Shown here: piece by piece, positions 1 to 34,362 of the stretch | How the letters are laid out: every line of letters begins with the position of its first letter | Position numbering within the stretch: position 1 is the first letter of the stretch | DNA from: an uncultured Mycoplasma sp. | GTDB taxonomy: Bacteria; Bacillota_I; Bacilli_A; RF39; UBA660 | Length of the DNA stretch: 34,362 nt | Assembly (NCBI GenBank): GCA_964430375.1 | Contig: CAYSEZ010000002.1 | Location: forward strand, 3,591-37,952 | Direction of reading: 5' to 3' | Position numbers and translations under genes: made by a program | The notes under the pieces: generated by a model | The model's input: only the letters and a program-made list of their open reading frames with translations | Told to the model about the DNA's origin: nothing | Database searches by the model: none

Positions 1-95
1 TTGAAATAATGATACTAGTAGCATTTTCTATTATACCTATAGATTTAATTAGAAAGATAATATTAAGATTAAAAAATAAAGATACTTTAATATAA
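1..95 (+). CDS. 3' end of a P-type cation-transporting ATPase gene (partial; continues upstream of the window)
   Basis: The frame from nt 3 reads EIMILVAFSIIPIDLIRKIILRLKNKDTLI with a stop at 93-95. It is near-identical to the C-terminus of ORF 121..492, which carries an FNSFNAR-type last-TM tail typical of Ca/Mg P-type ATPases. Confidence 0.5.
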   Translation, partial: EIMILVAFSIIPIDLIRKIILRLKNKDTLI

Positions 96-120
96 AAAGT
101 AAAAATCGGAGCTAAGAAGC

Positions 121-492
121 ATGTTATCCGAGTTTTACTTTAATTTTTTTAAAAGTTTCTTTAGATATTCGGAAGATAATAAATATTTAATGACTGCTTT
201 TTTTGGATTATTTATATTTATAGGTATATTTAATAGTTTTAATGCTAGAACTACTAGATTAAATTTATTAAAAGGTATATATAAAAATAAAATATTTCTA
301 ATTATTATATCATTTATAGTAGTAGTACAATTAATACTTATTTATTATAGGGGAGATATTTTTAGAACATATGGTTTAACTTTTAAAGAACTAGAAATAA
401 TGATACTAGTAGCATTTTCTATTATACCCATAGATTTAATAAGAAAATTAATATTAAGATTAAAAAATAAAGATATTGATATAATTATATAA
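121..492 (+). pseudogene. Tandemly duplicated C-terminal fragment (last TM helices only) of a P-type cation ATPase. It may be a gene remnant or a small expressed membrane protein.
   Basis: The 123-aa ORF contains only ...FGLFIFIGIFNSFNARTTRLNLLKGIYKNKIFL...GDIFRT..L, the final TM segments of the P-type ATPase family. Nt 394-479 repeat nt 3-88 at roughly 90% identity. Confidence 0.45.
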
Positions 493-559
493 GTAAAGAT
501 GAAAATTTGACTTTTTGTCCATTTTAGTGTATAATATAGCTAATTTAAAGGGGGATATT

Positions 560-1078
560 ATGGATAGAGAAAATTTTTATAAATTATTTACTAAGGTTTT
601 ATCTTTAATAGAAGATGAAAGGTATGTATGTGTTATAAGTCGTGATAATAAGGCATCTTATAAAGATATTAATTATGCGTTAGTTACTATTTATGATAGT
701 TATAATGTTACTACTAGTATGAAAGATATTAGTTTTACTGAAAATGTTGTAAGAAGTAAGTATTATGATTTTACTTATTATCAAAGTGAAAAAGAAGAGT
801 TTAATACAGAGGTTATATCATTAGAGGAAATAAAGAAAATATTATTACAACATATAATAGAATTTCCTTATTTATTATTTTTATATACACTTATAGTGGA
901 TAAATATAATGAATTAAAAGATAATATTTATTCTTCTTCGTTAAATATAATATATTTAAATGATCCAGTAAAATTAGTATTAAGTGATGAAGAAATAGAG
1001 GATATTGTTTCTATTATGGGAAAATATTATAAAGAAGAAAAAAATATAAAAACTAGATTAAGAAAAAAAGAATTTTAA
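560..1078 (+). CDS. Hypothetical protein
   Basis: The ORF-track frame is 515..1078. The internal ATG at 560 is preceded by aaagggggat (SD). No motif was recognised. Confidence 0.5.
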   Translation: MDRENFYKLFTKVLSLIEDERYVCVISRDNKASYKDINYALVTIYDSYNVTTSMKDISFTENVVRSKYYDFTYYQSEKEEFNTEVISLEEIKKILLQHIIEFPYLLFLYTLIVDKYNELKDNIYSSSLNIIYLNDPVKLVLSDEEIEDIVSIMGKYYKEEKNIKTRLRKKEF

Positions 1079-1968
1079 AAAACTATTAATTTTAAAATTC
1101 TTTTTGTATTAGAAAAATTCTTTTTTGCTACTTTTTCTAAAACTTCTTTACCATACTTTTCTATTAATTCTTCACCAATTTTATCTACATTTGATCCTGA
1201 TCCTTTTGGAAGAGGAGTGTTATATTTATCAGATAATTTATCAAATTCTTTAATAAAAATATATCTACTTATTAAAGAAGCACACGCTACTGCATAGTTT
1301 TTATCTTCTGCTTTAGTCATAAAAGTAATATTTCTTACTACATTATCTATATCTTTTAAATAATTATAATAACTATTTTCTTTAGCAAATTCATCTACTA
1401 TAACGTATTCTATATCTTTTACTTCTTGTAACATAGAGTATAATACTTTATTATGCATAATAGCTTTTATTTTATTCATATTAGTTTCTTTACTATATTT
1501 TTCATTATATTCTTCATTACTTAATATAATACTTTTATACTTTATTACATTTATTATTTCAGGTACTATTTTTAATATTTTTTCATCAGTAAGTTTTTTA
1601 GAATCAGCAACTCCAAGTTCTTTTAAGAAAGGGATTTCTTCTTTTTTTACATATGCTGCAGTTACTACAATAGGACCAAAATAATCACCAGTTCCTACTT
1701 CATCAGATCCAATAGAAGTAACATTTAAATATTTGGTTTCTTTTATTTCTTTTTTATCATTATTAATTACAGCGCCCCACATATTAGCATCTATATCTGC
1801 GCTTATTCCTTGAAACATAGCTTTACCTGAATTATATAGGGTAATAATAGTATCTTCTTCTTGTGCCTGAAATATAGCATATGGTGGTGTTTTTTCTCTT
1901 ACTTTATCTTTATAATATTCAATCATTTTTTGTTTGGTTTCTTCATCAACTTTTATAACAACATTCAT
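1075..1968 (-). CDS. rnhC: Ribonuclease HIII
   Basis: It has an N-terminal DUF3378-like segment (PPYAIFQAQEEDTIITLYNSGKAMFQG) and the catalytic GSDEVGTGDYFGP motif. The 297-aa length is typical. Confidence 0.85.
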   Translation of the reverse strand: MNVVIKVDEETKQKMIEYYKDKVREKTPPYAIFQAQEEDTIITLYNSGKAMFQGISADIDANMWGAVINNDKKEIKETKYLNVTSIGSDEVGTGDYFGPIVVTAAYVKKEEIPFLKELGVADSKKLTDEKILKIVPEIINVIKYKSIILSNEEYNEKYSKETNMNKIKAIMHNKVLYSMLQEVKDIEYVIVDEFAKENSYYNYLKDIDNVVRNITFMTKAEDKNYAVACASLISRYIFIKEFDKLSDKYNTPLPKGSGSNVDKIGEELIEKYGKEVLEKVAKKNFSNTKRILKLIVF

Positions 1969-2045
1969 AAAATCAACTCCATATAAATTATTATAGCATA
2001 TTTTTAAAAAATAAGTTATAATTATTATAAGGAGAGTGAATATTT

Positions 2046-2753
2046 ATGCAAATGACAGATATTTTAATTATTTTACTTATATTATCTTTCGGGGTAACAG
2101 GGTTAAAAAATGGTTTTTTTAAACAAACAGTATTAACAATAGGTACAATACTTGTATTTGTATTATCTTATAAATTTAAAGATTATATAGCAAATTTTTT
2201 AAGTTTTCATTTGCCATTTTTTAATTATACAGGGCCTTTTGAAGGACTTACTACAATAAATATTATTTTATATCAAATGATATCTTTTATATTTGTATTT
2301 TTATTATTAACTTCAGTACTAGTAGTACTTTTAAAAGTAACTGGTGTATTTGAAAAAATATTAAAATTTACTATAGTACTAGGAATACCTTCAAAAATAT
2401 TAGGTTTTATAGTAGGGTTAATCGAAGGATATGTTGTAGTATTTATTGCATTATTTTTCTTAAGTCAACCTGCAGTTAATATTGATATAATAAATGATTC
2501 TACATTAAAACCAGTAATACTTAATTCTTCACCAGTATTATCTAATGTAGTAAAAAATACTAATGATACAATTAAAGAATTATATGTATTAGTAAAAGAT
2601 TATACAGTAACACAAGATAAAGATAGTTTTAATAAAAATAGTATAGATATAATGCTTAAAAATAAAGTAATAACTATAGAATATGTAGAAGAGTTAATAG
2701 AAAGAAATAAACTTGATATAACTATTAATAGTGTATTAGATAAATATAGATAG
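2046..2753 (+). CDS. cvpA: CvpA-family membrane protein
   Basis: Multi-TM protein starting MQMTDILIILLILSFGVTGLKNGFFKQ. An SD (aaggagag) lies upstream. Its position next to rnhC matches other Bacillota. Confidence 0.65.
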   Translation: MQMTDILIILLILSFGVTGLKNGFFKQTVLTIGTILVFVLSYKFKDYIANFLSFHLPFFNYTGPFEGLTTINIILYQMISFIFVFLLLTSVLVVLLKVTGVFEKILKFTIVLGIPSKILGFIVGLIEGYVVVFIALFFLSQPAVNIDIINDSTLKPVILNSSPVLSNVVKNTNDTIKELYVLVKDYTVTQDKDSFNKNSIDIMLKNKVITIEYVEELIERNKLDITINSVLDKYR

Positions 2754-2763
2754 GAAGTACTTT

Positions 2764-3804
2764 ATGAATAAAAAAGATTTAATTTTAAATGATAATGAAA
2801 TATCAGAAGTTAATACAATATATAATGATATAAGAGAAAAAGTAATTAATGCTAGATCTAAAATGTTAAAACAAATAGATACTACTATGACTGAAGTATA
2901 TTGGTATGTTGGTAAAACAACGTCAGAATTATTTAATAAAGCTGGCAATGATATATATGGAAAAAAATTAATCGAAGTTTTATCATCTAAATTACAAAAA
3001 GAGTTTGGCAATGGATTTTCTCCTGTTAGTATAAGACGTATGCGTAGATTTTATGAGTATTATCCAATATGGTCGACAGTGTCGACCGAATTGTCATGGG
3101 CTCACTTTCAAGAACTAATTAGGATAGATAGAAAAGAAGAAAGAGATTTTTATGAAGAAGAAACTATAAAATCAAACTGGGGATGTAGAGAACTACGTAG
3201 ACAAATTAATACAAAATTATATGATAGATATTTAATATCTCCAAATAAAAACTTAATTATGAGTGAATCAAAAAAAGATTTAATAGTAAAAGATCCTGAA
3301 GAATTATTAAAAAGTCCATATATTTTTGAGTTCGCAGGATTAAAAGAAAATAGAAATTATTTAGAAAATGATTTAGAAAAAGCATTATTAAATCATTTAA
3401 CAGAATTTTTATTAGAACTTGGTAGAGGATTTTCATTTGTAGCAAATCAACAAAGAATTAAAATAGGAGAAGAATATTATTATCCAGATCTTATCTTTTA
3501 TAATAGACTTGCTAAATGTTTCGTAATAATAGATTTAAAAATAGGTAAACTTTCACATCAAGATATTGGACAGATGCAAATGTATGTAAATTATTATAAG
3601 AAAACACAAATGATTGAAGGAGAAAATGAACCTATTGGGATACTACTTTGTGCAGATAAGGATAATGCAGTAGTAGAAATGACTTTAGGAGATAATGTTA
3701 AAAATATATATGCTTCAAAATATTTAACATATATGCCTTCAAAAGAAGAACTTATTAAAATAATAAAAGAAGAAAGAGAATTATTAGAATTAAATATAGA
3801 ATAA
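2764..3804 (+). CDS. YhcG-like PDDEXK nuclease (DUF1016 family)
   Basis: The N-terminal region has a YWYVGK...RRMRRFYEYY type motif. The C-terminal PD-(D/E)xK core reads YYPDLIFYNRLAKCFVIIDLKIGK. Confidence 0.7.
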   Translation: MNKKDLILNDNEISEVNTIYNDIREKVINARSKMLKQIDTTMTEVYWYVGKTTSELFNKAGNDIYGKKLIEVLSSKLQKEFGNGFSPVSIRRMRRFYEYYPIWSTVSTELSWAHFQELIRIDRKEERDFYEEETIKSNWGCRELRRQINTKLYDRYLISPNKNLIMSESKKDLIVKDPEELLKSPYIFEFAGLKENRNYLENDLEKALLNHLTEFLLELGRGFSFVANQQRIKIGEEYYYPDLIFYNRLAKCFVIIDLKIGKLSHQDIGQMQMYVNYYKKTQMIEGENEPIGILLCADKDNAVVEMTLGDNVKNIYASKYLTYMPSKEELIKIIKEERELLELNIE

Positions 3805-3818
3805 GAAAGGAAATAAAT

Positions 3819-4118
3819 ATGATAATAAACTTAAATAATGAAGATTTTAATGAATTAATAAAAGATAACACAGTAGTAGTAGATTTTTATGCTAATTGGT
3901 GTGGTCCTTGTAAAATGTTAGGACCAGTCCTAGAAGAAATAGCAAAAGAAAAAAATATTAAATTAATAAAGGTAGATGTAGATAAACATGATACTTTAGC
4001 AAGAAATTATGGTGTTATGTCTATACCATATGTATTAATATTTAAAAATGGGGAAATAAGTAATAAATTTATAGGTTATATGCCTAAAAATAGTATATTA
4101 AAAGAATTAGAAAAATAG
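3819..4118 (+). CDS. trxA: Thioredoxin
   Basis: WCGPCK active site in a 99-aa protein. Confidence 0.9.
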   Translation: MIINLNNEDFNELIKDNTVVVDFYANWCGPCKMLGPVLEEIAKEKNIKLIKVDVDKHDTLARNYGVMSIPYVLIFKNGEISNKFIGYMPKNSILKELEK

Positions 4119-4209
4119 TTTACATTTCTAATTTTTTTTAATTTATATTATTGTAAATATAAATTAAATATGATAAAATTATTTTATAAGTAAAGTAGAG
4201 AGTGATTAT

Positions 4210-6072
4210 ATGAAACTAAAGGAAAAATTAAAAGAAAATAAAAATTTAAAAACTATTATTTTAATAATTATAGCTATATTAGTAATAACAGGTATAACAT
4301 ATGCTAGTTTTAATATAAATTTTGAGGGTTTAATAAATATAAAAACTGATAGTCCCTCTATTAGTTTAACATATGAAGAACCTCCAACAGCATTAGAACA
4401 AACTAATTCTATATTAACTAGAGAAGAGTATAAAACAAGTAATGATTATTTTGAATTTAAAGTATCTAGTACTAGTAGTATTATTTATAATTTATATTAT
4501 AATATTTATTTAACTGAAAAAAAAACTAATACTTTATCTAAAGATAATTTATATATTTATTTAACTAAAGTAGATAATAATATTGAAGAAGAAGTATTAG
4601 AACCTACTTTAGTAAGTAGTTTAAAAAAACACTCTAATTATGATAATAGTTATATAATAACTTCTGATACTTTTGAGTTTTTAACTGAAACAAATGAAAC
4701 AAAAGAAATAACATATAGATTAAGAATATGGAATGAACCAAATAATTCATCTGATTCAATAACAATTAAAGGGGGTATATACGAATATACAGTAAATGTA
4801 GATACTTACGAACCAATAACTGGTTTATCAGTAATAAAAAGTCAAGTTAAAACAACAAATATAAGTTATAAATATGTAAATGGCGCAAATAAAACAATAG
4901 ATGGAGTAGCATATAACACAGATGATAATGGAGTATTCCTATATGATGGAACAGATGATAATGGAGGAAGTTATCCAATATATTACTATAGAGGTAATGT
5001 TACAAACAATAATGTAATATTTGGAGGATTCTGTTGGAAGATCGTCAGAACAACATCAACTGGAGGAATAAAACTAGTATATAACGGAACACCATCTAAT
5101 GGAGCATGTAGTAATACAGGAACATCTAGTCAAATTAGTACTAGTGCATTCAGTAGTAGTTATACCTCCCCAGCCTATGTAGGATATATGTATGGAACAG
5201 TATATGAATATAGTAGTAAATCACCAACAGGTACAATAATATATGGAAATGATGTAACATATTCTGATGGAACATATACATTAGTAGATACAACAACATC
5301 AACATCATGGAGTAATGACAGAACAACCCTAGCAAATGGATATCACTATACATGCTTTAGTAGTGATACAACATGTACAAGTGTATATTATATAATATAT
5401 TTTGGTAACTTAAGTACTGCATATTATCTAACATTTACAAATGGAGATAATCTAGATAGTGCAAAGACAAAGATGTATACAAATACAACAAATAGTACAA
5501 TCAAAGCAACAATAGATGATTGGTATAAAACTAATCTAACAAGTTATACAAATTATCTAGAAGATACAATATTCTGTAATGATAGGTCAGATGCAACAAG
5601 CACATCTTATAGTGGCCCTTTAGCAAGTAAAGATACAAATAATGGTTATTCATATTTTAAAAGCTATGAAAACACAGAAAATGGAACGCCAAGCCTAGAA
5701 TGTACAAATCAAAATGATAGATTTAGTTTAAGCACAAATAACGGAGGAACAAGTGGATATGGAAATAATGCATTAACATATCCAGTAGGATTACTAACCT
5801 TAGATGAAGCTGAACTAGCAGGTTCACAGTTTGTATCTAGTCATAGTAATTATTATCTATACACAGGACAATATTTCTGGGTTCTTTCCCCTGCTGGGTG
5901 GGGCAGCGATTGGGCTGACGGTGGTCGTGTGTACTCGAGTGGTGTCCTGGACTGGGTCAACGTGGATGGCAGTGGCGGCGTGCGTCCTGCCGTTTCGCTC
6001 CAACTTGGAACAGAGTTTGAAGCAGGAACAGACGGATCTGCGAGCAATCCATATGTTGTGAAAACTTCGTAA
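4210..6072 (+). CDS. Secreted or anchored surface protein with an N-terminal signal/anchor (KTIILIIIAILVITGITYASFN). Its N-domain is shared with ORF 28719..32402. The C-terminal module YFWVLSP...GVRPAVSL looks lectin-like.
   Basis: Long ORF with an SD (agagagtg) and a charged-then-hydrophobic N-terminus. Motifs shared with the 28719 ORF are TGITYA, NYFEF/NYFDF, LVSSLKKH/LVSSLNKH and YRLRIW/YRLRAW. Confidence 0.8.
   Translation: MKLKEKLKENKNLKTIILIIIAILVITGITYASFNINFEGLINIKTDSPSISLTYEEPPTALEQTNSILTREEYKTSNDYFEFKVSSTSSIIYNLYYNIYLTEKKTNTLSKDNLYIYLTKVDNNIEEEVLEPTLVSSLKKHSNYDNSYIITSDTFEFLTETNETKEITYRLRIWNEPNNSSDSITIKGGIYEYTVNVDTYEPITGLSVIKSQVKTTNISYKYVNGANKTIDGVAYNTDDNGVFLYDGTDDNGGSYPIYYYRGNVTNNNVIFGGFCWKIVRTTSTGGIKLVYNGTPSNGACSNTGTSSQISTSAFSSSYTSPAYVGYMYGTVYEYSSKSPTGTIIYGNDVTYSDGTYTLVDTTTSTSWSNDRTTLANGYHYTCFSSDTTCTSVYYIIYFGNLSTAYYLTFTNGDNLDSAKTKMYTNTTNSTIKATIDDWYKTNLTSYTNYLEDTIFCNDRSDATSTSYSGPLASKDTNNGYSYFKSYENTENGTPSLECTNQNDRFSLSTNNGGTSGYGNNALTYPVGLLTLDEAELAGSQFVSSHSNYYLYTGQYFWVLSPAGWGSDWADGGRVYSSGVLDWVNVDGSGGVRPAVSLQLGTEFEAGTDGSASNPYVVKTS
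5896..5985 (+). other. Candidate DGR-type variable region (VR) inside the 3' end of CDS 4210..6072
   Basis: Of 30 codons, 21 are NNY and the other 9 (ggg, tgg, gtg, tcg, ctg) contain no A. Nt 5881-6000 have A=10/120 and about 63% GC. Every A is at codon position 1 or 2. Confidence 0.45.
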
Positions 6073-6095
6073 AATCACAGTACCTGTTCCACACT

Positions 6096-6162
6096 CCGCG
6101 TAAGCGGCCTTCAGAAGTCAGCGGAAACCCTTCCGCTGACCTACCGCAGTCGTCTTCTGAAG
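6096..6162 (+). other. GC-rich nested stem-loop element just downstream of the stop codon of CDS 4210..6072
   Basis: Three stems are visible. ccgc-GTAA-gcgg lies at 6096-6107. The outer stem cttcagaa (6109-6116) pairs with ttctgaag (6155-6162). The inner perfect 9-bp hairpin is gtcagcgga/tccgctgac (6117-6140). Confidence 0.5.
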
Positions 6163-6219
6163 ATGATATTGTCAATCCAAAAGTTTTTTTGGGGTGATGC
6201 AGAAATAAAATTAGAAGGT

Positions 6220-6252
6220 CCTCTTGTTCTTCCTGAATGGAAGAACAAGAGG
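6220..6252 (+). terminator. Perfect 14-bp hairpin (cctcttgttcttcc tgaat ggaagaacaagagg) that may act as a terminator or insulator before sepF. It has no clear U-tract.
   Basis: The inverted repeat can be read directly. It is followed by cgaataaaaattt rather than a T-run. Confidence 0.4.
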
Positions 6253-6270
6253 CGAATAAAAATTTGAAAT

Positions 6271-6298
6271 TTAACTCTTTTTGTGAGAGTGATATAAT
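6271..6298 (+). promoter_or_regulatory. Putative sigma-A promoter for sepF
   Basis: TTAACT, a 16-nt spacer, then TGaTATAAT (extended -10), located 23 nt upstream of the sepF ATG region. Confidence 0.35.
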
Positions 6299-6320
6299 TA
6301 ATAATTTAAGGAGGAAAAGT

Positions 6321-6728
6321 ATGGCTTTTGATAAATTAAAAAAGATGATAGGTGATGATATTGGAGAACCTATTAATAGTGTAAATGATGATGAGTATTA
6401 TGAAACTAAAAATGGTTTTAATGAGGTTTCTAATGGAGGTAGTAAGATGATTCTTTTAGAACCTCGTGCTTATTCTGAATCTCAACAAATAGTTGATTAT
6501 ATTAAGGCTAGGAGTGCAGTTGTAGTTAATTTGAAAAGGGTAACTCCAGAGCAAGCTAAAAGAATAGTAGATTTTCTTTCTGGAGCGGTTTATGCTTTAA
6601 AAGGGGAACTTCAAAAGTTAGGTAATGGTATATTTTTATGTACTCCAAATAATGTTAATGTTGAAGGTAAAATAGGAGTAGAGGAGAAAGCAAAGGCAAG
6701 TAAAAAAGAAGAATATGATTGGGATTAG
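6321..6728 (+). CDS. sepF: Cell division protein SepF
   Basis: The ATG at 6321 follows aggagga. The conserved core reads LLEPRAYSESQQIVDYIKARSAVVVNL...AKRIVDFLSGAVYAL.G....LGNGIFLCTP. The ORF-track start at 6237 lies in a hairpin loop. Confidence 0.85.
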   Translation: MAFDKLKKMIGDDIGEPINSVNDDEYYETKNGFNEVSNGGSKMILLEPRAYSESQQIVDYIKARSAVVVNLKRVTPEQAKRIVDFLSGAVYALKGELQKLGNGIFLCTPNNVNVEGKIGVEEKAKASKKEEYDWD

Positions 6729-6738
6729 AGGTGATTAG

Positions 6739-7137
6739 ATGGATAATTTTAATGAGGAGCATTTAGGATATAGGAAACAAGAGGTTAATGAGTTTGTAGA
6801 TTATGTTATAAAGAAGACTGAAGAGAATATATCTACTATTAAGAGTCAAAAAGATGAAATACTTCGTTTAACTAATGAACTTGAAGAGTATAAACGTTTA
6901 TATTTGACTAATTTTAAAATTAATAATCCATCTTATTTATCTGAAAAAGAGGCTGATTTAATTATTAAGGAAGCTAAGGATAATGCTAGTCGTATTGTTA
7001 ATGATGCTTTGTTAAAAGCAGAGAAGGTTGAGAATCAAAAGGAACTTTTAAATAAGAGTATAAAGATGTATAAGAAAAAGATTAGAAGTACTTTAATGGA
7101 ACAATTAGATATTTTAGAGGATATAGAGATTTTATAA
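6739..7137 (+). CDS. DivIVA-domain protein
   Basis: N-terminal F..EHLGYRKQEVNEFVDYV motif followed by coiled-coil-like sequence. It lies immediately after sepF. Confidence 0.7.
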   Translation: MDNFNEEHLGYRKQEVNEFVDYVIKKTEENISTIKSQKDEILRLTNELEEYKRLYLTNFKINNPSYLSEKEADLIIKEAKDNASRIVNDALLKAEKVENQKELLNKSIKMYKKKIRSTLMEQLDILEDIEIL

Positions 7138-7162
7138 TCTTTTTTTTAAAAAAATAATGAAA

Positions 7163-9136
7163 CTATTCAGTTTCATTATTTTCATTATTGGATGTTTCGT
7201 TATTATCTACTTCTGTTTCATTATTATCTATTTCTATATCATTATTATCTATAATTGGTGTTTCTATGATTTGTTCTTCTACTTTAGATATTGTTAGGGT
7301 TATACTACCACTAATTAAATCTATTCTTTTATTAGATGGTAGGCTTTGGTTTATAACAATTCCATTTTTATAACTATTATCTGTTATTGTTTGGTATTCT
7401 ATTTTGTATGAAATGTCATTATTTTTTAACCAGTTAGTTGCTTCTTCTTCTGTTTTTCCTACTAAGTTTATAAGTAAATTATAAGTTGTAGTAGCAGCTA
7501 AATTATCTTTTCCTATTGTTTCTAATTCATATTCTTCTTCTATATTGAAGTCAAATTCTTTTACTGTTTTTGTTTTTGTTAATTCTAGGTTTTGTTTCAT
7601 TATATTTACTATTTGTTCTAGACTACTTTTATTTGGTATATAGTTATAAAGTACTAATTGTATTGATTCATCATATATCATTTGACTAGATCCTGATAAA
7701 TATAATTGTTGTATACTTATTAGATTACTATATTCAGAACTTGTTAATATTATATTTTTAAATATTTCATAGAAAGATAATATTTGTTTAGTAGTAAAGT
7801 TAGTATCCATATTTTGACTTACTGCATCTAGTATTTCTAAGGCTTGTCCAGCACTTCTTATTTCTTTTGCTTTATTTAGTATTCCTTTGATTACTTCTTG
7901 TTGATTTAATCCTCTTTGGAAGTCACCTGTTGCAAATGTTTTTCTATGTCTAGCTAGTGCTAGGGCTTGTTCTCCATTTATTGTATGAACCCCTTTTTCT
8001 AGACATATTAAGTTTTCTGTTTTTGTTGATCTATTAGAATTTGATTCACAGAAATCTTTTGGTACATCTACTTCAATACCTCCTAGGGCATCTACTAATT
8101 TTACTACTCCTTTAAAGTTAATTTTTGCATAATAATTTATATCAATACCAGTAAATTTTTCTATTGTTTTAATCATACAACTTTCACCTTGCCATGCTGC
8201 ATGAGTAATTTTGTTTTCTTTACCATTAAATCCTGAACATGGAATAGAAACATATGTATCTCTTGGAATGCTTAACATAGTAGCATTTAATGTTTTTGGA
8301 TTAAATGTAATAAGCATTAATGCATCTCCATTACCGGTTGCATTTTTATCTAATGTTTCTGCTGTACTATCTATTCCCATAATTAATACTGTAAATGGTT
8401 CTTCTATTTTATCACTTGTATTAAAACTAGTTAGTTCTTCACCTGATAATTTAGATATTTCATTTTTTGTATATTTTTTACTTTTTTCATATATTATTTT
8501 TGTTTCAGATTCAATATTTTCATAATCTTCGATTGATTTAAACATACTAGGGTAATTACTTGAAATAATAATAGCATCTATATTTTTGTTATATAATTCT
8601 TTTATAAGTTCTGTAAATGTTTCACATTCTACTATTGTATTATTTTTTTCTAAATTATATTCATTAATTATTTCTTTTCCTATTATGTATCCATCTATTG
8701 AAGTATTATCATTTATAATACCAATTTTTATATCTTTTATTTCTTTGATATCATTATATTCAGAATCTTTTAGGACTACAATTGCACTAGTATATGTTAT
8801 TTTATCTTTATTCATATTATCAAGTGATGAATAAGTTTTAAATATGAAATACCCTATAAATCCTTGAATAAATATTAATATAGAACTAATTATAATAAAT
8901 AATATATATTTTGCTAATGTATTTTTTTTAATTAATTTTCTAAGTAATAATATTAATATAAAGTTTATAACTAAAGTAAGTATCATAACAAAATATCTTA
9001 TTTCTGTTTCAATACCATTTATTAAATAAATAGAGTATATTAAGAAAATCATTGCTAGGATTGTTAGAATAGTAAATATATCTCTAGTTATTTTTATTTC
9101 TTTTTTTATTTTTTTCTTTTCTTTATTTTCTTTCAT
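7163..9136 (-). CDS. LytR-CpsA-Psr (LCP) family cell-wall polymer ligase with an N-terminal TM region, a C-terminal PASTA-like domain and an acidic N/E/D-rich tail
   Basis: The LCP core reads VLIMGIDS...GDALMLITFNP....ATMLSIPRDTYV. The C-terminal segment is LINLVGKTEEEATNWLKNNDISYKIEY... Confidence 0.8.
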   Translation of the reverse strand: MKENKEKKKIKKEIKITRDIFTILTILAMIFLIYSIYLINGIETEIRYFVMILTLVINFILILLLRKLIKKNTLAKYILFIIISSILIFIQGFIGYFIFKTYSSLDNMNKDKITYTSAIVVLKDSEYNDIKEIKDIKIGIINDNTSIDGYIIGKEIINEYNLEKNNTIVECETFTELIKELYNKNIDAIIISSNYPSMFKSIEDYENIESETKIIYEKSKKYTKNEISKLSGEELTSFNTSDKIEEPFTVLIMGIDSTAETLDKNATGNGDALMLITFNPKTLNATMLSIPRDTYVSIPCSGFNGKENKITHAAWQGESCMIKTIEKFTGIDINYYAKINFKGVVKLVDALGGIEVDVPKDFCESNSNRSTKTENLICLEKGVHTINGEQALALARHRKTFATGDFQRGLNQQEVIKGILNKAKEIRSAGQALEILDAVSQNMDTNFTTKQILSFYEIFKNIILTSSEYSNLISIQQLYLSGSSQMIYDESIQLVLYNYIPNKSSLEQIVNIMKQNLELTKTKTVKEFDFNIEEEYELETIGKDNLAATTTYNLLINLVGKTEEEATNWLKNNDISYKIEYQTITDNSYKNGIVINQSLPSNKRIDLISGSITLTISKVEEQIIETPIIDNNDIEIDNNETEVDNNETSNNENNETE

Positions 9137-9145
9137 AACTTCACC

Positions 9146-11956
9146 TTAATTTATTGTTATAGTTTTTGTAAATGTTTTTGTTTCATCTTTATATGTAGCA
9201 ATATATGTAATTTGATATTCTCCTTTTTTAGAGGTATCTATAGCATATACTGTTTTATTAGAAGATAGGTCTGTTATTGTTTTGGTAACAGTAATAAAAC
9301 TAGTTACATCAATACCATCTTCTGTAGCGCTAATAGGGTTAGAGTTTTCAGTGTATGTGTCATTTATATTTAAGTTTATATTAGTGGAATCATTAAATGT
9401 AAATTCTATGTTAGAACTGATAGTAAAAGTGCTACCGGAACTTTTATTTGATTCTACTTTTTCATATGATGTTTTAACTACATAAGTACCATATGGATTA
9501 TCAGTAGAGTAGTTATAATAATTATTTGTTGTACTTCCTATTTCTTCTCCATTAAAGTAAATAAAGTATTTAATTTCTCCATTTGTTTCTTTATTTATAT
9601 CAGATGGATATGAAACAGAGTCCCATGTAATTTTTGAAGTACCATTTGAATAGTTAACATTTAGTCCTGTTACATTTTCAATTGTTTTATATTTACTTGA
9701 TTGTTCAGTTGGTTCTGTACCTCTTTTAAATAATTCAGTTATTATCATATTAGATGGAGTATTTTCACTAGGAAGTAGTTCTGTACCTTTTTCTATTTTT
9801 ACTGATACAACACTTGATGGTTTTTTAAATGTTGTTCCATCATTATCAAATACTGCTTTAGCAAGTGCACGATATAATTTATTTCTATGAGTAACCATTT
9901 TTGATTGTACTATGTATTGACCTTCGACATTTTCGTTATAACCGGTCCACATAGCCATTGATATATTTGAAGTATATCCGGCGATCCAACCATCTGGAGC
10001 GGCACTACTAGGGTATTTATAAAGTTTTCGTGTTGCTTCATCATAGTTAGTTGAACCAGTTTTAAGTGCAACTTGATCTTTAACTGCACTATTAACTCCG
10101 GTAGATATAGCTACTTCTTTAAGGATATCTGTTATCATGTATGCTGTAGAATCACTCATTGCTTTTACTTTTTCACTTTCAAAGTCATCAATTACTTCGT
10201 TAGTTTCTCTTAATACTATTTTGTTAACTGCATATGGTTCATAGTAATAACCACCGTTTGAAAATGCTGCATAAGCTCCGGCTAACTCTAGAGGGGAAGC
10301 GCCATTAAATGCTCCAAGAGAGTGAGCTTCATGGATATAAGTACTATTTTCACTTTCATATTCTGGCTCTATTCCTAAAGTTGTTACAAATTTATTAATT
10401 TGTGAATTTTCTAATTCTTGGAATGCTTTAACTGCAGGGACATTTCTAGAATCTGCTAGTGAATATCTTAATGTGATTTCTCCTTTATATGCTAAGTCAT
10501 AATTTACTATTTTTTCTGTACTACCAGTATAATAGTGAGGCTCATCATCAAATATATGACCGGTAGACCAATTTAAATATTCAATACCTGGTCCATAATC
10601 AAATAATGGTTTTGCAGTAGATCCTATTTGTCTTTTTATATCAGTTGCATAACTAAAAATACGTTCTCCAGTTCTATTTCTTGCTCCAGCGATTGCTATT
10701 ATTTTACCAGTATTACTTTCTATGGCAACTGCACCAGCTTCAATTGTTTTATTTGGCCATGTATATGTTTCTCCATCAAATACTTTTCTTACTGCAAGTT
10801 GTTTTTCTGAATCCATATTTGTATATATAATCATTGGAGTAACGTATGGATCAAGACCAGTTTTTTCTTGTATTTCTTTTAATACATAATCTATATAATC
10901 TTGATATTCATTTTGTGATTTGTTAGAATTACTACTAATTAAATCTTCAATTGGAATAGAAAGTACTATATCTTTTTCTTCTTCAGTTATATATCCGTGT
11001 TTAACCATTAAAGATAATACTGTTTCTTGTCTTTCTCTAGTGTTTTCTGGATATACAGTAGGATCATAACTAGTAGGAGCTTGGAATAGTCCAGCGATAA
11101 TTGAGGCTTCAGCAAGATTTATTTCACTAGTACTTTTACCAAAATAACTTTGACATGCTTGTTCTACACCATAAGAGTAATTACCAAGATATGGAACATT
11201 TACATAAAATTCTAATATTTCTTGTTTAGTAAATGCTTTTTCTATTTTAAATATTGATAAATAAATATCAGTAAATTTTCTTATAATTCCTTCAATACCA
11301 GAAGCTTCAGTAGAAGTAAAATTATTTTTAGCTACTTGCATTGTAATAGTAGAACCTCCGCCAGCATCAGAAGAACCAAGTACTTGTCCTAAAACTGCTT
11401 TAAAGAATCGTGGAGCGTCTAATCCATTATGTTGAAAATATCTAGAATCTTCAGTTGCTACAATTGCATTAACTAATACTTCAGGCATATCATTATAAGT
11501 TATTTTTTCACGTTTTTCACTACCTAAAGTTGCTACTAATTTATTACTATTATCATATACAAGAGAAGTTTCTCTTCGATCAAGTTTTTCAACATCAAAT
11601 TCTGGTGATGCTATTACTATATATATAAAGAAAGCAGTAAAAGCTAAGATAGCAAGTATTCCCATTATAAGAACAAATATAAGTAAGCTTTTAATTATTT
11701 TTCTTTTAGGACTGTTTTTAGGATTATTATCAAGTACTTTAGTACATAATATTATTAATATAAAAACAAATGTTCCTAGAAATGCAATCAAACTACCAAA
11801 GAATAAATAACATAGTATAAATACTAAAATAGTCATTATACTTAAAAATATTAAATATCTTTTTGATAATTTTTTAACTTTACTTTTAATTTCTTCTTTA
11901 TTAATTTTTCTTTTTTTAGCCTTTATTTTATCTTTTTTAACTTCTTTTTTATTCAT
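9146..11956 (-). CDS. ponA: Class A penicillin-binding protein (bifunctional glycosyltransferase/transpeptidase) with a C-terminal extension of about 200 aa
   Basis: GT51 motifs EDSRYFQHNGLD and GGSTITMQ. Transpeptidase motifs STAKP, SRN and KTGST. It overlaps recU as in the Bacillus recU-ponA operon. Confidence 0.9.
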   Translation of the reverse strand: MNKKEVKKDKIKAKKRKINKEEIKSKVKKLSKRYLIFLSIMTILVFILCYLFFGSLIAFLGTFVFILIILCTKVLDNNPKNSPKRKIIKSLLIFVLIMGILAILAFTAFFIYIVIASPEFDVEKLDRRETSLVYDNSNKLVATLGSEKREKITYNDMPEVLVNAIVATEDSRYFQHNGLDAPRFFKAVLGQVLGSSDAGGGSTITMQVAKNNFTSTEASGIEGIIRKFTDIYLSIFKIEKAFTKQEILEFYVNVPYLGNYSYGVEQACQSYFGKSTSEINLAEASIIAGLFQAPTSYDPTVYPENTRERQETVLSLMVKHGYITEEEKDIVLSIPIEDLISSNSNKSQNEYQDYIDYVLKEIQEKTGLDPYVTPMIIYTNMDSEKQLAVRKVFDGETYTWPNKTIEAGAVAIESNTGKIIAIAGARNRTGERIFSYATDIKRQIGSTAKPLFDYGPGIEYLNWSTGHIFDDEPHYYTGSTEKIVNYDLAYKGEITLRYSLADSRNVPAVKAFQELENSQINKFVTTLGIEPEYESENSTYIHEAHSLGAFNGASPLELAGAYAAFSNGGYYYEPYAVNKIVLRETNEVIDDFESEKVKAMSDSTAYMITDILKEVAISTGVNSAVKDQVALKTGSTNYDEATRKLYKYPSSAAPDGWIAGYTSNISMAMWTGYNENVEGQYIVQSKMVTHRNKLYRALAKAVFDNDGTTFKKPSSVVSVKIEKGTELLPSENTPSNMIITELFKRGTEPTEQSSKYKTIENVTGLNVNYSNGTSKITWDSVSYPSDINKETNGEIKYFIYFNGEEIGSTTNNYYNYSTDNPYGTYVVKTSYEKVESNKSSGSTFTISSNIEFTFNDSTNINLNINDTYTENSNPISATEDGIDVTSFITVTKTITDLSSNKTVYAIDTSKKGEYQITYIATYKDETKTFTKTITIN

Positions 11957-12521
11957 TTTTTATTCCTCCATATTCTTTAATTATATTTATATAATCTACA
12001 CTAGGCATTATTTTTTGTTTTATTAAATAACCTTTATCCTTTATATAATCTATTGGTATAGATTTTCTATCATTATTATCTATAAATTCTAAAAAGTCTT
12101 TAGCAAATAATAAGTATGTTTCTTCTAATTTAGTAAATCTAATTATTAAAAAACAAATACCTTTTTCTTTTTCTATTCTTCTTAAATGATTTATTTGATG
12201 TTTATGAATATTAGCAAGTGGAAAACTTGTTTTACTTTTTGTTTCTTTTGCCTCAAAATCGACATAATGTGAGTCATATATACCATTATAATCTGTAGTA
12301 GAGGGTTCTAAAAAGTAAGCATCTACTATTTTTGCTCCTAGTTGTTTTACAACTTGTATAGGAGTTGGTTTTTTATAAATAACTGCGATATTATTATCTA
12401 AATAATATTTATTAGTTTCATTTATTTCATGTTCTAGAGTCATTCCTCTATTAGCATAATTTTTATATTTGGTATTACTTTTAGTAATGTTGTTTGGATA
12501 TTTTATCAAATTAATCACCAT
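11949..12521 (-). CDS. recU: Holliday junction resolvase RecU
   Basis: A 190-aa protein with the YANRGMTLEHEIN....Y N-terminal region. It overlaps the ponA start by 8 nt. Confidence 0.8.
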   Translation of the reverse strand: MVINLIKYPNNITKSNTKYKNYANRGMTLEHEINETNKYYLDNNIAVIYKKPTPIQVVKQLGAKIVDAYFLEPSTTDYNGIYDSHYVDFEAKETKSKTSFPLANIHKHQINHLRRIEKEKGICFLIIRFTKLEETYLLFAKDFLEFIDNNDRKSIPIDYIKDKGYLIKQKIMPSVDYINIIKEYGGIKNE

Positions 12522-12600
12522 ATTAAAATTATACTACATAAATGATAAAATATCTAGATTTATAGAGTAAATATTTAAAAGAAAGTGTAAGGTGACAATA

Positions 12601-12696
12601 TGGATAATACAAGTTTATCTTTATTACTTAAAGATATGTTAGTAAAAACTAAGTATGTAAAGTTAAAAATGGAGTATGAAATGTTAAAAAAATAGA
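12601..12696 (+). CDS. Possible small ORF (31 aa, [31 protein letters not shown])
   Basis: An ATG preceded by aaggtga, in the recU-lepA divergent intergenic region. No motif was recognised. Confidence 0.2.
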
Positions 12697-12749
12697 TTAT
12701 GCTATTCTTTTTCTTAAAGTTTTATGATAAAATAACTAGAGAAAGAGTG

Positions 12750-14552
12750 ATGTATATGGATATAAATAAAATAAGAAATTTTTCTATAATTGCACATATT
12801 GATCATGGTAAATCAACTCTTGCAGATAGGATATTAGATGTAACTGGTGCAATTAGTGAAAGAGAAAAGAAAGAACAATTATTAGATTCAATGGAACTAG
12901 AAAGAGAAAGAGGTATTACTATAAAGTTAAATGCTGTTTCTTTAAAATATAATTATAATGGAGAAATATATAATTTAAATTTAATAGATACTCCAGGACA
13001 TGTAGATTTTACATATGAAGTATCTAGGTCTTTAGCAGCATGTGAAGGTGCAATACTAGTAGTAGATGCTACTCAAGGTATTGAAGCGCAAACACTAGCT
13101 AATTTATATCTTGCTTTAGATAATAATTTAGAAATAATACCTGTTATTAATAAGATAGATTTACCTAATGCAGATCCTGAAAAAGTTACTAATGAGCTTA
13201 TAGATACTTTAGGATTTAAAAGGGAAGAAATAGTTTTATGTAGTGCTAAAGAGGGTATAGGTATAAAAGAATTACTTGATAAAGTAGTAGAAAAAGTGCC
13301 TTGTCCTAAGACAAATGGTGAAAAGTTAGAAGCTTTAATATTTGATTCAATTTATGATCCATATCGTGGTGTAATACTTTCTGTTAGAATAGTAAATGGA
13401 TCTTTAAAAAAGGGAGATACTATTTTAATGAAAAAAACAGGTGCTACATATGAAGTTGTATCACTATCTATTAATACTCCAAAAGAGATAAAAGTAGAAA
13501 AGTTAGAATCAGGTGAAGTAGGTTATGTTTTTGCAAGTATTAAAAGTATATCTGATGTAAGAGTTGGAGATACTATTACTTTAAAAAATGATCCATGTCT
13601 TGAAGCATTATCTGGTTATAAAGAAATTAAACCGTTTGTTTACTGTGGTATTTATCCAATAGATTCAAAAAGATATGAAGATTTAAAAGAAGCCTTAGAA
13701 AAATTAAAATTAAATGATGCATCACTATCATATTTTCCTGAAACTTCTAGTGCATTAGGTTTTGGTTTTAGATGTGGTTTTCTAGGATTACTTCATATGG
13801 ATGTAACTCGTGAAAGAATAGAAAGAGAATTTAAAATAGATTTAATTGCTACTAGTCCATCAGTTATATATGAAGTAGAAAAAACAAATGGAGAAATAAT
13901 TATGGTAGATGCTCCAAGTAAATTACCTGATAAAGTATTAATAAAAGAAATAAAAGAACCATATATTAGAGCAAGTATTTTTACACCAAGTGCTTATATT
14001 GGTCCTATTATGGAATTATGTCAAAATAAAAGAGGTAATTATATATCTTTAGAATATATAACTCCGACAAGAGTTAATATTCATTATGAAATACCTTTAT
14101 CTGAAATAGTATATGACTTCTTTAATAAATTAAAAAGCGCTACTAAAGGGTATGCATCATTTGATTATGAAATAATAGGTTATAGAAAAAGTGATTTAGT
14201 AAAACTTGATATCTTATTAAATGGAGAAATAATAGATGCATTAAGTGTTATTGTACATAAAGATTTTGCTTATGATAAGGGTAGAGTAATAACAGAAAAT
14301 TTAAAGAAAATTATACCTAGACAAATGTTTGAAGTACCAGTACAAGCTGCAATTGGAACAAAAGTTATTGCAAGAGAAACAGTAAAAGCAATGAGAAAAG
14401 ATGTACTTGCTAAATGTTATGGTGGAGACGTATCTCGTAAAAGAAAACTTTTAGAAAAACAAAAAGAAGGTAAAAAGAAGATGAAAACTATAGGTAGTGT
14501 AGAACTTCCTACTGATGCTTTCTTATCAATATTAAAAGTAGATGATGATTAA
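12750..14552 (+). CDS. lepA: Translation elongation factor 4 (LepA)
   Basis: Motifs [28 protein letters not shown] and NKIDL. The C-terminal LepA region includes [25 protein letters not shown]. The start is set at the ATG after agagaaagag. Confidence 0.93.
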
Positions 14553-15025
14553 TGTATGGATATAAAGCATTTAATAAAGGTTTAACTGATAATTATGGTA
14601 ATATTTATGAGTTAAATAAAAATTATTTTTATGATGGTAATATTAAATTTAAACAAAGTGGTTTTCATTTTTGTGAAAATTTAGAAGATGTTTTAAGATA
14701 TTATAATTCATTTGAAAGAGATATAGAAATATGTTTAATTAAAGCATTTGGTAATATAGTAACTTATAATGATGAATATTATGGATATTATAATATGCAT
14801 TCTTCATCTAATTTTATGATTTTAAAAGTTTTATCTAGAAAAGAAATTATAGATATTATGTTAAATACTAATGAAGTTAGAATATGTAGATTTATTATGG
14901 GTTTTAAGTTAACAGAAGATGAAATAGATATTATATTAAATAAATTTAATAGTAAAATGATTATAGATTATATTTCTTATTATCAAAAAAATGATAAAGA
15001 TGTTTTTAAAAGAGCAAGAAGGTAA
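14552..15025 (+). CDS. Hypothetical protein coupled to lepA (TAATG overlap)
   Basis: A 157-aa ORF beginning [12 protein letters not shown]...GFHFCENLEDVLRYY. Its start codon shares one nt with the lepA stop. Confidence 0.6.
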   Translation: MYGYKAFNKGLTDNYGNIYELNKNYFYDGNIKFKQSGFHFCENLEDVLRYYNSFERDIEICLIKAFGNIVTYNDEYYGYYNMHSSSNFMILKVLSRKEIIDIMLNTNEVRICRFIMGFKLTEDEIDIILNKFNSKMIIDYISYYQKNDKDVFKRARR

Positions 15026-15141
15026 CTTTAGGTTAAAAACTTACTATGAAAGTCTTGACTGAAATAAAATATGGTGCAGTGTATTAGTACAGGAGCAGAA
15101 ATGCTTAGATAGTATATATATACTATGACAGGTGCCGATAG

Positions 15142-15180
15142 GCATATACAAAAGATTAGTCAAGAGATTAATCTTTTTTT
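15142..15180 (+). terminator. Rho-independent terminator of the lepA operon
   Basis: The stem aagatta/taatctt is followed by T7. Confidence 0.5.
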
Positions 15181-15197
15181 ATTTATAAGGAGGACAT

Positions 15198-16262
15198 ATG
15201 AAAAGTATTTATATACATATACCATTTTGTAATAAAATATGTACTTATTGTGACTTTTGTAAAATATATTATAATAAATCTTTAGTAGATAAATATTTAA
15301 TAGAATTAGAAAAAGAAGTGTTTTCTTTATATAAAAATGAAGTGATAAAAACTCTATATATTGGGGGAGGCACTCCTTCTTCTTTAGATAAAGATGAACT
15401 TATTAAGTTATTTTCTATTACTAATAGAATTAAATTATCTAAAAATTATGAATTTACTTTTGAATGTAATATAGAAAATATAAATGAAGATTTATTAATA
15501 TTATTAAAAAATAATAAAGTAAATAGAATTAGTATAGGTATAGAATCTTTTAATAAAGATATATTAAATATATTAGGTAGAAGTTATAATTTTTCTATAA
15601 AAGAAAAAATAGATTTAGTAAAAAAATATTTTATTAATATAAATATAGATTTAATATATGGAGTAAATAATGAAACTATAGAAATATTAGATAATGATTT
15701 AGATGAATTTTTAAAACTTAATGTTCCTCATATATCTATTTATTCACTTATTTTAGAGAATAATACTATGTTAAAAATAAATAATTATAAAGAAATAGAT
15801 GATGAATTAAATAATAAAATGTATTATTATATAATAAAAAAATTAAAAGATAATGGTTATATTCATTATGAAATAAGTAATTTTTCTAAAAAAGGATATA
15901 GTTCAAAACATAATTTAACATATTGGAATAATGAAGAGTATTATGGTTTTGGACTAGGATCTGGTTTTTATATTAATGGTATAAGGGGTTCTAATACTAG
16001 AAGTTTATCTAATTATTTAAAGGGAAATTATGTATTAGAAAAAGAAGAAATGAAAAAGAAAATAAATATGGAAAATGAAATGATTCTAGGACTTAGAAAG
16101 ATAAAAGGAGTAAGTAAAAGTAAGTTTTATAAAAAGTATAATGTTAATATAAGTGATGTATTTGATACTAGTAAGTTAAAAGAAAATAAAAATTATTACT
16201 ATATAGATAGTAAATATTTATTTATATCTAATTATATACTTGAAGATTTTATAGATAGTTAA
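15198..16262 (+). CDS. hemW: Radical SAM heme chaperone HemW (HemN-like, oxygen-independent coproporphyrinogen oxidase family)
   Basis: YIHIPFCNKICTYCDF CxxxCxxC motif with an SD (aaggagga). Its position after lepA is conserved in Bacillota. Confidence 0.85.
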   Translation: MKSIYIHIPFCNKICTYCDFCKIYYNKSLVDKYLIELEKEVFSLYKNEVIKTLYIGGGTPSSLDKDELIKLFSITNRIKLSKNYEFTFECNIENINEDLLILLKNNKVNRISIGIESFNKDILNILGRSYNFSIKEKIDLVKKYFININIDLIYGVNNETIEILDNDLDEFLKLNVPHISIYSLILENNTMLKINNYKEIDDELNNKMYYYIIKKLKDNGYIHYEISNFSKKGYSSKHNLTYWNNEEYYGFGLGSGFYINGIRGSNTRSLSNYLKGNYVLEKEEMKKKINMENEMILGLRKIKGVSKSKFYKKYNVNISDVFDTSKLKENKNYYYIDSKYLFISNYILEDFIDS

Positions 16263-16431
16263 AAAAATCAAAAAAGTACTTGAAATAAGTGCCTATATTG
16301 AGATTGTATAATATGGTGTGTAAATTATAAATTTACATATCATATTTTTTGATGATAAAAAATTATAATAAGGAGGAAATAAATAGCAAGAATTAAAATT
16401 AGTAGATTATACTAAAAAACTAATATTTAAC

Positions 16432-16460
16432 TTGAAATTTAATATAAAAAATAGTATAAT
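16432..16460 (+). promoter_or_regulatory. Putative sigma-A promoter of the TPR gene
   Basis: TTGAAA, a 17-nt spacer, then TATAAT. The TTG taken as the ORF-track start at 16432 is the -35 box. Confidence 0.45.
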
Positions 16461-16494
16461 ATGCTTTATACTTTATATGTATGTGGAGGTTTTT

Positions 16495-17790
16495 ATGAAG
16501 AAAAAAATGGATAAAAAAGTTTATAATTATTTTATGGAAGCAAAAAAAACACATAATATTAATTTAATGAGAAAGTTATACGAGACATATAATAATGAAT
16601 ATATGATTAAGTTTGAATATGCAAAAATGTTGTCAAAAAAAGGATGTTATAATGAAGCAAGAATAATTTTTGAAGAATTATTAAAAGAAGAATATGATAT
16701 ATATGTATTATTTGAATTAGGTGTATTAGAAAAGAAAGTAGGTAATATAGATATAGCAAAAAGTTATTTTGAACAACTTTTAAATTCAAGGGTAAAAACA
16801 TCTGCATTATTTGAACTTGGAAAGATAGAAAGAAAAATAGGTAATAATATAAAAGCAAAAAAATATTTTATGGAATTACTTGATAGTGATAAAAGACCTT
16901 ATATATTATTAGAATTAGGTTTAATAGAACAAGAAGAAAATAATATAAAAGATGCTAGATACTATTTAGAAAAAGCAATTAATACAGAAACTAGAATTAA
17001 AGCATTATTTGAACTTGGAAAGCTGGAAGAAGAACAAAATAATATAGATAAAGCAAAATATTGTTTTGAATTGTTACTAGAAAGTGATAAAAAAATGCAT
17101 GCACTATTTAAATTAGGTAAAATAGAAAAAGAACTAGGTAATATAGAAAAGGCTAAATATTATTTTGAAAGAATATTATCTAAAGAATATAATGTATATG
17201 CTTTATTAGAATTAGGTTTAATTGAATATAATTTAGGTAATATAGAAAAATCAAAAGAATATTTAGAAAGTATAATTAATACAAAAAATAAAGTATACGC
17301 AATCTCTAATTTAATATTTTTAAGTATAAAAGAAAATAATTTTGAAGAAGCATTTAATTATATAGAATGTTTAGATAATGATTTATTAAATGGTTATTTT
17401 AGTTTTGAATTATATATTATGAAAGAATTAAATATCTTCTTTAAAAATTATAAATATACTAATAGTTATAATAATTTACAAATAATAGATTATGATGAAT
17501 ATCTAGCGGTAGAACATATAGTAGAAAGACATAAAAAAGATTTTTCTTCTGATATAGATATTTATAAGTTATTTAATGATATAAAAGATGAACTTACTAT
17601 AGAAAATAAAAAACAAATATTAACACTTAATGATGTATATGAAATTAAAATACCTAACATAGCTATAAATAGTGATATATTAAGAGTAGTAACTCTTCCT
17701 AATTCCAAGGATATATTAACTATGTTTCCATTAAATAATGATATAAAAGAAAACTTATATGAAGAAAAAACAAGAGTAAGAACAAGATAA
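16495..17790 (+). CDS. TPR/Sel1-like repeat protein with a non-repeat C-terminal domain of about 150 aa
   Basis: The ATG at 16495 follows tggaggt. About 8-9 tandem units have the pattern ALFELGKIE..xGNIxKAKxYFExLL. Confidence 0.75.
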   Translation: MKKKMDKKVYNYFMEAKKTHNINLMRKLYETYNNEYMIKFEYAKMLSKKGCYNEARIIFEELLKEEYDIYVLFELGVLEKKVGNIDIAKSYFEQLLNSRVKTSALFELGKIERKIGNNIKAKKYFMELLDSDKRPYILLELGLIEQEENNIKDARYYLEKAINTETRIKALFELGKLEEEQNNIDKAKYCFELLLESDKKMHALFKLGKIEKELGNIEKAKYYFERILSKEYNVYALLELGLIEYNLGNIEKSKEYLESIINTKNKVYAISNLIFLSIKENNFEEAFNYIECLDNDLLNGYFSFELYIMKELNIFFKNYKYTNSYNNLQIIDYDEYLAVEHIVERHKKDFSSDIDIYKLFNDIKDELTIENKKQILTLNDVYEIKIPNIAINSDILRVVTLPNSKDILTMFPLNNDIKENLYEEKTRVRTR

Positions 17791-17967
17791 ATTAATTAGA
17801 ATGAAAAAGTTTAGTTCTAACTATAAAAGTTATTTGTAGATAAGTGTGTTTAATAAAATTCTTTAAAAACCCTAGACAAACTAATAAAAATATGATAAGA
17901 TTTAGTAGTTATTAAGCAATCCGCTTTTCATATGATTATGATTGCAATAGAAAAAGGAGTGATATCG

Positions 17968-18312
17968 ATGAATTTAGTAGACAAAATTTCTGCTAAACAA
18001 TTAAGAAATGATATTCCAGAATTTAGAGTAGGAGATACAGTTCGTGTAGATGTTAAAATCATCGAAGGTAAAAAAGAACGTATTCAAGCTTATGAAGGAA
18101 TAGTCATTGCACGTAAAGGATCAGGAATTAGTGAAACATTTACAGTTCGTAAAGAATCTTATGGTGTTGGAGTAGAAAGAATTTTCCCAGTTCATTCACC
18201 AAAATTAGCAAAAATTACTGTTGTTAAAAAAGGCAAAGTAAGACGTGCTAAGTTATATTTCTTAAAGAACTATCTTGGCCAATACAGAATTAAAGAAAGA
18301 GGACAAAAGTAG
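17968..18312 (+). CDS. rplS: 50S ribosomal protein L19
   Basis: Starts [39 protein letters not shown]. The ATG follows aaaggagtg. Confidence 0.92.
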
Positions 18313-18341
18313 GCTTGTCCTCTTTATCTTTAGGTATAGTT

Positions 18342-18851
18342 ATGAAAAAAGAAACAAAAAAAGAAATACTTTCTTATCTTATTATAATTCTTGTAGTTAT
18401 ATTAATTAGAACATTTATAATAACTCCAGTTAGAGTAAATGGTACTAGTATGGATACTACATTAAAAGATGGAGAAATAATGATTTTAAATAAAATTAAA
18501 TATAAATTTAAAGATATAAAACGTTTTGATATAGTTGTAGTAGATTATAAAGGAGAAAAACTAATAAAAAGAGTAATTGGACTACCTGGTGAAACATTAA
18601 AATATGTTGATGATGTTTTATATATAAATGATGAAGAAGTAGATGAATATTTTAAAAATCAAGAAACATTAGACTTTGATATTAAAGATTTAGATTATGA
18701 TGTTATCCCAGATAATTGTTATATAGTTCTAGGTGATAATAGAAAAGATTCTCTTGATTCTAGATATCTAGGTTGTATAGATAAAAAAGATATAATAGGT
18801 AGTGCTAATTTAGTACTTTATCCATTTAATAAATTTGGAATAAAAAAATGA
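18342..18851 (+). CDS. lepB: Signal peptidase I
   Basis: Motifs VNGTSMDTTL (catalytic Ser), KRVIGLPGE (Lys) and GDNRKDSLDSR. Confidence 0.88.
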   Translation: MKKETKKEILSYLIIILVVILIRTFIITPVRVNGTSMDTTLKDGEIMILNKIKYKFKDIKRFDIVVVDYKGEKLIKRVIGLPGETLKYVDDVLYINDEEVDEYFKNQETLDFDIKDLDYDVIPDNCYIVLGDNRKDSLDSRYLGCIDKKDIIGSANLVLYPFNKFGIKK

Positions 18852-18858
18852 TAAATTA

Positions 18859-19137
18859 TTAATTTAATTTACTCATTTTTTTTAATATTATAATTTTATC
18901 TTTATACTTATCATATAAATATAAAACTTTATCATAAGTATCTTTGTTTACATCATTTTTAATTCTATTTAATACTTTTTCTTCATCTTTTATTATTTCA
19001 TCAAAATTATTTTTAATATACATATAAATTATATTAATATCATTACTATTTATACTAATGCTTTCTTTTAATAAAAAATTATTTATATCATTAATACTTA
19101 ATTTATCAATATAACTTTTAATTAATTTATAGTTCAT
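18859..19137 (-). CDS. Small hypothetical protein (possibly DUF2624-like)
   Basis: A 92-aa ORF. The family resemblance comes only from memory of the overall pattern. Confidence 0.45.
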   Translation of the reverse strand: MNYKLIKSYIDKLSINDINNFLLKESISINSNDINIIYMYIKNNFDEIIKDEEKVLNRIKNDVNKDTYDKVLYLYDKYKDKIIILKKMSKLN

Positions 19138-19194
19138 TTTATCACCTATAACATTTTATGTAATAAAATAATAAAAATAACAAAAAATAATAAT

Positions 19195-21234
19195 ATGAAA
19201 AAGAAGAAAATAACTAATAGAAACTTAACTAAAAATATAAATAAAAAAATAAATATAATAATTATTTTCATTATATTAGTTTTTTCATGTATTTTTTTAA
19301 GAATTTGTTACTTAAATATATTTAGATCATCTTACTATAATATGTTACTTAGTAAGAATACTACTACATATGTATATGGTAAAAGTACTCCAAGAGGTAG
19401 AATATATGATAGAAATTATAATTTATTAGTAGATAATACTTCAGTAAAAAGTATTTATTATAAAAAAAGTAATAATATAACTATAGAAGAAGAAATAGAG
19501 CTTGCTTATACTATAAGTAGTAATATAGATCTTGATTATGATAATTTAAGTATTAGAAATTTAAAAGAATTTTTCTTAATTTTATATCCTGATATAGGTA
19601 ATAATAAAATAACTAATGAAGAATATATAGATTTAGAAAATAGAAAATTATCTAGTGATGATATATATGAACTTAAAATAGATAGAATAACAGATGATGA
19701 TTTAAAAGTATTAAATGAAAATGATAGAAAAGCATCTTATCTTTATTATTTAATGAATAATGGTTATTATTACGATGAAAAAATTATTAAAACAGATGTA
19801 ACTGAAAAAGAATATGCTTTTATAGTAGAAAACTCTGATAAATTAAATGGTTTTTTTACTAAATTAGAATGGGAAAGAGTATATTTATATGATAATACTT
19901 TAAGAGATATATTAGGTAATGTTTCTAGCACGACTTCTGGTATTCCGGAGGAAGATAAAGATTATTATTTAGATAAAGGTTATTCTTTAACTGATAGAGT
20001 AGGAATAAGTGGTTTAGAAAAAGAATATGAAGATATTTTAAAGGGAGAAAAAGCTAAATATGAGGTGCTTGATGATGGTACTTTAAAACTAATAAGTGAA
20101 GGTAAAAAAGGTAATGATATAGTTCTTTCTATTGATATTAATTTACAAGTAGAATTAGAGAAAATGTTAGATGAAGAAATAATAAAAACAAAAAAAGAAG
20201 CTAATACTAGATTCTATAGTGGTAGTTATATAGTAATTCAAAATCCTAATACTGGTGAAATATATTCTATGGTAGGAAGAAGTATTAATAAAAATAAAAT
20301 ATATGATAATAGTATAGGTAATATTATGACTAATGTAACACCTGGTTCTGTTGTAAAAGGAGCCTCAATAATTGTGGGATACAATACTAAAGTAATAGAT
20401 ATAGGTACTACTATGGAAGATAAATGTATTAAGTTATATAATTTACCTTTAAAATGTTCTTGGACAACACTTGGCAAAGTAAATGATATTGAAGCACTTG
20501 CTAGATCTAGTAATGTTTATCAATATAAAATAGCAATGATGGTCGGAGGTTTTGATTATAAATATGGTAAAAAATTAGTTATAGATGAGAAAGCATTTGA
20601 TATATATAGAAATGTATTTTATCAGTTTGGACTTGGTGTATCTACTGGTATTGACTATCCAATGGAAGAGATAGGTTATAAAGGAACAAGTACAGCGGGA
20701 GACTTACTTATTAACTTTTCAATAGGTCAATATGATACTTATACTCCGATACAGTTGTCACAATATATATCTACTATTGCAAATGGTGGTAATAGAATAA
20801 AACCTCATTTTTTAAAAGAAGTAATAGATGATAATAAAGATAAATTATATGAAGTAAGTCCTCTTATATTAAATAAAGTAGAAACAGAAGAAAAGTATAT
20901 AAAAAGAGTACAAGAAGGATTTAAGAAAGTAATGAGTACAGGCACAGGAAGATTTGGATATATGGGAAGTACTAAAAATCCGGCAGGTAAAACAGGTACT
21001 AGTGAAAGTTTTATTGATGTAGATGGTGATGGAGTAATAGATTATGAAACAGTCACTAATAACTTTGTAGGATATGCTCCATATGATAATCCAGTTATGT
21101 CTATTGTAGTATCATCTCCACATGTGCAAGATCCTAATTCTGGTACTTATAAATCAGATGTAAATTTAAGAGTATCAAAAAAAGCTTCTAATATATTTTT
21201 TAAATATTATGATTACAATGGAAATAGAAGGTAA
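19195..21234 (+). CDS. Class B penicillin-binding protein (PBP2B/FtsI-like transpeptidase)
   Basis: N-terminal TM segment plus SVVK (SxxK), SSN (SxN) and KTGT motifs. Confidence 0.88.
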   Translation: MKKKKITNRNLTKNINKKINIIIIFIILVFSCIFLRICYLNIFRSSYYNMLLSKNTTTYVYGKSTPRGRIYDRNYNLLVDNTSVKSIYYKKSNNITIEEEIELAYTISSNIDLDYDNLSIRNLKEFFLILYPDIGNNKITNEEYIDLENRKLSSDDIYELKIDRITDDDLKVLNENDRKASYLYYLMNNGYYYDEKIIKTDVTEKEYAFIVENSDKLNGFFTKLEWERVYLYDNTLRDILGNVSSTTSGIPEEDKDYYLDKGYSLTDRVGISGLEKEYEDILKGEKAKYEVLDDGTLKLISEGKKGNDIVLSIDINLQVELEKMLDEEIIKTKKEANTRFYSGSYIVIQNPNTGEIYSMVGRSINKNKIYDNSIGNIMTNVTPGSVVKGASIIVGYNTKVIDIGTTMEDKCIKLYNLPLKCSWTTLGKVNDIEALARSSNVYQYKIAMMVGGFDYKYGKKLVIDEKAFDIYRNVFYQFGLGVSTGIDYPMEEIGYKGTSTAGDLLINFSIGQYDTYTPIQLSQYISTIANGGNRIKPHFLKEVIDDNKDKLYEVSPLILNKVETEEKYIKRVQEGFKKVMSTGTGRFGYMGSTKNPAGKTGTSESFIDVDGDGVIDYETVTNNFVGYAPYDNPVMSIVVSSPHVQDPNSGTYKSDVNLRVSKKASNIFFKYYDYNGNRR

Positions 21235-21271
21235 TATGTATAATATAAATATTTTTGGAAATTTTTGGATA

Positions 21272-21300
21272 TAGACAAAATCTTAAAAATATGGTATTAT
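21272..21300 (+). promoter_or_regulatory. Promoter of antisense sRNA copy 1
   Basis: TAGACA, a 17-nt spacer, then TGgTATTAT (extended -10). The same box recurs at 21616-21644 and 21978-22005. Confidence 0.6.
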
Positions 21301-21306
21301 GTATAC

Positions 21307-21410
21307 AGATGAGAGATATCTCATATAATAAAAAAGGAACACTTAGTATTACAGTGTTAAGTGTTACCAATAAATGGGGTGTCACCTAACATAAGTTAGG
21401 TGACTTTTAA
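21307..21410 (+). ncRNA. Candidate type I antitoxin sRNA 1 (about 100 nt), convergent with and overlapping the 3' end of the peptide-1 mRNA
   Basis: It starts about 7 nt after the -10 box. It has a hairpin atgaga-gata-tctcat and a hairpin aacactta...taagtgtt. The terminator is gtcacctaac-ataa-gttaggtgac followed by TTTT (21381-21408). Confidence 0.55.
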
Positions 21411-21419
21411 AAATAAATT

Positions 21420-21485
21420 TTATATTATAATTAAAAGAATGATAATTACTAATAAAATTAAGATTAAAAAATCTTTTTTACCCAT
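21420..21485 (-). CDS. 21-aa hydrophobic peptide MGKKDFLILILLVIIILLIII, a candidate type I toxin
   Basis: ATG with SD GAGGTGG at a 5-nt spacing. It has a single predicted TM helix and its own promoter and terminators. Confidence 0.55.
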   Translation of the reverse strand: MGKKDFLILILLVIIILLIII

Positions 21486-21493
21486 AACTACCA

Positions 21494-21518
21494 CCTCACT
21501 TTCTATAAAAAAGTAAGG
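21494..21518 (-). promoter_or_regulatory. SD-sequestering hairpin in the 5' UTR of the peptide-1 mRNA
   Basis: On the minus-strand RNA, CCUUACUUU pairs with AAAGUGAGG (9 bp, one G-U). The 3' arm contains the SD. The same structure occurs in copy 2 (about 21854-21878). Confidence 0.5.
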
Positions 21519-21549
21519 TAACACCTAACTACCAAGTGTTCGTAAACTA

Positions 21550-21578
21550 ATTGTACCAAATATAACTACCTAATACAA
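21550..21578 (-). promoter_or_regulatory. Promoter of the peptide-1 (toxin) mRNA
   Basis: The minus strand reads TTGTAT, a 17-nt spacer, then TGgTACAAT. An identical box for copy 2 lies at 21912-21940. Confidence 0.55.
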
Positions 21579-21650
21579 GTGAAATTATCGAAAAATAATT
21601 GGTAATTTTTGGATATAGACAAAATCTTAAAAATATGTTATTATGTATAC

Positions 21651-21762
21651 AGGTGAGAGATATCTCATATAATAAAAAAGGAACACTTGATATTAGCATG
21701 TTAAGTGTTACCTATAAATGGTTTCACCTAATTCAAAACTAATTTTGAGTTAGGTATTTTTC
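21651..21762 (+). ncRNA. Candidate type I antitoxin sRNA 2
   Basis: Promoter at 21616-21644 and the same two 5' hairpins as sRNA 1. The terminator is a 13-bp stem (21726-21755) followed by a T-run, and it abuts the stop codon of peptide 2. Confidence 0.55.
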
Positions 21763-21764
21763 TT

Positions 21765-21848
21765 TTATATCAATACTATTGTTAGTATAAATAGCAAAAA
21801 GAAGATAATGATAAATAAAGCAAAAATTAATAAATTTTTTCTATTCAC
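21765..21848 (-). CDS. 27-aa hydrophobic peptide (GTG start) MNRKNLLIFALFIIIFFLLFILTIVLI, a candidate type I toxin
   Basis: The SD GAGGTGG and spacing match copy 1. It has a single TM helix and a conserved 5' UTR and promoter. Confidence 0.5.
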   Translation of the reverse strand: MNRKNLLIFALFIIIFFLLFILTIVLI

Positions 21849-22042
21849 ACTACCACCTCACTTTCTATAAAAAAGTAAGGCAACACCTAACTACCAAGTG
21901 TTCGTAAACTAATTGTACCAAATATAACTACCTAATACAAGTGAAATTATCGAAAAATAATTGGTAATTTTTGGATATAGACAAAATCTTAAAATATGTT
22001 ATTATGTGTACAGATGAGAGATATCTCATATAATAAAAAAGG
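21849..22042. repeat. Conserved divergent-promoter block, copy C
   Basis: See 21489..21721. The rightward promoter has a 16-nt spacer because one A is deleted. Confidence 0.8.
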
Positions 22043-22128
22043 ATAGTGTATATTATTCTTAAAAGATAGAATATAATAATATTTAAAATAATAATACAGG
22101 TTTTTAGATCTGTATTATTATTTTAAAT
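22012..22128 (+). ncRNA. Orphan third sRNA copy. It keeps the promoter and first hairpin, but the body has diverged and no peptide gene lies opposite.
   Basis: Promoter at 21978-22005 and the hairpin atgaga-gata-tctcat. It ends at a perfect 15-bp AT-rich hairpin (22085-22124). Confidence 0.4.
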
Positions 22129-22140
22129 ATCGCCTTTTGA

Positions 22141-22188
22141 TAAAAAATAAAAGATACTTATGTGAGTCTTCCTTGATAAGTATCTTTT
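22141..22188 (-). terminator. Terminator of the radical SAM gene, overlapping its stop codon
   Basis: The stem aaagatacttat/ataagtatcttt is followed on the minus strand by tatttttta. Confidence 0.5.
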
Positions 22189-23075
22189 TCTTTCATTTTT
22201 TTATCTATATCATTTAATACACAAAACTTTTTTATAAGCCAAGTAGGTTCTACTAAATCTTCTTTGATTGGATCACCAGTAATTCTATTAATAACTATAT
22301 CTTCATTTAATAATTCTAACTGATTTATTACTATATCTATATATTCCTCTTTTGTTAATATATGAAAGTTTTTTTCTTTATACATTTTTTCTATTTTAGT
22401 ACCTTTTAAAATATGTAACATATGTATTTTGATACCATCTATTTTTAAATTATTTAAATATTTTACAGTTTCAATCATCATTTCTTTTGTTTCATATGGA
22501 AGTCCATTTATAATATGCACAACTACTTTAATATTATTATCTTTTAATCTCTTATAACAATTATAAAATTCTTCTAAAGTATGACCTCTGTTGATTAATT
22601 TAGATGTTTTTTCATGTATTGTTTGAAGTCCTAATTCAATAGTTAAATCAGTTTTATTATTTAAATCAATTAACATTTCTAAACACTCATCACTTATTGC
22701 ATCACATCTAGTAGCAATATTAATACCTATTACATTATCATAAGTTAAAACTTCATAGAAATTCTTCCTTAAATAATCTATGTTTCCATATGTATTAGTA
22801 TTAGACTGAAAATATGCAATGTATTTAGCGTCTTTCCATTTTTTATGAAGTATTTCTTTGTTTTTATTAAATTGTTCTTTTATACTTTTTCTTTTATCAG
22901 AAGAAGAACTACCATTTTTACAATAAATACAACCTCCATATCCTTTTGTACCATCTATATTGGGACAAGTAAGTCCTAAATCTAGTGTTACTTTAAATAC
23001 TTTAGTATTATATTTATTTTTATAATAATAATCTAATGTATGATATCTTTTATTATCATATGAATATTTAAACAT
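22158..23075 (-). CDS. TIGR01212-family radical SAM protein (YhcC-like)
   Basis: Motifs YHTLDYYYKNKY..KVFKV.LD.G.TCPN.DG..G.GGCIYC and a length of 305 aa. Confidence 0.75.
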   Translation of the reverse strand: MFKYSYDNKRYHTLDYYYKNKYNTKVFKVTLDLGLTCPNIDGTKGYGGCIYCKNGSSSSDKRKSIKEQFNKNKEILHKKWKDAKYIAYFQSNTNTYGNIDYLRKNFYEVLTYDNVIGINIATRCDAISDECLEMLIDLNNKTDLTIELGLQTIHEKTSKLINRGHTLEEFYNCYKRLKDNNIKVVVHIINGLPYETKEMMIETVKYLNNLKIDGIKIHMLHILKGTKIEKMYKEKNFHILTKEEYIDIVINQLELLNEDIVINRITGDPIKEDLVEPTWLIKKFCVLNDIDKKMKEKDTYQGRLT

Positions 23076-23176
23076 ATAACCACCTATTTAATTATAAAAA
23101 AGATTATTTATTTTGTCAAAAATGAATATAAAAATCTATATTAATAGTAAAAATATTAAATTTATTAAAAAAAACC

Positions 23177-23204
23177 TTGAAAAAAATAAAAAAATTGATA
23201 TAAT
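23177..23204 (+). promoter_or_regulatory. Promoter for tRNA-Lys (and probably rpmG)
   Basis: TTGAAA, a 16-nt spacer, then TGaTATAAT. Confidence 0.5.
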
Positions 23205-23226
23205 TATATATGTTATTTATATTTAT

Positions 23227-23302
23227 GGATTGTTAGCTCAGTTGGTAGAGCAACTGACTCTTAATCAGTGGGTCTAGGGTTCGAGTCCCTAACAGTCCAC
23301 CA
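23227..23302 (+). tRNA. tRNA-Lys (anticodon CUU)
   Basis: The cloverleaf folds by hand. The acceptor stem is ggattgt/acagtcc and the D arm is gctc-agttggta-gagc. The anticodon stem is actga/tcagt with loop ctCTTaa. The T arm is taggg-ttcgagt-cccta, and a CCA end is encoded. Confidence 0.93.
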
Positions 23303-23366
23303 CTTGATAATAAATATAGTAACATCTATATTTTTTTTATAAATATCTATTGTAAGGAGGGATATT

Positions 23367-23531
23367 ATGGCAAAGTTAGAAAATAGACAAAGAAAAACAC
23401 TTACTTGTACAGTTTGTAAAGAACAAAATTATAGAACTGAAAAAAATGTAAAAAATACTACAGAACGTTTAGAATTAAAAAAATATTGTCCTAAATGTAA
23501 AAAACATACAGCACACAAAGAAGAAAAATAA
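23367..23531 (+). CDS. rpmG: 50S ribosomal protein L33
   Basis: The 54-aa sequence [54 protein letters not shown] has CxxC...CxxC and an SD (aaggaggg). It is too short to appear in the ORF track. Confidence 0.9.
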
Positions 23532-23549
23532 TAAGTAAGGAGAGTTTTT

Positions 23550-24107
23550 ATGATTAATGTTAATGATTTTAAAACTGGTATGACAATTAAAGTAGATGGT
23601 AACTTATTTGTTGTACTTGAATTTCAACATGTTAAACCTGGTAAAGGTGCTGCATTTGTTAGAACTAAAATGAAAAATTTAAGAACTGGTTCTACAATAG
23701 AATATACTTTTAATTCAGGTATTAAGGTTGAAGCTGCTAGAGTAGAAAGAAAACCAATGCAATTTTTATATAATTCTGGAGATGTTTATACTTTTATGGA
23801 TATGAATGATTATTCACAAGTAGAAATAGATAAAAAAGTACTTGGGGATGATGTTAAATTCTTAAAAGAAAACTTAGATTTAGATATTTCTTTCTATGAA
23901 GGAGAAGTACTTGGTATATCTCTTCCTGATAAGATAGAAATGACTGTTGTAAGTACTGAACCAGGTGTAAAGGGTAATACTACATCTAGTGCAATGAAAG
24001 ATGCAACACTTGAAACAGGTTATACTATTAAAGTACCTTTATTTATTAATGAAGGAGAGAAAGTAGTAATAGCAACAAGTGATGGAAAATATGTATCAAG
24101 AGCATAA
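23550..24107 (+). CDS. efp: Elongation factor P
   Basis: Motifs NDFKTGMTI..DG.L..V.EFQHVKPGKGAAFVRTK.KNL.TG and a length of 185 aa. Confidence 0.93.
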   Translation: MINVNDFKTGMTIKVDGNLFVVLEFQHVKPGKGAAFVRTKMKNLRTGSTIEYTFNSGIKVEAARVERKPMQFLYNSGDVYTFMDMNDYSQVEIDKKVLGDDVKFLKENLDLDISFYEGEVLGISLPDKIEMTVVSTEPGVKGNTTSSAMKDATLETGYTIKVPLFINEGEKVVIATSDGKYVSRA

Positions 24108-24132
24108 GCTCTTTTTTTTATAGAAAAACTAG

Positions 24133-24750
24133 TCATCCTAGTTTATGTTTTTTTAAACATTTATATAGAAATGAATGACTAGTTATAAAATTTATTACTT
24201 CTTTTCTTATATATTCAGTTTCATCTTTATTACTATTTATTTTGCCTTTTATTTTATAGGTGACTATTGAGGATAATATTAAATCAAGGATAAATAGGGT
24301 TAATATAATAGTAAAAATAATATATAATAATTTTATTGGTATTAAATCTACTATGAATACTATAAATGGGTTTATAAAGTAAACAACTAAAGATCCAAGT
24401 ATTCCAAATGGAATCATAGTTTCTAAGCAAATTCTTCCGTTTAAATTAAATCTTTTTCTAGAATAATCCCACCATTTTGCATTATATACTTTTTCTAATA
24501 TATATGATGTAAAATATTCTAAAATAGAACATATAAAAATAGATTTTAAGAATACACTTAATATATCAGAAGTGTTATTTCCAATTAATAATAATATAAA
24601 AAGGGTACCAAATCCATATATTGGGCATAGTGGTCCAATTAAAAAACCTCTGTTGATAAATCTTTTATGTTCTATAAATTTATCTATTACTTCGATAGAC
24701 CAACCTAAAAAAGAGTAAATTATAAAATATAAAAATATTTTAATTATCAT
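24133..24750 (-). CDS. Multi-pass membrane protein resembling the putative ABC-transporter type IV (PF06541-like) family
   Basis: Motif IIYSFLGWSIEVI....E.KRFINRGFLIGPLCPIYGFG, recalled from that family. Confidence 0.6.
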   Translation of the reverse strand: MIIKIFLYFIIYSFLGWSIEVIDKFIEHKRFINRGFLIGPLCPIYGFGTLFILLLIGNNTSDILSVFLKSIFICSILEYFTSYILEKVYNAKWWDYSRKRFNLNGRICLETMIPFGILGSLVVYFINPFIVFIVDLIPIKLLYIIFTIILTLFILDLILSSIVTYKIKGKINSNKDETEYIRKEVINFITSHSFLYKCLKKHKLG

Positions 24751-24899
24751 AAAATCACCTTCTATTTAATTATACTATAATTTATATAATTTTTAACTTA
24801 TAAATTTAATAATTTGTTATAGAGGGTAAGAAATACATTTTTATTTTATGGATTTTTTTAGTATTTCGTGCTATTATATATGTAATTTAAGGAGGACTT

Positions 24900-25766
24900 A
24901 TGAAAATAATAACTAAACCATCTTCTATGGAAGAAATAAAGAAAACTATAAATTTAGTAGATGCTTATATTATTGGAATAAAAAATATGAGTGTTAATGA
25001 AAATATGTATATAGGTTTAAATGAATTAGACGAGATAAGTGATTATTTAAAGGGAAATAATAAAGAGTTATTTATATCTATTAATAAAAATATGCATAAT
25101 AGTGATTTACCTATATTAGAAAATTTATTAATTAAATTAAATGATTATAATATTAAGGGGTTATTATATTATGATGTGTCTATATTAAATATAAGTAAAA
25201 GAATTAATATAAATTATGAATTAGTTTATTCGTGTGAACATTATTCTACTAATTATTATACAATTAACTATTGGTTTAACTTTGGAGTAAGTTTTGCCCT
25301 TATTTCAGGGGAGATTACAATAGATGAAATATTAGAAATAAAAGAAAACACTAAATCTAAACTAATTGTACCTTTATTTGGTTATTTACCTATGTATGTA
25401 TCTAAAAGACATAATATTAAGAATTATTTAGATTATTTTAATTTAAATGATAATTCTAAAGTAAACTATATAGAAAATGATAATAATTATTATCCAATTA
25501 TAGATAATGAAGTAGGTACTTATGTATATTCTTCTAATATATTAAATGGTATAAAAGAAGTATTGAATTTAAAAGATATAGATTATATTTTGTTAAATAG
25601 TTTTGATATAGATATAGATTCATTTATTGAAGTATTAGAGATGTTTAAAGAAGTAAATAATTCTAATGTACTAGAATATGATAAAAAAATTAATTCTATG
25701 TTTCCTAATGTAGATAATGGATTTTTATATAAGGAAACAATAAGCAAGGTGAAGAAAAATGATTAA
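24900..25766 (+). CDS. Peptidase U32 family protein (YrrN/TrhP1-like)
   Basis: It lies immediately upstream of, and overlaps, the canonical U32 gene, as in the Bacillus yrrN-yrrO pair. Its own motifs are weak. Confidence 0.55.
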   Translation: MKIITKPSSMEEIKKTINLVDAYIIGIKNMSVNENMYIGLNELDEISDYLKGNNKELFISINKNMHNSDLPILENLLIKLNDYNIKGLLYYDVSILNISKRININYELVYSCEHYSTNYYTINYWFNFGVSFALISGEITIDEILEIKENTKSKLIVPLFGYLPMYVSKRHNIKNYLDYFNLNDNSKVNYIENDNNYYPIIDNEVGTYVYSSNILNGIKEVLNLKDIDYILLNSFDIDIDSFIEVLEMFKEVNNSNVLEYDKKINSMFPNVDNGFLYKETISKVKKND

Positions 25767-26961
25767 TGATAAAGTAGAACTTCTAGCACCCGCTGGAGAT
25801 TTAGAAAGATTAAAAATTGCACTTTTATATGGAGCAGATGCAGTTTATATCGGAGGACCACTTCTTAATTTAAGAGCTAATGCAGTTAATTTTACATTTG
25901 ATGATATTGATGAAGGAGTGCGTTTTGCACATAATTTAAATAAAAGAGTATATGTAACTGTAAATATAGTTTTACATAATAAAGATGCTAAAGAAGTATT
26001 ATCTTATGTTAAAAAATTAGAAGAATTAAATGTAGATGGAGTTATAGTAAGTGATCCTGGTATAATTAAAATAGTAAAAGAAAATACAAAACTTAATATT
26101 ATATTATCTACACAGCAATCTTTAATAAACTATGAAGCATTATCTTTTTATGAAAAAGAGGGTATAAAAAGAGTAGTTTTAGGTAGAGAATGTACAAGAG
26201 ATGAAATAAAAGAAATAACAGATAAAACTAATATGGAAATAGAATGTTTTATCCATGGAGCAATGTGTGCTTGTTACAGTGGTAGATGTGTTATGTCAAA
26301 CTTTTTAACTAATAGAGATGCTAACAGAGGGGGATGTGCTCAAATATGTAGATGGAATTTTAATTTATATGATGAAAATAAAAAAGAAATAAAAGGAGAT
26401 AAAGCTTTTACTTTTTGTTCTAAGGATTTATGTATGATAGAGTGTATTCCTGATATGATAGATATTGGTATTAAATCATTTAAAATAGAAGGTAGAATGC
26501 GTTCAAGTTATTATATTGCTACTGTAGTAAGTATTTATCGTAAAATTATAGATGAATATTATAAAGATAAAGATAATTATAAATTAAATGAAGAATATGT
26601 AAAAATACTTAATAGATGTGCAAATAGAGATAGTACTATTCAATTTTATAATGGTATTTATGATAGTACTTGTAGTTATTATAATAATAGAATTGAAGTA
26701 TCTAATCAAGATTTTTTAGGTATTGTACTTGATTATGATGAAAGTAATAAATTAGTTACTATAGAACAAAGAAATAACTTTAAAATAGGAGATGAAGTAG
26801 TAATATTTGGTCCAAATCATGATAATATTACATATAAAATAGATAAAATGTATGATGAAGATTTAAATGAAATAGAATCTGCTCCACATCCTAAAGAAGT
26901 AATAAAGTTTTATATAGATAAAAAATTAGATAAGAATGATATGATGAGGATAAAGTTTTAA
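25759..26961 (+). CDS. Peptidase U32 family protein (YrrO/TrhP2-like; RNA hydroxylation-associated family)
   Basis: N-terminus ELLAPAGDLERLKIALLYGADAVYIGG. The Cys-rich centre reads GAMCACYSGRCVMSN...RGGCAQICRW, followed by FKIEGRMRS. Confidence 0.8.
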   Translation: MINDKVELLAPAGDLERLKIALLYGADAVYIGGPLLNLRANAVNFTFDDIDEGVRFAHNLNKRVYVTVNIVLHNKDAKEVLSYVKKLEELNVDGVIVSDPGIIKIVKENTKLNIILSTQQSLINYEALSFYEKEGIKRVVLGRECTRDEIKEITDKTNMEIECFIHGAMCACYSGRCVMSNFLTNRDANRGGCAQICRWNFNLYDENKKEIKGDKAFTFCSKDLCMIECIPDMIDIGIKSFKIEGRMRSSYYIATVVSIYRKIIDEYYKDKDNYKLNEEYVKILNRCANRDSTIQFYNGIYDSTCSYYNNRIEVSNQDFLGIVLDYDESNKLVTIEQRNNFKIGDEVVIFGPNHDNITYKIDKMYDEDLNEIESAPHPKEVIKFYIDKKLDKNDMMRIKF

Positions 26962-27052
26962 CTTTGTCTTTTGTTTAAAACTTTACATAAATTTACACTT
27001 TTTTCTTTATTTTTATTTTATTTTTTGTTATATTAAAAGTGGAGATGATATT

Positions 27053-27808
27053 ATGAAAGCATTAATAACTGGAGCTTCTTCTGGTATAGGAAAAGAAATG
27101 GCTAAGTATTTAAGTAGTTTGGGGTATGAACTTATTTTAGTAGCTAAAGAAAAAGAAAAGTTAGAAGAGGTAAGTAATAGTTTAAATACTAAGACTAAAG
27201 TAATAGTTTTGGATTTAAGTGACGAAAAAAGAGTAAAGGATTTATATTTGTTAACTAAGAATGATGATATTGATTTATTAATTAATAATGCAGGGTTTGG
27301 TTTATTTGGAGATTATAATGAAGTAGATTTAAAAACAGAACTTAATATGATAGATGTAAATATAAAAGCAGTACATCTACTTACTAGATTATTCTTAAAA
27401 GATATGATAAAAAAAGATAAAGGATATATCTTAAATGTTGCATCAATCGCAGGTTTATTTAAAGGGGGTCCTTTAATGAGTACTTATTATGCTACAAAGA
27501 GTTATGTAACTACTTTTAGTAATGCTATATATGAAGAATTAAGAAGAAATAAATCAAATGTAAAAATAAGTGTTTTATGTCCTGGACCTGTTAATACTAA
27601 CTTTAATAATGTTGCTAAAGTAGAATTTAATTTAAAATCATTAAGTCCTGAATATGTAGCAAAATATGCAATAGATAAAATGTTAGAAAATAAATTTATT
27701 ATAATACCTGGTACTACTAATAGACTTGGAGTATTCTTTTCTAGATTTTTACCTACTAAACTTTTGCTTAAAATTACATATAAAATGCAAGTAAGGAAAA
27801 GAGCATGA
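27053..27808 (+). CDS. Short-chain dehydrogenase/reductase (SDR) family oxidoreductase
   Basis: TGASSGIG, NNAG and YxxxK (YYATK) motifs. Confidence 0.8.
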   Translation: MKALITGASSGIGKEMAKYLSSLGYELILVAKEKEKLEEVSNSLNTKTKVIVLDLSDEKRVKDLYLLTKNDDIDLLINNAGFGLFGDYNEVDLKTELNMIDVNIKAVHLLTRLFLKDMIKKDKGYILNVASIAGLFKGGPLMSTYYATKSYVTTFSNAIYEELRRNKSNVKISVLCPGPVNTNFNNVAKVEFNLKSLSPEYVAKYAIDKMLENKFIIIPGTTNRLGVFFSRFLPTKLLLKITYKMQVRKRA

Positions 27809-28542
27809 GATATTTAATTACTTTTTCTTATGATGGTTCTTCTTTTGAGGGATTTCAAAGACAAAAGAATTTAAAAACAGTACAAGGTTCTATTGAAGAA
27901 GTTTTAACTAAACTAAATAAAAAGAAAGTTAATTTAATATCATCTGGTAGAACAGATAAGGGAGTACATGGAGTAGGTGCTAAAGCTCATTTTGATTTAG
28001 ATATTAATATAAGTTTATATAGTTTAAAAAAAGTATTAAATAAGGGTTTAAATGGAGAAATATATATAAAAGATATAGAAATAGTAGATAATAGTTTTCA
28101 TGCTAGATATAATGTTTATTCTAAAACATATAGTTATTATATAAATACTAATATGTATAATCCTATAGAAAGAAACTATATATATCAATATAATAAAAAA
28201 TTAGATATAGATAGAATGAAAGAAGCTTCTGTTTTATTAGAGGGTGAACATGATTTTAGGGGTTTTTGTTTTCAAAGTAAGGATAAAGAAAATACTATAA
28301 GAGAAATATATAATATATCTATAAATGAAAATAATGGTATTATAGAAATATCTATGACTGGGAATGGTTTTTTAAGAAAAATGGTTAGGAATATAGTAGG
28401 TACTTTAATAGAAATAGGTAGTTTTAATAAGGAAAAAGAAGAGATAAATAAGATATTAAATAGCAAGGGGTTATATCATAATAAGAAATGTGTTCCTGGT
28501 AGTGGATTGTATTTAAAAGAAGTTGTTTATAAAAAAAATTAA
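27805..28542 (+). CDS. truA: tRNA pseudouridine(38-40) synthase TruA
   Basis: Y.G..F.GFQRQ and GRTDKGVHG motifs. There is an ATGA overlap with the SDR gene. Confidence 0.88.
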   Translation: MRYLITFSYDGSSFEGFQRQKNLKTVQGSIEEVLTKLNKKKVNLISSGRTDKGVHGVGAKAHFDLDINISLYSLKKVLNKGLNGEIYIKDIEIVDNSFHARYNVYSKTYSYYINTNMYNPIERNYIYQYNKKLDIDRMKEASVLLEGEHDFRGFCFQSKDKENTIREIYNISINENNGIIEISMTGNGFLRKMVRNIVGTLIEIGSFNKEKEEINKILNSKGLYHNKKCVPGSGLYLKEVVYKKN

Positions 28543-28548
28543 AATAGG

Positions 28549-28578
28549 TACTTGCAAAAGTATCTTTTTTTTGATATG
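28549..28578 (+). terminator. Rho-independent terminator after truA
   Basis: The stem ggtactt-gcaa-aagtatc is followed by T8. Confidence 0.55.
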
Positions 28579-28607
28579 ATTAATACATAAAAATAGAAAA
28601 GGAGGAT

Positions 28608-28643
28608 ATGTGTAATAAAGTTTACACATTAATTGACAAATGA
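28608..28643 (+). CDS. 11-codon upstream ORF (MCNKVYTLIDK) with a strong SD. Its TGA overlaps the ATG at 28640 (ATGA).
   Basis: aaaaggagga lies 1-2 nt from the optimal spacing before the ATG at 28608. The stop at 28641-28643 overlaps the ATG at 28640-28642. Confidence 0.35.
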   Translation: MCNKVYTLIDK

Positions 28644-28684
28644 AAAGTGTAAAATTATGTAAAGCCGGGGGGGGGGTCTTATAA
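28640..28684 (+). CDS. Probable true N-terminus of the LRR surface protein (MKSVKLCKAGGG...). In this sequence the G10 tract puts it out of frame and it stops after 14 codons.
   Basis: With 9 (or 12) G the frame continues as ...GGGSYKQKLKKIFPVILLLLLITLVTGITYA into ORF 28719..32402. That restores a charged-then-hydrophobic signal like the one in the paralogue at 4210. Confidence 0.5.
   Translation: MKSVKLCKAGGGVL
28667..28676 (+). repeat. G10 homopolymer (candidate slipped-strand phase-variation tract)
   Basis: Ten consecutive G in a roughly 25% GC genome, located between the candidate ATG and the long open frame. Confidence 0.9.
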
Positions 28685-28718
28685 ACAAAAATTAAAAAAG
28701 ATCTTTCCTGTAATTCTA

Positions 28719-31700
28719 TTGTTATTACTTATTACATTAGTAACAGGTATAACATATGCGATATATAATGTAACATTAAATGGTGATTATAACTCTATAA
28801 CTACGGGACTTGTATCAATGAGTTATACAGAAAGTACTAATGTTATAAGTATAGAAGATGCATTACCGATGTCTGATGAAGAAGGAAAAGTAAGTAGTAA
28901 TTACTTTGATTTTAGTGTGACATCAAATTTATCTTTAGGACAAAATGATCCTAATACAACACTTAATTATTTAATAGAAATAGAGCCTTTGGTGCAGGCA
29001 CCTGGTTATTATTTAAATGAAAATGCAACAGAAGAACAGATAAATCAGTGTATAATAGATTTTTTAGATGCTATGGAAATTACTGAAGACAATGAGGAGT
29101 ATGAAGAAGATTATCTAATAGTTAAAGATTTATGTTCTGGACAACCTGTTGGAGAATTTGGTGGTTATTCATTACAAGATTTTGTGGATATTGCCAATGA
29201 CGATTCTTCTCTCTCTGATTATACCTTTGTTTCTATGTTATATTTGAGTATTGTGGAGCCATCTGGAGTAGTAAATGCTGTTCATGAATGGACAGCTAAG
29301 AAAAATCCAACAGAAGAAGAAATTAACAAATGTATTGCATGGGGATTAGAACAAAGTGGCACAACAGAAGAAGATGAAGATTATGAAGAAACATATTCTA
29401 ATAATAAAACACTTTGTTCTGGCGGAAAAGTTGATGGATATACTTTACAATTTGAGATAGATATGATTATGAAATATAATCCTGATGCAATTGATTTTAC
29501 TTCTTTAGCAGAAACAGGAATAATAGAAGGACAAAAAACTGAAGATGGACTTTATGCATTAAGAGATAATCAAATAAAAGTATATCTAGAAGATATAACA
29601 AATGATAGGGTTATTGTAAATTCAAAATTAGTTAGTAGTTTAAATAAACATGTATTATATAGTGCTAATCATGTTCATGAATATGGTACTGATAGTATAA
29701 CAACTAATTATAGATTAAGAGCATGGGTAGATTATGATACAGATGCATCTAATTGGAGTGAAACTAATAGATATGAATATAAGTTTAGAGTTAATATTAA
29801 TGGTGATGTAAAAAAAGAATCTTTAGTATGTTATACTACAGAACAAATAACAGATGATGATAGTAATGTGATAGGTGTTGCAATAACTGGATATAATGAA
29901 GCATGTGGAACTAATGTAGAAATACCTGAGACATATTCTTATGTACCAGTAGTAGCTTATAGTTTAGTAGAAAATCCAACACAAGAAGCTATAAATAATT
30001 GTACACTTGCGTTTTTAGAGTTAGATGATGAATTTATAACATATGCAAAAGCTTGGTGTAGCGGAAAAGAAATAGATGGTATGTCTCTAAAATTACTATA
30101 TTCCAGTTCCAGTACAACAGTGATAAATCTTTTAAAAGATACAGGTATGCTAGAACCTTTATATGGAGCAAAGGTAGTGGATTATCCAACAACTGAAGCA
30201 ATTAATAATTGTACAACAGCCTTTCTTGATTATGAAGGAATAACTGAAGGAGATAGCGAATATAAAGAAGCATATTCTGTTTATAATACAATATGTTCTG
30301 GAGGAACATATCAAGGAATGAGTTTAAATATGTTATTATCTAATTTAGAATATGCTGCTGTGTTTGTCCCTATATTAGCAAATACTGGTATTTTAGAATT
30401 TGGGCAAGCTTCAACAACAGAAACACAAACTTATCCGGTATTAGAAATAAGAGATTCTGCTTTTGAATCTAGTAATTTAACTAGTGTTAAAATTTCTAGT
30501 AGTGTAACTACAATAGGCTCTAAAGCATTTTATGATAATAAATTAACTACTATATCATTATCAGATAATGTAACAAGTGTAGGTGATGGAGCATTTACTA
30601 AAAATAGTTTACCTGAATCTATTGCATATATTTATGCTAGATCTGATAGTGATTCAGATGGAGTAGCAGAAATAAATAATACTAAATTAGTAAGTTATGG
30701 AGGAAATCAGACTGATTTTAATGTTCCTGATACGGTAACTACAATTGGAAATTATGCTTTTGATTATTCAAGTTTTTCTGATGATAAAATAGTTGAAGCT
30801 GAAATTAAAAGAAATTGTTTTACAACAAGTGGTAGTTCTATAACAGGTTATACATGTACTGATTTACAAAATGTAGTAATACCAGAAAAAATAGGTAATT
30901 ATTCGATAACAACAATAGGAAGCCAAGCTTTTTATCAAAAAAATTTAAAAAGTGCAAAAATTCCTGCGACTATAACATCTATTGATGATACAGCCTTTAT
31001 TTATAATTATTTTATAGATTTTATTGAAGTAGATAGTAATAATACAGTTTATGATAGTCGTGATAATTCTAAAGTATTGATAAAAACTTCAACTAATCAT
31101 TTAATGTATGGTTCTAATTTAGGGAAAGTACCTAATGGAGTTACATCTATAGGTGGGTTAGCATTTTTTATGATGAATTTGGAAGAAATTGAAATTCCAG
31201 AAGGTGTAACATCTGTAGGAGTTATGGCATTTTCTTATAATAATTTAAAAAGTATAAAAATACCTAGTACATTAACTTCGTTGGACTATAATGGCGTACT
31301 TGCTTTTGCCTTTAATCTTGATATAGAAAGTATAGTAATTGACCCTGGTAATACTGTGTATGATAGTAGAGATAATTCCAATGCAATAATTAAAACATCA
31401 ACAAATGAAATAATGTTAGGTTCAAATTCTACAATTATACCAAATACTGTGACAAGTATAGCATCAAGTGCTTTTGCAGATTTAAATTTAACTGAAATTG
31501 AAATCCCAGATAGTGTAATCACAATAGGATATCGTGCTTTTTCAGGTAATAATTTAGTTAATGTAACATTAGGAAAAAATGTTAAAACAATTGGAGACCG
31601 TGCTTTTAGGTATAATGATATAGTGTCTATTAATTTGCCATCAAGTTTAACCTCAATTGGAGCTTATGCATTTCAAGATAATAATATTGAAAGTGTAGTA

Positions 31701-32402
31701 ATTCCTAATAGTATAACTACAATAGGAAACTATGTGTTTGATGAAAATAATTTAAAAAGTGTTACTATTCCCTCTGGCGTGACTTCAATAGGAACCTATG
31801 CATTTGGAGATAATGAATTAACCAGCGTGGAAATTCCAAATACTGTAACAAGTATAGGAAACTATGCATTTTATAATAATAACTTAACTAGCGTAACAAT
31901 GTCTGATAATGTTACAACAATAGGAAGCGGTGCATTTCGTAATAATAGTTTAACAAGTATAACTTTACCAAGTAAATTAACTGCAATAAAAGATTCTTCA
32001 TTTTCTGGTAATAAATTAACAAGTGTAACTATTCCAAGTAGTGTAACTTCAATCGGTATAGATGCTTTTTATAATAATAAATTAACAAGCATAACAATTC
32101 CAAATAGTGTAACAACAATTGGAAACTATGCATTCCAATCTAATAGTTTAACTAGTCTAACACTAGGAAATGGCGTTACTTCAATAGGAAACTATGCATT
32201 CCAATCTAATAGTTTAACTGATGTAATAATACCAAGTAGTGTGACTTCAATTGGAGATAAAGCTTTCTATAATAATAAATTAACTAGTGTTAAAATAAAG
32301 GGTAAATCATCTTCTAGTGGGTTTACTACATATGGAACTAATATATGGGGATGGGCAAGTGGATATTCAGATTCTAATATAGTATGGAATTATACTGAAT
32401 AA
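28719..32402 (+). CDS. Large BspA-type leucine-rich-repeat (LRR_5-like) surface protein. It is a paralogue of 4210..6072 in its N-domain. The frame is open from 28644.
   Basis: It shares the TGITYA/YRLRAW N-domain with the 4210 gene. Four Cys-pair modules are present. About 25 repeats of the type IPxSVTSIGxxAFxxNxLTSV lie at about 30430-32290. The TTG start at 28719 has no SD. Confidence 0.8.
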   Translation: MLLLITLVTGITYAIYNVTLNGDYNSITTGLVSMSYTESTNVISIEDALPMSDEEGKVSSNYFDFSVTSNLSLGQNDPNTTLNYLIEIEPLVQAPGYYLNENATEEQINQCIIDFLDAMEITEDNEEYEEDYLIVKDLCSGQPVGEFGGYSLQDFVDIANDDSSLSDYTFVSMLYLSIVEPSGVVNAVHEWTAKKNPTEEEINKCIAWGLEQSGTTEEDEDYEETYSNNKTLCSGGKVDGYTLQFEIDMIMKYNPDAIDFTSLAETGIIEGQKTEDGLYALRDNQIKVYLEDITNDRVIVNSKLVSSLNKHVLYSANHVHEYGTDSITTNYRLRAWVDYDTDASNWSETNRYEYKFRVNINGDVKKESLVCYTTEQITDDDSNVIGVAITGYNEACGTNVEIPETYSYVPVVAYSLVENPTQEAINNCTLAFLELDDEFITYAKAWCSGKEIDGMSLKLLYSSSSTTVINLLKDTGMLEPLYGAKVVDYPTTEAINNCTTAFLDYEGITEGDSEYKEAYSVYNTICSGGTYQGMSLNMLLSNLEYAAVFVPILANTGILEFGQASTTETQTYPVLEIRDSAFESSNLTSVKISSSVTTIGSKAFYDNKLTTISLSDNVTSVGDGAFTKNSLPESIAYIYARSDSDSDGVAEINNTKLVSYGGNQTDFNVPDTVTTIGNYAFDYSSFSDDKIVEAEIKRNCFTTSGSSITGYTCTDLQNVVIPEKIGNYSITTIGSQAFYQKNLKSAKIPATITSIDDTAFIYNYFIDFIEVDSNNTVYDSRDNSKVLIKTSTNHLMYGSNLGKVPNGVTSIGGLAFFMMNLEEIEIPEGVTSVGVMAFSYNNLKSIKIPSTLTSLDYNGVLAFAFNLDIESIVIDPGNTVYDSRDNSNAIIKTSTNEIMLGSNSTIIPNTVTSIASSAFADLNLTEIEIPDSVITIGYRAFSGNNLVNVTLGKNVKTIGDRAFRYNDIVSINLPSSLTSIGAYAFQDNNIESVVIPNSITTIGNYVFDENNLKSVTIPSGVTSIGTYAFGDNELTSVEIPNTVTSIGNYAFYNNNLTSVTMSDNVTTIGSGAFRNNSLTSITLPSKLTAIKDSSFSGNKLTSVTIPSSVTSIGIDAFYNNKLTSITIPNSVTTIGNYAFQSNSLTSLTLGNGVTSIGNYAFQSNSLTDVIIPSSVTSIGDKAFYNNKLTSVKIKGKSSSSGFTTYGTNIWGWASGYSDSNIVWNYTE

Positions 32403-32417
32403 TATAAAGGAGATTTT

Positions 32418-32825
32418 ATGAAAAAGATAAATATTAAAAATAAAAAATTATTTGCTATTATAGGTATTGTTATAATACTTATAATTACTATATTAATTGT
32501 AGTGGTATCAAATAATAAAAAAGAATTAAAAGAACAAGAAGATAGTAATTTTACTATTGAAGAGTTAAATAAAAAAATATTTAATTCTTCTTATGAGTTA
32601 TATACTGATATGGATTCTGCATTACTTTTAAGTGGATTATTTACTAAAGTAATAAATAATAATAAAGAAGAGGATCATATTATAACAATTGTTTATAATA
32701 ATAAAGAGATAATTAAAGAAGAAGATATATTAAAAATAAAAGATAAAATTAAAAATAGTGATGATATTAATATATCATTAGAATATGACGCAGATGGTTA
32801 TGTAAATAAAGTTATATTTAATTAA
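32418..32825 (+). CDS. Small N-terminally anchored hypothetical protein
   Basis: A 135-aa ORF with an SD (aaaggagat) and a KKLFAIIGIVIILIITILIVVV anchor. It starts 15 nt after the LRR gene. Confidence 0.6.
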   Translation: MKKINIKNKKLFAIIGIVIILIITILIVVVSNNKKELKEQEDSNFTIEELNKKIFNSSYELYTDMDSALLLSGLFTKVINNNKEEDHIITIVYNNKEIIKEEDILKIKDKIKNSDDINISLEYDADGYVNKVIFN

Positions 32826-32828
32826 AAA

Positions 32829-32835
32829 GGGGGGG
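32829..32835 (+). repeat. G7 homopolymer immediately after the stop of ORF 32418..32825
   Basis: Read directly: aaaaagggggggttggg. Confidence 0.85.
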
Positions 32836-33175
32836 TTGGGAAATTAAGTAATTAAATTTCTTAACATCTTCTTTTTTATTTGCAAATATTTTACTATAAA
32901 AGAAAGATTATTTCTACCATTTTCTGAAAAAATGATTAAAGAATTTGAAAAAATCGATAAATTTATAAATTTATTAGAAAATTCAGGCGTTGGGGAATTA
33001 ATTATAGGTGATGATATAATAGCTCTTGTATGTCATGTAAGTTTAAAATATATAGAATAATAATGATAAAATAACACTATATTATTTATGTATTTGTGAA
33101 AAAATAGCAAAAATAATAAAAATAAGTATACTTTTTGGTGCTTTTAGTATATAATATATGTAGGAGGAGAGAAAA

Positions 33176-34362
33176 ATGCTTATAGAATTTAGTGTTAAGA
33201 ACTTTTTATCTTTTAAAAATAAAGTGACGTTATCTATGGAAAAAGGTAATGGTGATGAAAACTTAGATAATATAATATCTACTAATAATGTAGATTTACT
33301 TAAAACTGCTGCCATATATGGAGCAAATGCTTCAGGTAAATCAAATATATTAAAAGCTTTGACTTGTGCAATATTAATGGTTAGAAATTCTAGTTTAATA
33401 CCAGTTGGAGGTAAATGGACTTTTATAAAGCCATTCTTATTTGATAAAGTAAGTAAAAATAAGCCAAGTGAATTTGAATTTATATTTATAGCAAATAATG
33501 TTAAGTATAGATATTTCTTTAGTGTTGATGCAAATAGAGTTTATGATGAAGTATTAGATGCTTATTATAGTCAAAAGCCAACTAATATTTTTACAAGAAC
33601 TAAAACTAATACTTATGAATTTAATAATGATAAAAATAAATTAGAATCATTATCAACAAATAATACAGAAAATAAATTATTTTTATCAACTGCTACTACT
33701 TGGAATTATGATAAAACAAAAGATGCATATTTATGGTTTGCTAATTCTATAGATACTTATGATTCGTTTGATAACATAGCTGATAAAGATTTAATAGATT
33801 ATAGTAATGGTGATGAGAATTTAAAAGAATTTGCTTTAAAATTATTAAAAGAAGCAGATATACTTATAAAAAATATAACTGTTGATTATGAAGAAGAAAT
33901 GGATAGTACAATGATTGATATCTTAGTTCCACCACTTGCAAGAAATGGTGATAAATTTAAAATTAAAAATGTTAATATTGAACTTGAACATGAAGTTATA
34001 GATGATAGTAATAATAAATACACTTATAAATTAAATTTTACTGAAGAATCATCAGGAACAAGAGTGTTATTTGCGTTTGCCCCATTCTTAAAAAGAGCAT
34101 TTGAAACAACTAAGGTTATTGTAGTTGATGAACTAGAAAGAAGTATGCATCCTGCTTTAGTAGAGTTTATAGTTAAGTTATTTAATAATAAAGAAATTAA
34201 TAAAGCTAATAGCCAGTTGATATTTACAACACATGCTACGAACTTATTAAATTTAGAGTTATTAAGAAGAGACCAAATATGGTTTACAGAAAAAAATCCA
34301 GACAATGGAGTTTCAGATTTATATCCACTTGATTCGTTCTCAGTTAGAAAAGATGAAAATAT
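33176..34362 (+). CDS. AAA_21/ABC-type ATPase of the abortive-infection/defence-associated kind (partial; runs off the window end)
   Basis: The ATG follows aggaggag. The frame has no stop through nt 34362 (hand-translated). Motifs are Walker A GANASGKSN, signature-like ESSGTR, Walker B VIVVDELERSMHP, the H-loop region QLIFTTHATNLL and RRDQIWFTEKN. It is missing from the ORF track because it has no stop. Confidence 0.8.
   Translation, partial: MLIEFSVKNFLSFKNKVTLSMEKGNGDENLDNIISTNNVDLLKTAAIYGANASGKSNILKALTCAILMVRNSSLIPVGGKWTFIKPFLFDKVSKNKPSEFEFIFIANNVKYRYFFSVDANRVYDEVLDAYYSQKPTNIFTRTKTNTYEFNNDKNKLESLSTNNTENKLFLSTATTWNYDKTKDAYLWFANSIDTYDSFDNIADKDLIDYSNGDENLKEFALKLLKEADILIKNITVDYEEEMDSTMIDILVPPLARNGDKFKIKNVNIELEHEVIDDSNNKYTYKLNFTEESSGTRVLFAFAPFLKRAFETTKVIVVDELERSMHPALVEFIVKLFNNKEINKANSQLIFTTHATNLLNLELLRRDQIWFTEKNPDNGVSDLYPLDSFSVRKDEN

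Follow-up and report, generated by a model that had tools for sequence, protein, structure and literature searches.

In Treponema denticola, the diversity-generating retroelement (DGR) acts on TvpA and on as many as seven non-adjacent targets; remote targets are also known for other chromosomal DGRs (Wu et al. 2018, PMC5758913). In the DGR of Bordetella phage BPP-1, the variable region (VR) of mtd is accompanied by an IMH and, downstream, by a hairpin/cruciform (Guo et al. 2011, PMC3240598). DUF6273 (PF19789), which has a C-lectin-like fold, has been published as a DGR target (PMC10743442); gut-phage targets with this domain include tentaclins and proteins of Faecalibacterium prophages (PMC10743442, PMC11792537).

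Here we describe a putative DGR target gene in a 34,362-nt stretch of DNA from an uncultured Mycoplasma sp. (hereafter the window). Like the T. denticola DGR, this system appears chromosomal rather than phage-borne, one cassette can serve paralogous targets far from the reverse transcriptase (RT), and the VR forms the 3′-terminal part of a gene whose surface or secreted product has a variable domain that is lectin-like, putatively so in the window protein. Among chromosomal DGRs, the window gene falls into the class of non-adjacent targets. Differences from the T. denticola-type DGR are the cognate template repeat (TR), which was not found for the window gene, the accessory gene (Avd in relatives of the window, HRDC in that system), the order target, TR, avd, RT in the relatives, and a variable domain that is DUF6273-like rather than of the FGE-sulfatase type.

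With BPP-1, the locus and its relatives have in common adenine-specific TR-to-VR rewriting (predicted in the case of the window), a GC-rich 3′ end of the VR and, downstream of it, a GC-rich stem of 7–10 bp with a 4-nt loop, the stem being variable and the loop conserved. The host, by contrast, is a bacterial chromosome instead of a phage, the loop is ACCC where GRNA has been described, and the hairpin lies ~115–130 nt past the VR as compared with 4–34 bp (PMC3240598). Unlike described DGR hairpins, it is separated from the VR by 27 codons, the stop codon and a conserved 12-nt box. As in DUF6273 targets, the C-terminal ...YW.xSP...G...GVRP..SL block of family members aligns to profile positions 122–171 and this block is the VR; DUF6273 proteins are also the best structural neighbours of the window protein. 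Unlike the DUF6273 phage targets, the window protein falls under every Pfam threshold, and its family is cellular, with an N-terminal signal, a large extra conserved body and no relatives found in IMG/VR.

Results

The strongest composition outlier of the window is nt 5884–6000, near the 3′ end of a gene for a 620-residue protein (Table 1). This block has 65% GC, compared with a mean of 24% (24.3% over the whole window) and with 26.9% in the gene minus the block (4210–5880). Across all 117-nt segments GC has a mean of 0.243 (sd 0.066), and those reaching at least 0.5 start exclusively between 5839 and 6086. The base counts of the block are A=10, T=31, C=29 and G=47, and its 10 adenines in 117 nt are the minimum among all such segments. 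An earlier note, made from the letters alone, had drawn attention to a GC-rich, adenine-poor block at this place, which the recount and the whole-window scan uphold; its counts for nt 5881–6000 stand for A=10 and C=29 but are one base off for T=34 and G=47 (recount T=33, G=48).

Table 1. Features of the target gene and its 3′ flank, with positions in the window.
Feature	Position	Strand	Basis
Target gene, 620 aa	4210..6072	+	ORF and translation
Protein layout: N-terminal signal/anchor; variable N-terminal region; conserved Cys-containing body (residues ~230–556); C-terminal DUF6273-like domain with VR			
Predicted VR, 37 codons, W557 to P593	5878..5988	+	register with TR/VR pairs verified in relatives
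IMH-like distal segment, gcc gtt tcg ctc caa	5989..6003	+	codon alignments with relatives
Conserved box TGTTCCACACTC, 12 nt, 13 nt past the stop codon	6085..6096	+	
Nested hairpin	6109..6162	+	fold energy and covariation
Terminator-like hairpin (cctcttgttcttcc tgaa tggaagaacaagagg), then cgaataaaaattt	6220..6252	+	

None of the 39 block codons has adenine at its third position, as against 0.47 of the 558 codons upstream (P ~2e-11), and GC occupies 21 of 36 third positions (GC3) where the gene's own usage for identical amino acids would give 2.3. Amino-acid content therefore does not explain the block. Chance, or selection for a peptide rich in Gly, Trp, Ser, Asp and Val, could yield GC-rich codons, and the segment does abound in Gly, Trp, Val and Asp, residues with G-rich first and second codon positions. 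This explanation is refuted by the synonymous-site test, in which third positions are shifted as well, and we regard its probability as negligible. The codon table confirms 21 NNY codons among the 30 from 5896 to 5985, with 10/10 adenines at position 1 or 2 of NNY codons, as the earlier note had reported. By itself the NNY pattern is weak evidence for a DGR origin; the codons upstream already have an NNY fraction of 0.50, and those of the block 0.74.

A Pfam/NCBIfam search with the target protein gave no match, and its candidate N-terminal signal or anchor, MKLKEKLKENKNLKTIILIIIAILVITGITYA-SF, was judged by eye alone. More than 2,300 homologues were found, from uncultured gut Bacilli; family members come from human, ruminant and rabbit samples, and at least nine paralogues occur in one MAG. 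Hypervariability in the family is confined to the VR block: conservation is 0.37 over residues 562–589 but 0.78 in the body, and the GVRPxxSL motif reaches 0.91. The sequence of the block differs in every relative while its flanks are kept. The protein database held no strain variants of the target protein (best non-self match 58% identical), and a protein search with the C-terminal 85 aa alone returned one irrelevant match.

PF19789 matches 8 of 61 family members, the matches lying exactly over the VR block; the window protein gave no match to it at E<=1, either at full length or as a 416-aa fragment. We modelled residues 205–620 by AF2 (pLDDT 94) and residues 410–620 (pLDDT 88). The best PDB match of the longer model is 9qa6 (E=3.7e-3, probability 0.98), an IgA peptidase of T. 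ramosa that carries DUF6273 as its N-terminal domain (PMC12402451). The shorter model matches 9qa6 with E=0.11 and C-type lectin domains with E ~5, and no Foldseek match of the models to C-type lectins is significant. In a BFVD structure search, DUF6273 proteins make up 8 of the best 18 matches, none of them below E=0.08. A C-type-lectin fold, proposed in the earlier note, is supported only indirectly. The C-terminal DUF6273-like domain is a putative C-type-lectin-like binding domain.

The position of the gene between trxA and sepF, at first considered unusual, recurs in the relative L003, which is syntenic there and has CvpA and RNase HII 84% and 82% identical to those of the window. L005 was rejected as the orthologue at trx-sepF: it is a paralogue linked to YqeY, and its block is AT-rich. 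LepA is 92% identical between the window and L059. The 478-aa gene that follows LepA-HemN in L059 was rejected on comparison as a counterpart of the window's TPR gene, so only LepA-HemN is common at that site. No cassette follows the TPR gene in the window, which is weak evidence either way.

Four relatives carry a complete cassette (TR, Avd and RT) directly 3′ of the homologous gene, and the contig of a fifth stops just past the TR. The order in L059, L060 and L061 is target, box and hairpin, TR, Avd, RT, and all 17 mismatches between the 111-nt TR of L059 and its VR lie at TR adenines. This VR is identical across three samples, so turnover in its DGR clade may be slow. The nearest relative, L073, likewise has an RT beside its target. 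This partial target and the window protein share 65% identity over residues 388–620, with a near-identical tail; window nt 5370–6149 are 72% identical to its target and spacer, and 18 of 19 TR/VR mismatches fall at A (P=9e-13). L062 and L069 show the downstream element followed by TR, Avd and RT. L055 has two VRs, with mismatches at A in 15/17 and 16/19 cases, on a contig that stops before any RT.

L057 is arranged as target, TR, bAvd and RT, the last with IGxxxSQ and YMDD motifs. Its VR (VR57) differs from VR03 at 25 of 126 nt, 22 of these at TR adenines, although the enclosing 1.5-kb region is 97% identical. The TR adjoining the RT (TR57) is ruled out as template of the adjacent VR by ~21 non-adenine differences common to VR57 and VR03, and a second TR copy probably exists. 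The layout of L002 resembles that of the window, with a GC-rich VR, no TR and only the first ~105 nt of the spacer. Its VR and TR62, on another contig, differ at 26 positions, 22 of them TR adenines (P=6e-12). The cassettes of the relatives, with almost adenine-only TR/VR mismatches, and the remote target in L002 support the reading of the window gene as a DGR target, which the earlier note had put forward.

The span from tgg to cgt-cct is 111 nt in the window, as in L059, L062 and L073. In this shared register, the window VR differs from the heterologous TR of L073 (TR73) at 20 of 28 TR adenines (71%) and at 20 of 83 other positions (24%; P=1e-5). The 20 non-adenine mismatches rule out TR73 as the template of the window. 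We consider it very likely that the window gene is a DGR target with the segment delimited in Table 1 as its variable region. The TRs of relatives hold 28–37 adenines per 111–126 nt, interspersed with fixed codons; the derivation of NNY from AAY proposed in the earlier note thus need not apply to all 21 NNY codons.

In the relatives, TR/VR identity stops at the cgt-cct (Arg-Pro) codons, so the run previously likened to an IMH lies only partly inside the templated stretch. The rest of it, gccgtttcgctcc, is outside, and is conserved among VRs and different in TRs. The IMH-like segment sits directly beyond the end of identity and is conserved among VRs at the nucleotide level; TRs instead read tat ttt cac ttt or gca ttt tcg att, with TR-type ends tattttcacttt or gcattttcgatt. 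By analogy, this contrast may reflect the behaviour of IMH versus IMH* (PMC5758913).

Two further elements follow the stop codon. The box is near-identical in the window, L002/L006, L045, L059 and L062/L067/L069, and is present in diverged form in L003/L057/L058 and L073. The hairpin beyond it has a perfect inner stem of 10 bp (6117–6126 with 6131–6140) closed by the loop ACCC (6127–6130), and an outer stem that pairs cttcagaag (6109–6117) with cttctgaag (6154–6162). Its DNA fold energy is −22.5 kcal/mol (z = −5.8), equalled by 0 of 200 shuffles. When six distinct copies are compared, pairing holds in 96.7% of cells, compensatory changes affect 6 of 10 pairs and the loop is invariant. An Rfam search with the downstream element matched no family, and a metagenome scan for box plus hairpin gave 11 matches, eight due to chance and three true extra copies, all of the L002/L059 lineage.

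GC is raised beyond the VR as well (tail 43%, downstream element 46%), as it would be if the GC-rich 3′ segment had arrived by horizontal transfer or by gene conversion between paralogues, without any shaping by a retroelement in this lineage. Gene conversion of the 3′ module does occur in the family: L003 and L058, from one sample and at equal coverage, have a 99.3% identical 1.5-kb segment that covers VR, spacer and the start of the TR. Conversion, however, relocates a module and leaves its strand- and codon-position-specific adenine depletion unexplained; moreover, the block is different in each relative within conserved flanks, and the differences follow TR adenines. All relatives found are low-GC, none of the protein relatives lies in viral contigs (IMG/VR), and blastn of 5800–6250 against phage records gave no match, so that a phage origin of the target gene is also rejected. 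Plain mosaic origin is accordingly a very improbable account of the block.

We then searched for the partners of the VR. Neither a repeat search nor blastn with the VR (word size 7) revealed a TR within the window, and blastn of the window with the TRs of L055, L057, L058, L059 and L073 matched the VR alone. No RT or Avd was detected in the window by Pfam on all 29 other ORFs (>=80 aa), by motif search or by tblastn with the RT and Avd of L057 and L059, in agreement with the earlier note, which had placed TR, avd and RT elsewhere. A degenerate pattern of the cognate TR (N at positions 1 and 2 of NNY codons) gave no match in either viral contigs or JGI metagenomes. Since the cognate TR was not found, the DGR claim is inferential as regards the genome of the window, and we infer that this genome has, or recently had, a TR-Avd-RT cassette.

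That the cassette is gone is one reading of the region past the gene. Window nt 6198–6269 are 84% identical to nt 901–973 of L073, which lie between the target stop and the TR of its cassette. This homology ends (~6269) just past the terminator-like hairpin, presumably the gene's terminator, and sepF comes next, with no trace of a TR promoter, TR, avd or RT. The block could accordingly be a fossil, written by a DGR whose TR, avd and RT were later lost, for example by a deletion just past the terminator of the target, with diversification ended. Within the family, L004, L014, L027, L032, L044, L048 and L005 have an ordinary AT-rich block at the VR position, the block of L001 looks half-decayed, and L003 retains merely a truncated TR relic. 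Yet the window block shows no drift toward the 24% GC background, as the third-position counts attest, and the 10-bp stem of the hairpin is perfect. A similarly truncated layout in L002 accompanies a VR that matches a remote TR, and the source contig, at 37,952 bp, is ~3.6 kb longer than the window. On balance, we judge loss of the retroelement unlikely.

Discussion

We favour a model in which the window gene is a remote target of a DGR. A cassette elsewhere in the genome, or there until recently, would supply the TR, the small Avd protein and a DGR-type RT. Complementary DNA would be made from the template RNA with misincorporation opposite template adenines, and the mutated cDNA would replace the matching 3′-terminal stretch of the target gene. 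About 20 codons in the C-terminal DUF6273-like domain of the secreted protein would be rewritten, leaving the fixed scaffold codons unchanged. Because the G/C/T-rich fixed bases of the template would be kept and most template adenines lost, the outcome would be an adenine-poor block of 65% GC in a 24% GC genome. The window would hold the recipient half only, namely the VR, its IMH-like 3′ end, the box and hairpin past the stop codon and the terminator. Of these, the box and the hairpin probably aid recognition of the target gene in trans by the cassette.

More tentatively, the box and ACCC hairpin could be a lineage-specific signal that lets one chromosomal cassette write dispersed paralogues. 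The recipient module (VR, tail, box/hairpin and terminator) might then have spread by gene conversion, and genes such as this one might be 'licensed' remote targets that never owned cassettes. We offer this as a possible scheme, held with less than even confidence.

The box and hairpin provide a testable candidate for remote-target recognition. Composition alone can reveal a DGR target even when its cassette lies on another contig, and cassette-centred DGR finders miss such remote targets in fragmented MAGs. With the locus, a large unannotated family of more than 2,300 secreted proteins from uncultured low-GC gut Bacilli is added to the catalogue of DGR targets. For the source organisms, the finding points to a predicted hypervariable ligand-binding surface protein.

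Genomic setting and composition

The gene that carries the GC-rich, adenine-poor block at its 3′ end encodes a protein given no name by Pfam or NCBIfam, with an N terminus that by eye is a predicted signal peptide or anchor. Housekeeping genes surround it in the order RNase HII, CvpA, a YhcG-type nuclease, thioredoxin, the gene itself, SepF, DivIVA, LytR, PBPs, RecU, LepA and others. The earlier note regarded a location between trxA and sepF as unusual; the trx–gene–sepF–divIVA order recurs in the related metagenome-assembled genome (MAG) contig L003 (L numbers denote MAG or metagenome loci with relatives of the gene or its cassette), and the position is therefore conserved, not odd. Elsewhere in the window, an 82-nt direct repeat (3–84 and 394–475, 95% identical, 391 nt apart) lies at the end of an ORF for a cation-ATPase C-terminal fragment (121–492), and an intergenic ~350-nt unit is repeated ~2.3 times at 21240–22050. 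Short minus-strand ORFs in the latter encode very hydrophobic peptides (21420–21524, ...MGKKDFLILILLVIIILLIII, preceded by gaggtgg as judged by eye; 21765–21848, MNRKNLLIFALFIIIFFLLFILTIVLI) and look like tandem type I toxin–antitoxin-like modules.

The compositional anomaly of the block is real, strand- and codon-position-specific, and not explained by amino-acid content, because codon endings, GC3 and whole-window statistics all deviate. GC content is 65% at nt 5884–6000, against 26.9% in the rest of the gene and 24.3% in the window. Across all 117-nt segments of the 34 kb (mean GC 0.243, s.d. 0.066), those with ≥50% GC start only within 5839–6086, and the minimum adenine count falls at the block. 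None of its 39 codons ends in A, compared with 47% of 558 upstream codons (P about 2e-11), and GC3 is 21/36 where the gene's own usage predicts 2.3 for the same amino acids. A recount of nt 5881–6000 (A=10, T=33, C=29, G=48) agrees with the earlier note for A and C and departs by one each for T and G, and the codon table bears out that 21 of the 30 codons in 5896–5985 are NNY and that 10/10 adenines occupy a first or second position within them.

Features of the window gene and layouts of related cassettes
Feature	Position	Strand	Description
Target gene ORF	4210–6072	+	620 aa, carries the block
Predicted VR	5878–5988	+	in register with TR73
Box TGTTCCACACTC	6085–6096		13 nt past stop
Inner hairpin	6117–6140		10 bp, loop ACCC
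Outer stem	6109–6117 with 6154–6162		9 bp, encloses inner hairpin
Terminator-like hairpin	6220–6252		L073-cassette homology reaches through here
L059/L060/L061			Hadza MAG, 430-kb contig: target, box and hairpin, TR, Avd, RT, Rpn-type nuclease
L073			GCA_964460565.1, 24% GC: target 3′ end, box and hairpin, terminator, TR, Avd, RT
L057			target, element, TR, bAvd, RT (motifs SIGAMCSQ and YMDD)
L055			single gene with two VRs; TR 85 nt past stop; contig stops before any RT
L062/L069			element, TR, Avd, RT

A large family with a variable 3′ segment

A protein database search returned >2,300 homologues at E≤0.001 and no close variant of the window protein, and IMG/VR held no relative. Humans (Hadza), rabbits and ruminants were the sources of the matching genomes, which are MAGs labelled uncultured gut 'Bacilli', 'Mycoplasma sp.' or Erysipelotrichaceae; one MAG has at least nine paralogues. 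In a 20-member alignment, mean column identity is 0.78 over the body (230–556) and 0.91 in the GVRPxxSL motif, and 0.37 in the 28 residues between (562–589). High GC and few adenines mark the block in the window, L002/L006, L003, L007–L009, L011, L033, L035 and L045; in L004, L014, L027, L032, L044 and L048 its composition is ordinary and AT-rich. Some paralogues lie directly downstream of type IV pilus/Com-type genes (T2SSF, prepilin peptidase A24), or near an N_methyl pilin-like gene (L002 6528–8678, L058 7893–9989, L003 9081–9479), which may connect the family with secretion or display through a pilus-type apparatus.

AF2 models reached pLDDT 94 (residues 205–620) and 88 (residues 410–620). 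The best solved structural neighbour is the T. ramosa IgA peptidase 9qa6 (E=3.7e-3, probability 0.98), whose N-terminal domain is annotated DUF6273 (PMC12402451), a published DGR target that is C-lectin-like (PMC10743442); DUF6273 proteins of gut phages make up 8 of the top 18 BFVD neighbours, none significant. The C-type-lectin scaffold proposed earlier gains from PF19789 matches in 8 of 61 family members, each time over the VR block, and loses from the lack of any PF19789 match to the window protein and from C-type lectin domains that appear in the structure search only at E about 4–5. Placement of the modelled protein in the DUF6273/C-lectin-like fold is plausible by transitivity.

Retroelement cassettes beside homologous genes

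Cassettes of a diversity-generating retroelement (DGR), with template repeat (TR), accessory protein (Avd) and reverse transcriptase (RT), stand beside homologous genes. TR/VR (variable region) mismatches fall at TR adenines in 17/17 cases over the 111-nt TR of L059/L060/L061, in 18/19 in L073 (P=9e-13), and in 15/17 and 16/19 for the two VRs of L055. LepA of the L059 Hadza MAG is 92% identical to that of the window. The nearest cassette is L073, whose incomplete target matches residues 388–620 of the window protein at 65% identity and ends in almost the same tail (...GVRPAVSLQLGTEFEEGTDGTVNNPYVVKTS*). The relatives' Avd proteins match NF033474 and PF22296 at full length, below curated cut-offs.

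RTs of this clade are ~490 aa long (L059 10001–11464; many search matches), with a C-terminal extension that weakly matches MutS domain I (PF01624, residues 360–402, E=2e-4, 21.9 bits vs cut-off 20.6); the L057 RT, a 378-codon open frame, lacks it. The cassette site varies by species: it follows mutS in L057 and lepA–hemN in L059. In two lineages the RT has a gene for a putative PDDEXK_2/Rpn-family transposase on its downstream side (L057 14842–15255, two genes on; L059 11595–12635 and L060 4477–5505, immediately past it), which hints that the cassette is mobile as a unit.

A probable target of a remote template

As the earlier note had it, RT, Avd and TR are absent from the window, which leaves ~3.6 kb of its 37,952-bp source contig outside: Pfam on the ORFs and tblastn with relatives' RT and Avd found neither protein, and a repeat search and blastn with the VR and relatives' TRs found no template. 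A pattern scan for the cognate TR gave 0 in viral contigs and 0 in JGI metagenome contigs. The closest structural analogue is L002, where a GC-rich VR, box and hairpin are followed by only the first ~105 nt of spacer, with no TR or RT within 10 kb. Its VR differs from TR62, the TR of L062 on a separate metagenome contig, at 26 positions, 22 of them adenines (P=6e-12) and the remaining four third-position C/T changes. That DGRs can act on remote targets is well established (PMC5758913).

The window is homologous to L073 in two stretches (5370–6149 with 9–813, 72% identical; 6198–6269 with 901–973, 84%), and thus retains a cassette's target transcription unit in full, as far as the predicted terminator hairpin; there the homology ends, and the sepF promoter comes next. 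Set in the 111-nt register of TR73, the L073 template, the block differs from it at 20/28 TR adenines (71%) and 20/83 other positions (24%; P=1e-5). These non-adenine differences rule TR73 out as the window's own template; it is a diverged cousin of the missing one. TR/VR identity in relatives ends at Arg-Pro codons; past these, gccgtttcgctcc is kept among VRs and replaced in TRs, as described for IMH and IMH* (PMC5758913).

The element after the stop codon follows the GC-rich-VR genes of L002/L006, L003/L057/L058, L045, L059 and L062/L067/L069, is imperfect in L073, and is missing after several others (e.g. L007, L009, L011, L013). Folded as DNA, the hairpin scores −22.5 kcal/mol (z=−5.8); among six distinct copies, pairing holds in 96.7% of cells, 6/10 pairs have changed in a compensatory way and the loop never varies. 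Rfam returned no family match. The hairpin resembles BPP-1-type target hairpins in stem length, GC content, 4-nt loop and a variable stem with a fixed loop, but its loop is ACCC rather than GRNA and it lies ~115–130 nt from the VR rather than 4–34 bp (PMC3240598). We infer that box and hairpin may act in target recognition.

Homologues' cassettes, adenine-specific TR/VR mismatches and the remote analogue L002 together support the earlier reading of the block as a DGR variable region, here in a non-adjacent target of a chromosomal DGR lineage of uncultured low-GC gut Bacilli. The block could also be a fossil, written by a DGR and no longer rewritten, an explanation kept alive by the clean end of L073 homology at the terminator and by decayed blocks in some paralogues. 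Against it, the block has not drifted toward the AT-rich background and the downstream hairpin is perfect, which argues for current or very recent rewriting of the VR in this genome.

Template turnover and exchange among paralogues

L057 and L003 have a 1.5-kb stretch in common (3′ gene half, spacer, TR start) that is 97% identical overall, and their VRs differ at 25/126 nt, 22 of the 25 at TR adenines. TR57 (12084–12200, beside the RT) did not serve as template for the neighbouring VR57 (11639–11751): VR57 and VR03 have ~21 non-adenine differences from TR57 in common, although the differences between these two VRs are nearly confined to TR57 adenines. A second TR copy is implied, none being seen. 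The L062 and L059 cassettes are 96% identical, and the RTs of L059, L062 and L069 share their first 136–140 aa at 100% identity. Their TRs (L059 9249–9359, L062 222–332, L069 210–320) differ at about 20–30 positions, nearly all non-adenine (21 from TR59 for TR62, 31 for TR69); the TR scaffold turns over faster than the remaining cassette. VR59 (8842–8952; L060 1712–1822) does not vary among three samples that come from different studies, at loci 99.95–100% identical, and consensus assemblies of L059/L060/L061 show no diversification at that time scale.

L003 and L058 carry two paralogues that belong to a single genome (they match in sample and in coverage); a 1.5-kb segment with the 3′ gene half and VR, spacer and TR start is 99.3% identical between them, evidence that recipient modules move between paralogues by gene conversion. 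The TR copy of L058 (12141–12340, …GVRPVIFLKSGISYTSGNETITSPYVIS*) continues in the same reading frame into the AT-rich tail of a gene, and that of L003 (5978–6085) is truncated after 71 nt; TRs may have arisen when the 3′ end of a gene was duplicated. A remote-target DGR VR as such is an already known kind of system; modest novelty lies in a target family that lacks annotation, in a box and ACCC hairpin so distant from the VR, and in the evidence that gene conversion moves recipient modules between paralogues.

Follow-up and report, generated by a model that had tools for sequence, protein, structure and literature searches.

The gap between the PBP2B gene and its neighbour (21235-22157 of the analysed window, which is the entire stretch of 34,362 nucleotides of DNA) contains two minus-strand genes encoding peptides of 21 and 27 amino acids, each equipped with its own Shine-Dalgarno (SD) sequence and promoter and each faced by a gene for a small RNA (sRNA) on the plus strand. 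In our view, each of these modules probably constitutes a type I toxin-antitoxin-like pair of a previously undescribed family, with the peptide as candidate toxin and the sRNA as candidate antitoxin, roles that are assigned from sequence. A preliminary description of the region had proposed new type I candidates with convergent genes overlapping at their 3' ends, a proposal that is now supported by conserved signals, by strand-specific covariation and by an accessory and tandem distribution. The elements named in that description were all located at the same positions and are listed here together with the structures predicted for both RNAs.

21272..21300, plus strand: promoter of sRNA-A, TAGACA-17-TGnTATTAT, with TG-extended TATTAT (from sequence; boxes kept in homologous modules)
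21305..21409, plus strand: sRNA-A, ~104 nt (from fold and family consensus structure)
21309-21324, 21325-21335 and 21336-21368, plus strand: stem-loop SL1, A-rich linker and stem-loop SL2 of sRNA-A
21381-21404, plus strand: terminator stem-loop SL3 of sRNA-A, with T-run at 21405-21408 (from fold)
21420..21485, minus strand: gene of peptide A, 21 aa, MGKKDFLILILLVIIILLIII, a member of the MxKKDF-plus-hydrophobic family
21491..21497, minus strand: SD of peptide A, GAGGTGG, located 5 nt upstream of its ATG
21494..21518, minus strand: SD-masking hairpin of mRNA-A, CCUUACUUUUU / AGAAAGUGAGG (predicted fold)
21519..21541, minus strand: 5' arm of the closing helix of mRNA-A (fold and covariation)
21337..21367, minus strand: 3' arm of the closing helix of mRNA-A, the complement of SL2 of sRNA-A (covariation and G·U versus A·C counts)
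21335-21330, minus strand: U-run that follows the 3' arm of this helix
21550..21578, minus strand: promoter of the peptide-A mRNA, TTGTAT-17-TGgTACAAT, with TG-extended TACAAT (from sequence)
21328..21545, minus strand: predicted peptide-A mRNA, ~218 nt (bounded by promoter and U-run; minimum free energy (MFE) fold)
21616..21644, plus strand: promoter of sRNA-B, TAGACA-17-TGnTATTAT
21649..21765, plus strand: sRNA-B, ~115 nt (terminator scan, fold and covariation)
21653-21668, 21680-21712 and 21726-21755, plus strand: SL1, SL2 and terminator with T-run of sRNA-B
21765..21848, minus strand: gene of peptide B, 27 aa, GTG start, MNRKNLLIFALFIIIFFLLFILTIVLI
21853..21859, minus strand: SD GAGGTGG of peptide B
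21856..21903, minus strand: leader of mRNA-B, comprising the hairpin that masks the SD (21856-21880) and the closing helix's 5' arm (21881-21903)
21681-21711, minus strand: 3' arm of the closing helix of mRNA-B
21912..21940, minus strand: promoter of the peptide-B mRNA, TTGTAT-17-TGgTACAAT, within a block 99% identical to copy A
21672..21907, minus strand: predicted peptide-B mRNA, ~236 nt (from fold)
21978..22043, plus strand: third sRNA promoter (TAGACA, 16-nt spacer, TATTAT) with SL1 and A-run only

Each module contains two separate terminators located ~75-80 nt apart. Each sRNA terminator is a hairpin followed by a T-run that lies 0-10 nt from the peptide stop codon; the hairpins measure 10 and 13 bp, within the range of 10-13 bp initially described, and the predicted overlap of the two RNAs equally agrees with the proposed ~80 nt. 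Other properties required adjustment. The 5' leaders, previously estimated at ~55 nt, measure ~57-60 nt, and the identity of the regulatory blocks, formerly given as ~98%, amounts to 99% across a 146-nt block bounded by the SD and the next sRNA promoter, and to only 89% in the body of the sRNA. Both of the modules originally counted are present, but a third plus-strand promoter with its 5' hairpin at 21978-22043 had been missed, which belongs to a partial terminal unit lacking a peptide partner. The region had also been described as devoid of credible open reading frames (ORFs) of at least 60 residues; it does contain one of 61 residues (21200-21385, minus strand), which we consider a spurious reading through the sRNA gene. 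Since hydrophobic short ORFs arise easily in DNA of 23% GC, composition alone would be weak evidence for a peptide gene; another hydrophobic short ORF of the window is found at 19146-19271. If ORFs of 15-45 codons are required to have an SD, a start codon and a hydrophobic stretch of 14 residues or more, those of peptides A and B are the only ones in the entire 34-kb window, compared to 0.01 ORFs meeting the same demands in Markov-1 random sequences, and the repeat blocks of the two copies have no chance expectation. A chance origin of the module elements is thus excluded.

The search of related genomes suggested in the preliminary description has revealed ~20 homologous modules in contigs of gut metagenomes, where they form tandem arrays of up to six. 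A profile of the sRNA gene used with nhmmer retrieved 24 matches. The window accounts for three of these and 13 contigs for the other 21, which include several of the same locus from different samples. The arrays comprise six units in contig L048, two in L049 (a contig of a Hadza human-gut assembly), and one or two complete units together with a stub in L054 and the window, the terminal stub of L054 (1592-1656) resembling the third unit described above. When genome and metagenome contigs were scanned for exact 19-mers and 18-mers of SL1, L002 was the sole true homologue and the other matches were due to chance. All carriers of the modules are uncultured. Relatives with an 86% identical PBP2B contain only 71 bp between the same two genes (as exemplified by L038), which identifies the module block as an insertion. 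For the PBP2B and radical SAM proteins of the window themselves, a look-up of identical sequences returned no record.

The encoded peptides, which are 21-33 residues long, follow the pattern M-x-K-K-D-F succeeded by 17-27 hydrophobic residues, and their SD, start codon and frame are kept despite diverged DNA. Both promoters, SD, start codon and reading frame are preserved in ~12 diverged modules, with an SD being present in every intact homologue. The position and the -35 and -10 boxes of the sRNA promoter are retained in all homologous modules, with a variable spacer, and the sigma-70-type boxes of the peptide mRNA are found at equal distance from the leader. A profile search of the peptide family, which was run with over-extended ORFs, recovered further members as over-extended ORF calls, none of which is named. 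A small hydrophobic membrane-type peptide of less than 60 residues with its own ribosome binding site (RBS) and promoter, as encountered here, is a hallmark of type I toxins, but many small membrane proteins of Gram-positive bacteria are not toxins. The modules could encode a harmless membrane peptide, such as a regulator or an accessory subunit, which is tuned by a cis-antisense RNA. The conservation of both RNAs and of the peptide would fit this reading too. In the peptide alignment, the charges reside at the N-terminus and the charged C-terminal tail, which is typical for most Gram-positive type I toxins (PMC6563280), is absent. However, small proteins with housekeeping roles do not usually occur as two to six diverged copies in tandem, and the modules are missing in close relatives. 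Moreover, the peptide gene was repeatedly lost while the sRNA gene was retained alongside, as illustrated by three independent inactivations next to an intact sRNA gene, which include a 5' deletion in L002, a 61-nt deletion in L050/L051 and an in-frame TAA in copy 4 of L048. Together with the double lock on translation described below, consisting of a closing helix and an SD hairpin as is typical of toxin mRNAs, these features make a harmless peptide an unlikely explanation.

The sRNA gene carries its own promoter and terminator, as expected for a separate antisense RNA gene of a type I system, and by position its product is complementary to ~80 nt of the predicted 3' untranslated region (UTR) of the peptide mRNA. 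The family structure consists of three stem-loops, with 97% of cells paired and 12 of 24 pairs compensatory, in covariation alignments whose sequences, here and in case of the mRNA, represent only ~8 independent lineages. Sliding of the pairing partner as control lowers this value to 29-41%, and none of 500 shuffles reaches the observed number of paired cells, double-change cells or the covariation score.

A second set of structures, absent from the previous reading, concerns the peptide mRNA, where a helix joins the 5' leader to the 3' end. Pairing reaches 90.5% in this closing helix, where 16 of 24 pairs are compensatory, compared to 33-46% with a slid partner, and the observed values are matched by 0 of 500 shuffles. 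It is found in the MFE fold of all 12 mRNAs and contributes between -12 and -30 kcal/mol in the seven modules tested. The sequence aacactt...aagtgtt, which was taken for a local hairpin at the end of the mRNA, is indeed present but is better described as the 3' arm of this helix. The local terminator hairpin is only 76.5% paired across the family and weak in several members (-3 to -4.5 kcal/mol), which renders the 3' end of the mRNA uncertain. A local hairpin in the 5' leader (AACACUU/AGGUGUU) was rejected as it finds no support from covariation. In light of the weak local hairpin and the stronger pairing of the long-distance helix (76.5% versus 90.5%, with 16 compensatory pairs in the latter), we have considered whether this helix, which stops exactly at the conserved U-run, might itself serve as the stem of the toxin mRNA's terminator, a proposal that we regard as doubtful. 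Termination and end-to-end locking would in this case be a single event and the sRNA would act as a mimic of the leader; as SL2 necessarily shares the sequence of the leader arm, the sRNA could displace a strand of the closing helix or block its formation co-transcriptionally.

A hairpin in the leader that engages the SD is predicted in all 12 modules, although their sequences differ, and the SD is mostly paired in 10 of the 12, with an unpaired probability of 0.04 in mRNA-A. The cofolding of sRNA and mRNA is predicted to yield a gain of -69 to -95 kcal/mol, whereupon the accessibility of the SD would fall in eight modules, remain unchanged in two and rise in two. An SR4-like tightening of SD masking was thus rejected as a general feature since the trend is weak and inconsistent.

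The composition of non-canonical pairs is informative about the strand on which these helices operate. In SL2, read on the plus strand, G·U pairs outnumber A·C pairs by 26 to 2, and in the closing helix, read on the minus strand, by 26 to 6, which indicates that each RNA structure is selected on its own strand. This tolerance of G·U over A·C on opposite strands is a signature of selection at the RNA rather than the DNA level, and it strongly disfavours a miniature mobile or repeat element of the MITE or REP type, where terminal repeats would function in DNA and ORFs and promoters would be incidental. Such an element would account for the insertion relative to related genomes, the tandem copies and the imperfect inverted repeats located ~175-200 bp apart in the leader and the sRNA gene. 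It would not account for the maintenance of promoters, SD, start codon and frame across diverged members, there is no transposase nearby and no match in phages, plasmids or IMG/VR, and terminal inverted repeats free of RNA constraints or coding capacity are not what we observe. We thus attribute hardly any likelihood to this scenario.

A different question concerns the site of action of the sRNA, whose 5' domain, consisting of SL1 plus AAUAAAAAAGG, resides outside the overlap and yet is the most conserved part of the module. Partial units consisting of promoter and SL1 only persist at the ends of arrays, and in module A of the window a pairing of the 5' domain with the region of the SD is feasible (z = -2.5). 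These observations would fit an sRNA that acts mainly in trans, or with its 5' domain on the RBS region of the peptide in the style of SprA1AS and RNA II, leaving a secondary role to the 3' overlap. Conversely, no conserved complementarity between 5' domain and translation start is found in the other 11 modules (z between -0.85 and +0.7), and a start-region pairing of the SprA1AS or RNA II type is thus not a conserved property. The conserved A-run is explained as complement of the U-run of the mRNA terminator, and SL2 and SL3, which together form the overlap, co-vary with the cognate mRNA. It is therefore very improbable that the overlap is secondary.

For a type I toxin-antitoxin-like pair, these features suggest the following mechanism. 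A moderate promoter on the minus strand would direct the transcription of an mRNA of ~220-240 nt encoding a peptide of 21-33 residues, whose charged N-terminus (M-x-K-K-D) would precede a single hydrophobic helix. In a first lock, the initial ~25 nt of this mRNA would form base pairs with the ~45 nt preceding the terminal U-run, thus closing its ends, whereas in a second, the leader hairpin would mask the SD. From the strong TG-extended promoter on the plus strand, an sRNA of ~105-120 nt with three stem-loops would be produced, with predicted perfect complementarity to the entire ~80-nt 3' UTR of the mRNA. Because the stretch of complementarity includes the helix's 3' arm, the mRNA could either bind the sRNA or close its helix, two states that would be mutually exclusive. 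We envisage that the sRNA first touches an exposed hairpin mirroring its own terminator and then invades the closing helix, and that the resulting long duplex would be cut by RNase III, exposing the ends of the mRNA to decay. The sRNA may also tighten the masking of the SD, in a manner similar to the action of SR4 on bsrG. Upon loss of the sRNA, this neutralisation would cease and the peptide would be made, enter the membrane and harm the cell.

As already noted for the peptides in the preliminary description, no known toxin or antitoxin family was matched in Rfam, Pfam, NCBIfam or PDB sequences. A search of Rfam with the entire window at gathering score and with the gap (21100-22300) at E<10 returned only a tRNA and noise, and Pfam, NCBIfam and PDB-sequence searches with the peptides and their profile returned nothing meaningful. 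Five patterns searched in viral contigs including IMG/VR identified nothing related, the leader pattern matching only unrelated SD regions, and collections of phages and plasmids yielded no blastn match to the block or to one diverged member. A literature search on the N-terminal motifs of the peptides found no paper.

Despite the lack of relationship in sequence, the modules share features with several described systems. In hok/Sok and AapA1/IsoA1, the toxin mRNA is kept inert by long-distance 5'-3' pairing and metastable masking of the SD, and the end-to-end closed mRNA with masked SD predicted here is of the same kind. In these Gram-negative families of unrelated sequence, the antisense RNA is directed against the 5' region or the translation start, whereas the predicted target of the present sRNA is the 3' arm of the closing helix; hok in addition requires the mok leader ORF and 3' processing. 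The Ibs/Sib and Ldr/Rdl systems of E. coli encode very short and almost purely hydrophobic peptides without charged tail (with Ibs containing ~19 residues), in loci with several tandem or dispersed diverged copies, each with a cognate antisense RNA. The present family resembles them in its short, tail-less hydrophobic peptides and multi-copy loci, but Sib spans the whole ibs ORF whereas our sRNA covers only the 3' UTR, and the sequences of these Gram-negative systems are unrelated.

In the group of bsrG/SR4 from Bacillus subtilis (including txpA/RatA, bsrE/SR5 and yonT/SR6), genes are likewise convergent with RNAs pairing at their 3' ends, and, as here, the peptide is small and hydrophobic, its SD is masked in part and the antitoxin folds into several stem-loops. 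In bsrG mRNA, the main helix P1 is bound by SR4 in its 3' part, which remodels the 5' region of this mRNA (PMC6562991), and the same logic would apply to the sRNA described here, as an antisense partner of the closing helix at its 3' arm. While the convergent 3'-3' layout is thus of the TxpA/BsrG type, the overlap of ~80 nt is shorter and ends at the stop codon, in contrast to the 100-140 bp of the B. subtilis pairs (PMC6562991), where it extends into the ORF (T1TAdb paper). Peptides are charged at the N-terminus instead of the C-terminus and modules reside in chromosomal tandem arrays instead of prophage islands. Neither peptide nor RNA shows sequence similarity to this group or matches the TxpA/RatA and BsrG/SR4 family models (Rfam for antitoxins, Pfam and NCBIfam for toxins).

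The par locus (fst/RNA II) of the Enterococcus faecalis plasmid pAD1 and its Fst/Ldr superfamily similarly combine convergent promoters, a 5' stem-loop masking the SD, a helix that hides the toxin mRNA's extreme 5' end, a charged peptide N-terminus and an antisense RNA that leaves the ORF uncovered (PMC7472228; PMC8594479). The sequestration of 5' end and SD predicted here thus matches par RNA I (PMC7472228), with helices that are analogous to its 5'-SL and 5'-UH without similarity in sequence. In contrast, the shared bidirectional terminator of par, its DRa and DRb direct repeats as well as its conserved 5'-5' complementarity are all absent. The peptide alignment lacks a Pro/Gly motif, and hence the PXXXG motif of Fst, as well as its charged C-terminal tail, and no Fst model was matched in Pfam, NCBIfam or PDB sequences.

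Collectively, the described modules would add a well-defined and unannotated family to the type I toxin-antitoxin class, in an uncultured and very AT-rich lineage of gut Bacilli for which, to our knowledge, no such system has been described. Our analysis provides covariation-based structural models for both RNA partners, which we believe to be rare among type I systems found computationally. Homologues that were missed by DNA pattern scans have been recovered by an approach that may be reusable, in which a conserved block of non-coding DNA is translated and the translation is used to look for spurious ORF calls in protein databases. Being among the shortest candidate toxins and carrying their charges at the N-terminus, the peptides would be useful for studies of membrane action. 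Finally, the ~12 diverged triplets of leader, 3' arm and sRNA offer natural variants of the putative competition between an antisense RNA and a 5'-3' closing helix, and the arrays, with up to six cognate pairs per genome, could be used to study this competition.

The 923-bp gap between the PBP2B and radical SAM genes of the window holds a unit repeated with a period of about 345–362 bp, in which a minus-strand peptide gene faces a plus-strand sRNA gene. The features of the locus are as follows:

19195-21234, plus strand: PBP2B gene, left border of the gap
In each of two units, minus strand: peptide mRNA promoter TTGTAT-17-TGgTACAAT
In both units, minus strand: peptide mRNA leader of about 57–60 nt, followed by the SD sequence GAGGTGG
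21485-21420, minus strand: peptide A ORF, MGKKDFLILILLVIIILLIII
21848-21765, minus strand: peptide B ORF with GTG start, MNRKNLLIFALFIIIFFLLFILTIVLI
21272, 21616 and 21978, plus strand: three occurrences of the near-consensus, TG-extended sRNA promoter TAGACA-17-TATTAT
To 22043, plus strand: third sRNA copy, retaining promoter, first hairpin and A-run and divergent beyond
22158-23075, minus strand: radical SAM gene, right border of the gap

The RNAs predicted from the first two sRNA promoters stop at hairpins of 10 and 13 bp that are followed by T-runs and adjoin the peptide stop codons. The two-copy layout proposed in the preliminary description was thus recovered with its promoters, SD sequences, tiny ORFs and terminator hairpins. 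In the 34 kb of the window, whose GC content is about 23%, the combination of SD, start codon, 15–45 codons and a long hydrophobic run is confined to peptides A and B, with 0.01 such ORFs expected in random sequences. Opposite the Lys-rich 5' end of the PBP2B gene, the antisense strand contains a very hydrophobic ORF of 41 residues (19146-19271, minus strand). AT-rich coding sequence most likely gave rise to it as a by-product, and its existence makes hydrophobic short ORFs by themselves weak evidence in this genome.

The recommended search of related genomes with the conserved block and a peptide profile was productive. Exact-pattern scans of genome and metagenome collections returned one true homologue, contig L002 from a MAG labelled uncultured Mycoplasma sp., and searches for the module in phage, plasmid and IMG/VR data gave no match. 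Protein databases were then queried with translations of the conserved non-coding block, so as to catch spurious ORF calls crossing homologous DNA. This led through the protein records P0121-P0133 to the gut metagenome contigs L043-L055, among them L049 from a Hadza human-gut assembly and L050, on which the sporulation genes SpoIIP and GPR are located. With an alignment of the sRNA gene as nhmmer query, 24 copies were found, including six in tandem on L048 (period about 375 bp) and two on L049, while L054 contains one module and a terminal stub resembling the third copy of the window. The array on L048 (3700-5623) comprises at least six modules, with the contig end falling inside copy 6; its copies 1-3 form a near-identical divergent subtype with the peptide MSKRELSLYIIILLLFFVIITLLYK, where the leader and the second sRNA stem-loop (SL2) are both altered to GAUACAUUUGA..., and copy 5 represents a third subtype. 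Strains of one species vary in module number around 4600-5250, with two in L049 versus one in L050/L051.

In all intact modules, the peptide gene lies opposite an sRNA gene, with an SD 4–10 nt before the start and an ORF of 21–33 codons (for example MNKKDFLIFALVIIIFFLLSLLLITLI, MSKKDFLITSLIIIIVLLIIFD, MSKRELSLYIIILLLFFVIITLLYK and MSKKDYTIIFQNFIILLLLLIIILLIIK). The consensus M-[NSTG]-K-[KR]-[DE]-[FYL] precedes 17–27 hydrophobic residues and often one final K, R or D. A profile search with over-extended ORFs, in which 'KGGD' is the translated SD and 'GTFNSWV' the translated leader, added at least 12 further distinct members, all without a name. The peptides had not been recognised as any named toxin family, and searches of Pfam, NCBIfam and PDB sequences indeed gave no match, nor did a literature search find a paper on their motifs.

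A structure alignment of 14 non-redundant copies defines three hairpins in the sRNA: SL1, located 3–4 nt from the predicted start and with a mostly GAAA loop, then, after an A-rich linker, SL2 and the terminator SL3 with its U-run. In this alignment 97% of cells are paired, compared to 29–41% with slid partners, and 12 of 24 pairs show double changes; none of 500 shuffles matched the percentage paired, the double-change cells or the covariation score, and six matched the number of double-changed pairs. The excess of G·U pairs over A·C mismatches in SL2 (26 versus 2) shows that the structure is selected on the plus-strand RNA rather than its complement. The promoter boxes are constant in position with variable spacers, and the 5' domain, outside the overlap with the mRNA, is very strongly conserved. 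A second promoter-like match, TATACA/TGTACA-16-TATAAT, resides within the sRNA 5' region (21302-21329, 21646-21673 and 22007-22034) and, if used, would begin an RNA right at SL2; because of its overlap with SL1, for which covariation points to a role as RNA, the match may be fortuitous.

In the peptide mRNA, MFE folds close the molecule in all 12 reconstructed cases by a helix pairing leader nucleotides ~3–28 with the ~45 nt before the terminal U-run. Across 11 aligned leader and 3'-end pairs, this closing helix is 90.5% paired versus 33–46% upon sliding, 16 of 24 pairs are compensatory, which none of 500 shuffles reached, and G·U pairs exceed A·C mismatches on the mRNA strand by 26 to 6. Calculated for seven modules, the energy contribution of the closing helix is -12 to -30 kcal/mol. 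On the mRNA strand the local 3' hairpin is only 76.5% paired; some members have only a weak form of this terminator hairpin, and the closing helix directly adjoins the U-run. For a leader hairpin of purely local pairing, the 11-pair alignment gave no covariation support. Every leader is predicted to form an SD-engaging hairpin between closing helix and start codon, of quite different sequence, and the predicted probability of an unpaired SD is 0.005–0.26 in 10 of 12 modules and 0.03–0.04 in the two of the window.

As claimed initially, the overlap between both predicted transcripts extends over about 80 nt, with the sRNA antisense to the entire predicted 3' UTR, which begins close to the stop codon and reaches the U-run. 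Since this span takes in the 3' arm of the closing helix, sRNA binding and closing helix would be mutually exclusive. Duplex prediction finds binding favourable, with a net gain of -69 to -95 kcal/mol. Conserved complementarity between the sRNA 5' domain and the start region was looked for and not found, leaving a mechanism of the SprA1AS or RNA II type unsupported. With the overlap constrained as bound, predicted SD accessibility decreased in eight of 12 modules, was unchanged in two and increased in two, which is only suggestive of a lowering by sRNA binding. In our best model, first contact would likely involve an exposed mRNA hairpin mirroring SL3, and the 3' duplex would promote decay of the RNase III type, as for txpA/RatA and bsrG/SR4, with the additions that the protective closing helix would be opened and SD masking possibly tightened.

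Between the window copies, the block that starts with the SD, spans the leader and the mRNA promoter and extends to the following sRNA promoter (21487-21632 versus 21849-21994) is 99% identical, in line with the estimated ~98%, whereas the peptide ORFs and SL2-SL3 cassettes are far more diverged. This pattern of sequence identity suggests either gene conversion of the block or swapped toxin cassettes. The third sRNA copy (region 21965-22145) has no peptide partner, and its transcript would meet a perfect 21-bp inverted repeat (22079-22099/22110-22130), beyond which a hairpin spanning the radical SAM stop codon (22144-22193) looks like a bidirectional terminator. Terminal stubs with promoter and SL1 face the adjacent gene in the window and in L054, where the comparable stub (1592-1656) is likewise directed at a convergent neighbour.

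In at least three cases a dead peptide gene accompanies an intact sRNA gene. L002 (6440-6560) has kept the sRNA gene and most peptide codons (…KNLLIFSLIIIILLLLVIIIKLI) and lacks the start codon, SD, leader and a recognisable promoter; an IstB/DnaC-like ATPase gene (4490-5467) is located nearby. A 61-nt deletion in L050 and L051, relative to L049, L052 and L053, has removed the start codon, SD and part of the leader and left the sRNA gene intact, and copy 4 of L048 carries an in-frame TAA at codon 11. The peptide gene of L055 looks frameshifted, at a coverage of 1.3x.

No database records of the window's own proteins were found. The Logan contigs L038 and L039 contain PBP2B homologues of 86% identity with the same neighbours, a spacing to the radical SAM gene of only 71 bp and no trace of the module within 10 kb; judged from these sequences, the block in the window is an accessory insertion. 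More distant relatives have different genes downstream of PBP2B. The relatives that bear a name are uncultured 'Bacilli bacterium' MAGs. In L040, a relative of 80% identity, TraG/VirD4-like and TrbL-like conjugation genes (1-6313) are found ~2 kb upstream of the PBP2B region and a PD-(D/E)XK Rpn-like gene (12145-13083) follows PBP2B in place of the radical SAM gene, a gene content that makes the junction after PBP2B seem prone to rearrangement.

Among known systems, bsrG/SR4 is closest in logic, as its antitoxin forms a 3'-end duplex with the 3' portion of the toxin mRNA's main helix and thereby restructures the SD region (PMC6562991). Like the modules described here, par RNA I sequesters its 5' end in a helix and masks the SD with a stem-loop (PMC7472228). 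These modules however lack the features that define par, namely the shared terminator, the DRa/DRb repeats and the PXXXG toxin. The 5'-3' locking is reminiscent of hok and AapA1, although their antisense RNAs act on the 5' side, and Ibs/Sib is similar in its multicopy loci and in having very short peptides without a tail. The T1TAdb paper lists 24 type I families with their layouts (PMC8594479); the lack of any match in Rfam, Pfam or NCBIfam argues that the present family lies outside those represented by models. Collectively, the covarying structures in both RNAs and the conserved peptide family support, by comparison, the proposed reading of the modules as a candidate type I toxin-antitoxin system, a new family within an established class. 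The comparative support for both RNAs is unusually good, and it is very probable that they and the peptide are functional.

Follow-up and report, generated by a model that had tools for sequence, protein, structure and literature searches.

We propose that a run of ten G on the plus strand of the window (the whole 34,362-nt stretch of DNA analysed here) is a real, selectively maintained hypermutable tract that separates ATG 28640, the start codon, from the signal/anchor of a 1253-aa BspA-type leucine-rich-repeat (LRR) protein. We give this reading a probability of roughly 0.75. It rests decisively on comparative evidence from homologous genes of other assemblies, and slippage at the window's own locus is what we infer. 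The mechanism itself, that of a contingency locus, is classic, and what is new here is a member in an unstudied lineage.

The G10 tract and its reading frames

The first-pass annotation had reported a run of 10 G in a genome of about 25% GC and had read it as a slipped-strand ON/OFF switch. We indeed located the run (Table 1), its first G 27 nt after ATG 28640, in a window of 24.3% GC. It is the sole G or C run longer than 7 across the window, where the second longest G run is a G7 at 32829-35 and no C run of 5 or more was found. Only 1.2e-4 G/C runs of 10 or more are expected from the base composition of the window, and in 300 of 300 first-order Markov simulations of it the longest G/C run was 8 or shorter. 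GGG makes up only 26 of the 524 Gly codons (5%) in the genes of the window, so that three or four of them in a row would not be expected if Gly were simply being encoded. Neither chance nor Gly coding accounts for the tract. A simple-sequence-repeat contingency locus is recognized by a repeat of slip-prone length, from about 7-8 units upwards, within an ORF or promoter; the G10 tract both reaches this length and is over-represented.

Table 1 Features around the G10 tract (positions in the window)
Feature	Position	Strand	Description
Promoter-like site	28552..28580	+	TTGCAA, 17-nt spacer, TATGAT, TG upstream (extended -10); consensus scan
Shine-Dalgarno-like AAGGAGG	28599..28605	+	sole one in the leader; 34 nt upstream of ATG 28640
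Short upstream ORF	28608..28643	+	MCNKVYTLIDK*, 11 codons; translation
Most likely start codon of the surface-protein gene	28640..28642	+	sole start with the frame open up to the tract
Intact open frame	28653..32402	+	1249 codons + stop; translation without stops
G10 homopolymer	28667..28676	+	read from the sequence
K-rich n-region and hydrophobic anchor/signal	28677..28760	+	SYKQKLKKIFPVILLLLLITLVTGITYA; in register with ATG 28640 at G9 and G12 alone
Premature TAA	28682..28684	+	reached from ATG 28640 at G10; 14-aa peptide (translation)
TTG, first ATG/GTG/TTG of the long frame	28719..28721	+	without SD, inside the hydrophobic segment

At G10, translation from ATG 28640 yields MKSVKLCKAGGGVL* and ends at the premature TAA, in agreement with the earlier description, and 1241 stop-free codons follow downstream of the tract in the +1 frame. 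The long frame had been described as open from 28644; this proved wrong, as 28647-49 is GTG and 28650-52 is TAA, and the frame is open only from 28653. Its first usable start was correctly identified as TTG 28719, from which the product would begin MLLLITLVTGITYA... within the hydrophobic segment; because of this position and the lack of a Shine-Dalgarno sequence (SD), it is unlikely that this TTG is a real start. The restored charged-then-hydrophobic signal predicted by the first-pass annotation was recovered in silico: with one G removed or two added, the frame reads MKSVKLCKAGGG(G)SYKQKLKKIFPVILLLLLITLVTGITYA... and encodes a product of 1253 or 1254 aa. The preprotein would then have the N-terminal tail MKSVKLCKAGGGSYK..., with the mature N-terminus expected after ...GITYA. 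In this repaired N-terminus the charged tail leads into a hydrophobic stretch of some 20 residues. The paralogue at 4210, to which a parallel had been drawn, does start with MKLKEKLKENKNLKTIILIIIAILVITGITYA. Across tract lengths of G7-G14 in silico, G9 and G12 gave 1253 and 1254 aa and all other lengths gave peptides of 13-19 aa, such that changes of +1 or -1 toggle between full-length product and early termination.

The long-frame product is a BspA-type LRR protein. It matches Pfam PF13306 (LRR_5) with E = 5.1e-123 and 405 bits over six stretches (cut-off 27.7), and its layout comprises an N-terminal family module, an insert region and the six BspA-type LRR_5 matches. The strength of this match, together with 1241 stop-free codons in a 24% GC genome, indicates that the gene is maintained rather than decaying. 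The surface location of the protein and the selective reason for a switch are both putative. An AlphaFold model of a homologous N-terminal module (pLDDT 88.6) has a single long helix, spanning residues 3-34, ahead of a beta-sandwich. Foldseek searches of this model against the PDB returned only generic beta-sandwich matches with TM scores of 0.28 or lower, and the module was therefore left without a fold assignment; NCBIfam returned no family for it. A TasA/SipW identity was not adopted, as the SipW-type signal model reached E = 0.096, below cut-off, on the 4210 paralogue only. The LRR gene was also rejected as a target of a diversity-generating retroelement (DGR): its C-terminus differs, and the window carries neither template repeat nor reverse transcriptase.

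Homologous tracts in related assemblies

Poly-G tracts of 8-13 bases were found at the same leader position in homologous genes from four other assemblies, and in each of the relatives L002-L005, L007 and L012-L014 the tract is the sole G/C run of 7 or more. Leader alignment gave G13 in L002, L004/L005 and L014, G12 in L003 and L013, G11 in L012 and G8 in L007. The comparison with other isolates or MAGs that the first-pass annotation had called for thus returned homologous tracts of differing length (G8-G13), and the lengths of 8, 11, 12 and 13 support its claim of a switch. The tract is in frame in L003, L007 and L014. In the window, L002 and L004/L005 none of the upstream starts is in frame across it, although the ORFs beyond it are intact and 593-1241 codons long. 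L012 and L013 are OFF from their SD-served ATG and in frame with an SD-less upstream ATG, leaving their phase ambiguous.

The switch claim gains further support from the one-G difference between L002 and L003, which come from one species in different samples, Hadza and ERZ27287474: 3,038 bp upstream are 100% identical, and the first difference is G13 versus G12. It is also supported by alleles of the same gene, which within 90%-identity protein clusters is found at full length, with a different Gly count, with a second-ATG start or truncated. P0480 is 100% identical to residues 65-714 of P0001, but was called from an internal Met in 15 contigs; P0483 shows GGGG where P0001 shows GGGD, P0481 begins MFGGGGK from a second ATG, and P0478, carried by 3 contigs, is a truncated form of P0006. 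Such truncated calls are recurrent (15 contigs for P0480 and 12 for P0002) and, together with the out-of-frame G13 of L002, L004 and L005, imply that an out-of-frame consensus is common and reproducible in the family. Given that L004 and L005, from two samples, are both G13 and that the LRR-type relatives P0002, P0009 and P0013 were found as truncated calls only, switching may be slow, or the OFF phase may be strongly favoured. The reading frame through the tract and its flanks varies from paralogue to paralogue (NKCSGGGG, EQMFGGGH, FSLGGGGQ), implying conservation at the DNA level. Some copies carry interrupted, in-frame tracts (GGGAGGGGGT, GAGGGTGGG, GGGGAG); these are locked ON, the expected fate once selection for switching lapses.

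Length polymorphism among alleles of one gene was seen for the relatives' loci; a search for a second copy of the window locus was negative. Neither the LRR protein of the window (from the TTG start or from a MSYTES start) nor TruA had an exact match on record. A single same-species contig was found, L026 (TruA 99%), which ends 74 nt short of the tract; the same species occurs in SRR10277277. TruA relatives at 84% and 77% have a Na/Ala symporter downstream in place of the family gene. Among metagenome contigs, the sole match to the window's tract flanks with a variable gap (L025) was a chance match in an unrelated high-GC contig. Two matches to ACAAATGTTC-G8 in viral contigs were also discarded, one being a chance palindrome in a 65% GC contig and the other an unrelated small ORF with G19.

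It is conceivable that the real tract is G9 (or G12), that the gene is ON and that the frameshift arose from a mistake in sequencing or assembly. Most platforms make errors in long G runs, a single-base change gives a perfect N-terminus, and the relatives' assemblies break around family genes (L026; L020-L024), suggesting a region that is hard to assemble. However, 45 A/T runs of 7 or more lie within intact ORFs of the assembly, which therefore has no general homopolymer problem. Moreover, a miscount would have to be reconciled with out-of-frame G13 tracts in independent assemblies (L002, L004, L005), identical across two samples in L004/L005, and with the recurrence of truncated calls in 15 and 12 contigs of relatives. 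We therefore consider a miscount unlikely. Even if it had occurred, the tract could still be hypermutable, and only the OFF call would be wrong.

Leader architecture, proposed mechanism and family context

The promoter-like site may serve as the promoter, judging from its consensus match, and a TTGAAA/TTGTAA-type box occupies the equivalent leader position of relatives. The upstream ORF (uORF) starts 2 nt past the SD-like AAGGAGG, and its stop TGA overlaps ATG 28640 (ATGA). Its first 22 nt fold into an 8-bp hairpin (ATGTGTAA/TTACACAT), of which ATGTGTAA aligns with the beginning of the L008 leader. Translation of this uORF may be coupled to that from ATG 28640; alternatively, the uORF could be the relic of an older start. 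ATG 28640 is probably the start used, its tail MKSVKLCKAGGG being similar to those of relatives (..NKCSGGGGKLQNKIKK, ..FSLGGGGQFNSKFKK). Rfam gave no match in the leader, its sole match in the window being a tRNA at 23227-23299. Genetic code 4 (TGA = Trp), by which ATG 28608 would be joined to the body, was ruled out by the TAA at 28650.

Parts of this leader could also be taken as signs of a dead gene, whose 5' end has decayed through loss of the SD-linked start, stops in the old start frame and a frameshift, with the G run as a leftover. The SD-adjacent ATG 28608 is in the body frame at G10 with TGA and TAA intervening, ATG 28640 has no SD of its own, and about 24 extra bases separate the conserved ACAAATG motif from the tract in comparison with the L007 and L002 leaders. 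However, an SD and short uORF ahead of an SD-less main start are also present in the L014 and L009 leaders, and a single slip restores a tail that resembles those of functional relatives. Decayed tracts of relatives carry point-mutation interruptions, whereas that of the window is a perfect G10, and the long stop-free frame would not last at this GC content without selection. It is thus very improbable that the gene is dead. Least probable of all is expression despite the frameshift, either by RNA polymerase slippage (established on long homopolymers for A/T runs) or ribosomal frameshifting, with the tract setting the level, or as an unexported product of TTG 28719, since the genomic length differences between alleles and samples would not arise from transcript slippage alone and initiation at the SD-less TTG would remove the charged n-region of the signal.

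With the tract read as a hypermutable switch, replication slippage would lengthen or shorten the run by one G. Tract lengths of G9 or G12 would bring the start codon into register with the 3.7-kb body, yielding a preprotein whose short charged tail is followed by Gly3-4, the K-rich segment and the hydrophobic anchor. At G10, G11 and G13 translation would end after 14-18 codons, and the protein would not be exported or not be made. The sequenced consensus, G10, would accordingly represent the OFF phase, one deletion away from ON. ATG 28640 might be reached by reinitiation after the SD-served uORF that overlaps it. The same switch would form part of the shared leader of a large paralogous surface-protein family in related uncultured low-GC gut Bacilli, and a population could thus vary which family members are displayed.

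This family has at least 2,469 cluster representatives, a subset of which carry the tract, and belongs to a lineage known from metagenomes only ("Bacilli bacterium" MAGs of about 24-29% GC). In several family leaders the tract is preceded by a pair of start codons that differ in frame, which would give alternative tails (P0473 MLTKQIFVWGGGK... versus P0487 MKKSQKNVNKTNIRMGGGGK...; P0001 versus P0481). A joint reading of these features, which we put forward tentatively and regard as somewhat more doubtful than not, is that the poly-G, instead of switching one gene, is the core of a family-wide three-state leader in which tract length selects tail A, tail B or OFF, and that a promoter-leader-anchor-module cassette is recombined onto interchangeable bodies, either LRR or a DGR-diversified lectin-like domain. 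If true, the surface of uncultured gut Bacilli would vary at three stacked levels, by slippage, by exchange of cassettes and by retroelement mutagenesis.

As regards DGRs in relatives, 18 of 20 substitutions in a variable repeat of L001 fall at template adenines, and L006 encodes bAvd + RVT_1. With DGR targets among its members as well, this family may well form the surface that these organisms present to host or phage. To our knowledge, homopolymer-slippage phase variation is textbook material for a few pathogens and has hardly been charted in uncultured gut commensals; here a metagenome-only lineage appears to have placed a poly-G switch in the shared leader of a large surface-protein family. 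Gene callers would systematically annotate OFF copies wrongly, as N-terminally truncated proteins without a signal, and such tracts could serve as markers for population "phasotypes" straight from metagenomic reads.

Comparison with known phase-variable systems

Homopolymer-controlled surface genes are also found in Helicobacter, Neisseria and Haemophilus. In the opa genes of Neisseria, CTCTT repeats lie in the signal-peptide coding region, and in Mycoplasma hominis vaa and M. fermentans p78 a poly-A lies in the 5' coding region. As proposed for the window, the repeat follows the start codon and precedes the export signal or the mature part, and its phase decides whether an exported protein is made; these cases differ from ours in repeat unit, organism and protein family.

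Among Gram-positive mucosal commensals, Gardnerella nanH3, which encodes a cell-surface protein, likewise has a homopolymer within its ORF, a poly-C whose length varies within populations to give full-length or truncated protein (bioRxiv 10.1101/2020.09.16.300947). However, nanH3 is a single gene in a high-GC Actinobacterium, whereas the tract described here belongs to a family-wide leader. The BspA-like proteins of Ca. Mycoplasma girerdii, found by genome-resolved metagenomics, also form large LRR paralogue families: their repeat lengths vary in metagenomic reads, the resulting frameshifts truncate the protein, and the majority state is often OFF (PMC5476646). Their repeats are mostly dinucleotide and come with read-level frequencies, whereas ours is a mononucleotide G tract before a signal anchor, known from assemblies.

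Campylobacter jejuni resembles the present case in having an AT-rich genome with G8-G13 tracts in the 5' portion of ORFs, frameshift ON/OFF control of surface-structure genes and many loci per genome in mixed states; Campylobacter poly-G contingency genes switch at 1e-4 to 1.6e-3 per division (PMC8355987). In contrast to C. jejuni, the present host belongs to the Bacilli, is uncultured and has a low GC content, the gene family is another one, and the tract sits in a leader common to a whole paralogous family.

The G10 tract and the start of the LRR gene

In a window of 24.3% GC, the run of ten G lies at 28667-28676, as the first-pass annotation had read it, and is the single such run in all 34,362 nt. 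The only other G run longer than 5 is a G7 at 32829-32835, and C runs of at least 5 are absent from the window. A length of ten is far beyond chance: base composition predicts 1.2e-4 G/C runs of at least 10 in the window, and the longest G/C run never exceeded 8 in 300 first-order Markov simulations. Since, moreover, GGG serves as just 26 of the 524 glycine codons in the window's genes, the tract is not a by-product of glycine coding. The G7, second longest in the window, lies 4 nt past the stop of a small membrane-protein ORF (32418-32825) and is followed by a non-coding stretch of 350 nt.

Translation reproduced the frame reported from ATG 28640 (MKSVKLCKAGGGVL, then TAA at 28682-84), and likewise TTG 28719 as the first formal start of the long frame, within the hydrophobic segment. 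The long frame had been described as open from 28644, a small error, since that frame runs through GTG 28647 into TAA 28650; it is stop-free from 28653 to 32402. Removal of one G in silico gave a 1253-aa protein with the anticipated charged tail and hydrophobic segment. This product has six BspA-type LRR_5 matches (E = 5e-123), and its N terminus consists, in order, of a charged tail, a Gly stretch, a K-rich segment, a hydrophobic helix and a conserved module (NSITTGxVSMSYTESTNVIS...YRLRAW...YKFRVNING).

Among the upstream starts tested, ATG 28640 is the sole one whose frame is open up to the tract. The short upstream ORF (uORF), whose start lies in a perfect 8-bp hairpin (ATGTGTAA/TTACACAT), shares the frame of the body at G10 but is blocked by TGA 28641 and TAA 28650. 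In the leaders of two relatives (L014 and L009) the main start is likewise SD-less and preceded by an SD and a short uORF. Ribosomes would arrive at ATG 28640 directly or via termination-reinitiation, and tract length would set the outcome of translation from there. The predicted products are a 1253/1254-aa preprotein at G9/G12, 14 aa at G10 and 18 aa at G11; the sequenced consensus, G10, is thus predicted to be OFF and one deletion away from ON. The true length in the window may instead be 9, miscounted as 10, although the assembly has no general homopolymer problem, with 45 A/T runs of at least 7 inside intact ORFs. A second copy of the window locus was searched for and not found.

Leader features of the window and poly-G tracts of homologous loci
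Feature or locus	Position	Tract	Remark
Window, promoter-like TTGCAA-17-TATGAT	28552-28580		similar boxes at same position in relatives
Window, SD AAGGAGG	28599-605		only SD in leader; ATG 28608 starts 2 nt later
Window, uORF MCNKVYTLIDK*	28608-28643		11 codons, SD-served; TGA overlaps ATG 28640 as ATGA
Window, tract	28667-28676	G10	out of frame
L002		G13	out of frame
L003		G12	in frame
L004, L005		G13	out of frame
L007		G8	in frame
L012		G11	ambiguous
L013		G12	ambiguous
L014 (= L006 locus)		G13	in frame
L008	1258-1269	G12	remnant leader upstream of gene with own start

Tract length and frame among relatives

The closest homologues are of two sorts: some carry poly-Gly at the corresponding place in the N terminus, and the others lack the signal, their calls starting at an internal Met (MSYTES...). 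We fetched their DNA for tract length and frame state, the state being called by a script that compared the frame of each start codon ahead of the tract with that of the ORF after it. DNA alignment shows positional homology of the tracts, each is the sole G/C run of at least 7 in its tabulated locus, and intact ORFs of 593-1241 codons lie downstream of the out-of-frame copies. In L012 and L013 the SD-served ATG is out of frame and an SD-less ATG further upstream is in frame. Three further loci have interrupted, in-frame tracts: GGGAGGGGGT (L001), GAGGGTGGG (L011) and GGGGAG (L009). Because tract and flank are read in different frames among paralogues (NKCSGGGG, EQMFGGGH, FSLGGGGQ), the conserved unit is the DNA run rather than the peptide.

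The G12 of L008 lies in an apparent remnant leader (ATGTGTAAACAAATCTATGTTC-G12) ~240 nt upstream of P0011, a family gene with its own SD and start, and could be either a leftover or an element that acts in transcription. On an unrelated viral contig (L028, IMG/VR, 36% GC; 6709-6831), GAACAAATGTTC, a flank motif common to the L002 and L007 leaders, together with the G19 after it begins a small hydrophobic ORF (MLEQMFGGGGGG...) adjoining an integrase gene.

L002 and L003, from different samples of one species, share 3,038 bp (Mur ligase, PLPC, SRP54, leader) at 100% identity and first differ by a single G in the tract, G13 versus G12. The first ~320 bp of the gene (L002 4846-5170, L003 3039-3360) are then identical before the bodies, one LRR and the other DGR-type (diversity-generating retroelement), diverge completely, a pattern that points to swapping of gene bodies by recombination, with the leader and N-terminal module kept in common.

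Alleles also differ inside protein clusters of 90% identity. P0480 is 100% identical to residues 65-714 of P0001, yet in 15 contigs its call starts at the internal Met; P0483 is 99.4% identical to P0001, with GGGG in place of GGGD; P0481 starts MFGGGGK from a second ATG, implying G11; P0478 is the truncated form of P0006; and P0473 and P0487 are one gene, read across the tract in two frames from two start codons. Such variation, like that between L002 and L003, is what a slippage-prone tract would produce, and it is not explained by sequencing error at a stable site. The first-pass annotation had proposed comparison with other isolates or MAGs as a check on a phase-variable gene, OFF as sequenced; tracts of G8 to G13 in mixed frame states, differing within one species, support the switch, and OFF holds for the assembly consensus. 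Since L004 and L005, from two samples, both have G13 and LRR-type relatives were observed only as truncated calls, the rate of switching may be low, or the OFF state may be preferred in vivo.

In several leaders the tract is preceded by two start codons that differ in frame (L014, 1421 and 1453; L012, 217 and 236), and alleles are called from either (P0473 versus P0487; P0001 versus P0481). Full-length protein may therefore be made in two of the three tract phases, each with its own cytoplasmic tail.

The putative surface-protein family and its surroundings

A profile covering just the first part of the N-terminal module matched 2,469 cluster representatives at E <=1e-3 and 541 at <=1e-10. A confident model of a homologue (pLDDT 88.6) places a single long N-terminal helix before a beta-sandwich, and a PDB search with it returned no convincing match. 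The window paralogue (4210-6072) has a distant version of the module (35% over 66 aa to that of the LRR gene) and lacks a poly-G tract; its C-terminal domain (...YFWVLSPAGWGSD...GVRPAVSL) is of the same type as DGR targets. In relatives, these targets include family members: in L001, 18/20 substitutions between variable repeat (11959-12085) and template repeat (12366-12491) fall at template adenines, with an Avd-like ORF next, and in L006 (6246-7593) bAvd and RVT_1 genes lie downstream of P0012, which also has a G13 tract. No template repeat or RT was found within the window.

Family genes are assembly hot spots: relatives' contigs repeatedly break inside or just before them (L020-L024 of MAG JAZNOG01; the L026 end, = window 28593), and the N-terminal module occurs at least 12 times in one MAG. 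OFF copies enter the annotation as truncated proteins without a signal. An AAA_21 ATPase gene (AbiEii/OLD-like, PF13304, E = 1.4e-35) at 33176-34360, running past the window end, may belong to a defence system. The nearest LepA and TruA to those of the window (95% and 99% identical) each come from a Logan run, and named relatives of the family are "Bacilli bacterium" MAGs, Candidatus Onthousia and Clostridium sp. CAG:451.

Comparison with known contingency loci

The proposed mechanism is that of a classic contingency locus. The novelty lies in the lineage and in a tract that is part of a leader common to a large modular family; further observations are the possible dual-start leaders and, in relatives, the tract alongside DGR mutagenesis and apparent body swapping. 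Campylobacter poly-G contingency tracts, similar in length to those of the window and its relatives, switch at 1e-4 to 1.6e-3 per division (PMC8355987), and in Gardnerella nanH3 the variable tract is poly-C (bioRxiv 10.1101/2020.09.16.300947). BspA-like proteins, the type encoded by the window's LRR gene, also vary in Ca. Mycoplasma girerdii, where metagenomic reads show differences in repeat length (PMC5476646).
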